From positions 3,182,131-3,246,130 of the forward strand of contig NC_134033.1 in the NCBI RefSeq assembly GCF_964204645.1: a stretch of DNA of 64,000 nt, written 5' to 3'. This document shows, piece after piece, positions 1-64,000 of this stretch. Both the position numbers and the translations under genes were made by a program. This DNA is from Tubulanus polymorphus. Taxonomy: Eukaryota; Animalia; Nemertea. The notes under the pieces were generated by a model that was not told where the DNA came from, made no database searches, and saw nothing but the letters and a program-made list of their open reading frames with translations. Each line of letters opens with the position of its first letter. Positions within the stretch are counted from its first letter, which is position 1.

Positions 1-145
1 ATTTTTTTAATCAAACCTTATCGAAAACAAGTCATTGACCCTTTAACGGCAGAGTTGCAATATTTTCGGTTAAATGGCAAAGAAAAATACGGCATGAACA
101 TTTATTGATTATCGATGATTTACTCTATGTTTGCATCTATTGTAG

Positions 146-3100
146 GCTAGAAATGGTCATTTAGTGTCGTATGACAGTCTGTTCCCCCGTTATTCGAAAC
201 GGAAGTTACAATATCGTATCAGTAGATTTGCACTCAGCTCGAAAATCGACATCTATGAGTCTGTATTCGGAACTCAGGAATTAAAACTAACAGTTTTATC
301 AGAGAACTGTGATCGAGCTGGTTTTTATATATTTGATGGTAGTAATTTCACAACTAGACGCTATGGTCCGTATTGTCCTGGTTCATACTACGGTCGATCT
401 GTCGTCAGCCTGATTACATCAGGTGGACCGGTTACTGTAGTAGCATACGCTTACAACTGGCATGATCTACTAGTATCTGGTTATCTCAAGTTTGTTCCTA
501 CTGACTGTGACGGGTATGTTCTACAGGAAGGAGAACGACAAATCACATTGACGTCATATTGTCTCGTGATTACTCCTGAAAATCGACGCCTACCGGTAGA
601 AAACATTGATGTATTATCAGAACACGAATATCAAATTGACAGATGTTATCGTACAGCTATGAATCCCTGTTCAGCGATAAGTCTCAATAGTCAATTGTTA
701 AATACCAGTCTCGTAATAAACCATGTGAAATTATTACTCACTAAATATAGATTCTGGAGGACACCACTAATGATTGTATTACGACGTAAATGTCAGAAAT
801 TAAAACAAAGTCTACATATTCCAGGGATCCGGGGTGGAAGGGATGCTATAGATTGTGGACTCGTGCAGTCACCGAACTTCCCTGGATTATCAACCTCTTT
901 CTCAACTATATTCTTTAGTTTTTCTTTTCCTACTGACAAAAATATAAATCATTACATCAGATTCCTGTTTAAATTTATTGGACAAACATCATGCTCCGAA
1001 TCTGTTGGTACCCGCACAAGGGGATCAATATTACTAACACAAATTATCAAAATATTTGATGATCCGAACAATTTATTTTCCACGTTTACAGAAACCCGTC
1101 ATACAACAACAATATGTGAAAATAACGCAGTAGCAGGACTTGTATTGTACAGTCTACTCGGGTATGACTTGTATTTTGAGCTGTCAAAGTACATGCCAAT
1201 ATTTCGAATTCAATACACTTTAGAACAATCACCTTTAAAAAAACACCGAATCAATGGCTGCCGATCAGATTTTCTAGATTCAGGTGTTTCGTGTATAAGA
1301 TACATCAAACATGAACGTCTGAATTGGGAGAACGCTGAAATTTACTGTCAACAGAAATATGGAGGACATCTTCTCAGTATCAACTCTGAACAAGAAATGA
1401 TTGCCGTGAAAAAGCTGTTCGCTACAAAACTGCTTCATGAGGCATATTCACAGGTGGCGCTTATTGTGATGATTGGATTGAAATGGCAGGTAAAATACAT
1501 ATCAAATATTAATCATCTAATTGAGCTTTCATATTATGATTTATCTTCATGTCATGTGTATATATAAGGTATTAAAAGCTATTCCAGAAATGATTAGAAC
1601 ACAGAAAATAATCCAAAACAAGTTTTCACCAATGTAGGTATAACAAGTGTTTGTCTTTAAAGGAGTCCAGTGGTTATTACTCGTGGTCTGATGGTAAACC
1701 GTTCAGTTACACGGAATGGTTCGAACCCGCTGCTGTTAATGAAACGATACCAGAAGTTATTCGAGGATTGATATCTCCGCTAAGAAAACAACCGATAAAT
1801 GACGTCAATATGCCGTGTACGGCGATGATACTGAATAATCCACGAGGATCGGCGAACTGGGTTCGATTCCCGTGTCAAATCGAGGAGACGCACACGACAT
1901 TCATTTGTGAAACAGAAAGAAACGATTTTAATGCATCTTCACAAAACGATACAACTGGAATAAAGCGGAAAAACTTTGAACTATTTAACTCCACGTGTCT
2001 AAGAGGATGGATTCATATAGAAGCGCATTGCTATCAGATACTTACAGACTGGCAAACGCTCCAATCTGAAAGTGTAACAATCCAGACAGCCAGAGAAATG
2101 TGTCTTAAAATCGGTGGAGACATAGGTATAATAACATCTGATATCGAAATTCAGTATTTGATAAATGTTTTCCACTATCAGCATCAATATGGCGCTATAC
2201 TGACTTATCATATAAGCGGAAGAATTGTGGCAATAAAACCAGTTGTAATTAGAGATTGGATAACATATTTTCAAACAGTGAAATGGTCAGTGACTGCCTT
2301 CGATAATGTCACAGATGAAGCGCATTCCGTGCTATGTTCCTACGATGTAACTGGTGAAGAGTTAGCTTCTATAAGCGGTTGTAAATCGTGGCAGTTTGAA
2401 TGTAACGATCAAAGATGTATCAGCGACCATCGCGTATGTGATACCAGACACGACTGTCAACACGGTGAAGATGAACTCAATTGTACGGATATCAATTTAC
2501 ACAGTCAGTTCCGCTGTAACGATGGGCAGGTTATATCGATTAGCGGTTTCTGTGACTTTATACGAGATTGCGTCGATGGCTCGGATGAGAACTCGTGCTA
2601 TCATATTTCATGTTCCTCTGATCAGTTTAAGTGTAACGACGGACAATGTGTGGGTAAATATAAACGATGTGATGGACTTGCTGATTGTCAAGATAAATCC
2701 GATGAGATCGGCTGCTCTTCGGACGAATGTAACGGGTTTTTGTGCGTAAATGGCGAATGTATCAGTTCTCTGTTGTATCGGGATGGTGTTGTAGATTGTG
2801 GCGGGGACCTCGAAGAAGATGAAATAGTAACGACCGATATAACAATCAAACCACAAATTCACTGCACTACAGAGAACTACTGCACAACCAATTTCACTTC
2901 ACTCTGTACCGAATCGGAAAAACAAAGATGTTCATTCGATTCTCCTCATTGTTACGCGAGAAGAGATAGATGTATTTTAGAAAGAATGCCGACAGGTTTT
3001 CCTGTTTGTAGAAGACTCGAACATTTACTGAATTGTAATGAGTTTGAATGTGCAGCTGGTACAGTGAAATGTCCATCGTCTTACTGTATACCGATTAGAC

Positions 3101-4893
3101 ACGTGTGCGATGGTCGATCAGATTGTCCTAATTCAGAAGATGAACTCAATTGCGAAACGTTTTCGTGTCCGGGAATGTTTAAATGCGCTGACGAACATCG
3201 ATGTATTCCTCAGTCGGAAGTTTGCGATGGCGTCGTTAATTGTAAACATAACTCGGATGACGAGGCTTACTGCGACGTCACGTGTCCTAACTATTGTAAA
3301 TGTCAAGGTCGTTTCATCGATTGTGAAAATACTTTATTATCGGATATTTCTCGAATTTTTGCCGCTTCGACTCGAGTTTTGATTTTATCGAATAACCGAG
3401 TTAGATTCAATGAATCGACATTTTCCTCTTTTCTGTACCTTTTCTTGCTCAATATTTCCCGTAATGATTTATCTGACATTGTCTCCAACGCGTTTTCTAA
3501 TCTACGCAATCTAAATACATTAGATCTGTCGTATAATCGCCTAGTATCACTAGATACTGATACATTCACCGGTTTAAACAGTTTGAAACAACTTTTACTC
3601 GCTGGAAATCCGCTGAGATATTTGAACGACGGAAGCTTCAACGGTTTGACGTCACTTCCGGTAATGGATCTCCGTGAACTCTCTATATCGATTCTTACTC
3701 GTAACGTATTCCGAGGTTTACCAGCGCTGAAATATTTGAATATCAGCAGTAACGTAATCGAATCAATATCCAGATACGCGTTTACTGGGTTGAGGTCACT
3801 GGGAGTTCTAGATTTCACTAACAATTCTCGGATCATTTCTACGGAAAATAATATCTTCGATAATCTGACGTCTTTATATTTTCTCGCTTCGGACGCGTAT
3901 AAATTCTGTTGTATGGCGCCGAATATTGACCGGTGTCTCCCGGATCCTGATCAATTCTCATCGTGTTCAGACCTCATTGAGAACACTGTCCTCAGAGCTG
4001 TTATCTGGATCATCGCTTGTTTTACTTGCACTTCCAATATTACCGTTATCTTATTTCGTTTTAGGTCGATTCGAGTTTCGTCAGAAACGCAAAATAAATC
4101 GTCGGATATCCTCATCATCAATATCGCGCTTTGTGATTTGCTGATGTCTGTTTATCTGTTTCTGATCGCTGCAACTGATCACGTTTATAAAGGTGTTTAT
4201 TTTCTGAATTCTGAAACTTGGACTCGTAGTTCATTATGCGGTGTTGCCGGTATTGTGGTGACGATATCTTGCGAAGGTTCTTTAACATTTCTCCTTCTCC
4301 TCACGCGTTTCAGATATTCGAATATAATCGACCCATTTTCCGGTAACCCGGTTTTATCCTCAAATATCATTATGATTCTGTCTTGTTTATGCTGGATATT
4401 TCTGAGTTTAATCGCCTTTCTGCCGCTGTCTCGGTCGTCTTATTTCGGTGATAATTTTTACGGTAGTACGGGTATCTGTTTACCTATGAATTTAATATCT
4501 ATAGATGTCAATGGTTGGCAATATTCGTTCGCTATATTCGCTGTATTAAACGCGATCATTCTCACTCTGATAATGATGTCGTACGCGCAGATGTACAAGT
4601 ATGTATCCGGAAGCAGGTCCGGTTCGGGTAGAGCCGATCCTACAGAACTCGTTCTAGCTCGACGCAGTTTAGTCATCAATTTGTGTAATTTATTTTGCTG
4701 GTTACCGTTAATAATCGTTCAGTTTTGCGCCGTATTTTCGGTCGAGATACCGAACCAGGTTGCCGCTTGGCTGGCCGTTCTTTTCTTGCCGATAAACTCA
4801 ACTCTGAACCCACTTCTTTACACTATTCTAACTATCGATATGAAATCAATACGAGCTCGAAATAAACGCAGAAAACGACAACCAATCAAATGA
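146..4893 (+). CDS. GRL101: GRL101-like leucine-rich-repeat GPCR, copy 1 (5'-partial; exons 146-1489 and 1663-4893; exon 1 lies upstream of the window)
   Basis: Acceptor tgtag|GCT at 146, donor CAG|gtaaaa at 1489 and acceptor aaag|GAG at 1663 are all phase 0 and join ORFs 164..1567 and 1651..4893. Domains: a C-type lectin domain split by the intron (WENAEIYC..GGHLLSINS / WSDGKP..W), a second CTL-like domain, about 7 LDLa repeats (C..DC..GSDE..C), LRRNT + LRRs, hinge CC..FSSCSDL, and a 7TM with CWLP and NPLLY. Confidence 0.9.
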
Positions 4894-6004
4894 TGATAAT
4901 ACTGATAATCTCTATACTGTGAAGACAATAATGATCAATAATTATCATTTATTTCCTCTATAGCACAGCGTTAAGGATAATCACAACACTTTACAAACAT
5001 TAAGATAAGATATTACACATAAACGATATTTGAAAATATGAATACATTTCATCGACCCACATTAAAGACTGCGCCGACCGCGGAGCCAATAAAGAAGTTT
5101 CCAGTTTCTAAGCGCCATTTTGTGGCGGTCCCTCGAGATTTCTCGAGGCTTCTGATTATCTCCTAACCCGTGATTGTAAACCATCGTCCATCCGACTTCG
5201 CTCTACCTCTGAGAAAATTTATTCTTTTCCCATTTTGAATCTTTTTTTTACAATTATCAATAATTAGACACTGGTGAGATTATACTGAATTTATTTTAGA
5301 ACTTAGAATTGCTCTGTTAATCTTCCCTTATCTGTAATGATCAATCCTGGTTTCATCAAAGTCATCTTTTCTATCGCTGCTTTCTTTTATAAGCTTCTAA
5401 CTATCGTTTCAAAGCCGTCCTTGATTTAATATCATTACAATTTTAATTTACTTGCTGATTCATTAATTCTGTAAAAATTTTTACCTCAAAATAATTATTC
5501 ATATCACCTCAACATTGTTGAGCACTATCACGGCTAATGATTTAATTCCGACATTCAGTATTCCTGAAGATGTCTATTACGATACGAGGCGAAACGTCAA
5601 CAATAAAACGTTACTAACCTTTTCGGGATCGTTTTGCTGCGCGAGAGCAGATAATTTATTTAATGCTCGATCACCGTTAAAGCTTCTCAAAACGCGCAGA
5701 CGAATAGGGCTGGAAACATGAAAATAGAAAATCAACAAATGTCACCAGCAAGTCGTTGAAGTATCTCCTATTATTCCGATACAGCAGAACCAGCCATGGT
5801 TTCGGCGTTGAACGTTAAACTCTCCTCGCAATGGGTAGAGAATGTGTAACCAAATACTGTATAAATAATAAAACAGTTTCCAGTAGCGATATCGGATCTT
5901 CTTCTATCGGTTTTGTGAAATATTCGACTACAACAAGCCAGAAATTTTGGGGAATCATCATTCAGTTCTGTTTAAGTTGTGAGGTGGAGTTTATACGTCG
6001 GAAA

Positions 6005-7270
6005 ATGAGGAACAAGTCGCTCTCATCCATCGTATTAGTGATCGTTATCGTGATCGCTCGCGGTATCAGTAAGTTCAGAATAATATTATATTACTTTCAA
6101 CACAACACATTCATTATTCACATTTTGCTGGAAGATATTCGACGGTCGCAAAATGATCAATAAACATCTTTTTAAAAAATCGATTTTTCTACTTCAAATT
6201 ATTCTTCCGTAAAATCTTCTAATCGTTTTAAACCAAACACATTTTCAGTGTTTTTCTATCGATGAAATACACGCATATCGGTTCGTGACGATGCAATGAT
6301 CATCGTCGGTACGCTGGGCTAGATATAGGGGTTAATCTCATGGGACCCCTGCCTTCCAGTCGAGTTCGCCTTCTTACCAGGACTGTTGGAGATTGCTAAA
6401 ACTTAACGATTTTACGCTCATCATTTGAAATCGTATCTATTCTGGTGGATTACTTCAAAAATACCTAGCGCCCCGATATCGTAGCCCACGTCGAGGCTGC
6501 TTCCATCCGACGAACGCCAACTCAGACCCCGCTTTCCGATTTTCCTAAAACTAGATCCTGATATTTTCGTACTCGTATATTGTATATTATATATTCGAAG
6601 TCTTGCGGAACGTCGCTTTGAACAAACCGGTATACCAAAGCTCCTTAGGAGGAAATGCTCGAAAAGCTGTCGACGGTAGTACTAACACTAAGTACGGAGC
6701 TGGTAGCTGTACCCACACCGCGGCCAAACCCGGAATGCATTGGTGGATGGTTGATTTACAGGCTGTTTATGAAGTCAAGGCGTTTACGTTGTTCAATAGA
6801 CAAATGGCACGTAATCATCTCGTTTTATGAAGTCTTTTTAGAAAATTTTGGAAATCGATCGAATCGAACGCCATGAGCGCTTAATTTACTTTTACCAAAT
6901 CAGAGGGCGCACCCACGTTCACGAAATCGTGGAGAAAGAGTTGTTAAAAATTATAAATGATTTAGTTCTTAGAAATCATAGCAAAAGGGGGGTTGTTTAT
7001 ACGTGGACTCTCAATGAATTATTCACGTACGTGACGTAATTGAACTCGAGTTTTTCTGATTTTTTGTTCACAGCTCAAAGACTCAGAAACTTTACGATCG
7101 TCGTTTTTGAACGCTAAGAACGTTACGGGTAATTTGGTACAAATTGACCCGTCCTCAATCTGTGCCTTTCAAAGTGAACCAATGGAATCCAGTGAGATGA
7201 AACAATTCGACTGCGCGCATTAACTGGTCGCTTTATAACGGTCAAAATTAGCTTCATGAACAATAAATGA
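6005..7270 (+). pseudogene. F-type lectin (fucolectin / F5/8-type-C-like) gene, frameshifted; exons ~6005-6068, 6601-6810, 7074-~7270
   Basis: Signal-peptide-like exon MRNKSLSSIVLVIVIVIARGI|gtaagt. Exon 2 reads NVALNKPVYQSS..A.KAVDG...SCTHT.....WWMVDL..VY.V....LFNR, the classic F-type lectin N-terminal half. Exon 3 starts PQRLRNFTI and then hits a stop. ICAF..FDC and TGRFITV continue in two other frames, and the terminal L.LCEVEV strand is missing. Confidence 0.75.
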
Positions 7271-7393
7271 AATGAAAATCAAACAACGTCCTTTCGACTA
7301 GTTATAAACATAATTATCGTCACAACTACTACGACATATCTGAACTGTTCAGTTGGTTTTATTAAGAAATCGAGTGAATAGAAATTACCTTCC

Positions 7394-8323
7394 CAGGGGC
7401 GGATCCAGGGTGCCTTCCATGCCTTCCGGAAGACAGTCAAAAAATCCCGAGGTCTCGAATTTTTAAGTGCCCTTCGAAATTTCACCGGCAATATTTTTGA
7501 CGGCATTATTTCAGCAACCGCTATTTCAGTGTCCGTAATCCGGGCATAACTATAAAATTAATCGGTATATACCGCTGCCGAGAAAGTGAGGAGAGATAAT
7601 CATATTTGTAAAGCCTTTAATCATGATAAATTAAAAAGGGCACTTTCCTTTTGCAAGGGGCACTCATGCTTTAGATGAGGGCACCTTGTCCTTGCCTTTT
7701 CAGGGAGGGCTAAAGGGGCACTCGTACTTTAGAAGAGGGCACTATACGCGGAAAAATGTTGAAGAAAAGGGCACTTTTTTGCCTAATTTTTAAAATTTTA
7801 GGGGCACTTTTGGTTTGGATGGCACACGACATAAGGATAAATGTGAAGACGGGGCAATTTTTGCCGATTGTTAACAATGAAGGGACACTTAGACATATTC
7901 TGTATAATTGTTAAGGGGCACTTTTAAAGATTATAGGGGCACTAGGCGAAGTTGGCGACAACCATTCTTTCATGGGTTCACCAGCTTCATTTTTTATCCG
8001 CATCTGTTGAAATCTTGTCTCGAATTCGTTTATTCTGGATTGCTCTGCTAGCCTCTAGAAGCCCCCTAAAAGCCTTTAAATGGTACCATATTTTCAAAAT
8101 TTTCTGGGGGTGGGACCCCCCTCTAAGGACTTCGCGCCTTCGGCGCTCGCATTAACCTGGATACTGGGTGTGCACTAAGATCAGAAAGGAGCCCTTAAAT
8201 TTCCTTCCAATACTGTTTACCCATCCCCCTGGATCCGCCCCTGGGGGTTACCCCGCACTCCCCCTTTGGGTGCCCTCATTTCTTTAGGAAGGCAATCAAA
8301 ATATGCCCCTGGATCCACCCCTG
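7394..8323. mobile_element. Non-autonomous DNA transposon (MITE) with CAGGGGCGGATCCAGG TIRs and internal AAGGGCAC repeats
   Basis: Left TIR caggggcggatccaggg at 7394. Right TIR ccctggatccacccctg ends at 8323, with a second right-end copy near 8227-8243. The 5-bp direct repeat CTTCC sits on both flanks (7389-7393 and 8324-8328). Confidence 0.75.
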
Positions 8324-9629
8324 CTTCCTAACTTCGTAATGTACAGTATTCTCATCGGGTGAGAAGGGGAAAAAAGTTGATTACAGACATAAGACATATG
8401 AGCACGACATAAACTCATAATATATTGTGTTGTGCGATGATTCTATGGTGAGTTTTATCTATATATTATCCATGTTTTGAAATATCCTTCTAAGTACAGC
8501 ATTGGGTAGTTTACCTTCTTCGACGAGTTCCATATGGATTTTATCGGCTTCAGCATTGGTCGAAAACAAAGATACGTCGGAAATATTTTGCAACCCTACT
8601 ACTGGATCGAGCAAACCTCATAACTGGATAACAGCCTCTAAAGTGTTGCTCGAACTGCATTCAGCAGGACTCAAACTCTTGAGCAGGTATAATTCTCCAA
8701 AGCGCTGATAGCATCAGGCTTTGTTCCAATGAGCTTTTTTTGTGGTTCCTTTTTGAATGTCCAGCTCATCCATCCGTACAGATACTCCGGCATCCGCGAG
8801 TATTCTATGACGAAAGGATTTGTTAGATCTGTGAGTAATCGGACGCTGATTATGTCCTGACAGAAAAGCATTATGTCCTGAATGAAACAGCTTGATCCAC
8901 CGAGCCACGCCGCAAACTACAACAGGGACTAAAACTGTGGATACAGTGGAATTTCTGGATACGGCGAAATACTACCGCTAGCTGTATCGCAAGTTGCTGC
9001 CACTATGCTCTTTTAAGCGGGATTTTCATTCTAAAAATTAATTACATCGATTTAAACAAAAAATTCTGTAATTTTGACCGCCGATCACACGACTTTATCT
9101 ATACTTCGATTTCCGATTTCAAAATCAAAACCCCTGTTTCGCTACCGGCAGGTGTGGTGTGTTTATAAGGGACACCAAATCATAAAAATCAAACGAATAG
9201 CAGAGTCAATCCCTATTTTAAGATAAAAAGATATGAATCGAGTCTGGCAATCAACAAATCGATGGCCAGTCGACTCAAGTTGGTATCTAGAAAATCCGCT
9301 AACGATGAGGAGAACAGCACCTTACAACGAGCTAGAGGTAGTATTCGAAATAGGACGTTTTGAATTTAGAGTTTTGAAATTGTATGTACGTATATAAAAC
9401 TGACTCGGCACAAAATATCGAATAACATTTTTACATTTCATTTGAATCTCGTTAATCATTAATTCGGTTTCGTAGATTAACGAATTCAATTTTTAATGAG
9501 CGCCGTGTAGTCTGACTCATCCTCTCTACCGCTCTCTCTCTCTCTCACTCACTCGGAAACGCCCAACATTAATTGGATTAAAATCTATTCGCTGTAGTTA
9601 GAGTTAAACTGATCGAGGAGAATGTCAAC

Positions 9630-12600
9630 ATGACGCGCAGTCTCTTAACGTTATTACTCATTCTACTAATGAAACTGTCGTCGGTTCAGACGACTGATCG
9701 GATCTCTACCGATCAACCGTCTGTAACTGTCAGTTCACGGTGTAACAATACGTGGTTTTCACTCGATTCTACGTCCGGTTACATCGTTTCACCGAATTAT
9801 CCGTCGTTTACGCGCGGCGTTGAATGTCGTTGGTTCGTCAACAGCTCTTTACCGGGCACCTTTCGCGTCCAAGTTTACTACGACATCGAGCCGTCTATAT
9901 TTTGTAGAGATAACTATCTTCACATCAGCGATTCTGATAACTTACTGTGCGGTGCTGGAAAACAATTAGATATTTACCGCAGTAATTCATTAACGTTGAT
10001 GTTTAAGAGTGATGTAAATGATGTTGTGAAAGGAAGTCGAGTTTATGTATTTTATCGTGTGCAGGAAAAGCATCTGAAAACTGTTCACCACTGTTCGTCC
10101 TACCAACTAAAACAATTGCAAACTTTTGAAACTGGTTATAAATTTGCTATCATCGAAATGTATGGAATATTATGTAGTTTCCTGCAGCTGGAGTGGTCCG
10201 GGATACCAGAGGGTTTAGGTATGAATCTGACTTTTGAGAGAATAGATTTTAGATTGTTACAAGCAGGTTTAGATTTGACCGTTCAAATTTATGACGGATG
10301 GAACACAAGTGAACCTATAATGAATATACGGGAACAAACCGGACATCCGCCCATCTCTATTTACACTAAAACTAACAGAGCTATCGTCACTTTTTCAATG
10401 AGACAGGTCCGAGTGACTCTCAAAACTAATCTATTTGTAAAACTGTATAGAATATCAGATTGGAATATTTCGAATCCATCGATTTCGATTTATAAAAACA
10501 AATCTGGAGTGCTCATTCCTGGTGATAGGCCGCACGTAATAACTCGGTCTAAACGCTTATACTGCTGGTCTATCACAGCTGAAATACTGCAGTACGTCGT
10601 CTTCAACTGGTCACGTGATCTCGTCACTTCCGGTGACGTCATCGGTGTTTATAAACTGGAAGGTTTAACGGTTGTCGGAACTGATATTTTACTCGGCGAA
10701 AACTTCCTGGAATCGTTAGGCGTAAAATCTGACGGATTTCTCGTCATATTGTGTTTACTGTTGTCAGAGAATCTTTTCGGAAAATCGTTGAGGAATTCAA
10801 CATCGTTCGAATACAAAATAGAATCATTGAAGGAAACGGACGTCAAAGTGGAAGATAAAAAAGTGAGTTGAAACAGCATGAAAATATCTTTTATATTTAT
10901 TGTATTGATTTGAAATTGTTTGACAACGATGAAATAATGTGTAGAATTCACAGGAATCGTAATTTTTTGACATCAAACCTGATCGAACACAAGTCATTAA
11001 CCCTTTAACGACAGAGTCGCAATATTTTTTGGTTAAATTGGCAAAGGAAAACACGGCATGAACATCAATTGAATACCGATGATTTACTCTATGTTTGCAT
11101 CTATTGCAGGTTGGAAATACTCATTCAGTGGACTATTACAGTCTGTTCCCCCGTTATTCGAAACGGAAGTTACAATATCGTATCAGTAGATTTGCACTCA
11201 GCTCGAAAATCGACATCTATGAGGATACATTAGGAACTCGGCAATTAAAACTAACAGTTTTATCAGAGAATTGTGATCGAGCTGGTTTTTATATATTCGA
11301 TGGTAGTAATTTCACAGCTAGACGCTATGGTCCGTATTGTCCTGGTTCATACTACGGTCGATCTGTCGTCAGCCTGATTACATCAGGTGGACCGGTTACT
11401 GTAGTAGCGTACGCTTACAACTGGTATGATCTACTAGGATCTGGTTATCTCAAGTTTGTTCCTACTGATTGTGATAGTTATGTTCTACAGGAAGGAGAAC
11501 GTCAGATCATTATGACGTCATACTGTCTCGTGATTACACCTGAAAATCGACGCCTACCGATAGAAAACATAGATGTATTATCAGAACACGAATATCAAAT
11601 TGACAGATGTTATCGTACAGCTAGGACTCCCTGTTCAGCGATAAGTCTCAATAGTCACGTGATAAATACCAGTCTCGTATTAAACCATGTGAAATTATTA
11701 CGCGATAAATATAAATTCTGGAGTTCACCATTAATGATTGTATTACGACGTAAATGTCAGAAATTAAAACAAAGTCTACATATTCCAGGATCATTTGGTG
11801 GAATTTCAAGGAACGCTGATCATTGTGGACTCGTGCAGTCACCGAACTTCCCTGGATTATCAACCTCCTCAACTATATTCTTTAGTTTTTCCTTTCCTAC
11901 TGACGAAAAAATAAATCATTACATCAGATTCCTGTTGAAATTTATCGGACAAACATCATGCTCCAAATTTGTTGGTACCCGCACAAGGGGATCAATATTA
12001 CTAACACAAATTATCAAATTATTTGACGATCCGAAAAATTTATTTTCCACCTTCACAGAAACCCGTCATACAATAACAATATGTGAAAATAACGCAGTAG
12101 CAGGACTTGTATTGTACAGTCTACTCGGGTATGACCTGTATTTTGAGTTATCCATGTACATGCCAATATTTCGAATCCAATACACTTTAGAACAATCGCC
12201 TTTAAAGAAACACCGAATCAATGGCTGCCGATCAGATTTTCTAGATTCAGGTGTTTCGTGTATCAGATACGTCAAACATGAACGTCCGAATTGGGAGAAT
12301 GCTGAAATTTACTGTCAACAGAAATATGGAGGACATCTTCTCAGTATCAACTCTCAACGTGATATGATGGCCGTTAAAAAGCTGTTCGCTACAAAACTGC
12401 TTCATGAGGCATATTCACAGGCGGCGCTTATTGTGATGATAGGATTGAAATGGCAGGTAAAATACATATCAAATATAATTCATCTAATTGAGCTTTGATG
12501 ATTATCATATATGTTCTTGTCATGTGAAAAGATAAGAAGTTGTTCAAAAAATGATTAGACCATAAAAAATAATCCAAAAAGAGTTTTCTGCAATAACAAG

Positions 12601-15600
12601 TGTTTATTTAATTAAAGGAGTCCAAAGGTTATTACTCGTGGTCTGATGGGAAACCGTTGAGTTACGCAGAATGGTTTGAACCTGCTGCTGTTAATGAAAC
12701 GATACCAGAAGTTATTCGAGGATTGATATCTCCGCTAAGAAAACATCCGATAAATGACGTCAATATGCCGTGTACGGCGATGATACTGAATAATCCACGA
12801 GGATCGGCGAACTGGGTTCGATTCCCGTGTCAAATCGAGGAGACGCACACGACATTCATTTGTGAAACAGAAAGAAACGATTTGAATACATCTTCACAAA
12901 ACGATACAACTGAAATAACTCGAAACAACTTTGAACGATTTAACTCCACGTGTCTAAGAGGGTGGATTCGTATAGAAGCGTATTGCTATCAAATACTTAC
13001 AGCCTGGCAAACGCTCCACACTGAAAGTTTAACAATCCAAACAGCCAGAGAAATGTGTCTTACAATCGGTGGAGACATAGGTATAATAACATCTGATATT
13101 GAAATTCAGCATTTGATAAATGTTTTCCACTATCAGCTTCAATATGGCGCTATACTGACTAATCATACAAGCGGAAGAATTGTGGCAATAAAACCAGTTG
13201 TAATTAGAGATTGGATAACATATTTTCAAACAGTGAAATGGTCAGTGACTGCCGTCGATAATGTCACAGATGAAGCGCATTCCGTGCTATGTTCCTATGA
13301 TGTAACTGGTGAAGAGTTAGCTTCTCTAAGCGGTTGTAAATCGTGGCAGTTTGAATGTAACGATCAAAGATGTATCAGCGACCATCGCGTATGCGATACA
13401 AGAAACGACTGTCAACACGGTGAAGATGAACTCGATTGTACGGATATCAATTTAAACAGTCAGTTCCGCTGTAACGATGGACAGGTTATATCGATTAGCG
13501 GTTTCTGTGACTTTATGAGAGATTGCGTCGATGGCTCGGATGAGAACTCGTGCTATCATATTTCATGTTCCTCTGATCAATTTAAGTGTAACGACGGACA
13601 ATGTGTGGGTAAATATAAACGATGTGATGGACTGGTCGATTGTCGAGATAAATCCGATGAGATCGGCTGCTCTTCGGACGAATGTAACGGGTTTTTGTGC
13701 GTAAATGGCGAATGTATCAGTTCTCTGTTGTATCGGGATGGTGTTGTAGATTGTGGCGGGGACCTCGAAGAAGATGAAATAGTAACGACCGATATAACAA
13801 TCAAACCACGAATTCACTGCATAACAGAGAACTACTGCACGACCAATTTCACTTCACTCTGTACCGAATCGGATAAACAAAGATGTTCATTCGATTCTCC
13901 TCATTGTTACGCGAGAAGAGATAGATGTATTTTAGAAAGAATGTCGACAGGTTTTCCTGTTTGTAGAAGACTCGAACATTTACTGAATTGTAATGAGTTT
14001 GAATGTGCAGCTGATACAGTGAAATGTCCATCGTCTTACTGTATACCGATTAGACACGTGTGCGATGGTCGATCAGATTGTCCCAATTCAGAAGATGAAT
14101 TCAATTGCGAAACGTTTTCGTGTCCGGGAATGTTTAAATGCGCTGACGAACATCGATGTATTCCTCAGTCGGAAGTTTGCGATGGCGTCGTTAATTGTAA
14201 ACATAACTCGGATGACGAGGCTTACTGCGACGTCACGTGTCCTAACTATTGTAATTGTCAAGGTCGTTTCATCGATTGTGAAAATACTTTTTTATCGGAT
14301 ATTTCTCGAATTTTTGCCGCGTCGACTCGAGTTTTGATTTTATCGAATAACCGAGTTAGATTCAATGAATCGACATTTTCCTCTTTTCTGTACCTTTTCT
14401 TACTCAATATTTCCCGTAATGATTTATCTGACATTGTCTCCAACGCGTTTTCTAATCTACGCAATCTAAATACATTAGATCTGTCGTATAATCGCCTAGT
14501 ATCACTACACGCTGATACATTCATTGGTTTAAACAGTTTGAAACAACTTTTACTCGCCGGAAATCCGCTGAGATATTTGAACGATGGAAGCTTCAATGGT
14601 TTGACGTCACTTCCGGTTATGGATCTCCAAGGTCTCTCTATATCGTTTCTTACTCGTAACGTATTCCGAGGTTTACCAGCGCTGAAATATTTGAATATCA
14701 GCAGTAACGTAATCGAATCAATATCCAGATACGCGTTTACTGGGCTGAGTTCACTGGGAGTTCTAGATTTCACCAACAATTCTCGGGTAATTTCTACGGA
14801 AAATTATATCTTCGATAATCTGACGTCTTTATATTTTCTCGCTTCGGACGCGTATAAATTCTGTTGTATGGCGCCGAATATTGACCGGTGTCTCCCGGAT
14901 CCTGATCAATTCTCATCGTGTTCAGACCTCATTGAGAACACTGTCCTCACAGCTGTTATCTGGATCATCGCTTGTTTTACATTCGTTTCCAATATTACCG
15001 TTATCTTATTTCGTTTTAGGTCGATTCGAGTCTCGTCAGAAACACAAAATAAATCGTCGGATATCCTCATCATTAATATCGCGCTTTGTGATTTCCTGAT
15101 GTCTGTTTATCTGTTTCTGATCGCTGCAACTGATCACGTTTATAAAGGTGTTTATTTTCTGAATTCTGAAACCTGGACTCGTAGTTCATTATGCAGTGTT
15201 GCCGGTATTGTGGTGACGATATCTTGCGAAGGCTCTTTAACATTTCTCCTTCTCCTCACGCGTTTCAGATATTCCAATATAATCGACCCATTTTCCGGTA
15301 ATCCGGTTTTATCCTCAAATATCATTTCGATTCTATCTTGTTTATGCTGGATATTTCTGAGTTTAATCGCCTTTCTGCCGCTGTCTCGGTCGTCGTATTT
15401 CGGTGATAATTTTTACGGTAGTACGGGTATCTGTTTACCTATGAATTTAATATCTATAGATGTCAATGGTTGGCAATATTCGTTCGCTATATTCGCTGTA
15501 TTAAACGCGATCATTCTCACTCTGATAATGATGTCGTACGCGCAGATGTACAAGTATGTATCCGGAAGCAGGTCCGGTTCGGGTAGAGCTGATCCTACAG

Positions 15601-15848
15601 AACTCGTTCTAGCTCGACGCAGTTTAGTCATCAATTTGTGTAATTTATTTTGCTGGCTACCGTTGATAATCGTTCAGTTTTGCGCCGTATTTTCGGTCGA
15701 GATACCGAACCAGGTGGCCGCTTGGCTGGCCGTTCTTTTCTTGCCGATAAACTCAACTCTGAACCCGCTTCTTTACACTATTCTAACTATCGATATGAAA
15801 TCCATACGAGCTCGAAATAAACGCAGAAAACGACAACCAATCAAATGA
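9630..15848 (+). CDS. GRL101: GRL101-like leucine-rich-repeat GPCR, copy 2, complete (~1936 aa); exons 9630-10862, 11110-12456, 12618-15848
   Basis: Signal peptide MTRSLLTLLLILLMKLSSVQT followed by a CUB domain (C....SGYIVSPNYP....C.W....C..NYL.I....CG...F.SD). Splice sites AAA|gtgagt, ttgcag|GTT, CAG|gtaaaa and taaag|GAG are all phase 0 and in frame. The rest is CTL, CTL-like, about 7 LDLa, LRR and 7TM, as in copy 1. Confidence 0.92.
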
Positions 15849-16579
15849 TGATAATACTGATGAATGATTATAACTTACTTCTTCTACAATGCAGCTTTAG
15901 TGATAACCGCTAGCTACACTTTATAAAAATCACGATCAGACATTACAAAAAAATACGAATTTTGAAAATATCACGATGAACCACAGTAAAGACAGCACCT
16001 ACCAAACGAGGCTTCTGATGATCGTCTCTCCGGTAATATCCAGTTTACAATTATTGAAATTTTCCTAAGAAAAATCCCAAATATATTTGGGATTTTTCTT
16101 TTCTAAATAAGCTCAGGCTGCACAAATTCGATCACTCTGTGCCTGCTTTTCGTTCGATTAAGACGCAAATAAACTAGTAGCAGAAATTGACGAAATCGTT
16201 CATATTTTCAGACTTGGAAAATAGCAACTAGAAATTCTGTTGCTTAAATGGTTGACAACCCTAAAATGTTGGAGAACCCGGGAGAACCTGGGTATTCTAG
16301 GGTTGTTACACCTAACTGATAAATCTTTATATCGGAGCCTTGTAACAAGGTTCCACTGTTCTAACTTAATCGGTGTATAACTCAAATTCTCAATTATGAT
16401 ATTGTTTCTATTGTGTACTTGAAATTAACTACGATACTTAATATTAATTTGCGTGCAGAAAATCCGAAAATAGATTTATTCCAGATGTTGAAATGCTAAG
16501 TTCTGCGCTCATATATGTCCCGTTAAAGTGACATTCGTCCAAGAAGTCTGTAAGGGTCTAAATCTTAATCCTGGTGGGC

Positions 16580-17135
16580 TCGTAACGGTTCGAATCCTGT
16601 TTTTTTCTCAGCGTCCTAGAGAAATGGGTTTGAATCCTGCATTTTCCTCGGTGAACAAGAAAAATAAGGGAATGCACGGGTTCGAATCCTACATTTTCCT
16701 CGGTGTCCAAGAGAGTTGGGCATGCAATGGTACGAATTCTACATTATCTTTAACGTCCAGGAGAAGCGGCCTTTTGCGAGGGTTAGAATCTTATCCTCAG
16801 CGTACAAGAGAAGTGGGAATGCACGGGTTCGAAATCCTACATTTTCCCCAAGTGTCCAAGAGGTCCAAGGGTTCGAATCCTACATTATCTTCAGCGTTCA
16901 AGAGAAGTGGGCTTGCGAGGGTTCCAATCCAACATCATCATCAGCGTCCAAGAGAATTGGGTTGGCAAAGGTTCGAATCCAACATCATCCTTGGCGATAG
17001 AGAGAAGTGGGCTTGCAAGGGTTCGAATCCTGTTCTCCCCAGCCTCACAAGAGAGGCAGGCTTGCAAGGGTTTGAAGTCTAAATCATCCTAGGCGTCCAA
17101 GAGAGTTGGGCTTGCGAGGGTTCGAATCCTAAGTG
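16580..17135. repeat. 50-bp minisatellite (~12 units), each with a Pol III B-box-like GGTTCGAATCC
   Basis: GGTTCGAATCC or a variant recurs at about 16588, 16627, 16679, 16729, 16781, 16826, 16870, 16920, 16970, 17020, 17069 and 17119. Confidence 0.85.
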
Positions 17136-17488
17136 TTCCTTGACGTCCAGAAAGGCTGCAACATACATAGTCCTTATCAGGAATACAATAAAACAGACGA
17201 ATCGAAATCAATATTATTTATTTCATTCCGAACCGCCACCTAGCGACACGATTTAACATCGAATATCAGAATGTAGCTCCTTTCGAGTCTTTAATGCTGA
17301 AGTGATGATGCAGTCATCTGTGATATGTCTCGTTTGCTGGAGCTGAAGATGTATAAAATAACCAAAAAGTTATCATCAGATATGATCACAGAATGGTCAA
17401 TAACCAAACTCCCAAAGTGGTCTTAAAACTATTTTAACTGGTTTAAGTCCAAAGTTTCACTGTAATACATCCGTCTTAAGTGTAGAGC

Positions 17489-17685
17489 AGTTCTAGTCAG
17501 ATCTCGGTGTTCTAGTCAGTTTTGCTGGTAGAGGTATTCTAGTCGGTTGTGGTAGCGGTGTTCTAGTCGGTTGTGGTAGCGGTGTTCTAGCCAGTTGTGG
17601 TAGCGGTGTTCTAGCCAGTTGTGGTAGCGGTGTTCTAGTCAGTTGTGATAGCGGTGTTCTAGTCGGTTGTGGTAGCGGTGTTCTA
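17489..17685. repeat. 24-bp minisatellite (GTGTTCTAGTCRGTTGTGGTAGCG)n
   Basis: About 8 visible tandem units. Confidence 0.9.
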
Positions 17686-17686
17686 A

Positions 17687-18600
17687 ATGACTTCGGCACG
17701 AAATGACTTCAAAATAAAACGGTGCGAAACGACTTCAAAATAAATCGGCGCGCGAGATGACTTCAAAATAAAACGGCGCGCGAGATGACTTCAAAATAAA
17801 ACGGCGCGCGAGATGACTTCAACATGAAACGGCGCGCGAGATTACTTCCTGCGCGAAATGACTTCAAAATGAAACGGCGCGCGAGACGAAGTTACTTAGT
17901 CTCTTCTTACGCCGATGTAGGGCAGACCTCATCGAAGTCTTCACAACCTCACTCGAAACTACTACAAGTCTCCAATGACCGATAGTTCACCTAATACTAG
18001 ATAATCGAACCAGAACAAGAGCGAACTCGTTAAAGCTACTGACACACTCCGAGCTATGTTTTTTTCTGCCAATGGAACAGTTTGCCAAATCAGGTCGCTA
18101 TCAGCACACATCAGTCGACTGTTTTAAAGCTGGATAAGCGTTGTAAAGGACTTGTACCGGGTTAAAAGCAATCGCATCGTGTACTACATGGCACTCCGTA
18201 CAGTTTAATAACTTACTGTGAATATATATGTTTCGTGGCTATAACTCAGGAAGAAGTCATCCATGCGCTCTCTCTCTCGCAGTTAATACTCCGTATCGCA
18301 CAAGACCCGAAAGGGTTATTTGTGGCACCTGTCGTTAGCTGGTAAAATGAAACTTCTCGAGATGACTCCAAAATGATACGGCGTGAAAATGACTTCAAAA
18401 CAAAACGGTACGAGACGACTTCAAAATAAAACGACGCGAGATGACTTCAAAATGCGTGAGATGACTTGAAAATGAAACGGCGTGAGATGACTTGAAAATG
18501 AAACGGCGTTAGTTGACTTCAAAAAGTAACACGGCGTGACATGACTTCAAAATAAAACGGCATGAGATGACTTCAGAAAGTAAAATGGTGCGAGATGACT
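17687..18600. repeat. Two blocks (17687-17888, 18359-18600) of a ~26-28-bp minisatellite ATGACTTCAAAATAAAACGGCGCG(CG)AG
   Basis: Tandem units are visible on both sides of a unique ~470-bp segment. Confidence 0.85.
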
Positions 18601-20587
18601 AAAACGACTCAACGTGAACTAAATGGCTCGATTAAGACATCGCGCGCAAGAATCTCAAAACCAATCGGGGAAAAATCGACGCCTTTTAGCAAGCGGTTTT
18701 TGTCGATTCATTTTAAGAGTTTAACCAGACGAAGCTGTAGAGTTGAAAAAGAGAGCACCAGTATCAAACTGACAACAATTACACCCAAAAACTGAAAAAA
18801 AGTGGGACAGGGCGACGGTGCGAACATGAATATACAAGGTTCTCGGTTCTCAACCGGAGCCCAACATCAATCCGGATTCCAGTAAACCCGTTACAAATTA
18901 CCTTGAAACACCTGTCTGCCACTCTGGGAGTTTTCACTTTGGGCCTATAGGGGGCGCTAAATACGGGGTATTCGTTTAGAAGGAAAATCGTCAAATATAT
19001 TGCAAATTTACCTTAAAAGGTTTTTGATCTATTGTACGTCAGCATAGCATGGTTTCATATGTATACGCTTATGCATGAATCGTTTCCGATATGTTTTGCA
19101 AACTCAGGCAAGCTATACCCAAAAATGCCCAAAGATTGATTTCTAGACGTCATGCAGTCAGTTGGATGGTTGACTAATACCAGTAACCTAGTGGCTAAAT
19201 ACCAGTCACCAGGCCCTGTTCGATGTTGGGTCTCTAATCCAACACTAAGCCCTAATACCAGTAACCGATTGACTAAATACCAGTCACCAGGCCCTGTTCG
19301 ATGTTGGGTCTCTAATCCAACACTAAGTCCTAATACCTATACTTATCCAGGCGTATGAGTACCTAAATGTTCTAAGTTCAACCCATCAAATCTCACCAAA
19401 GTAACACTTAACTTACAAACTGTTAACTAATTCTAGTTTTTAGTGGGAACGAATTGTAAAGTACATTTATACAATAGGCAAGAAAAGAATTAACAACTGA
19501 AATTATGTTTTAGTTGAGGATCGACTAACTAGCTAAATTACTAACATCGATTCTATTCTATGAATCAGTGCAAATAGAAGAAGACATATCATACAGGTCG
19601 TACCGGAGTTTTTCAAGCCACTTTGTTATCTCGTCATTTAGCTTCGGGTTCGATCTTCCGTGGCCCGGGGGTCTTGTTCTTCTCACTGAAATCATGGACG
19701 TATCAACTCAGAGTTGATAAGTCCACGCTGGTTTATTTTTTACCTTATTCAATCCGGAACACTTTGTTTTTCGTCGCTCGGCGGTGAGGCGAGTCTGACG
19801 TATCGTCCATGTAGAGCCGTCAACCAATGACCTATATATTTTTGCAACCTAACCTAGGCTATTTTTTCCTAAATCTAAACCTATAAAACATAATTTCAGC
19901 CGCTAATGTTAAATAAAGTTCCACTTACCTTACAGCGACCTTGCGAAGCGATGAACCAGCGATTCCAGAAACTCGATTAATAATCCTCCAATTTAAGTCA
20001 ATTTAATCCTTCGATTTCGAGGCAATTTTGAAGTCATTTTTAAATTCCGTGTCCCTGAGTTAAAACTAGAATTGTATTTACATAAATAGTTCGCATGAGC
20101 TCAGTTGGCGAATGCTCTAATATTCCGTGAAATTTTTTTAAACGTATGTCCTGTGTACACAGGGCAACCACATAGACTTCACAAGATAGAATTTCTAAAA
20201 GTTCAATGACGACTTGTGCGAGCGCCCAACAACTTTTAACTGACCTCTCAAATTTTGTACGCGGTTATGATTGGCTGCATCGTCAATAACCGAAATATGA
20301 CTAAGGAGGGATTAATACAGGCCGCCGGTCAAAGGCATTCTCCGTTCGGGCCAGTAGAGAGACAAGTGTTTAGCGTAGCTGCGGATTTTAAAATTTTTCA
20401 TGAATCGATAAGCAGTAGAAATGCACATTCAAATGAGGGGAATAAGATTGGTTATAGAACTAAATTTTAAGTTTTAAGCCACTAGGCACTCAGCATCCGG
20501 CGCGAACCTTAATGCATTGCATTTTTCAATATAGCGCATTTACATTGAATTTAACCGTACGGTACTGCCACCTTCCTTAATATCACC

Positions 20588-20601
20588 GTTTCCTTGGTTA
20601 C
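20588..20601. promoter_or_regulatory. RFX X-box just upstream of the XRRA1 start codon
   Basis: GTTTCCTTGGTTAC (reverse complement GTAACCAAGGAAAC) fits the X-box palindrome and ends 11 bp before the ATG. A YY1-like AAGATGGCGGC overlaps the ATG. Confidence 0.6.
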
Positions 20602-20612
20602 GGCTATACAAG

Positions 20613-23600
20613 ATGGCGGCGAAACCAGGGATGGCTGGGATAAAATACGACGATGGTTCGGCTACTTTCGCCATCAACTGCTTCCCTGTTCGAACGATCT
20701 TGAAACAAAGCGAAGAAGGTGATTTTTAACTGGCGGAAAACTCTCCCGATAAATAAAACTGTCATCATCATAAGATATGTCAAAAAATTTTTAAAATCAA
20801 AAAGATAGAATTTATGACTGACTGGACTCCTTCAGTCCTTGCTTGCTGCTTAAGCCTTTGGTTGCTGACCAGACCTGACCATCCTCCGCTCCCGATAGGC
20901 AGGGATTCGAACCTGGATGGCATCGCTAGACTCAACAGCACAAAACCCTGCCACACTAGACTGTGACCGGGTGCGCAGGTTTGTCGCACGTAAACTTGCG
21001 GCACCAATCTCAGGCTGAGACAACTTTCACGGATAAACTATGAATGGCAAAATCTGGGCTAAAATAAAACAGGATTTCCGATTGGCTGGTAATGACATCA
21101 TCTTGGTTACGACTCGCTCAGGGCTTCCGGGTTCGAATCCCTGCCGAGGAGGTTCCTGACTTTTGCCCCCAACTCTGGGACTTTTCATCTTCTTCGACTT
21201 TTACCCTTGTCCGATCAGTCCACTCCATCCAGTCGCTAAGACAATCTGCGCTGGCGGATATAGGAATTTTAAGTTGGCCAATGTCTAAAGTTAATTTATT
21301 TTCGATTGGCATCAATTGTTTTGGGATATTTCTCTTCATTTTCGGCGCGCATACCTCAAAACGGTCTTAATCGGATCAGTTGTGCAGCTAGATCATCGTA
21401 ATTACTAATTTAAATCAATTCACCGCAGTGCAGTGTACTAGCAAAATCCATCACTGATTCGTACACTGCGGTGTAGACGCACTAAAAGGGTTAAATCTTA
21501 AGTTTTAGGACCAGTTTTGGACTTAAGTCTCAAGCCTAAGCGGTTGTTTCTAGTGTTTATGACCAGTTTTACACTTTAATCCGGTAAGGCTACGTATTTG
21601 TGTTTCATTTGAAGGAGCTCATCGAATTGATATACGATTGCCTTTCTCTCTCAGTATATGGTATTGATTTCACTGAAAATTGATTTACTAATCAGAAAAT
21701 TTGACCCGAATTTCATTGAAATGTAGAATAAAAGGAAGCGCGGTAACCCAGTGCCACTAGCGACACCTGGGGGATTATCGCGGAATCCTCGCTTCCCTCA
21801 GTAGCCTCGCCGGTATCCCATCGGTCGATTACGATTAGTTAAGTTCTTTTTCAATTTTTTTCGGTTCCAGGCGAAGGCGCGTGGTTAGTAGAACAGAGGA
21901 CCGAACAACGCCGTCGTTTCAAAGCCGTCCTCTGCACGAAACCGCCGAAAACTTACTCGCAAATAAGAGAGGAACGAAAACGTGCGGAACGTCGCGAGAA
22001 GCAGACGCAGGACGACGACGATGATAACGAAGAGGACGATGACGGCGAAGAGGCTAACGTTCTAGACGGATTTTTTTTAGTAGGTTTTTCGGTGTGATCG
22101 ATTGAGACTGCGTTCGGGGAGTCGATTGCCTTGGATAATTAATCCAAATCATTCGTGCGTCGTCTGCCCTGGAACAAATTGCGTTTTGAATCTTCTTAAT
22201 TTTTAACGTAGTGGATATTTAGCCACATATGGCAAAAGTATAAGTAACAATAAAATCATTTTATTGGATTTAGGTTTGTTTTTCGATAGGGTCAGGGTCT
22301 AGAGGACCCAGCGGGTTAGGGTTAGGATTAGGGTCCGTTTTACACCTAGGGATAGGGTCGGGGTAAGGTTGAGTTCTGTACGCCATATTGAAACTTACGG
22401 ATGGTTTGTAAGGAGCTCGATGGTCTAGTGGAAAGACGCTACGCAATAAAAGTGAGTTACGGTATACAATCCGCGATTCCGATGTACCCTATTGCGCATG
22501 CTCATACTTTGAAAGCAAAATGGCGGCTTTTTCAATCGGATTTAGGGTCTAGAGGTTCCAGAGGTTAGGGTCCGGGGGGTAAGGGTCCAGAGGGTCCAAC
22601 GGGATAGGATTAGGGTAAGGTGAGGTATTATATCTAGTTAAAACATTCGGTTGGTTTTCAGCGAGCTCGGTGGTCTAGTGGGCAGACGTTATGCTAGTAA
22701 TTTACAGGCCCGGGTTCGAGTCTCTCTCTCTATCCGCTCTATTTTCTCTAACTCTGTTCTCAACTCTTTCCTTGAATTTTCTAAGTCGCGCACCTCAGTG
22801 CGCATGCGCGGCGTAAATCAGCCAAACAGCGACGATGTACGGTAAAATAGCGAAGGTAAACACTATGCCGTATATGGTAAAATATCCATTGGGAATTTGT
22901 TAAGAGTCGGTTTTAATCTTATTATCTGCCAGGTATTCTCCGCGTCTGCCATTCGAATTGCGACGTTAATCGTTTGCGTATCGTTTTCTAGATGAAACAC
23001 ACGTGCGTACAGGATCCGTCCGATTTGTGCTCGGTGAATATCGTCGGTAAAGAATTGAGCGAATACAAAGAGGAAGATCTCGCGTTGTTCGACAACGTCG
23101 CGTACGTGAACGCCGCGGAGAATTACCTACCGCTCGGTGAGTACGACCGTCAGACTCCGCTCGAGTCGGATCTCAGAGAGAGAGAGATACCGTGTACTGT
23201 TCACAAACACAGTTTTACAAACAGGGTTAACAGGGTTTCTGTGCGTCTACACCGCAGTGCGGTGTATGAATCAGTAATTAATAATTAGTTTTTTTCTCTA
23301 TTGAAAGATGGCAGCACCTGTCAAACATAGTGAAATATTAGTAACTAACGATACACCGCACAACGGTGTAGACGCACTTTAGTGGTATTCCCGTTATTCA
23401 ACACACTAGGGCGGAATTTTCAAAATTTTTAAATTATCTCCAGCACTATAGGGTATTGATTAGTCAGCACTGAAAGGGTCAAACAAACAGTTAATAGACA
23501 ACCTGACGATCCCGCAGTGCAGTGTACTAGCAAATCCATCACCGATTCATACACCGCACAGTGGTGTAGACGCACTGAAAGGGTTAATGTACCCCCGATG

Positions 23601-26600
23601 ATTATTTGTTTTTGTAGAGGCGTTTAGAGGTTTTCCGATTATCCGAGAACTGGAAATGCCGATGAACGGACTTCGCGGAATCAAACTGCAATTAACCGAT
23701 TTTCAACATTTAGAGGTTTGTACCCGATTGTTATTTCGTGTAAATTCGTTATTTGAAGAAACTTGACCGATGACGGATTACCCAGATCTGTCCCGAGGCT
23801 ATAGCTAGATTGGTTTTATAAACTAGTATTAACTTTACCCGGACGCTAACTCCATTCATTTTTAATTGACTTAACCCCCGGGTGAAAGTTGATACCACAG
23901 TTGCGAGTTAGAGTTAACTCTCAGTTAAAGTTAGTGCCGTTTTCAATGAGTTAACCTAGAGTCAAATCTTTACTCAGAACTGGACCCAGGAGTTTATGTG
24001 GCTATTTTGCATTGTTTTCATTTGTTTGATGTAAGCCCTTTTCAAATATTGACTACCCTATCTAGCAGCCATTTTCAGCTTTCTTCTTGCTTCAAAAAAA
24101 AAAATGTCCACTTTTCTGAAAAACTTGAAGTGAATTCTTGTATGAGAAGCAATTGTCCTTAGTCCACCGGATTTGAGCCAGGAAATCGTATTTTTCTCAA
24201 TTACCTGTTTTTTTTTCAGATTCTCGATTTATCGTACAATAATCTATCGAAGGACGACATTCTGCCGTTGGGACTTCTGCCGGTTTTGAAAGTTTTACAT
24301 CTGACCGGAAACGGTTTCAGTTCATTGCCGCCTGAATTAGCTAAACCACTTTACTTTATGGATAAAAATGAGGAGTAAGTGAAATATATCGAATATTCGC
24401 AAGAACTAAGATGTTGTTAGACTTGAGTTGTTAGATTGGTTATAGAACCAAAATGAGTTTAGACTGGTCTCAAGTTGTTAGATTGGTTATAGAACTAAAA
24501 TGAGCTTAGACTGGTCTTAAGTTGTTAGATTGGTTATAGAACCAAAACGAGCTTAGACTGGTCTTAAGTTGTTAGATTGGTAATAGAACCAAAATGAGCT
24601 TAGACTGGTCTTAAGTTGTTAGATTGGTTATAAAACCAAAATGAGCTTAGACTGGTCTCAAGTTGTTAGATTGGTTACAGAACCAAAATGAGCTTAGACT
24701 GGTCTTTAGTTATTAGATTGGTTATAGAACTAAAATGAGCTCAGACTGGTCTTAAGTTGTTAGATTGGTTATAAAACCAAAATGAGCTTAGACTGGTCTT
24801 AAGTTGTTAGATTGGTTATAGAACCAGAATGAACTTAGAATGATCTTAAGTAGCTTAGATTGGCTATAGAACTAAAATGTTCTCAGTCTAAGACTGGTCC
24901 TAAATCAAAACCATGGCAACTGGATATATCAGTTTCAAATTATCTTCGAAAACGTATTTTTCAGATTCCAGAGAATTCCGCGATTTCCGATGTTGGAAAT
25001 TTTCATGCTAGACGACAATCGATTATCGGATTATACGACATTCGCCGCCCTCGCCGGACTGAAAAAGTAAGTGCTGCCCCCTGGGTGAAAGTCCCTAGAT
25101 CATTCGTGTGTCTCGGAAAAAAAAAAGATTTTTTCCAAATCTCCGTTTTTGATTTTCTTCAGGTTGAAAGTTCTCAACTTACAAAAGAATGAAATCCACT
25201 CGGTGCCGCACCTGAAGGTCACCGAGTGCGATCACGTGACCGAGGCTTCGACCAACGGCGACAAACGCTCGAAACGATCGAGGTCAAGAACGCACACGAG
25301 CAGGACGAACTCGTCGAGACGTAGTTCGGCGAGAGCGCCCTCTAGTCCCGTGAAAGAATCGACGAATACGACGGATCCAGATAATCAGATCGCTCCGCAA
25401 CCTTCAGCAGGTGAGCAGACGCCATGGATCCGGTTCCTCCGTTGTATCCTAGGATTTACTAATTTCCATTGAGTTAACTATGAGTAAAATCTTGACTTGA
25501 ACAATTGAAATGAACTACAAACACCAGACATTAGACATTTTATCAGCTCACTTTAAAAAACTGATCGTCCATATTTCACTTGTGTTCAGCACGTCACCTT
25601 AGACATTTTCAATTGAAAATGTACTACAAAAAACATCAGATATTAGACATCTTATCAGTGCACTTCAAAGACTGATCGTCCACACTTCACATTGCAATGA
25701 AGAATATCTGTATCAGTTTACAGGGAGGCACCACTGACTTGGAAAACTGGGAATCAGAAAAAAATCAGGGAATTTGACAAATTTTACCAAAAACCTCGAA
25801 AACTCAGGGAATTCGGATAATGTTATTGACCGCGTGTTTCTTTATCAATACGTGATTCATTAAAAAATGAATGAACATTTTAAACCTAGAAACTTCTCTT
25901 ATTCACTGAGGGAGAATTTTGTGTAATCACATGGAAAAATCACGGAAAACTCAGAGGATTTGTAAATAGGTTGAAAGTAGCGCCACCCTGGTTTAGTTCC
26001 TACGTCCTACAATTCTATCGAGTATCCTCCAAACTCGTCTCATTCAATCCGATTAATTCCGCAGAAGATGTAACCGTCGCGAAATCGCTAGCAGACGTGC
26101 GACCGGGTGAACTAGACAGCGAGCGTAAAACGGACCGCGACGGCGTCAACACGGAAACCGGTACGTCCGTCATATCGGCGAGATTGAACAAAATGATCGG
26201 CGACGTCAGAGAGCCGTCGTTCCCGCCGTTCCCGGAATTACGATCGGTCGATCTCTCGTTCAACAAGGTAAGTAAAACTCGTCGGCTAGTCGCTGTAAAC
26301 AGCGTTTATATTAACCACTGAATGAATACGCGGTATAATGTACCCTCGATGTATTCTAAAAGGTTTAACTGTCACACCTATCAATCTGTGTGAATAGTTG
26401 TTTACTTACTGGTGTGGTTTTATGCCCTTCTGTACAAAGTTATTTCATATATCCTAACCCTTTCGGTGCGTCTACACCGCTGTGCGGTGTATGAATCGGT
26501 GATAGATTTTGCTAGTACACCGCACTGCGGTGTATTGATGTAATTAGTAATTAGTTTTTATCTCTATTGAAAGATGGCAACACCTGTCAAACATAATGAA

Positions 26601-29600
26601 ATACTATTAGCTAATGATACACCGCACCGCGGTGTAGATGCACTATAGTGGCATTCCCGTTATTCAACACACTACGGTGGAATTTTTCAAAATTTTCAAA
26701 TTATCTCCAGCACTATAGGGTATTGATTAGTCAGCACTGAAAGGGTTTATAATGGTAATAATGAATGTCCCACAAATGCCGCTCAAATTCTGAAAGAGTG
26801 CTTTAGAAGATCTTTTTAATCGCATGATTCTATTCTGAAGAACAATTCATTTCCTAGCAATTTTCAAACAAGGTGACGATTCCAATTTCAACGGTTCTCC
26901 CAGCTTCAAACAATCCTAGATCGGCTCGCCTGGTTTTTCAAACCGTTATTCACGGTATTTTCGTTTGTTGGGTTGTATTTTAGATCGAACATGAGGAAGG
27001 TTTACTGGCGACCGCCGGTTGGCCGATGTTATCGGAATTAGTCATCCACGACAACCCGTTAACGACGCGTAACAGCGGCGAACCACCGTTACTGAAACGT
27101 TTCTTACAGCAGCGACTCGGTATAGAGGTCGTCAGGTAGGTAACCCCGACCTCCCCGTAACCCCGCCACTTCCCCTTGCATCAGAACCCATTGTCTGTTA
27201 TAAATCCACTGCTGGGATCACGAAACACATGATGTCGTAACAAATTCAGCGTGTCTTAAAGAATTGTACATTTTCATCGAATTGAATTAAATTCCGCCCA
27301 AATATTTTCTCAGAAAAGTTGATGAATTTGACTGTAGTTTATTTAGCCTTGCTAAATTTAGAAAATTCATTAAGGACATACAAAGAAATTGCCAATCTTT
27401 AACTCCCCGCTGAGATTTTTATTAGCAATAAATGATCTACGAAGTTAACTCATACCATAACAATGTCTCTGTAAATAATGAATAGGAGATATGGACCCAG
27501 TTCCACAGTTCTGAGTTAAGATTAAACTCAGAGTAAACTAATTGAAAATGAACTAATTTTTACTCAGAGTTAACTCTAACTCGCAACCGTGGAACCGGGT
27601 CATGGGGTCTAAAACACACCCAATCGAATCGGGTGAAATATGCCCCAGGGTCCAGTTCCACAGTTCTGAGTTAAGATTGAACTCAGAGTTAACTCATTGA
27701 AAATGAACTAACTTTAATTCAGAGTCAACTCTTAACTCACAACTGTGGAACTGGGTCCAGAATATTCCGTGGTTAAAGGGTTAATGTTTAAACTCTTGAG
27801 GGTCAAATTCAACTGTGGGACTGAATCATGATCGACGAATGTTTGAAATTTTTCTGATCTTCTGCAGAAAGAGAATCGAATACGGTAAAAAGCCGCAGAT
27901 AGAAATCGCCGACGACCCCGTACGCAAAGTGAAAACGATCGTGCCAAAAGTACCGAAGGTTCCCGTCGACGTCCTACTCGCTTTAGAAGCAGCTCCGCGC
28001 ACGCCGCCGGGTACAGCGCCATCTACCGGACACGAACGGGAACGACAGTCGACCCCGCCGAAGAGTTCGACCCCGCTTCAGACGCGGGAGGCGAACGAGG
28101 AGGAGAGACACGAGACGAATAAGGAGGAAACATTAGCAGGAGATCCGTTCTTCATGACTCAACCGGTAAAAATTGAAAATAATTTTCCAGTCGTCTTTCA
28201 TTTTAGATGTGTTGATTTGATGCATCAGCCGCGGCCAGTTACCGGCATGCGCAGTCATGGATTAGATTTAAGACCAGTCCAAGACCATCTCGGTTCTATA
28301 ACCAATCCGACCACTTAAGACCAGTCTTAACTCATCTCGGTTCTATAGCCAATCTAACAACTTAAGACCAGTCTAAGTTCATTTTGCTTCTATAGCCAAT
28401 CTAACAACTTAAGACCAGTCTAAGTTCATTTTGCTTCTATAGCCAATCTAACAATTTAAGACCAGTCTAAGCTCATTTTGGTTCTATAGCCAATCTAACA
28501 ACTTAACCACCAGTCTGAGACCATATTTGTTCTATAAACTATAGATGTCCGGTTTCACAAAGCAAAACTTGAATGAGGTTTCGGATCCGTTTTCTATTCT
28601 TATCGTCTCGTTCGTTTGTTAGGCCGATCAAGAAGCTGAAAAATCCGAGGAGCCCCGACAACAACAGAGAGTGCCGGTACCCCCGGCGGTCGCTAAGGAT
28701 ACGCGAAAGAAGCACAGACGACGTAAAGGGGTCGAAACTAGGTATAAAGGTTACGAGGATTTGTTGGACGTCGACGCTGATGACGAAGACGACACAGTTT
28801 TACCAAAAGGTAAATAGACGAAATATTCTCGCGAGTCCGAGCTCGTGATGGCATAATATGGAAGACATTTTTACGTCGGAATGTCGGCCGTCAAGAACTG
28901 AGCTTGGTTTGACATTCACGTTGGGCGGGGTTACTCAGCAAATGCCAGATCGGACTAACTTCGATATCTCTTAATCCTAGTTGCCGCCAAAATTGGCAGT
29001 GATTTAACGTTAAAAATAGTAGCTTAACCCTTTCAGTGCTGACTAATCAATACCCTATAGTGCTGGAGATAATTTGAAAATTTTGAAAAATTCCGCCCTA
29101 GTGTGTTGAATAACGGGAATACCGCTATAAGTGCTTATACACCGCGGCGCAGTGTATCGTTAGTTACTAGTATTTCACTATGTTTGACAGGTGCTGCCGT
29201 CATTCAATAGAGATAAAAAATAATTACTTATTATATCAATACACCACAATGCGGTGTACTAGCAAAATCTTTCACAGATTCATACACCACACTGCTGTGT
29301 AGACGCACTGAAAGGGTTAATTGAAAATGAACTATGATTATTTTGAGAGTATTTTGATATTTTTGGGAGTAGTTGAGCCGTTAAAAAGCATAGAAACTAT
29401 TCTCAAATAGTAGTCGTAGTCAGGTCCGAGAAACATCAGGAAAAGGACCTTTTTTCTGACGTAAGAAACATTGGTTTGATCGAAAATGAACTGTAAATCA
29501 TTCGTATTTTAAGAGGATTTTGATATTTTTGAGATCAGTAGTTTAGATAGAGAAATAACTGCTCTCAAAAAGTCATCGTAGTCAGGTCTACAACTCGAAC

Positions 29601-32061
29601 CGATTTCTATTGTAGACATGCAGGGAAGTGTGAGGGCGCTACAGTATACGCTGAATCATCCGTTAATGTTCCGCGATCCGGTTCAAGATTTACACATTCC
29701 TCAACCTCCGTATCAGAAATACAACAAAAAGGTAACGGCAACGATAATCAAAACAACCGCTAAAAACAAATCCGATCATAGCGAGTAGAAAAATCATTCA
29801 TTCAGAATCACGTAGTGTCAATTACTCCTCAGAAAATTCAAGGCGAAATCCGCGTTCATCGCGATACCGAATAGCTCATTTGCTGTTTATTTCCATGCGT
29901 TACAAGTTTTGATGAGGTGGGCCACGAAAATTGTGTCCTTTTGCCCCCCCCCCCCCGAAATTCATCCAAACTTACTTGGATTTGATGTGAGCGCTCAGAT
30001 CTGTCATGTTTACACTCGATATACTCGAGAAATGGAAATAGGCATTGGCGTTGGAAATTCAGCCGCGAAAGCCACAGCAATAATTTACTGAATGACGTTT
30101 CTTTTTCTTTGAATACCACGTTTTTGAAGCAATTAAGTAAATTCGCCGCGGCAATATTTACAATCTGTCCAAAATCGGCATTTAGCCTCGGCAATCAAAA
30201 ATTGCTTCCAACACCCCTGATAGGAGGAAGTGCCGGGGCGGATTTGGGCAGCTTGAGGAGTAATAGGCAGGGTGGATGCAGCTTGAGTGCTAATGGGTTA
30301 GACAGCTGTAATTGTTTTTCCTTACGTTTAGTGTAGAATCCTTCCACCTATCTTCAGAATTTATTTGAAACTGAAAGGATTCCACCTGCAGAAGAAAAAA
30401 CAATAACAGATGTTTGAATTGATTTTGTGGGTTTGTCTCAATGCGAGTATTCTGTCTTTGCCTAATCTAAATGTTTTTGAGTACGAGAGAAAATTTGACG
30501 ACCGATTTCCAGCGATTAACGTCGAGTGTATATATTCTATAGATGGTGATGCCGCCGGCGCCGGAGAACAAAACCAAGTCGGAGCGCGTGAAAGCCGTTC
30601 TACGGGAAGTCGAGGAACGGCAGACGATCGTCGAGGCTCCGCTTCCCGTCGTGTTGAAACAACGCAAAAAATATACGAAAGATTTCCCGGAAGCCGACAA
30701 ACTTTTACAACAGGTATTTCGAGAGAAAAAAAATCTAATCCATTTTCAAGCCTTCTTCAATTTTCTCTTTCATAAAATTCTTAGAAATATTTGAACTATC
30801 TTTACTAGGGTTCCTACGACTCCTTGATTCCTTAAAAACTCCTTTTAAGCAGAAAATGTCTTAAAAAGTGCTTGAAACTCCTTCAATCCAAGCAAAATGT
30901 CAGAAATTCCTTTAAAACTCCTTCAATTTTGGGAAATAGGCAACTTGCAGTAGACTAAACCTAAATCCATACTGTTTGGAACCAGGTTCTTTTTGTTACT
31001 CAATTAGGTGGTTACCTAGTAAGAGTTTATTAGTGTACTACAGAATGCCCAAAACCGAGTTTAGGCAAAGTGAAGGAAAAATAAATTTGCTGACAAAACC
31101 AGTCAAGTAATTGGGGTATAAAAGTGATGCAGACGCTCCCTTGGAATATGACATTTTCTCCTTGAAAACTCCTAATATCCAGGAATGACTGATCTGTAGG
31201 GACCCTGTATATCCAGGAATGACTGATCGGTAGGGGTCCTGTATATCTAGGATTGACTGATCTATAGGGACCCTGTAAATTGTCTTTCTACAAATTCAAA
31301 ATTATCTATAATTTTCAAACTGTCGTTCAGCTCGGTGAACAGATAACACTTGACTAAACTACGGCAAGTATTTCATCTAATTCTTTCACGTTTATTCTAT
31401 TTCATTCTGGTTCATATTTAGGTTCATTCTTCAAATGTTGTGGTTCGTATTTTCATCAGTTCGTTTTCAGCTTTTTTTCTTCAAAACTTTCTCTCTGTTT
31501 CAAAAAATTTCTGAATGTGGCTTTTTATACGTATTTGAGTCACTGGTATTCATTTATTAGTCTGCAGTCTGGACCCTGCAACCCCTCAGCCTGGGATGGA
31601 TTGGACCCGGCATTCCTTCAAATATTAGATATTTTATCAGCCAATCGCCTACACTTCACATGTGTTCAGTGCTTCACCCGAGACATTTTTAATTGAAAAT
31701 GAACTACAAACACCAGACATTAGACATTTTATCAGCACACTTTCAAAAACTGATCGTCCACACTTCACATAAATGATGAAAGTCAGAAGGGGTGGCTGTA
31801 CCAGGCTGTAGATTGATGCGTGCATGAGAATCACATCTCACAGCTAAGGAACTTTATCCAAAGTCACATCGAAGTCATAATCATTGAACAACTCAACCCC
31901 TTATTGACTGTTTTATGACTTCTTATTATTTTCAGATTCAGAAGAAATACAACGATGTCAGATTTGATTCATTGGCAGACGCAGAGGAAGTCAGATCATT
32001 AATACATAATACAATCAGTGATGTGCGGAAAAATGCTCAGAAATTAGAACTCCATGCCTAG
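20613..32061 (+). CDS. XRRA1: X-ray radiation resistance-associated protein 1 (LRR protein), 14 exons, 771 aa
   Basis: Exons 20613-20718, 21871-22079, 22992-23136, 23618-23715, 24220-24374, 24965-25066, 25163-25410, 26065-26267, 26984-27135, 27868-28165, 28623-28809, 29616-29731, 30543-30713 and 31936-32061. All are GT-AG and frame-consistent (2316 nt). Motifs KYDDG...NCFPVR, LDGFFLMKH.CV.DPSDLC.VN, NAAENYLPLEAF, LDLSYNNL, LHLTGNG, MLDDNRLS, PPFPELR..LSFNKI, PPLLK.FLQ.RLGI and PKVPK match vertebrate XRRA1 as remembered. Confidence 0.93.
20880..21152. mobile_element. CATCCTC-ended Mutator-like MITE (inverted, decayed relative of 60209-60547)
   Basis: TIRs catcctcc..ggcagggattcgaacc / ggttcgaatccctgccgaggagg. 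The internal sequence is the reverse complement of 60300-60400. Confidence 0.65.
22212..22888. mobile_element. TIR-bounded composite repeat with degenerate TTAGGG tracts and tRNA-derived (SINE-like) heads
   Basis: About 28-bp imperfect TIRs (tggatatttagccacatatggcaaaagt / actatgccgtatatggtaaaatatcca). Two internal units of GGGTTAGGG-like repeats are each followed by the A-box TGGTCTAGTGG. The second unit also has the B-box GGTTCGAGTC near 22713. Confidence 0.55.
24412..24900. repeat. 47-bp satellite (AGTTGTTAGATTGGTTATAGAACCAAAATGAGCTTAGACTGGTCTTA)n; reverse-complement arrays at ~28268-28540 and ~57291-57480
   Basis: About 10 tandem units with a 47-bp period. Confidence 0.9.
26458..26745. 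mobile_element. piggyBac-type MITE (CCCTTTCAGTGC TIR), copy inverted relative to 29028-29316
   Basis: Termini ccctttcggtgc ... gcactgaaaggg. The internal sequence is the reverse complement of 29028-29316. Confidence 0.8.
29028..29316. mobile_element. piggyBac-type MITE, full length 289 bp with TTAA target duplication; further copies or fragments at ~21420-21490, 23230-23585, 35980-36246, 44460-44722, 46700-46985
   Basis: ttaa|CCCTTTCAGTGC ... GCACTGAAAGGG|ttaa. At least 7 related copies occur in the window. Confidence 0.85.
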
Positions 32062-32928
32062 TTCTTAACCTACCGAGCTGCCTAGTTCTTAACCTACTGA
32101 GCTGACTAGTTCTTACCCGACCGAGCTGCCTAGTTCTTAACCTATGAAGCTGCCTAGCTCCCTTCTGAGCAGCCTAGCTCTTAACCTACAGAGCTGCCTA
32201 ATATTTACGGGACTAAGCTCCTAGTTCTAGCCCTTCTGAGCAGCCTAGCTCTTACCCTGCAGAGCTGCCTAGTTCTTTAACCTAAGAAGCTGCTTAGCTG
32301 TCCTCCAACCTAGCGAGCTAGCAAGCTGCCTAGCCCTTACCCAGCTACCGAAATTCAGCAATTTTATAGATTTCATTCCTTATGTATAAAAACTCTATGG
32401 GTGAAAGCAGCAGGATCAAAATAAACTTAGCCCTGTTGTTAATCTATGCATGCAATACGTAATTCCGTCCAAATACAGAAACCTCAATCTGATTATTATT
32501 CGTGATTATTGATTATATTGTTAATTCTATTCTATACTCTGATTTTTCTGTTATATTCTAATTATAGAGATTTATTTATACCTCGTCTATTCGTAAATGT
32601 GAGTGATGATATTTAAATCGATCGTTTGTTGTTGATATTTATGTAATAATTATTTGTAAATGAAAATTAATTTCTACCGTACGCGAAAATCTTTGTGATC
32701 ATTGTTTATCCACAGCAGACGACATTGTGTCATTTTAACAGGTTACAGTGTTCAAGGACGAATCTAGGATTCCTTGAAGGAGATCGGCCCGACAATCGAA
32801 ATGGACACTTGATTTGAAAAGGGCAGATTTGGCAATGCGTGGGCCGCTAGCACGAAAATTGTTCTGGGCTTCAGGCGGCCCTCTGGAAATGTAGGACAAG
32901 AGTCGCAAGGAAAATTTAGGACAAAAAA

Positions 32929-33541
32929 CCGGGCTGCCAACATCTAAAATGTGCTATCGGTAACAAACTGAATTTTTTTCAGTAACATTTCATTGAAATG
33001 TTAAAATTAATCAGTAATCAATGGGGTAAGACCCTCGGTAACATCTTTCACATATCTATTCAAATTAATCAGTAATCAACAGTAAGACCCTCAGTAACAT
33101 CTTTCATATTAGTGTTCAAATTAATCAGTAATCAACAGTAAGACCCTCGGTAACATCTTTCACATATCTATTCAAATTAATCAGTAATCAAGGGGGTAAG
33201 ACCCTCAGCAACGTCTTGCATATTTCTGTTCAAATCAATCAGTAATCAACAGTAAAACCCTCAGTAACATCTTTCATATTAGTGTTCAAATTAATCAGTA
33301 ATCAACAGTAAGACCTTCAGTAACATCTTTCATATTTCTGTTCCAATTAATCAGTAATCAACAGTAAGACCCTCAGTAACATCTTTCATATTTCTGTTGG
33401 CCTACAAATTCACCAGTAATCAAGGGGGTAAGACCCTCAGCAATGTCTTGCATATTTCTGTACGCATCGAACAAATCAATCAGTATTTCTCGTTATTGAA
33501 CGGTCACAAACACTGAAAATCAGAAGCAGTTGACAGCTCTG
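32929..33541. repeat. ~59-bp tandem repeat (..TAAGACCCTCAGTAACA..) enclosed by short imperfect TIRs (MITE-like)
   Basis: About 8 tandem units. Termini ccgggctgccaac / gttgacagctctg. Confidence 0.7.
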
Positions 33542-36500
33542 CTTACACGTTTGCTGAATCCTAAAAACTAGATACCTCAAACAAACGTCCAAAAACAAAA
33601 TAAAGAAATGATGTGTTTTTTGTGTAGGTTAGATTGGACTGTCGTTTATTTCATACATTACACTGTACAATATACTGTTTATATATATATATATATATAA
33701 CACAGATTAATGAACTATCTTTTAATAGATTATACCTCTTTATACCTCCCTTATACGAGCGAGGTTACTACCTCTTTACTCATGCATACAATACACACGC
33801 ACTCGCGTCACTCACAAGATACCTCGCTAACAACCTCCTCATTCAAACTCGGTATATATTTACATAAATAGTTCTACCCTCACACTCCCTCGCAGCCCCT
33901 ATCCCCTCCCTCCCCCCTCCCCCAGCTTCTGTTGATTATAAGTGCACCGTGAAGCGAAGTCGAAGATCGTAAATATTCGTATTTGAAAATAAAATCAGTT
34001 TTCGTGGTCTCGAAACCATTCTTGTGTCGATCTAAAGCCTGGAACCCGCAACCATTCAGACATTCGCCATTGCAACTGTCGTTTCATTTCTCTTCAAGAT
34101 AATCGGGACAAAAACCAAAATTTGACTGAAAATATGTCTAACATAATAGAGGGGGTGAAGTCCTGTGAAATTTGGACGACCAAAAAATTGTTAAGACTGG
34201 CGATTATTACCGGTAAGTTTAGAATGTTCGACAGGTGCAGGATCCAGGCTGCAGATTGATATTTATGTTAAGACGAACTCAGGTTTTTACCGACTGGAAA
34301 CTAAAACTCGAGAAGACAGTTTTTAAAATTTGGCAGTTAATTCTGTGGCATCTCATCATAGTTACGGCGATGGTGATTAGTTTGATAAACGGCTCGGGAC
34401 CGGTCGCTGAAAAGTCAGTTAAAATCATTCGACGTTAACCGACTTTTGAGCGACGAGGCACTAGGTCCCGAGTTTTGCGCTCGGAGTAACCTCTTCACTT
34501 AGAATTTGTTGATTTTCAAAGACATTTCATTGGAGAGTGATCTTTATGATTTCAGCTGGATAAGTGCGTAAAAGTCGTCCGCAATGTCCCTAAGTTAATC
34601 AAACTCCATTGACTACATTTATCGCCATATTATAAACCAGCAATGCAGAAAACCCGTTATCGCAGCTTTGCAGCTATTTTCGATACTTTTTTTTTCTGTT
34701 TGACAAGTTTACTATTTCTAAGCTCGAATGCGAAGGGCGCAGCGATGCAGAAAACCCGTTATCGCTATATGTGTCGAATATGTTTAATTTTAAGTGAAAT
34801 CAAGCCATATCATGCAGAACCAGGTCCTTTCGATTTTCGTTAAGAAATGATGTTTTTTTTTTTCTAACTCACAATGTGCCTTCATAGTTGCTTTAATCGT
34901 GATTTCCTAATTAGAATCGAGAAAAACTTAATACACGGCACGAAAAAAAGCGGCGATCGATTTCTCTAAATAATACATTTTCAACAACAAAACACATTAT
35001 CATCGAATTTTCACATACACCGAAATAGGATCCATACGTATAAAAAACTGCGCGACTAGGGTACGATTTCGTGAAAAAGTTTCAGCTTCAAAACGGTTAA
35101 GTTTGAATTTGTTGTTTGTCCTCATCGGAAACATTAAGTGACCAAAATACAGAAACCCTTGCCCAACTTAGAGATGGATAACTACGATTTCACACGAACT
35201 TCGGACGAACTAACTTTTTAAGATTTTTCCAATTGTTGACTCGGATTTCTGTTTACCTTGTTTACCAATTTGGTTGGTGTCAGTTTGTCCGTTTACTGAC
35301 TACTAAACTGAAAATTTTCGTTTTAACTTTTTCACGGAACTGGACCCCGGCGAATGGAGATATCGTACTGGTAACAAAGCTGTCGTTTGGGGAGGGGCGA
35401 TCAAGCTAATTTAGGGCACAAGTTTAATAAACGTTTATAGATATTATATATTATCATATTTACATGAAAGATGTTTTTTAAAAACTATTCTGTCTTAGCT
35501 TCGAGGAACGCCGACGCGTCCATTTACGCTTAATGAGCAAAGATGAGAAATTCTATTTAAAAAAGAAGTTACATTTGATATGTGAATTGCTGCCTTATTA
35601 ACATCTATTATTACGTGATTAATTAAAAGATAAATCAGAGGCTTCGGTTTCAGGAAAGAGCTCGAAATGGTTGTTTCTTATTCGCTGTCCTCGAAATTAT
35701 GAACTAACGTACTATAGCGCTTACACCAAAATTCTAACTGCTTTAATTGTTGTCACTGGTCACCTACCGATCTCAACCCTACGAGATGCGAGCGCAACCA
35801 TTCCGTAAAACCGGGCCCTGAATGAATAACTGTGGTTAAAAAAAAAACAGACGAACACCTATCTTGGACGAACTCAATCAAAACGGTTTTCAAAGCCAGT
35901 TTCTGATAACGAGGGACCTTAAATTGGTTGCATTCAATGGGTCAAATGAATATTTGAAGTCACGAACAATAAAGCATTAACTCTTTCAGTGCGCGTACCC
36001 ACTATGCGGTGTATAATCCGCCTACCCATCATCGCGCTTACTCCAGTGCGGTGTAGCCATAATCATAAATCAGTTAAAATCTCTATTGAAAGATGGCAGC
36101 ATTAGTAACTAACGATACACCGCATTGCAAAGTTGTCACTAAATATCGGTATGCCCGTTATACACCGCACTGGAGTGCAATTTTCCAAAATGTTTTTCGA
36201 ATTATCTTTAGCATTTTAAGGTATGAAACTTTCAGCACTGAAAGGGTAGAAAAAAATTTACCAGACACAGCAAGTAGATAACCTAGATATAAATCACAAA
36301 TATACCAATTATAATATTCAAGGGGCGACCCCGCCCTCCCCGACAGCTTTGTCGCTACAAAGAGGAGTTAACCCTGAGGATGAGTCTATTACACGTTGAA
36401 GGGAGTATAGAAGGTTAATGCGAGATTTCTGCACAGAAAAACGAACGAACATTAATAATAGAAACCTACATAACAACGACACATTTATATCAGTCATAAA

Positions 36501-37374
36501 ACTAAAATTACATAATAATAATGGTAATCGTAATAATAATAATAATAATAATAATAGTTATAGAATGTTTATGACGCGGCGCACCACCCCCACCAACCGC
36601 GACCGTGGTGGGGGCGGGCGTTACGCGTCGTTTATCATTCAACGCAAAATAACCACCGAACGATCGTATCGACAATGCGTTTTTTAATCACAAGTTTATG
36701 CGTCGGAATTGATAAAACACGGGTCGTCACTTTCTCTCGGCCGTTCGTCCCGAGTTGAGGACCTAATGGAATCCTTAGCGTTTTTAATCTAAAATCAACG
36801 AGTTACACGTTCGACAGGGGTGGCTTAGAAAGAAGAGGCTATCACCTTGACCCTTCGCCCCTCCCTCTACTCTCAGCGGGTAGGGCTCTCCGCGATAGGT
36901 CAGTGAGACTTTGCTCCTACTAGGATGACAGGAATCCCTTTACATCTCTCATAACCGTTACAAGAGCTCCTTACCTAAATAGTGGTTACAGGGACTCAGC
37001 CCGGAAGGAAAGATTCCAACCCCGCCAGGGTGACAGGAAACCCCTTTCCTCTATAAGGGATCATTCATCTATTACGTACGCATGAAATTTGACTTTACAG
37101 TGCGCAATTGCACTTACCCCTCCCCTAATGCGTAGATAATAAATGAATGATCCCTAAGGGTGACAGGATGTCTGTGAAGTGAAATTTACTGTCCAATCCC
37201 GCGAGGGCGACTCCACTCCCCCGGCCTTTCCATCCGTCTGCCTTTCCATCCGTCTGCCTTTCCATCCGTCTGCCTGTCCGTCCGTCTGCTCCTGTGAACT
37301 CTTGATTTCTTTCTACCTATCATCACAGTTCATTGAATGTTTGATTTTCATCTCAAGAAATAATAATTATGATC

Positions 37375-37415
<41 letters not shown>

Positions 37416-37929
37416 TAATAATACACGCTTTAAATATAATTAAAAACCCGTTTTGCGCGAAAATGAATGAGTCATTTACGAAGTGAGAATGTTTTTAGTA
37501 GCAAAGCAACGGTTTCTCAGACACCCTCAGAACACTTCACAGAACGACCCTAAATGAAATGTTCAGAACAAGATTTTTCGCCACGGTCGAATGTAAGACT
37601 CCCCCATCAAAACAGATGGCGGCCTACGCGAATCCCCCCATGACATCATCGAATTGCCCGAGAGGAATACTACAACGATGTCATAGGGAGATTACGCACG
37701 ACCTCGTTCGTAAAAAAAACAAATCTTCGATCACGTATCAATTAAAAACAGCTACGGTAATTAGTGAGACGATTAAACAATAATTAAATCATTTTGACAC
37801 GGAAAGACGAACGTTTCGTTTGACTCGAGAAATTTCTCGCGACGAAAAGAGAAATCTAGGGAGAGAAAGAACAGCTATCTTTTTTTTAGCACAAATCGCA
37901 TGAACTGAATCATGATAATACATGTAATT

Positions 37930-37966
<37 letters not shown>

Positions 37967-38538
37967 GTAACAACGTATGGACAGCAGCCATTATTGCGTC
38001 GTCTGCTAATGTTGAATATGGCCGGCAGACGGATCTCGGTTAAATCAATATCTATTCTATCATCTATAGTTCTGGAGTAGTAGTTCACTCCGACGTATCT
38101 ACTCCGTCCTCTCCTCCGACTTCCTTTCTCGTTTAGTTAAGCGTTTAATTTCTTCGATAAAAAAAAAAACGCACAAAATAAAAATCCCGATCCGATGACC
38201 TCCTCCACACGACCTTGGACAGTTCGCTTGACTACGACCGTCGAACGGCCAATCACAATTCAGCCTCAATACACGACCTCCCCACGACCTTGGACAAACC
38301 GTAGTTCGGCCTCGTTACAACCTCCACACGACCTTGACCTCGGATGAACCATAGTTCGGCCTGGTCGTCAAACGTCCGTCTGCGAATCGGTTCCGAAATA
38401 TAACGAGTTCTGGTCGGTAGAGGGCAGCACTAGACAGTGTCTGGTATTTTTGGAATTATTTTCACGTTCCTGTTTCAGATCTATATTGTCTGTAGACAGT
38501 TCATTATTTTACACATAGATTCCGGTTTTTATTCATCT

Positions 38539-48650
<10,112 letters not shown>

Positions 48651-49597
48651 TCAACAATGGAGCCACCCTTCTATTTTGCCGAGAACGTCATCCATTTGGA
48701 TATTGTCGGAGCCACCCTTATTGGATACAGGCACAAAAGCATGGCTTCTTCACGCTAAGATTGATGAAGCCACCCTTCGATCTCTCTAAGAACATAATCA
48801 GATAACAAAAGAGAATTAATTTTTTCACCTAAAACTACAAATTCAGGTTATTTCCTATTCTACTCAGAGTCTCCGGGGGTACAGGGGACATCCAAGTATT
48901 TCTCCTCGGTGAAGGACCCTGCCCTTCCAATTTGAAAAAACCCCGGATTTTTCAAGCAATTACACAAAATTATCCAAGTTAATCAGAGAAATTTCTAAGT
49001 TTAAAATGTTTACAATTCATTCATTTTCTATTGAATCACGTATTGATAAAGAATCACGCAGTAAATGGCATTATCAAAATTCCCGGAGTTTTACAGTTTC
49101 TTTAGCACAATTTGTCAAATTCCCTGAATATTTTCTAGATTTTCCTGATTCCCATTTTCTAGATTTTCCCGATTCCCTGAGTTTTCCAGGTATTTTTGTG
49201 CAAAATCCATCAAATTCCCCGAGATTTTCGAGTTTTTTTTTCTGATTCCCCGAGGCTTCTCGGGTTTTCCAGGTCAGCGGCCTAGCTGAAGATAGATTAA
49301 TCAATTGCGAAAAATCGCTCCCACTTAATTCAAGGACAACGAATTCGAGTTACGAAACAACAGTTCACCGGTACAGTCAGCTAGTGTCGCGTAAAAACCA
49401 TAATTACGCGAACCAACAAAAGGCACGAAAAAAAGCCCGGTAATATTTATTTGACACCTCGAGCGCGCGCGCGGCATCGAGGCCTAAAAACACAGTAATA
49501 ACCCCTTAAAAATAAACCGAAAAAAAAATAATTCATCATTACTATTCCGCGAAATCGTCGCGTGACCTTGAACTAGTTTCAATACAGCAGTGCAGTA

Positions 49598-49642
<45 letters not shown>

Positions 49643-49779
49643 GACCGCTGCGAGCAGACGCGCGCGCGCGCCCAGGGCTCATAGCTCCGTTAAAATATGA
49701 ATATCATAATCGATAAAAACGACAGCTGGTTCCGAACGGTTTTTTGTGACAATGTTACCGATACAAGTAGTACTGACAC

Positions 49780-49845
<66 letters not shown>

Positions 49846-51309
49846 TACACCTGCTTCAATGGGTGTCCGTGCGCTTGTGTATGGGGGGGGGGTGACCTTC
49901 ATATGAATTGTATATATTTTTATCTCCGCAGCAGGGGGGGGGGGGGGTAACTGATATGATACGCGTATAGATATGAACCGTCGTAAAAGTAGGCAACGAA
50001 CGATAACGTTTCTCTCTAGTCCAAGGTCGTTAACCTCGGCGAGAAAAATGTTCCCCGACTCTCGTTTTTTGACTTCGAAGTTGAACTCGCAGTTTCCGCG
50101 CTTCAAATTAAGGCTTCGTCATTTAAGTTTTCGGAGGCGGATCCAGAGCTTATATCGAGGGGTAGCACCCGATAAGAAGGACAATAATTATCACGAAGAG
50201 GCACTAACCACGCGTAACGAAAGGGGGGGTATGTTGGCCCTCCCCTACGAAAATTTCTAAAAATAAACCCCCGCAGATGAGATTTCCAACGATTTGAGCT
50301 TGTTTCAACCAAAGAAAGATATATATATATATATATAAAAGAGCCTTTCGACGTCCTCAGGTGGTACCGAATTTTTTACGGGAATGATTTCCGATGCCTA
50401 CTGAAAATTTAGAGGGTAGCACGTGCCCCAGGTGCTACCCCTTGGATCCGCGCCTGGTTTTCGTGTCGGGAACGTCTCAGGACTTGTCGTTTACGTTCTC
50501 ACGACTGTCAGGGTGTGTGAATCCGCGCCGCGGAGCTGGTCCGAACCAGACCCGACTCAAATTTGACCTGCTGCCTAATTAGAGAGTGCGTTCACTCGTA
50601 AACCACTCATTCCATACTAATAAATGCTTAAACTGAGTGAAGCGAGTCATTTCCGCAATCAGTTGCAAGACCCGTGCTAAAATTTGGTCCGGCCAGACAT
50701 GGTCTCATGGAACAGTTGGCCGGGGCCAAAAATGCTGGTGTGATCGCGTCAACTATCGACCCTGATAAAAATAAAGATATAACAAAATAACAAATTGTTG
50801 GATGATTAAAATGTTCATCCGAAATATTAGAAATATTTCGGGGTGGTCCCTATATATGCCACTCTTCTTCAATCTGAAATGATTAACCCTGATAAAACCT
50901 GAATTATGACTAGAACAATTTCTGGAATGAACGCAGCGCAGTATTGTCATACGATACGAGAGAACTGTTGATAGTTCAAATAAACATAGATGATGTATTG
51001 TGTATTGCGTATTGAATGAAGGTATCGGCCACCGCCGCGGGACCTGTTGTATCGATTACCAATACACGACGTATAATTCCATACTCGATAATCTAACGTC
51101 CCTCGAAGGTTTTAAACCGCCGAAAACCATCTTCCATCCATCCATCCACGCAATGGCATCATCATCATCGCCGGGGTTATTACTGGTAAAAATGAGTATT
51201 GATCAGTCTGCTGGTCGGCTGGGGGAAAGCTGCGGCAGAGAGATGGGGCAGACGGCTGAGAAGAGATGGGGGAGAGATGAAAAGAGAATGAGGAAGAAAA
51301 GAACAGGAG

Positions 51310-51756
51310 ACAGGGAGAGGGAGTTAAACAAGGAGATAAATCAAAGAACCGAGGAAGGAGAGGGAGATTAAACAGGGAGATAAATCAGAGAAGGGGAGGA
51401 AGGAGGGGAAGGGATTAAACAGGGGGATAAATTGGAGGAGGGGAAGGAGGGGAGGGGGTTAAACAACGAGATAAATCAAAGAACGGGAGGAAGGAGAGGG
51501 GGATTAAACAGGGAGATAAATCAGAGAAGGGGAGGAAGAAGGGGAAGGGATTAAACAGGGGGATAAATCAGAGAAGGGGAGGAAGGAGGGGAAGGGATTA
51601 AACAGGGTGATAAATCAGAGAAGGGGAAGGAGAGGGGAGGGGGTTAAACAGGGAGATAAATCAGAGAAGGGAAGGAGAGGGGAATGAGTTAAACAGGGAG
51701 ATAAATTAGAGAATGGGAGGAAGGAGGGGAGGGGGTTAAACAGGGAGATAAATCAG
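51310..51756. repeat. Purine-rich ~47-bp minisatellite (TTAAACAGGGAGATAAATCAGAGAAGGGGAGGAAGGAGGGG..)
   Basis: About 9-10 units. Confidence 0.85.
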
Positions 51757-53043
51757 ATATGGGGATGAGGTGTTTGGAGGTGAAGGAGAAAAAAGAGAAC
51801 ATGAGAGAGAAAGGGGCGGAGGAAGAAGAGTAGAAAGAACAGGGAGAAATAAGAGTGGAGATGAGGGAATGGGGAGAAAAAAGAAGGGAGAGAGGGGAAG
51901 GGGAGGTTGAGAGGCAAACAGCTAGGGAAGGTGAGAGCTACTAATTGCTCGTAGGAGAGAGTGAGGCAGAACAAGGGAAGAGAAGAGAGAGAGCAGAAGA
52001 AGAGTCTACGGAGCAGACGTGAGCCGTCTGACTGACTTCATGACGGGGAAGATGATAAACGATTATCATCATCACCAGCATCATCATCATCATCATCATC
52101 AATCATCCCGAAATTAATCAATAAAACCTCGCTCTAATTTCAGATGGCAAAAAATACAACTAAACCGCGTCGCAACAGATTATCTCACAAACCTGACCCT
52201 AACCTTGAAAATAAGGGGAGGTAATTAAAAAATACAGTATTCTTACCCTAACCGTAAAAAAGGGGGTGTAATTAAAAACTACAGTAGTCTTGTCAGTCAG
52301 TTCTAAACCTTGCAACTTCTTAAACGAAAGAAAATGCCTCATATTAGGCCACACAAAGAAATACCCGAGCTTCTCAAGAAAGTCAAATTCCGCCCACGTC
52401 GATAAAAGTCCACAATAAAAATCAAAAAATCAAATGCAGTCTTTAAAAAAAAAATATAAAGATAAAATTTTCATCACTTTCGAGAAAAAAATCTGATGAG
52501 AAACAAGGGTATTTCTTTGTGCGGTCTTATATTTATATATTTCCCTGAACTAAGCATCCTTTAAGCTAAAACCTTTGCGCGAGCGCGGCCGGGCTTCGCT
52601 CGTACTCAATCTAAAACGAGGAACTGCCGTCCGAAAATATCACGCGGAAACGCTTTCAGGAAACGTAGGACGCACGGGTCGACGTGGGAAGGCATTAATT
52701 TAAAGCTAAACTAAAAATAGACCAGGTCGATGATACAGAGCATGAACAGGATTAAGTCAGTTCTTCGACCTTCTACGAATACAGCCTGACAGAAAAATAT
52801 AGAATTTCGATAAATTCTATATTTCGATGTATCAAAAAATTGGAGTTGGCGTTTATTTTTTTTCATAGATTATAAAACTATTCTCGATGCGTTTGTTTAT
52901 TTATCTATAAAATCATTCGCGAATCGATATCGGTAAAGTTTTTTTATAAGCTCCACCCTGTTGTTGTTTATCAAGGAGAAAAACCTGCCAGCACTGAATA
53001 TATGGATCTTTCAAAAAATGTGTTAACTATTACACGCTATACA

Positions 53044-53410
53044 GTGAAATTGAGCCCACGCAACTGTGGAACTGGGTTCAGAGTCAAATTAAACCTACAC
53101 AACTGTGGAACTGGGTTCAGAGTGAAATTAAATCCACACAACTGTGGAACTGGGTTCAGAGTGAATTAAACCCACACAACTGTGGAACTGGGTTCAGAGT
53201 GAAATTTAACCCACACAACTGTGGAACTGAGTTCAGAGTTAGACTCAAATTAAACCCACACAACTGCGTAACTGGGTTCAGTCAAAGTAAACCCATAAAA
53301 TGGTGGAACCGGGTTCAGAGGCAAACACAACTATGGAACTGGATCTACAGTCATGTCAAATTAAACCCATACAACTGTGGAACTGGATTCAGAATCAAAA
53401 TAAACCCACA
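53044..53410. repeat. ~39-40-bp tandem repeat containing CAACTGTGGAACTGGGT
   Basis: Tandem units. The same motif forms the termini of the short palindromic elements at 27494-27760. Confidence 0.85.
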
Positions 53411-53705
53411 ATCACACTTGAAAGAAATAGATCTCTCCAAATATGCTAAAACATTTCTAATCAAAATGTTTCCTAGTATTCAATAAGGCTAAAGCAAATG
53501 CGAGAAGGACAGGTGTCAGACGGATTCTTTCTGGGACATTGAGTTAGTCCTGACAAGGACTGTGTTAAAGCGTGTTGAAATTCAACAACACCGCTGCTGC
53601 CATCTGGGGTGAGAGTAGCGCCATCTACATGACGTCTGCATCCGTCTGCTGCTGGAAGCGCCATCTACAGGAGAATATACGCATCATTTCTATGTCGTCT
53701 GCTGC

Positions 53706-54035
53706 TCAATCGGCGTCTGCGATGTCCGTCTGCTGCTGCTCTGAGGCGTATAAATCTTCTTCGTCCAACTCGATCAGACAAATCTCCCTCAACGCGTCCA
53801 TCTCGGCGGCCTGGCGCTTCGCGTATTCGTAATACAGGCGACGCACGCCCTCTATACGCGACGTCTGCAAACGCCGACTGTACATGAACGCGCGCGCGTT
53901 CGACGACTTGGCGCGCGTGAACTGCACGTCAAGCCGCGCCAAACGCTGGTCGAGCAGCACGACTTTGCGACAGGCGGCGCGGAACTTCTTTTCGATCGCC
54001 ATGAACTTCTCGATCGCGGTCGTCGTCGAAGACAT
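53706..54035 (-). CDS. Intronless uncharacterised ~109-aa alpha-helical protein (paralog A), nested in the GCKIII intron
   Basis: ATG in good context (GAAATGT), GC/CpG-rich codon-like composition, TATA box upstream. Aligns without gaps over ~66 aa to ORF 62783..63133 (E.KF......LD..L.R...QF.RA...N......RRLQ...IEGVR.....YA...A.EM). Confidence 0.85.
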   Translation of the reverse strand: MSSTTTAIEKFMAIEKKFRAACRKVVLLDQRLARLDVQFTRAKSSNARAFMYSRRLQTSRIEGVRRLYYEYAKRQAAEMDALREICLIELDEEDLYASEQQQTDIADAD

Positions 54036-54140
54036 TTCTGGTCGAAGTCCGAGTTTATAGTAATTAAAATAAAGCGTAGTAGCTGTAAAGTCGCTGATGA
54101 CTGAATGAACGGATGATGTTGATCTCGAGTCCTGGCTCTG

Positions 54141-54148
54141 TATTTATA
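54141..54148 (-). promoter_or_regulatory. TATA box of nested paralog A
   Basis: GCTATAAATA on -, about 110 bp upstream of the ATG. E-box GCAGGTG lies about 20 bp further upstream. Confidence 0.65.
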
Positions 54149-57100
54149 GCAGGTCTGCACAATACACCTGCTGTGGCTACTGTCAAACATCTGGTCCAAT
54201 CACTGTTCGGATATCAATATGACTATCGACCAATCGCTGACCACGTCTGGAGTGTGCCAGGCATGTGCCAGCACACTGCCATATCCGGGTTATTTCCGCT
54301 GGTAGGTTATTTTCGCCGACACGTAACAAAGGAATAATGCTCGGCCTTGAATATATACACGCAGTTGAATAACTAATTTAGCACACGAGGGGAAGCTTTG
54401 TTCCTCTTGTGGGGGAAACATTGTTTAGGCCGAAGCATTCAAATGCTCCCGATCCATACCTTATGCATAATGTATACAACATTGATCTTTGATGAGTCTT
54501 CTCGGCAAACAATGAATTTCCCCTCGAGTAGTAATTATTAGTTGCGTTTCATTATTCACGAAATCATCCGCAACTAAAATTCCGATTATCAAATCCGATA
54601 CGTTCGCTGTGCATTATTTGAAAGTATAGAGGATATCATCATCAATCGATTCAAGTTTAATGTAATATCTGTATCTATCGGGAGTGTTGAGATTACCAGT
54701 TTGGAATAGAGATAGCCAGCGTACACGCTTAGACATGGAGTATAGATAAATATAGAATTAAAAACCGCCCTAAACAAATTTCAAAAATTAAAATAGAAAC
54801 ACGAACATTTTATGAAAACAAAACACGAAATTAAAAACCTGACGATGGTCTCTGGAAGAGCGCGAAACTTTGCGCCGGTGAAAATGCGAAATTTGCAAAA
54901 ACTGATGATCGGATCTTGGAACAACCGATGCCAGGTCAAACTGAATGTATAAATCAAGTTTCAATCCAATTGATTCCGACTGCAATTTAGAAGGAAAGAA
55001 TTCATCTGATCAATAACTTTATCGCTTATCAATATTCTATTAACTTTTCTTTAAATATAAATATAGGAAAGAGTTTTGACGAATTATTTCTAAATATCTG
55101 GGAGCCTGAGTTACATAGTCATGCGTGCTTGCCCATAGCTAGCCCATTTTACTAAAACTTTTAAATAGGCCCTATTAGATTTATAGCTCATTCCCTCTTT
55201 ACACACGCGGAAACTAGCTCAAGAGATTAACCCCTATCATTTACAACCGAACTAAAAATGCCTGCACATCATATTCATGGTCAGAAAATTTATAACGAAT
55301 TTCTTTTTCCCAAATTGAAAAAAAAAACTAAATCATTTTCGAAGAAAAATGTTTTTCGAAAAATATAAGGAAAATTTATGTTTAAGAATTATTCTCAGTA
55401 TAAAGGCCAGCTAATTTGAACTGCTTCAGATCGGTCAGGGCGTTGGTCAGGTGCAGCTCCGATGGCCAGCATTACGTGGACAATAGGAACAAAGGATCGA
55501 TGGCCCAGTTGTCCCCCGCTGTGTTACATACCTCTAGAACGTGGACCCCCTAGCGGCGTATAACAGGTCACAAGCTTTCTGCGTTAACGTTTAACTGCAA
55601 AACTGCTCCGAAAGGTGACGAAAAATTTTGTCAGGTCTATGGCAGTTATATAATGGACTCTGGGCGCCCCACGCTGCTGTGATAGAGGTGGTGTTACCTA
55701 ACTGTTCGGACTAAACGAAACACCCAGTCCCCAATCCCCCCCCCCAAAAGATCGCAAAATATTGAGAACAACATCAATCGGGATTTGAAGAGGGATTTCT
55801 CTGTCCCGGTTATGGGGGAATAAGTAAAACAACTAGTCTATTTAACTAGTCTATTTGAAGTACCGCGCTTTCGCTACTAATGTATAGTAGCTTATAGTCA
55901 GGTGAATTTCCATTTTAAAATCATTTGTCAACAGAAGGATTTGTTACTTTCTTATAACAACAAAGTTAAGCATGGGGATTAGTTTTGAAAATCCTGTTCT
56001 AACACAATTTAAACACCTTTCACAACTGCGTAAACAATTGACATTGAATCATTTGAAAACAGAACAGGGGATCAGGCTTATGGGGGTAGACAATATATTC
56101 TAACTAAGTTCTCAAACCTCTCAAGTTCGGAAATACCAGTTTCGGAGGTGCGCGGGAACAGACTATTGGCACTAAGAAAGGGGATTAAACGTATTAACCC
56201 ATTTTAGGAATCGCTAGGCAGAGAAATCAGCCACGATTCTAATCCGCATTTGTTTTCTCAACTGGTGAGGCTGTTTTCGTTAAGAGTACAGCTGACCTAA
56301 TAAAAATAAACATTTCTCCCACTGGCGACCTAACTATTATCCAAAAATAAGGACACCTTTTTCACTAAAACCACCTCAAAAACCCAGGAGGGGGTCCGGG
56401 TTTTAACAGAAACTTCAAATCTATTTGCTATAGGTAACTTCGTGATTTCAGATGCGTGGTTCGAAGTGCAGCGCTAATTTACTGAATGGTCGCGGCAATC
56501 AAAAATTGCTTACAACGCGCTTGATTCGAATGAGGACAAAAATTCAAACTTCACCGTTTTCAAGCTTTCATAATCCTTTTCGTAAAAACTGAACCAAAAA
56601 AAAAATTCTAACCCGATTCCAAACTATTCTTAACCGCAGATATAGACATTCATCGATGAAATAATATCTTTCATAGCCTATTTTTCCGCCAAACGCAACT
56701 TAAAAATCGCCTTCACCAAAAAAAAAGATGTCCCTAGGTGTATGCTGTATACACGACATAAATGACTATTTGCTCGGTGAACTGATTCCCGACAAATATT
56801 ATTCCAAGCATTGACTTTCTACGTAGAATCAACCGCCGGGTCGTCACGCGAGCGAAAGCTATGTTTGAATACTTGATTTGCGCGACTGATAAAAACCGGC
56901 GAGCGGCGGGCGGGGCACGGCGGGCGGCGGTGAAAGCCATTTCCGTAGATAAACAAAACGATGAATTCATGTTATCGTATATCAAATATTCAATATGATA
57001 GAGTTTGAAATACCAGACCGTTTCAGACATAACCAATATTTGACTGGGCGGAAAAAATTGTTTTTTTTTTGTTGCTTGATCGTAAAGTTTTCATCGTGGC

Positions 57101-57854
57101 TCTGATTTAGTCCTTAAACGGGCAGAGCTGTGAAATAGTTCGTCGGACATCTGAATCGGCACGACCGGTCTTGTCGTCGAGTTCGCTCAGGGTAGCCAGG
57201 TCCGGCGGCTAGTCCACGCAGTGTCTCAGATTTAAGACTAGTCTTAACGAATATCTCGGTTTCGGGTCAGTTGAATACTCGAGGCTTTTTAGATTTAAGA
57301 CCAAAGACTTTCATTTGCTTCTATCGCCAATCTAACAACTTAAGACCAGTCTAAGCACATTTTGCTTCTATCGCCAATCTAACAACTTAAGAGTCTTAAG
57401 CTCATCTTGGTTCTATAACCAATCTAACAACTTTAGACCCGTCTAAACTCATTTTGGTTCTATAGCAAATCTAAACTCAGTTTAGTTTTATAACTGCGGT
57501 CAAGCTATTGTGATTTAAGACCGTTTTTGGACTTTAGATCTTGTCAAATAAATAACAGAATCAATCCCTATTTCAAGATCAAAAACAAAGCTTAACAAAG
57601 CTCGATTTCAAAATAATTAAGACCGTTGGTTCCTGACATTGAGATGGAAATATTCGCTAGATGGAAATATTCGCTACATAAAACCTCGCGGGCTTAATAT
57701 CGTAAGTATATCGTACCATACACTAATAACCATTACTCCGCATGTTTAAACAGTTGTTTTAATAAGCGTAAAAACATCTCGCGTGCGCAAGAGAGAAGAG
57801 AATTACTTGTTTTTATTAAGTTTAACAAATTCATTCGTTGTTTATTCATATTGC

Positions 57855-57903
<49 letters not shown>

Positions 57904-60208
57904 CGCTACTACTACAGACCTATACAACACTTGCGATACTCGTAATAACTACTCGCGCCGTTTAAAAAATCTAATATTTAATTCAACCCAGCAGTGAATA
58001 AACAGACAGCGTATTTTTTCCTCTTCAAGTACCGGGTTAGATCGATGAACTCATTCACATTTTTCCGCAGCCGTATAATCGGAACCCGGTTCCACAATTC
58101 TGTGAAAACGAACTAATCTTAATTTCGAAGTTAATCCTAACTCACAACTGTGGAACTTGGGCCACGGCGTTTTTCGCATTTTCTTTTCACATAATTTTTC
58201 ACCGAAGTGGTCACCGATCACGATCCGGACCGATTGAAAAGAAATTTCTTAAACTTTAACACAAATTTAACGCAATTAATTCAGAGCTCGACTCGGTATT
58301 AGGCATTAAAAAAAAGGGATCAAAATACTTCTGAATATTTCTTGAATATTTTCACGACATTTCATCGCAGATTTTTTAAAATTTGTTTCCCTTCCCAAGC
58401 GCAAAACAATGCTCCTAGTAATGACTCGACCCGCAATTGAAACAACACCTACTCAATGACCTAGATCAAAGACCTAATCAGCCTATCAGGTGCGCTAATT
58501 ACCGAGTATACTAATTAATTACTAAACAAGCTTAATTAACATTTCTTTCTGAGGAACAGTTAAGCTATATAATCAGGGTAGGTAATTATCAAATAAAAGA
58601 TCAAAGCACCTCGAATGGGCGTTCAGCTGCCCTCAGATACTACTGATCATAAATCACTTGTTTATTCGAAAAGATTATCATTTAAAGTGTTAATCGTTTC
58701 AAAACATTGGAAAAGGTGTTAACAAACCACTGTTTCAACTCAGGGCGAAATTTAAATACCCCTATAGGCGTTAACAAATCACTATTTCAACTGAGAGTGA
58801 ATTCAAAAGGTGTTATACAAATCCTTATTTCAATTTCGCTTGAAATAATCGCTAGAGCCTTTGTTTTAGGTCGAATTAAATTAGCTTCTTAGGTTCGATA
58901 AAATTTTCAACTCAACTCTTGTTTTTTTTTCTTTTTCGAATAAAAACTTCCTCAATCAGCCCATGTTTAGGATATAGTCTAAACGTAAAAATGAATATAG
59001 AATCTAGAATTCTTGCTGATGACTTCAGTATAAACTCTGAGTTAACTCTAACTTTTTTCTTTTTAAATGTATATATAGCTTTATTTCAGGGAAAATTTTA
59101 CAATAAGTTACATTTGCTAAGGTCAAAAATTGACATTAATAGCAAAGTTGTTAATTGACATTAATAGCAAGTTAACTCTAACTCTGACTATGATGTGAAA
59201 CCGGGATGGAACGAAATTAATTTTTAGAAACATTTAACCTTATTCGAACATTGAACTCGAGGCTGTAGAACTATTGATGGGGGGGGGGGGTGTGGTAGAT
59301 AGTAGGTCTGGTAAATGTCAGGCACACACTTGTCACCCACCCACGGTGTCTGGTTTGAAGGCTTAATTGAACACATACTGACCATCAGCAGATCAGGTGT
59401 GAACAGTGTCATATTATGCAATAGGGACTTGTCATTGACAAAGTCAACAAATAACAGGCACAAGTCACCGATACAAACCAGACTACCTGATCTATCTCTC
59501 CTGACGTCTCTGATTGTTGTGGTTTTTACCAGAAATGAGAGTAATTCGATATTAAAAATAGTTGAAATGGACAACGAAAGAGAAATTATTTTTTTGATCC
59601 TTAGTTTAAAACAGTCTACTCTCAAATTGTAGTTGAATTGGCAAAAAATGAAAAATGGGGGAAAAAACTTTTTTTTAACATCGAAAATAGTAGTTCGATT
59701 GAAAATGAACTAGAAATTATTCCGATTTTGCGATTATTAATTTCGATACTTTTGGGTTCAGTATTCGAGCTCTTCGAAAAGAAGTAACTACTCTCGGAAA
59801 GTCATCGTAGTCAGGTCCGAAAATAGGGAAAAGGACCTTTTCGATATCGGAAATGGAAGTTTGATCGAAAATGAACAACAAATTATGGTGATTTTTCGAG
59901 TATTTCGTATAAGTTTTGGATCGGTAATTTTGCTGTTAAATAGGGAGTAGAAACTACTGTCAAATTTCAGTCATTGCCAGGTCTGAGCAGTTCTTGACGT
60001 TCTTGTTCTTGTTCTAGCGGTTCCGGCCTATATGACGTCATCATCAGACCAACCAACGAGTTTGTACGTAATATCACTCATTGTAGTAGGGGGTAGTGGT
60101 AACTAAGGGGGATCTTAAAAGGGAATACTCGACAACTAAAGGGTTCCCATAATAACATAGCACAGTTATTACATCATCAGTAACCTAGACGAGTAGTACT
60201 GAATATAG

Positions 60209-60547
60209 CATCCTCCCCCGGCAGGGATTCGAACCTGATGGCATCGAGATTGCCACGGCACGAAACCCTGCCATAATCGACCGTGCGCGCAGATACATGC
60301 GCAGTTCAGATGATGTGATTTTTAGCCAATCAGAAATCCCGTTTTATTTTAGCCCGGGTTTTCCCATTTATAGTTCTTCCTTGAAATTTGCCTCAACGAT
60401 TATACAACGAGCAATCTGATTGGTGCCGCCAGTTTTCGTTCGGAAAGCTGCGCATGTACCTGCGCACCCGGTCTACTGATGCAGGGGTTCGTGCCGTGTC
60501 TGAGTGTAGCGATGCCATCAGGTTCGAGTCCCTGCAGAGGGAGGATG
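60209..60547. mobile_element. Mutator-like MITE with long B-box-containing TIRs and 9-bp TSD
   Basis: TIRs catcctcccccggcagggattcgaacctgatggcatcg / cgatgccatcaggttcgagtccctgcagagggaggatg. Flanks tgaatatag / tgagtatag. Confidence 0.8.
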
Positions 60548-62035
60548 TGAGTATAGGTTAACTATTTATTTGACGCACGAGCTTTCGCTACTAATGAATA
60601 GAAGCTTCATCAGGTGAACGAGTGAATACATCATCAGTGACAGGTGCATGTCACCAGTGACAGGTGCATGTTAACAATGACAGGTGCATGTCATCAGTGA
60701 CAGGTTTATGTTAACCAGCAGTGACTGAGCGAGTGGTCACGCACGCAAACAAACTGATCACAACTCAACAGGTCGGTCACGCAGACAGCTGAAATACTAT
60801 ACAGGCCCTTCAGATGTTTGATGACGAACTGACTGCAATTGAAAGGGATTTTGGAACGCAAACATAATTTCGAACAGCTGACCACTGATAACATACTTTA
60901 CTATAATAGGTTTTACTCTTCCCGAATTCAGTTTATTCTAAACCGATTTAAACTTATTTTGATACTGGACCCTGTTCCCCCCAAAAAAAAGTCCAACTAA
61001 CTATAAAGGACCATGGGTCCAGAAGAAGCAACTGAGTGACGTTTTACTTCTAGGCGTAAAAATCAATTTGTTCCGGGATTTGCACTGATAACGATGAATT
61101 CATGGTGCAATACTGTACACCATCGCGGTTCTAGACATTGAACTTGAGGCTGAAGGGTTTTCCCAGTGATGTCATCATCACGAAACTAGGTCAAGCATCG
61201 ATTAGAGGAACAGGGAAAAATTCAATGAAATTTTGCGCATTTTCTCCCAGTACTTCCAAACGGCTTAGAGCTGATGGACGAAACTTTCCACATTAATTCC
61301 GACACCTATTTCCCTCCTAACGACAAAACACCGGTGACCAGTTGCTGAAAAGTTGGCTAGAATTAACCTATTGGATAGTTGACTGAGAGACAATTGAAAT
61401 ATCATTGTTACTATAGTATTTATCCACTTTCGACCACTGAACCCAGCTGTGTATATCCAGTGGTTACACTTTGTGCCACCAAGGAGGTCACCTCCCCGGT
61501 ACCACCAAGAGCTTACGAAAGTCTTACGTTCGATCTAAAAACAGGGATTGTCATTTATTTTGTTCGATAGATTTCGCTTGATTTCGTGAACCGTCCCTTA
61601 CAAACTCAACTGTCGCTTAAAAACCGGCAGGTTTTTGTTTTGTTATAAGCTCTGAAGAGTCGAATTTCAATTGTAATCAAATTATCGTCTATAATTCTAG
61701 ACATGTTTAATGCAAATATCGTATTACATCAATCTAAATATAGCTCACTTATATTTACATAGTGGAATATTTATAAATTAAACTAGATTAGTCATAGAAT
61801 ATGAGGAAATCCTGTGACGCAGCGGTAATAAACATATTGAAAATATTTTGAAACATGAATTTATGAATGAATTGTATATTACGGTTGATAATAACATTGA
61901 GATAATCTGCTCGCGTTTTAAATCCTTCAAGCCTGCTGCGAACATACGGGGCTGTACACGTATCAGTAACCAGTTGAAATGTGCCTCAAATTCATCGGTA
62001 ATGAATGAGGGTAAGACCGGAGCGCTTATCAAGAG

Positions 62036-62300
62036 TGGTAAGAACCTCAGTAACACCTTTCAATGGGTAAGACCCTCAGTAACACCTATCAATGGGTAAG
62101 ACCCTCAGTAACACGTATCAAGGGGGTAAGACCCTCAGTAACACGTATCAAGGGGGTAAGACCCTCAGTAACACCTATCAATGGGGTAAGACCCTCAGTA
62201 ACACCTTTCCAGGGGTATGACCCTCAGTAACACATATCAAGAGGGATAAGACCCTCAGTAACACATATCAAGAGGGATAAGACCCTCAGTAACACCTATA
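62036..62300. repeat. ~30-31-bp minisatellite GGGTAAGACCCTCAGTAACACNTATCAA
   Basis: About 9 units. The core is shared with the 33-kb repeat. Confidence 0.9.
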
Positions 62301-62623
62301 AAGGGGCTAAGGGGACAATAGCATTATCTGAATTCCATAAGTTTTTTTCTGATTCTGAGTATAACAGGATTTTTCTTTTGCTAAAATTGTTCTTGATCAG
62401 TATCGGTTGAGGCAGCTGAGATTGAGAGATTTCAAACTGACAACAACTAATTAACACTACTCCACACACATACAGATAACTGTGTCAATAATTTACTTAA
62501 TTAACGAGTTAAGGCTTAATTACAAGCCCCACAGAAACGAGAAGTGATGACTGGTTAATAATTCAATTAGTAATTAATTAACTCCCAGTCAGGTGAGTAG
62601 GTATCATTCCGGGCAGCACCGGC

Positions 62624-62658
62624 TATATAAACCAGTAGCATACTGACAACAGTCAGTT
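62624..62658 (+). promoter_or_regulatory. TATA + Inr core promoter of nested paralog B
   Basis: TATATAAA at 62624-62631. Inr TCAGTT has its A at 62655, 31 nt downstream, which is canonical spacing. CAGGTG at 62590. Confidence 0.75.
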
Positions 62659-62782
62659 CAGTTCAGTTGAACAGAGCAGACGCATCGAACGCAGACGCAT
62701 CGAACGCATAGAACACACAGCAGCAGACGCATCGAGCACACAGCAGCAGACGCATCGAACGCTTCAAACCAACCTCTACACG

Positions 62783-63133
62783 ATGGACGAAATACAACAA
62801 ATGGAAACAGCGCCCCCTGCCGGTGACCGCATCGACTACTACATGAGCGTCGTGCACCGCATCGCCGAGCTCGAGTCGAAGTTCGTTGGCGTCGTGCGCG
62901 CGATCGCCGTGCTCGATCGCAAACTTGACCGCGTCGAGACGCAGTTCAAACGCGCGACGCGAGACGACAACAAGTCGTGCCGATTCACGCGGCGTCTGCA
63001 ACTCGCGAGTATCGAGGGCGTGCGACACGTCCATTACATCTACGCGCAGAAGGTCGCGCTCGAGATGGAGCGCATGAACGTGCTGTGCGCCGAGATACAA
63101 CGCGACTCCGTCAGCTTCAACGCGCGCAACTGA
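62783..63133 (+). CDS. Intronless uncharacterised 116-aa alpha-helical protein (paralog B), nested antisense in the GCKIII intron
   Basis: ACGATGG start, GC/CpG-rich ORF, canonical TATA-Inr promoter, and clear homology to 53706..54035. Confidence 0.87.
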   Translation: MDEIQQMETAPPAGDRIDYYMSVVHRIAELESKFVGVVRAIAVLDRKLDRVETQFKRATRDDNKSCRFTRRLQLASIEGVRHVHYIYAQKVALEMERMNVLCAEIQRDSVSFNARN

Positions 63134-63346
63134 GATACCGGCGGCGACACCTGGTGGCGTTGATAGCGGTGACACCTAGAAGGTGTAATCGGTACTAATA
63201 CGCTCGGTCAAACGGTCCTTCTCAGGACCAATCAAACGTCCCAGAAATAGATCATTCATAAAACCGGTCAAAACCCGTATTAAACCCAATATCAATTTTG
63301 ATATTTCTAAAACACTTTTTGAGTTAAAGTTCTCAAACCGTTGACT

Positions 63347-64000
63347 AAGTATTTGACACAAACTCGGGGTAGAATTTTAGCGGTCTCAACTTAACCGCAG
63401 TAAGAGACAGAGTCTACTGTATTTCACAAACTCTTACTCAGTATTTGACACCAATTCGGGGTAGAATTTTACCGGTCTCAACTTAACCGCAGTAAGAGAC
63501 AGAGTCTACTGTATTTCACAAACTCTTATTCAGTATTTGACACCAACTCGGGGTAGAATTTTACCGGTCTCAACTTTACCGCAGTAAGAGACAAGAGTCT
63601 ACTGTATTTCACAAACTCTTACTCACTATTTGACACAAACTCGGGGTAGAATTTTACCGGTCTCAACTTTACCACAGTAAGAGACAGAGTCTACTGTATT
63701 TCACAAACTCTTACTCAGTATTTGACACCAACTCGGGGTAGAATTTTACCGGTCTCAACTTTACCGCAGTAAGAGACAGAGTCTACTGTATTTCACAAAC
63801 TCTTACTCAGTATTTGACACCAACTCGGGGTAGAATTTACTGCAGTAAGAGACAGAGTCTACTGTATTTCACAAACTCTTACTCAGTATTTGACACCAAC
63901 TCGGGGTAGAATTTACCGCAGTAAGAGACAGAGTCTACTGTATTTCACAAACTCTTACTCAGTATTTGACACCAACTCGGGGTAGAATTTTACCGGTCTC
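63347..64000. repeat. ~91-bp tandem repeat running off the window end
   Basis: TATTTGACAC..ACTCGGGGTAGAATTT recurs at about 63350, 63442, 63533 and onward. Later units carry a short deletion. Confidence 0.92.

Follow-up and report, generated by a model that had tools for sequence, protein, structure and literature searches.

Two short intronless genes of the nemertean Tubulanus polymorphus, ORF1 and ORF2, are each followed by a histone-type 3′ signal, which points to histone-like, replication-coupled, non-polyadenylated mRNAs. Judging from sequence, we consider it probable that ORF1 and ORF2 belong, independently of each other, to a lophotrochozoan gene family that is ancient and uncharacterised, and that they are non-histone genes processed in the manner of replication-dependent histone genes. 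The features on which this reading is based lie in a 64,000-nucleotide stretch of genomic DNA (the window), and are as follows.

48450..48605, minus strand: host-gene exon AANVLL...QSAYDT of a GCKIII (STK24/STK25/MST4-like) kinase, from similarity matches
53525..53536, minus strand: histone-downstream-element-like box of ORF1, TCCCAGAAAGAA, 9 nt past the stem
53546..53561, minus strand: 3′ stem-loop of ORF1, AGUCCU-UGUC-AGGACU, 144 nt past the stop
53706..54035, minus strand: ORF1, intronless coding sequence, 109 amino acids (stop included), with an acidic C-terminal tail
54141..54148, minus strand: TATA box of ORF1, TATAAATA, 113 nt upstream of the ATG
54165..54170, minus strand: CAGGTG of ORF1, 22 nt upstream of its TATA box
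54227..54236, minus strand: CCAAT-type element of ORF1, CGATTGGTCG (reverse of CGACCAATCG), a sequence match
62590..62595, plus strand: CAGGTG of ORF2, 34 nt upstream of its TATA box
62624..62631, plus strand: TATA box of ORF2, TATATAAA, 159 nt upstream of the ATG
62783..63133, plus strand: ORF2, intronless coding sequence, 116 amino acids (stop included), a long-branch family member
63214..63229, plus strand: 3′ stem-loop of ORF2, GGUCCU-UCUC-AGGACC, 80 nt past the stop
63239..63250, plus strand: histone-downstream-element-like box of ORF2, TCCCAGAAATAG, 9 nt past the stem

An earlier reading of this DNA, made from the letters alone (the sequence-only reading), had placed both genes in a GCKIII kinase intron, and had found no HRDIK exon up to position 64000. 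The best matches of the AANVLL exon are STK24, STK25 and MST4 (E = 8e-24, versus 1e-16 for MST1/2). The HRDIK exon is indeed absent from the window but is present 1.36 kb past its end, at ~65358–65500 in extended coordinates, and the GKGSFGEV exon of the same gene lies at ~69500. The intron is thus real: the HRDIK|AANVLL intron measures ~16.75 kb (48606–65357, its end in extended coordinates) and contains ORF1 and ORF2, a position that is incidental. The open reading frame listing and BLASTP identify the two as real single-exon paralogs with 35% identity and no gaps (E = 3e-19), over 81 amino acids rather than the 66 originally quoted. At the nucleotide level, neither their flanks nor even their coding sequences give a mutual blastn match at E ≤ 1e-5, and synonymous sites between them are saturated, as expected of the old duplication that had been proposed. 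The flanks had been called unalignable; a short conserved 3′ element is the exception, and this histone-type signal behind both genes had been overlooked. Two sequencing runs mapped onto the window both behave as DNA.

Both 3′ elements combine a 6-bp stem, a 4-nt loop, a G-C second pair and a U-A top, with U at loop positions 1 and 3 as in histone stem-loops. H3 in this genome has exactly the ORF2 stem-loop; in the ORF1 stem, the first pair is A-U instead of G-C. Genuine histone ends of T. polymorphus read GGTCCT-TNTC-AGGACC, 9 nt, then TCCCAGAAAGRG. In H3, H4 and H1, TCCCAGAAAGAG lies 9 nt past the stem, a spacing equal to that in ORF1 and ORF2, and the downstream element TCCCAGAAAGA is common to H2A, H2B, H3, H4, H1 and the family genes, in which it follows the stem by 8–9 nt. 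The Rfam model RF00032 (Histone3) matches 76 nt past the ORF2 stop (28.1 bits, E = 1.9e-4); the family scores fall below its gathering cut-off of 34 bits, as do the genuine histone ends of this species (25.7–31.7 bits). We also used a covariance model, R1, made from eight genuine histone 3′ ends of T. polymorphus and nothing else. Across the 64-kb window, R1 yields exactly two significant matches, each on the correct strand after a stop codon: that of ORF1 (53516–53569, minus strand, 46.7 bits, E = 1.7e-12) and that of ORF2 (63206–63259, plus strand, 38.7 bits, E = 7e-10). GC3 is histone-like in both (0.79 in ORF1 and 0.80 in ORF2), the other paralogs ranging from 0.35 to 0.66.

The genome contains 24 intact family genes, dispersed over 10 contigs, all 24 with a single coding exon. 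R1 detects the signal behind 15 of them, and Rfam matches stand behind paralogs L005, L007–L010, L015, L017 (which is ORF2) and L022. No signal is detectable in 7–9 of the 24, including L014, which is nearest to the cross-phylum consensus and the only paralog present in the protein collection as a RefSeq model; the long forms on L046 and L058 are likewise without it. A scan of 268 Mb for the exact composite pattern gives 39 sites, versus 0 for a reversed control; 25 of them belong to the histone cluster, 4 follow H1 genes and 5 follow family genes, the 3′ end of ORF2 being among the exact matches.

Across the family, compensatory changes affect three of the six stem pairs: pairs 1, 3 and 4 covary, and pairs 2, 5 and 6 are invariant. 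The covariation score of 0.341 compares with 0.181 ± 0.026 for shuffled alignments, none of 500 of which reaches it, and with at most 0.113 when the pairing partners are slid. Paralogs whose non-coding DNA is otherwise dissimilar still retain the element. In another species, it follows all nine copies of relatives in a 1.93-kb tandem array. GGCYCT stems with CAAGAAAGA or CGAAAGAA are found in this array, in a 1.66-kb repeat unit and in a gastropod-like gene; mollusc-type relatives carry the canonical metazoan-type version of the signal, and a second nemertean has a GGTCCT stem with TCCCAGAGAGA. A search for U7 snRNA with RF00066 gave no match, control genomes being equally silent, and a pattern in which an Sm site follows the complement of the downstream box gave none either.

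The family genes are built like replication-dependent histone genes, with an intronless coding sequence, a TATA promoter (to which ORF1 adds a CCAAT-type element) and many copies, arranged as head-to-head pairs or tandem arrays; we propose that they are processed like them too. The stem-loop would be a putative SLBP site that defines the 3′ end, and the TCCCAGAAAGA box the presumed pairing site of U7 snRNA. Cleavage is predicted 4–5 nt past the stem, which would put the ORF1 end near 53541 and the ORF2 end near 63234 and give transcripts of ~575–580 nt with no poly(A) tail. Their levels would follow those of histone mRNAs during S phase, and probably in maternal stores as well. We infer that the signal is used and that expression is coupled to replication.

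The proteins themselves do not resemble histones. AlphaFold2 predicts a helical hairpin for ORF1 (residues 2–44 and 48–106; pLDDT 90), with helices of 43 and 59 residues, supporting the hairpin suggested in the sequence-only reading. Family proteins are small (~95–180 amino acids), with the predicted hairpin, a weakly basic core and, usually, an acidic tail. As that reading had held, no named domain is recognisable and the family is uncharacterised: ORF1 has no Pfam match at E ≤ 10, its relatives give only sub-threshold coiled-coil noise, there is no PDB sequence match, and no histone fold (PF00125), H1 globular domain or recognisable chromatin domain is found. Structure searches (Foldseek TM 0.7–0.8; VIA Z 10–12) return the ESCRT-III core, the ING N-terminal dimerisation domain and the LSD1 tower, which have the antiparallel helical-hairpin fold class in common with the family protein. 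However, these form a flat, non-specific list at 4–15% identity, below the tool's bar for helical folds, and lend no support to homology with any of the three.

The mollusc and annelid relatives suggested in the sequence-only reading do exist. A profile search among 1.84 billion representative proteins returned 1,111 relatives at E ≤ 1e-3, the named ones coming from bivalves, gastropods, the annelid Lamellibrachia and Tubulanus only. Mya arenaria MAR_017281, Pinctada FSP39_011085, Lamellibrachia LSAT2_008627 and Tubulanus LOC141898434 (XP_074640406.1) belong to the same family (profile E-values of 1e-35 to 1e-94), and mollusc, annelid and nemertean proteins have in common the core ...RSFRY.LRL.LA..EGVRN.YYEYA..KA. 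None of these hypothetical proteins carries a functional annotation; a Littorina relative is automatically named 'nucleolar transcription factor 1-B-like', a name that probably reflects its acidic tail only. ORF1 and ORF2 match the profile across the whole ~85-residue core, which takes in LEGVR, with its invariant Gly, and the YYEYA box. In the tree, both fall inside the nemertean clade (support 98/98), the sisters of ORF1 lying on contig C4 (support 100/96) and ORF2 forming a separate long branch. Purifying selection, as the earlier claim of constraint implied, is indicated by dN/dS values of 0.12–0.25 between paralogs and 0.10–0.18 against the second nemertean.

Copy number and dispersal might instead suggest a selfish or mobile multicopy ORF (a transposon, retrocopy or virus) that spread after gaining a histone 3′ end, which would aid its propagation and not the host. 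Such an origin would fit the scatter over 10 contigs, the recent copies L005/L006 and L020/L021/L044, which share just ~800-bp units on different chromosomes, the homogeneous tandem arrays of other species (1.66–1.93-kb units) and the occurrence of the composite signal behind two MULE-like transposase fragments as well. However, nucleotide similarity between copies is confined to the coding sequence or the ~800-bp unit, and no transposase, reverse transcriptase, terminal repeats, long neighbouring ORFs or larger shared unit surround the copies. All 24 copies are intact, with dN/dS of 0.1–0.25; gastropod and bivalve members cluster by taxon, as vertical descent predicts; and the family spans three phyla, each with lineage-own versions of the signal. 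We therefore find no support for membership in a transposon or viral family, and regard a mobile origin as quite unlikely.

The promoters bear on a second alternative. Each gene has, as first described, its own TATA box with a nearby upstream CAGGTG, and a TATA box is found at −40 to −160 in ~19 of the 24 family members. The CGATTGGTCG element of ORF1 also occurs in paralog L002 and in the H3 and H2A/H2B promoters; this sharing is suggestive only, as sharing of a 9-mer is expected by chance at such a scale. The sequence-only reading took the two genes for a lineage-specific cluster of inducible effectors, possibly with further members past the window edge. On this account, ORF1 and ORF2 would be polyadenylated, stress- or developmentally inducible genes sharing intron enhancers, and their stem-loops would be functionless. 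Their short, intronless form and strong TATA promoters with CAGGTG would suit it, as would the ATTAAA/AATAAA hexamer 145 nt past the ORF2 stop. Against it, CAGGTG stands beside the TATA box in none of the other 22 members and is therefore not a family trait, and neither AATAAA nor ATTAAA occurs within 500 nt past the ORF1 stop. Since the family is dispersed and ORF1 and ORF2 are not sisters, they do not form a local duplicated cluster; nor was any further member found near the window, or any sign of stress induction or of a shared enhancer landscape. Head-to-head family pairs do occur, on C11, C4 and C3, and the ORF1/ORF2 pair is not a tight one, nor does it form an array. In its stem, the type of its loop, its spacing and its downstream box, the 3′ element matches genuine histone ends, and it covaries and is conserved where other non-coding similarity is gone. 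An inducible local cluster is thus very improbable.

It is equally hard to credit that ORF1 and ORF2 are silent or decaying relics of an otherwise functional family, too young to have decayed: ORF2 does have a branch of 2.19 changes per site, has lost the conserved Cys of helix 1 and had no high-scoring self-match standing for it in the profile search, ORF1 is missing from the protein collection searched, and the pair L002/L012 is exceptional in having dN/dS ~1, but both genes are old, and neutral decay would have destroyed the intact ORF, the mostly kept near-invariant residues, the TATA box, the correctly spaced stem-loop and box, and the strong GC3 bias that each retains.

Processing of ORF1 and ORF2 in the histone manner remains our preferred reading, and it has consequences beyond these two genes. 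There is a somewhat better than even chance that the SLBP/U7 pathway has served a non-histone hairpin family since before the nemertean–mollusc split. If so, the hairpin protein would add a sixth class to the 'replication-dependent' gene products, and would be made alongside histones and probably be a chromatin- or histone-handling factor restricted to Lophotrochozoa. We infer that the family protein acts with chromatin or in histone supply; that the hairpin dimerises and binds histones through its acidic tail is a possibility that we put forward tentatively, as less likely than otherwise. A RING-like ORF in the same genome also has a near-perfect histone 3′ end, so the client list of the pathway may be wider in these animals. 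The histone 3′-end pathway, thought to be histone-exclusive in animals, may not be so.

Variant histone genes such as H2A.X have alternative 3′ ends, formed at a stem-loop or by polyadenylation. Their products have the histone fold, whereas the family protein does not; the family appears to resemble them in that some members have stem-loop ends and others apparently undergo ordinary polyadenylation, L012 lacking a stem-loop but having AATAAA hexamers, and L014 having neither a stem-loop nor a hexamer within 500 nt. A further comparison is with replication-dependent histone genes. According to published reviews, no cellular mRNAs of this type other than theirs are known (PMC4604434), and the mechanism of their 3′ processing has been set out (PMC10730174). 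The family differs from them in its product, a two-helix hairpin with a weakly basic core and an acidic tail and no PF00125 match, in its dispersal outside the histone cluster and in the absence of the signal from about one third of the paralogs. It resembles them in its intronless coding sequences, TATA/CCAAT-type promoters, divergent pairs and tandem arrays, in the histone-like GC3 of ORF1 and ORF2, and in a 3′ signal in which a U-rich loop of 4 nt closes a 6-bp stem and the downstream box of this genome's own histone genes stands at a constant distance.

Both intronless genes in the window, ORF1 and ORF2, paralogous members of an uncharacterised helical-hairpin family, are followed by a histone-type 3′ signal, that is, a stem-loop of the kind bound by SLBP and, downstream of it, a box resembling the histone downstream element. 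An Rfam scan of the intron that contains them gave a sole meaningful match, the histone 3′ UTR stem-loop RF00032 at 63209–63253 (+; 28.1 bits, E = 1.9e-4), which lies 76 nt past the ORF2 stop codon on the ORF2 strand. The Rfam stem-loop also lies behind the paralogs at loci L005, L007–L010 (arranged head to head, with the stem-loop behind either partner), L015 and L022. A structural scan defined the composite element as an RGYYCU stem of 6 bp with a UNUN loop, then 8–9 nt and TCCCAGAA(A/T)AGA, and the element recurs behind paralogs whose non-coding sequences are otherwise dissimilar. The downstream box, the pairing of which with U7 snRNA is presumed, is TCCCAGAAAGAG; U7 snRNA itself was found neither with RF00066, which was silent in control genomes too, nor by a pattern search.

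Features of the two genes and their 3′ signals (window positions)
53706–54035 (−): ORF1 coding sequence, 109 aa
113 nt before the ORF1 ATG: TATA box TATAAATA, with CAGGTG 22 nt farther upstream
53561–53546 (−): stem of the ORF1 element, AGTCCT-tgtc-AGGACT, aactcaatg, TCCCAGAAAGAA
53516–53569 (−): ORF1 site of the histone-only model, 46.7 bits, E = 1.7e-12
62783–63133 (+): ORF2 coding sequence, 116 aa
159 nt before the ORF2 ATG: TATA box TATATAAA, with CAGGTG 34 nt farther upstream
63214–63229 (+): stem of the ORF2 element, GGTCCT-tctc-AGGACC, aatcaaacg, TCCCAGAAATAG
63206–63259 (+): ORF2 site of the histone-only model, 38.7 bits, E = 7e-10

The canonical histone locus of this genome (contig C10, 8357487–8433954; L071 denotes C10:8360001–8370000) is a ~10.2-kb quartet unit in at least seven repeats, ordered H3 (+), H2B (−), H2A (+) and H4 (+), with H1 outside the unit as four dispersed genes on C2, C11 (two) and C12. 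The histone 3′ ends read GGTCCT-T(C/A/G)TC-AGGACC, 9 nt and TCCCAGAAAG(A/G)GCC, with a GGUCCU/AGGACC stem and UAUC, UCUC or UGUC loops, and the four core histone ends score 25.7–31.7 bits, under the Rfam gathering cut-off of 34. We trained a covariance model on eight genuine T. polymorphus histone ends and no family sequences (the histone-only model). Across both strands of the 64-kb window, it detected exactly two significant sites, one behind each ORF, and its third-best match reached 11 bits (E = 0.75). The same model matches 15 of the 24 family copies in the genome at E < 1e-4, with two further weak matches. The exact composite pattern occurs at 39 sites genome-wide, and its reversed control at none. 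The histone cluster accounts for 25 of these sites; others follow H1 genes (4), family genes (5), a RING-like ORF (2) and transposase fragments (2).

The stem also covaries. In the family alignment, 94.4% of cells are paired, and compensatory double changes occur at three of the six stem pairs (G-C/A-U, U-A/C-G and C-G/U-A), with pairs 2, 5 and 6 invariant. The covariation score of this alignment, which had been fitted to the model, is 0.341, versus 0.181 ± 0.026 for shuffles (0 of 500 reach 0.341) and at most 0.113 for slid partners. No signal was detected behind the conserved-type copy L014, six other paralogs and the long-form relatives L046 and L058; AATAAA hexamers are present in some of the signal-less family genes.

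Relatives in other species carry the signal as well. One has a tandem array of at least nine identical copies with a period of ~1.93 kb; another is represented by Logan contigs of 1,689 bp, found in four runs as mutual rotations, which indicates a homogeneous ~1.66-kb repeat unit or a circle. The Rfam histone stem-loop lies 22–70 nt past the stop codon, at 24.7–33.5 bits, in 9 of 9 array copies and in the 1.66-kb unit, and in the same range behind a gastropod-like conserved-type gene and a gene from a second nemertean. In the array copies, the stem is followed by ACCCA and then by CAAGAAAGA, which also occurs in the gastropod-like gene and which we take to be the classic invertebrate downstream-element consensus. 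Read from the family genes themselves, the signal varies between lineages: the mollusc-type stem is GGC(C/T)CT...AGAGCC, and the second-nemertean gene has GGTCCT...AGGACC and TCCCAGAGAGA. No poly(A) tails were seen on the relatives' short Logan/ENA contigs, which may be of RNA or DNA origin. A U5 spliceosomal snRNA gene (L057, 2142–2260, −; 89.6 bits) lies ~400 nt downstream of the second-nemertean family gene.

Beyond the family, the RING-like ORF is a second non-histone candidate. This Cys-rich ORF of 112–113 aa (L072, C1:14508383–14511214; ORF 2111–2449, +) has a second copy on the minus strand of C1 (L073, C1:19226643–19229474) and a weak match to PF24921 (E = 6e-4, under the cut-off), and a near-perfect histone 3′ end lies 48–58 nt past its stop codon (histone-only model, 65.3 bits, E = 1e-18). 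The composite signal also lies behind fragmented MULE-like transposase ORFs (L075, C5:18088867, and L076, C6:16338180; 32–33 bits).

Searching the full 268-Mb assembly in six frames identified the 24 family copies on 10 contigs, every one intact, with a single coding exon and a length of 94–181 aa.

Paired and neighbouring copies (contig:positions)
C11:1697392/1698501: head-to-head pair
C11:1702054/1703125: head-to-head pair
C4:23821953/23822680: head-to-head pair
C3:8140509/8141845: head-to-head pair
C4:2897670/2900078: tandem neighbours
C3:1022021/1030092: tandem neighbours

Nucleotide similarity between copies is limited to the coding sequence, with a ~800-bp unit in recent duplicates. A transposon origin was rejected: no larger mobile unit surrounds the copies, no long ORFs neighbour them and the sequences group as under vertical descent. 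In a maximum-likelihood tree, gastropod and bivalve sequences cluster by taxon, the pattern expected of vertical descent, and ORF1 and ORF2 fall within a nemertean-specific clade (98/98) as non-sisters, with ORF1 joined to two C4 genes (100/96) and ORF2 on a long branch. Whole-genome searches placed no further member near the locus, and none lies within 40 kb downstream of the window; thus, the local duplicated cluster of the sequence-only reading, and its further members past the window edge, do not hold. Paralog dN/dS is 0.12–0.25 where synonymous sites are unsaturated, and 0.10–0.18 against the related gene on a second-nemertean metagenome contig; for the ORF1–ORF2 pair, saturation at synonymous sites makes the ratio uninformative. 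The tandem copies L002 and L012 (C4:2897670 and C4:2900078), the closest relatives of ORF1, have a dN/dS of ~1.0; with several conserved residues lost and no stem-loop signal, L012 may be decaying.

A word-index search of a protein collection with ORF1 alone gave no match; profiles were needed to find relatives. Searched with a profile, 1.84 billion representative proteins yielded 1,111 relatives at E ≤ 1e-3, 578 of them at E ≤ 1e-10. Those with names come from bivalves (Mya, Pinctada, Ruditapes, Mercenaria, Mizuhopecten, Dreissena and Mactra), gastropods (Littorina, Nucella and Patella) and, outside molluscs, only the annelid Lamellibrachia and Tubulanus; all are hypothetical proteins without a Pfam domain, which bears out the likeness to hypothetical proteins of molluscs and annelids proposed in the sequence-only reading. 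The copy at C2:24827656 is identical to XP_074640406.1, 'uncharacterized protein LOC141898434 [Tubulanus polymorphus]'.

The sequence-only reading had recognised no named domain and had proposed a helical hairpin, and both points stand. Pfam yielded nothing above noise for ORF1, ORF2 and ten relatives, and PDB searches by sequence and by profile returned coiled-coil noise only. AlphaFold2 with the family alignment predicts an antiparallel hairpin (H2–44/H48–106; mean pLDDT 90.1). Foldseek against the PDB, an atlas fold search and a VIA wide search gave generic hairpins or no match, and a protein atlas searched by features gave uninformative scores of at most 0.84. The protein core is weakly basic and the tail acidic, Ser/Asp/Glu-rich in longer forms. 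On this basis, and with low confidence, we favour a role in handling histones or chromatin, as a dimerising hairpin, in replication or early cleavage.

The coordinates first proposed for the two single-exon ORFs are exact, and their gap-free alignment, put at ~66 aa, spans 81 residues (35% identity, E = 3e-19). Each gene has its own TATA box with CAGGTG at the stated 20–35 bp upstream. A TATA box is present in ~19 of the 24 members; CAGGTG was rejected as a promoter mark of the family, as it stands beside the TATA box in ORF1 and ORF2 only. The ORF1 promoter contains a CGACCAATCG-type (CCAAT-type) box that also occurs in the promoters of H3 and H2A/H2B, which is only a hint of histone-promoter likeness; the number of 9-mers common to family and histone promoters is about that expected by chance, and this box alone is worth keeping. 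The GC3 of ORF1 (0.79) and ORF2 (0.80) is histone-like (histones, 0.62–0.77; other paralogs, 0.35–0.66), in an intron of ~40% GC.

Several repeats surround the two genes. The ORF2 5′ UTR (62660–62760) is made of CAGACGCATCGAACG-like repeats, and similar GCAGCAGACG motifs occur in the 3′ end of the ORF1 coding sequence and its 3′ UTR (53700–53640). Upstream of ORF2, a 30-nt tandem repeat of at least eight copies (62036–62305) lies ~320 nt from the TATA box and a 20-nt tandem repeat with CAGGTG in each unit (60635–60714) lies 1.9 kb from the gene; a direct repeat spaced 92 nt (63344–63500) immediately follows the ORF2 3′ signal. ORF1 sits between tandem repeats at 53009–53410 and 57315–57474 (periods ~39 nt and ~45–47 nt), extremely high-copy families with a word depth of 1e4–9e4 in DNA runs versus ~20 in the flanks; contig joints connect the two repeat sites. 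Two sequencing runs compared with the ORF1 stretch behave as genomic DNA, and the ORF1 coding sequence is without coverage in run X2.

The placement of both genes in a GCKIII kinase intron of more than 15 kb was confirmed. The kinase was examined exon by exon; the AANVLL exon at 48450–48605 (−) matches STK24, STK25 and MST4 best (E = 8e-24, versus 1e-16 for MST1/2), which upholds the GCKIII assignment. In 40 kb fetched past the window, the HRDIK exon (...LEYLHSERKLHRDIK) lies 1.36 kb beyond the window end and the GKGSFGEV exon ~4 kb beyond that; this confirms the HRDIK|AANVLL intron, which measures ~16.75 kb and contains ORF1 and ORF2. ORF1 shares the strand of the kinase, and ORF2 lies on the opposite one. 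The ORF1 cleavage signal (53525–53561, −) is thus on the sense strand within the kinase intron and, if active, could truncate kinase pre-mRNAs, unless processing needs a particular promoter or short transcripts; its location raises the question of how the host transcript escapes cutting. Sub-threshold Rfam matches to RUF21, mir-297 and mir-1277 at 49584–49656, on both strands of one ~70-nt segment, are taken as a low-complexity artefact.

The most economical reading of these sequences is that the family comprises real host genes encoding a non-histone protein, the mRNAs of which would be processed like those of histones. For histone mRNAs, the stem-loop is recognised by SLBP, the downstream box base-pairs with U7 snRNP and the transcript is cleaved 4–5 nt past the stem (PMC10730174). 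By the same steps, SLBP would bind the family stem-loop, U7 snRNP would pair with its downstream box and the pre-mRNA would be cut 4–5 nt past the stem, with predicted ends near 53541 (−) for ORF1 and 63234 (+) for ORF2 and transcripts of ~575 nt. We infer transcription, 3′ ends and cell-cycle behaviour from the genome, and predict mRNAs that are non-polyadenylated and replication-coupled. The protein collection lacks 23 of the 24 copies, and the single copy present, the RefSeq model, is one without the signal; loss of the mRNAs from poly(A)-selected RNA-seq could explain this. If the reading is true, the histone 3′ end pathway serves other clients, a non-histone family conserved in several phyla; the family mRNAs, absent from poly(A)-selected RNA-seq, mark a blind spot of annotation; and a protein is named whose supply is tied to DNA replication or maternal histone stores, with a directly testable function.

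In textbooks and current reviews, the stem-loop 3′ end is regarded as private to replication-dependent histone mRNAs (PMC4604434; PMC10730174), which are called the sole known non-polyadenylated cellular mRNAs (PMC4604434), and our literature search turned up no account of this signal behind genes other than those of histones. The T. polymorphus family elements share with the histone ends of that genome the same stem and loop type, the same spacing and the same downstream box, and the split of the family into genes with and without the signal resembles that between replication-dependent and polyadenylated histone genes.
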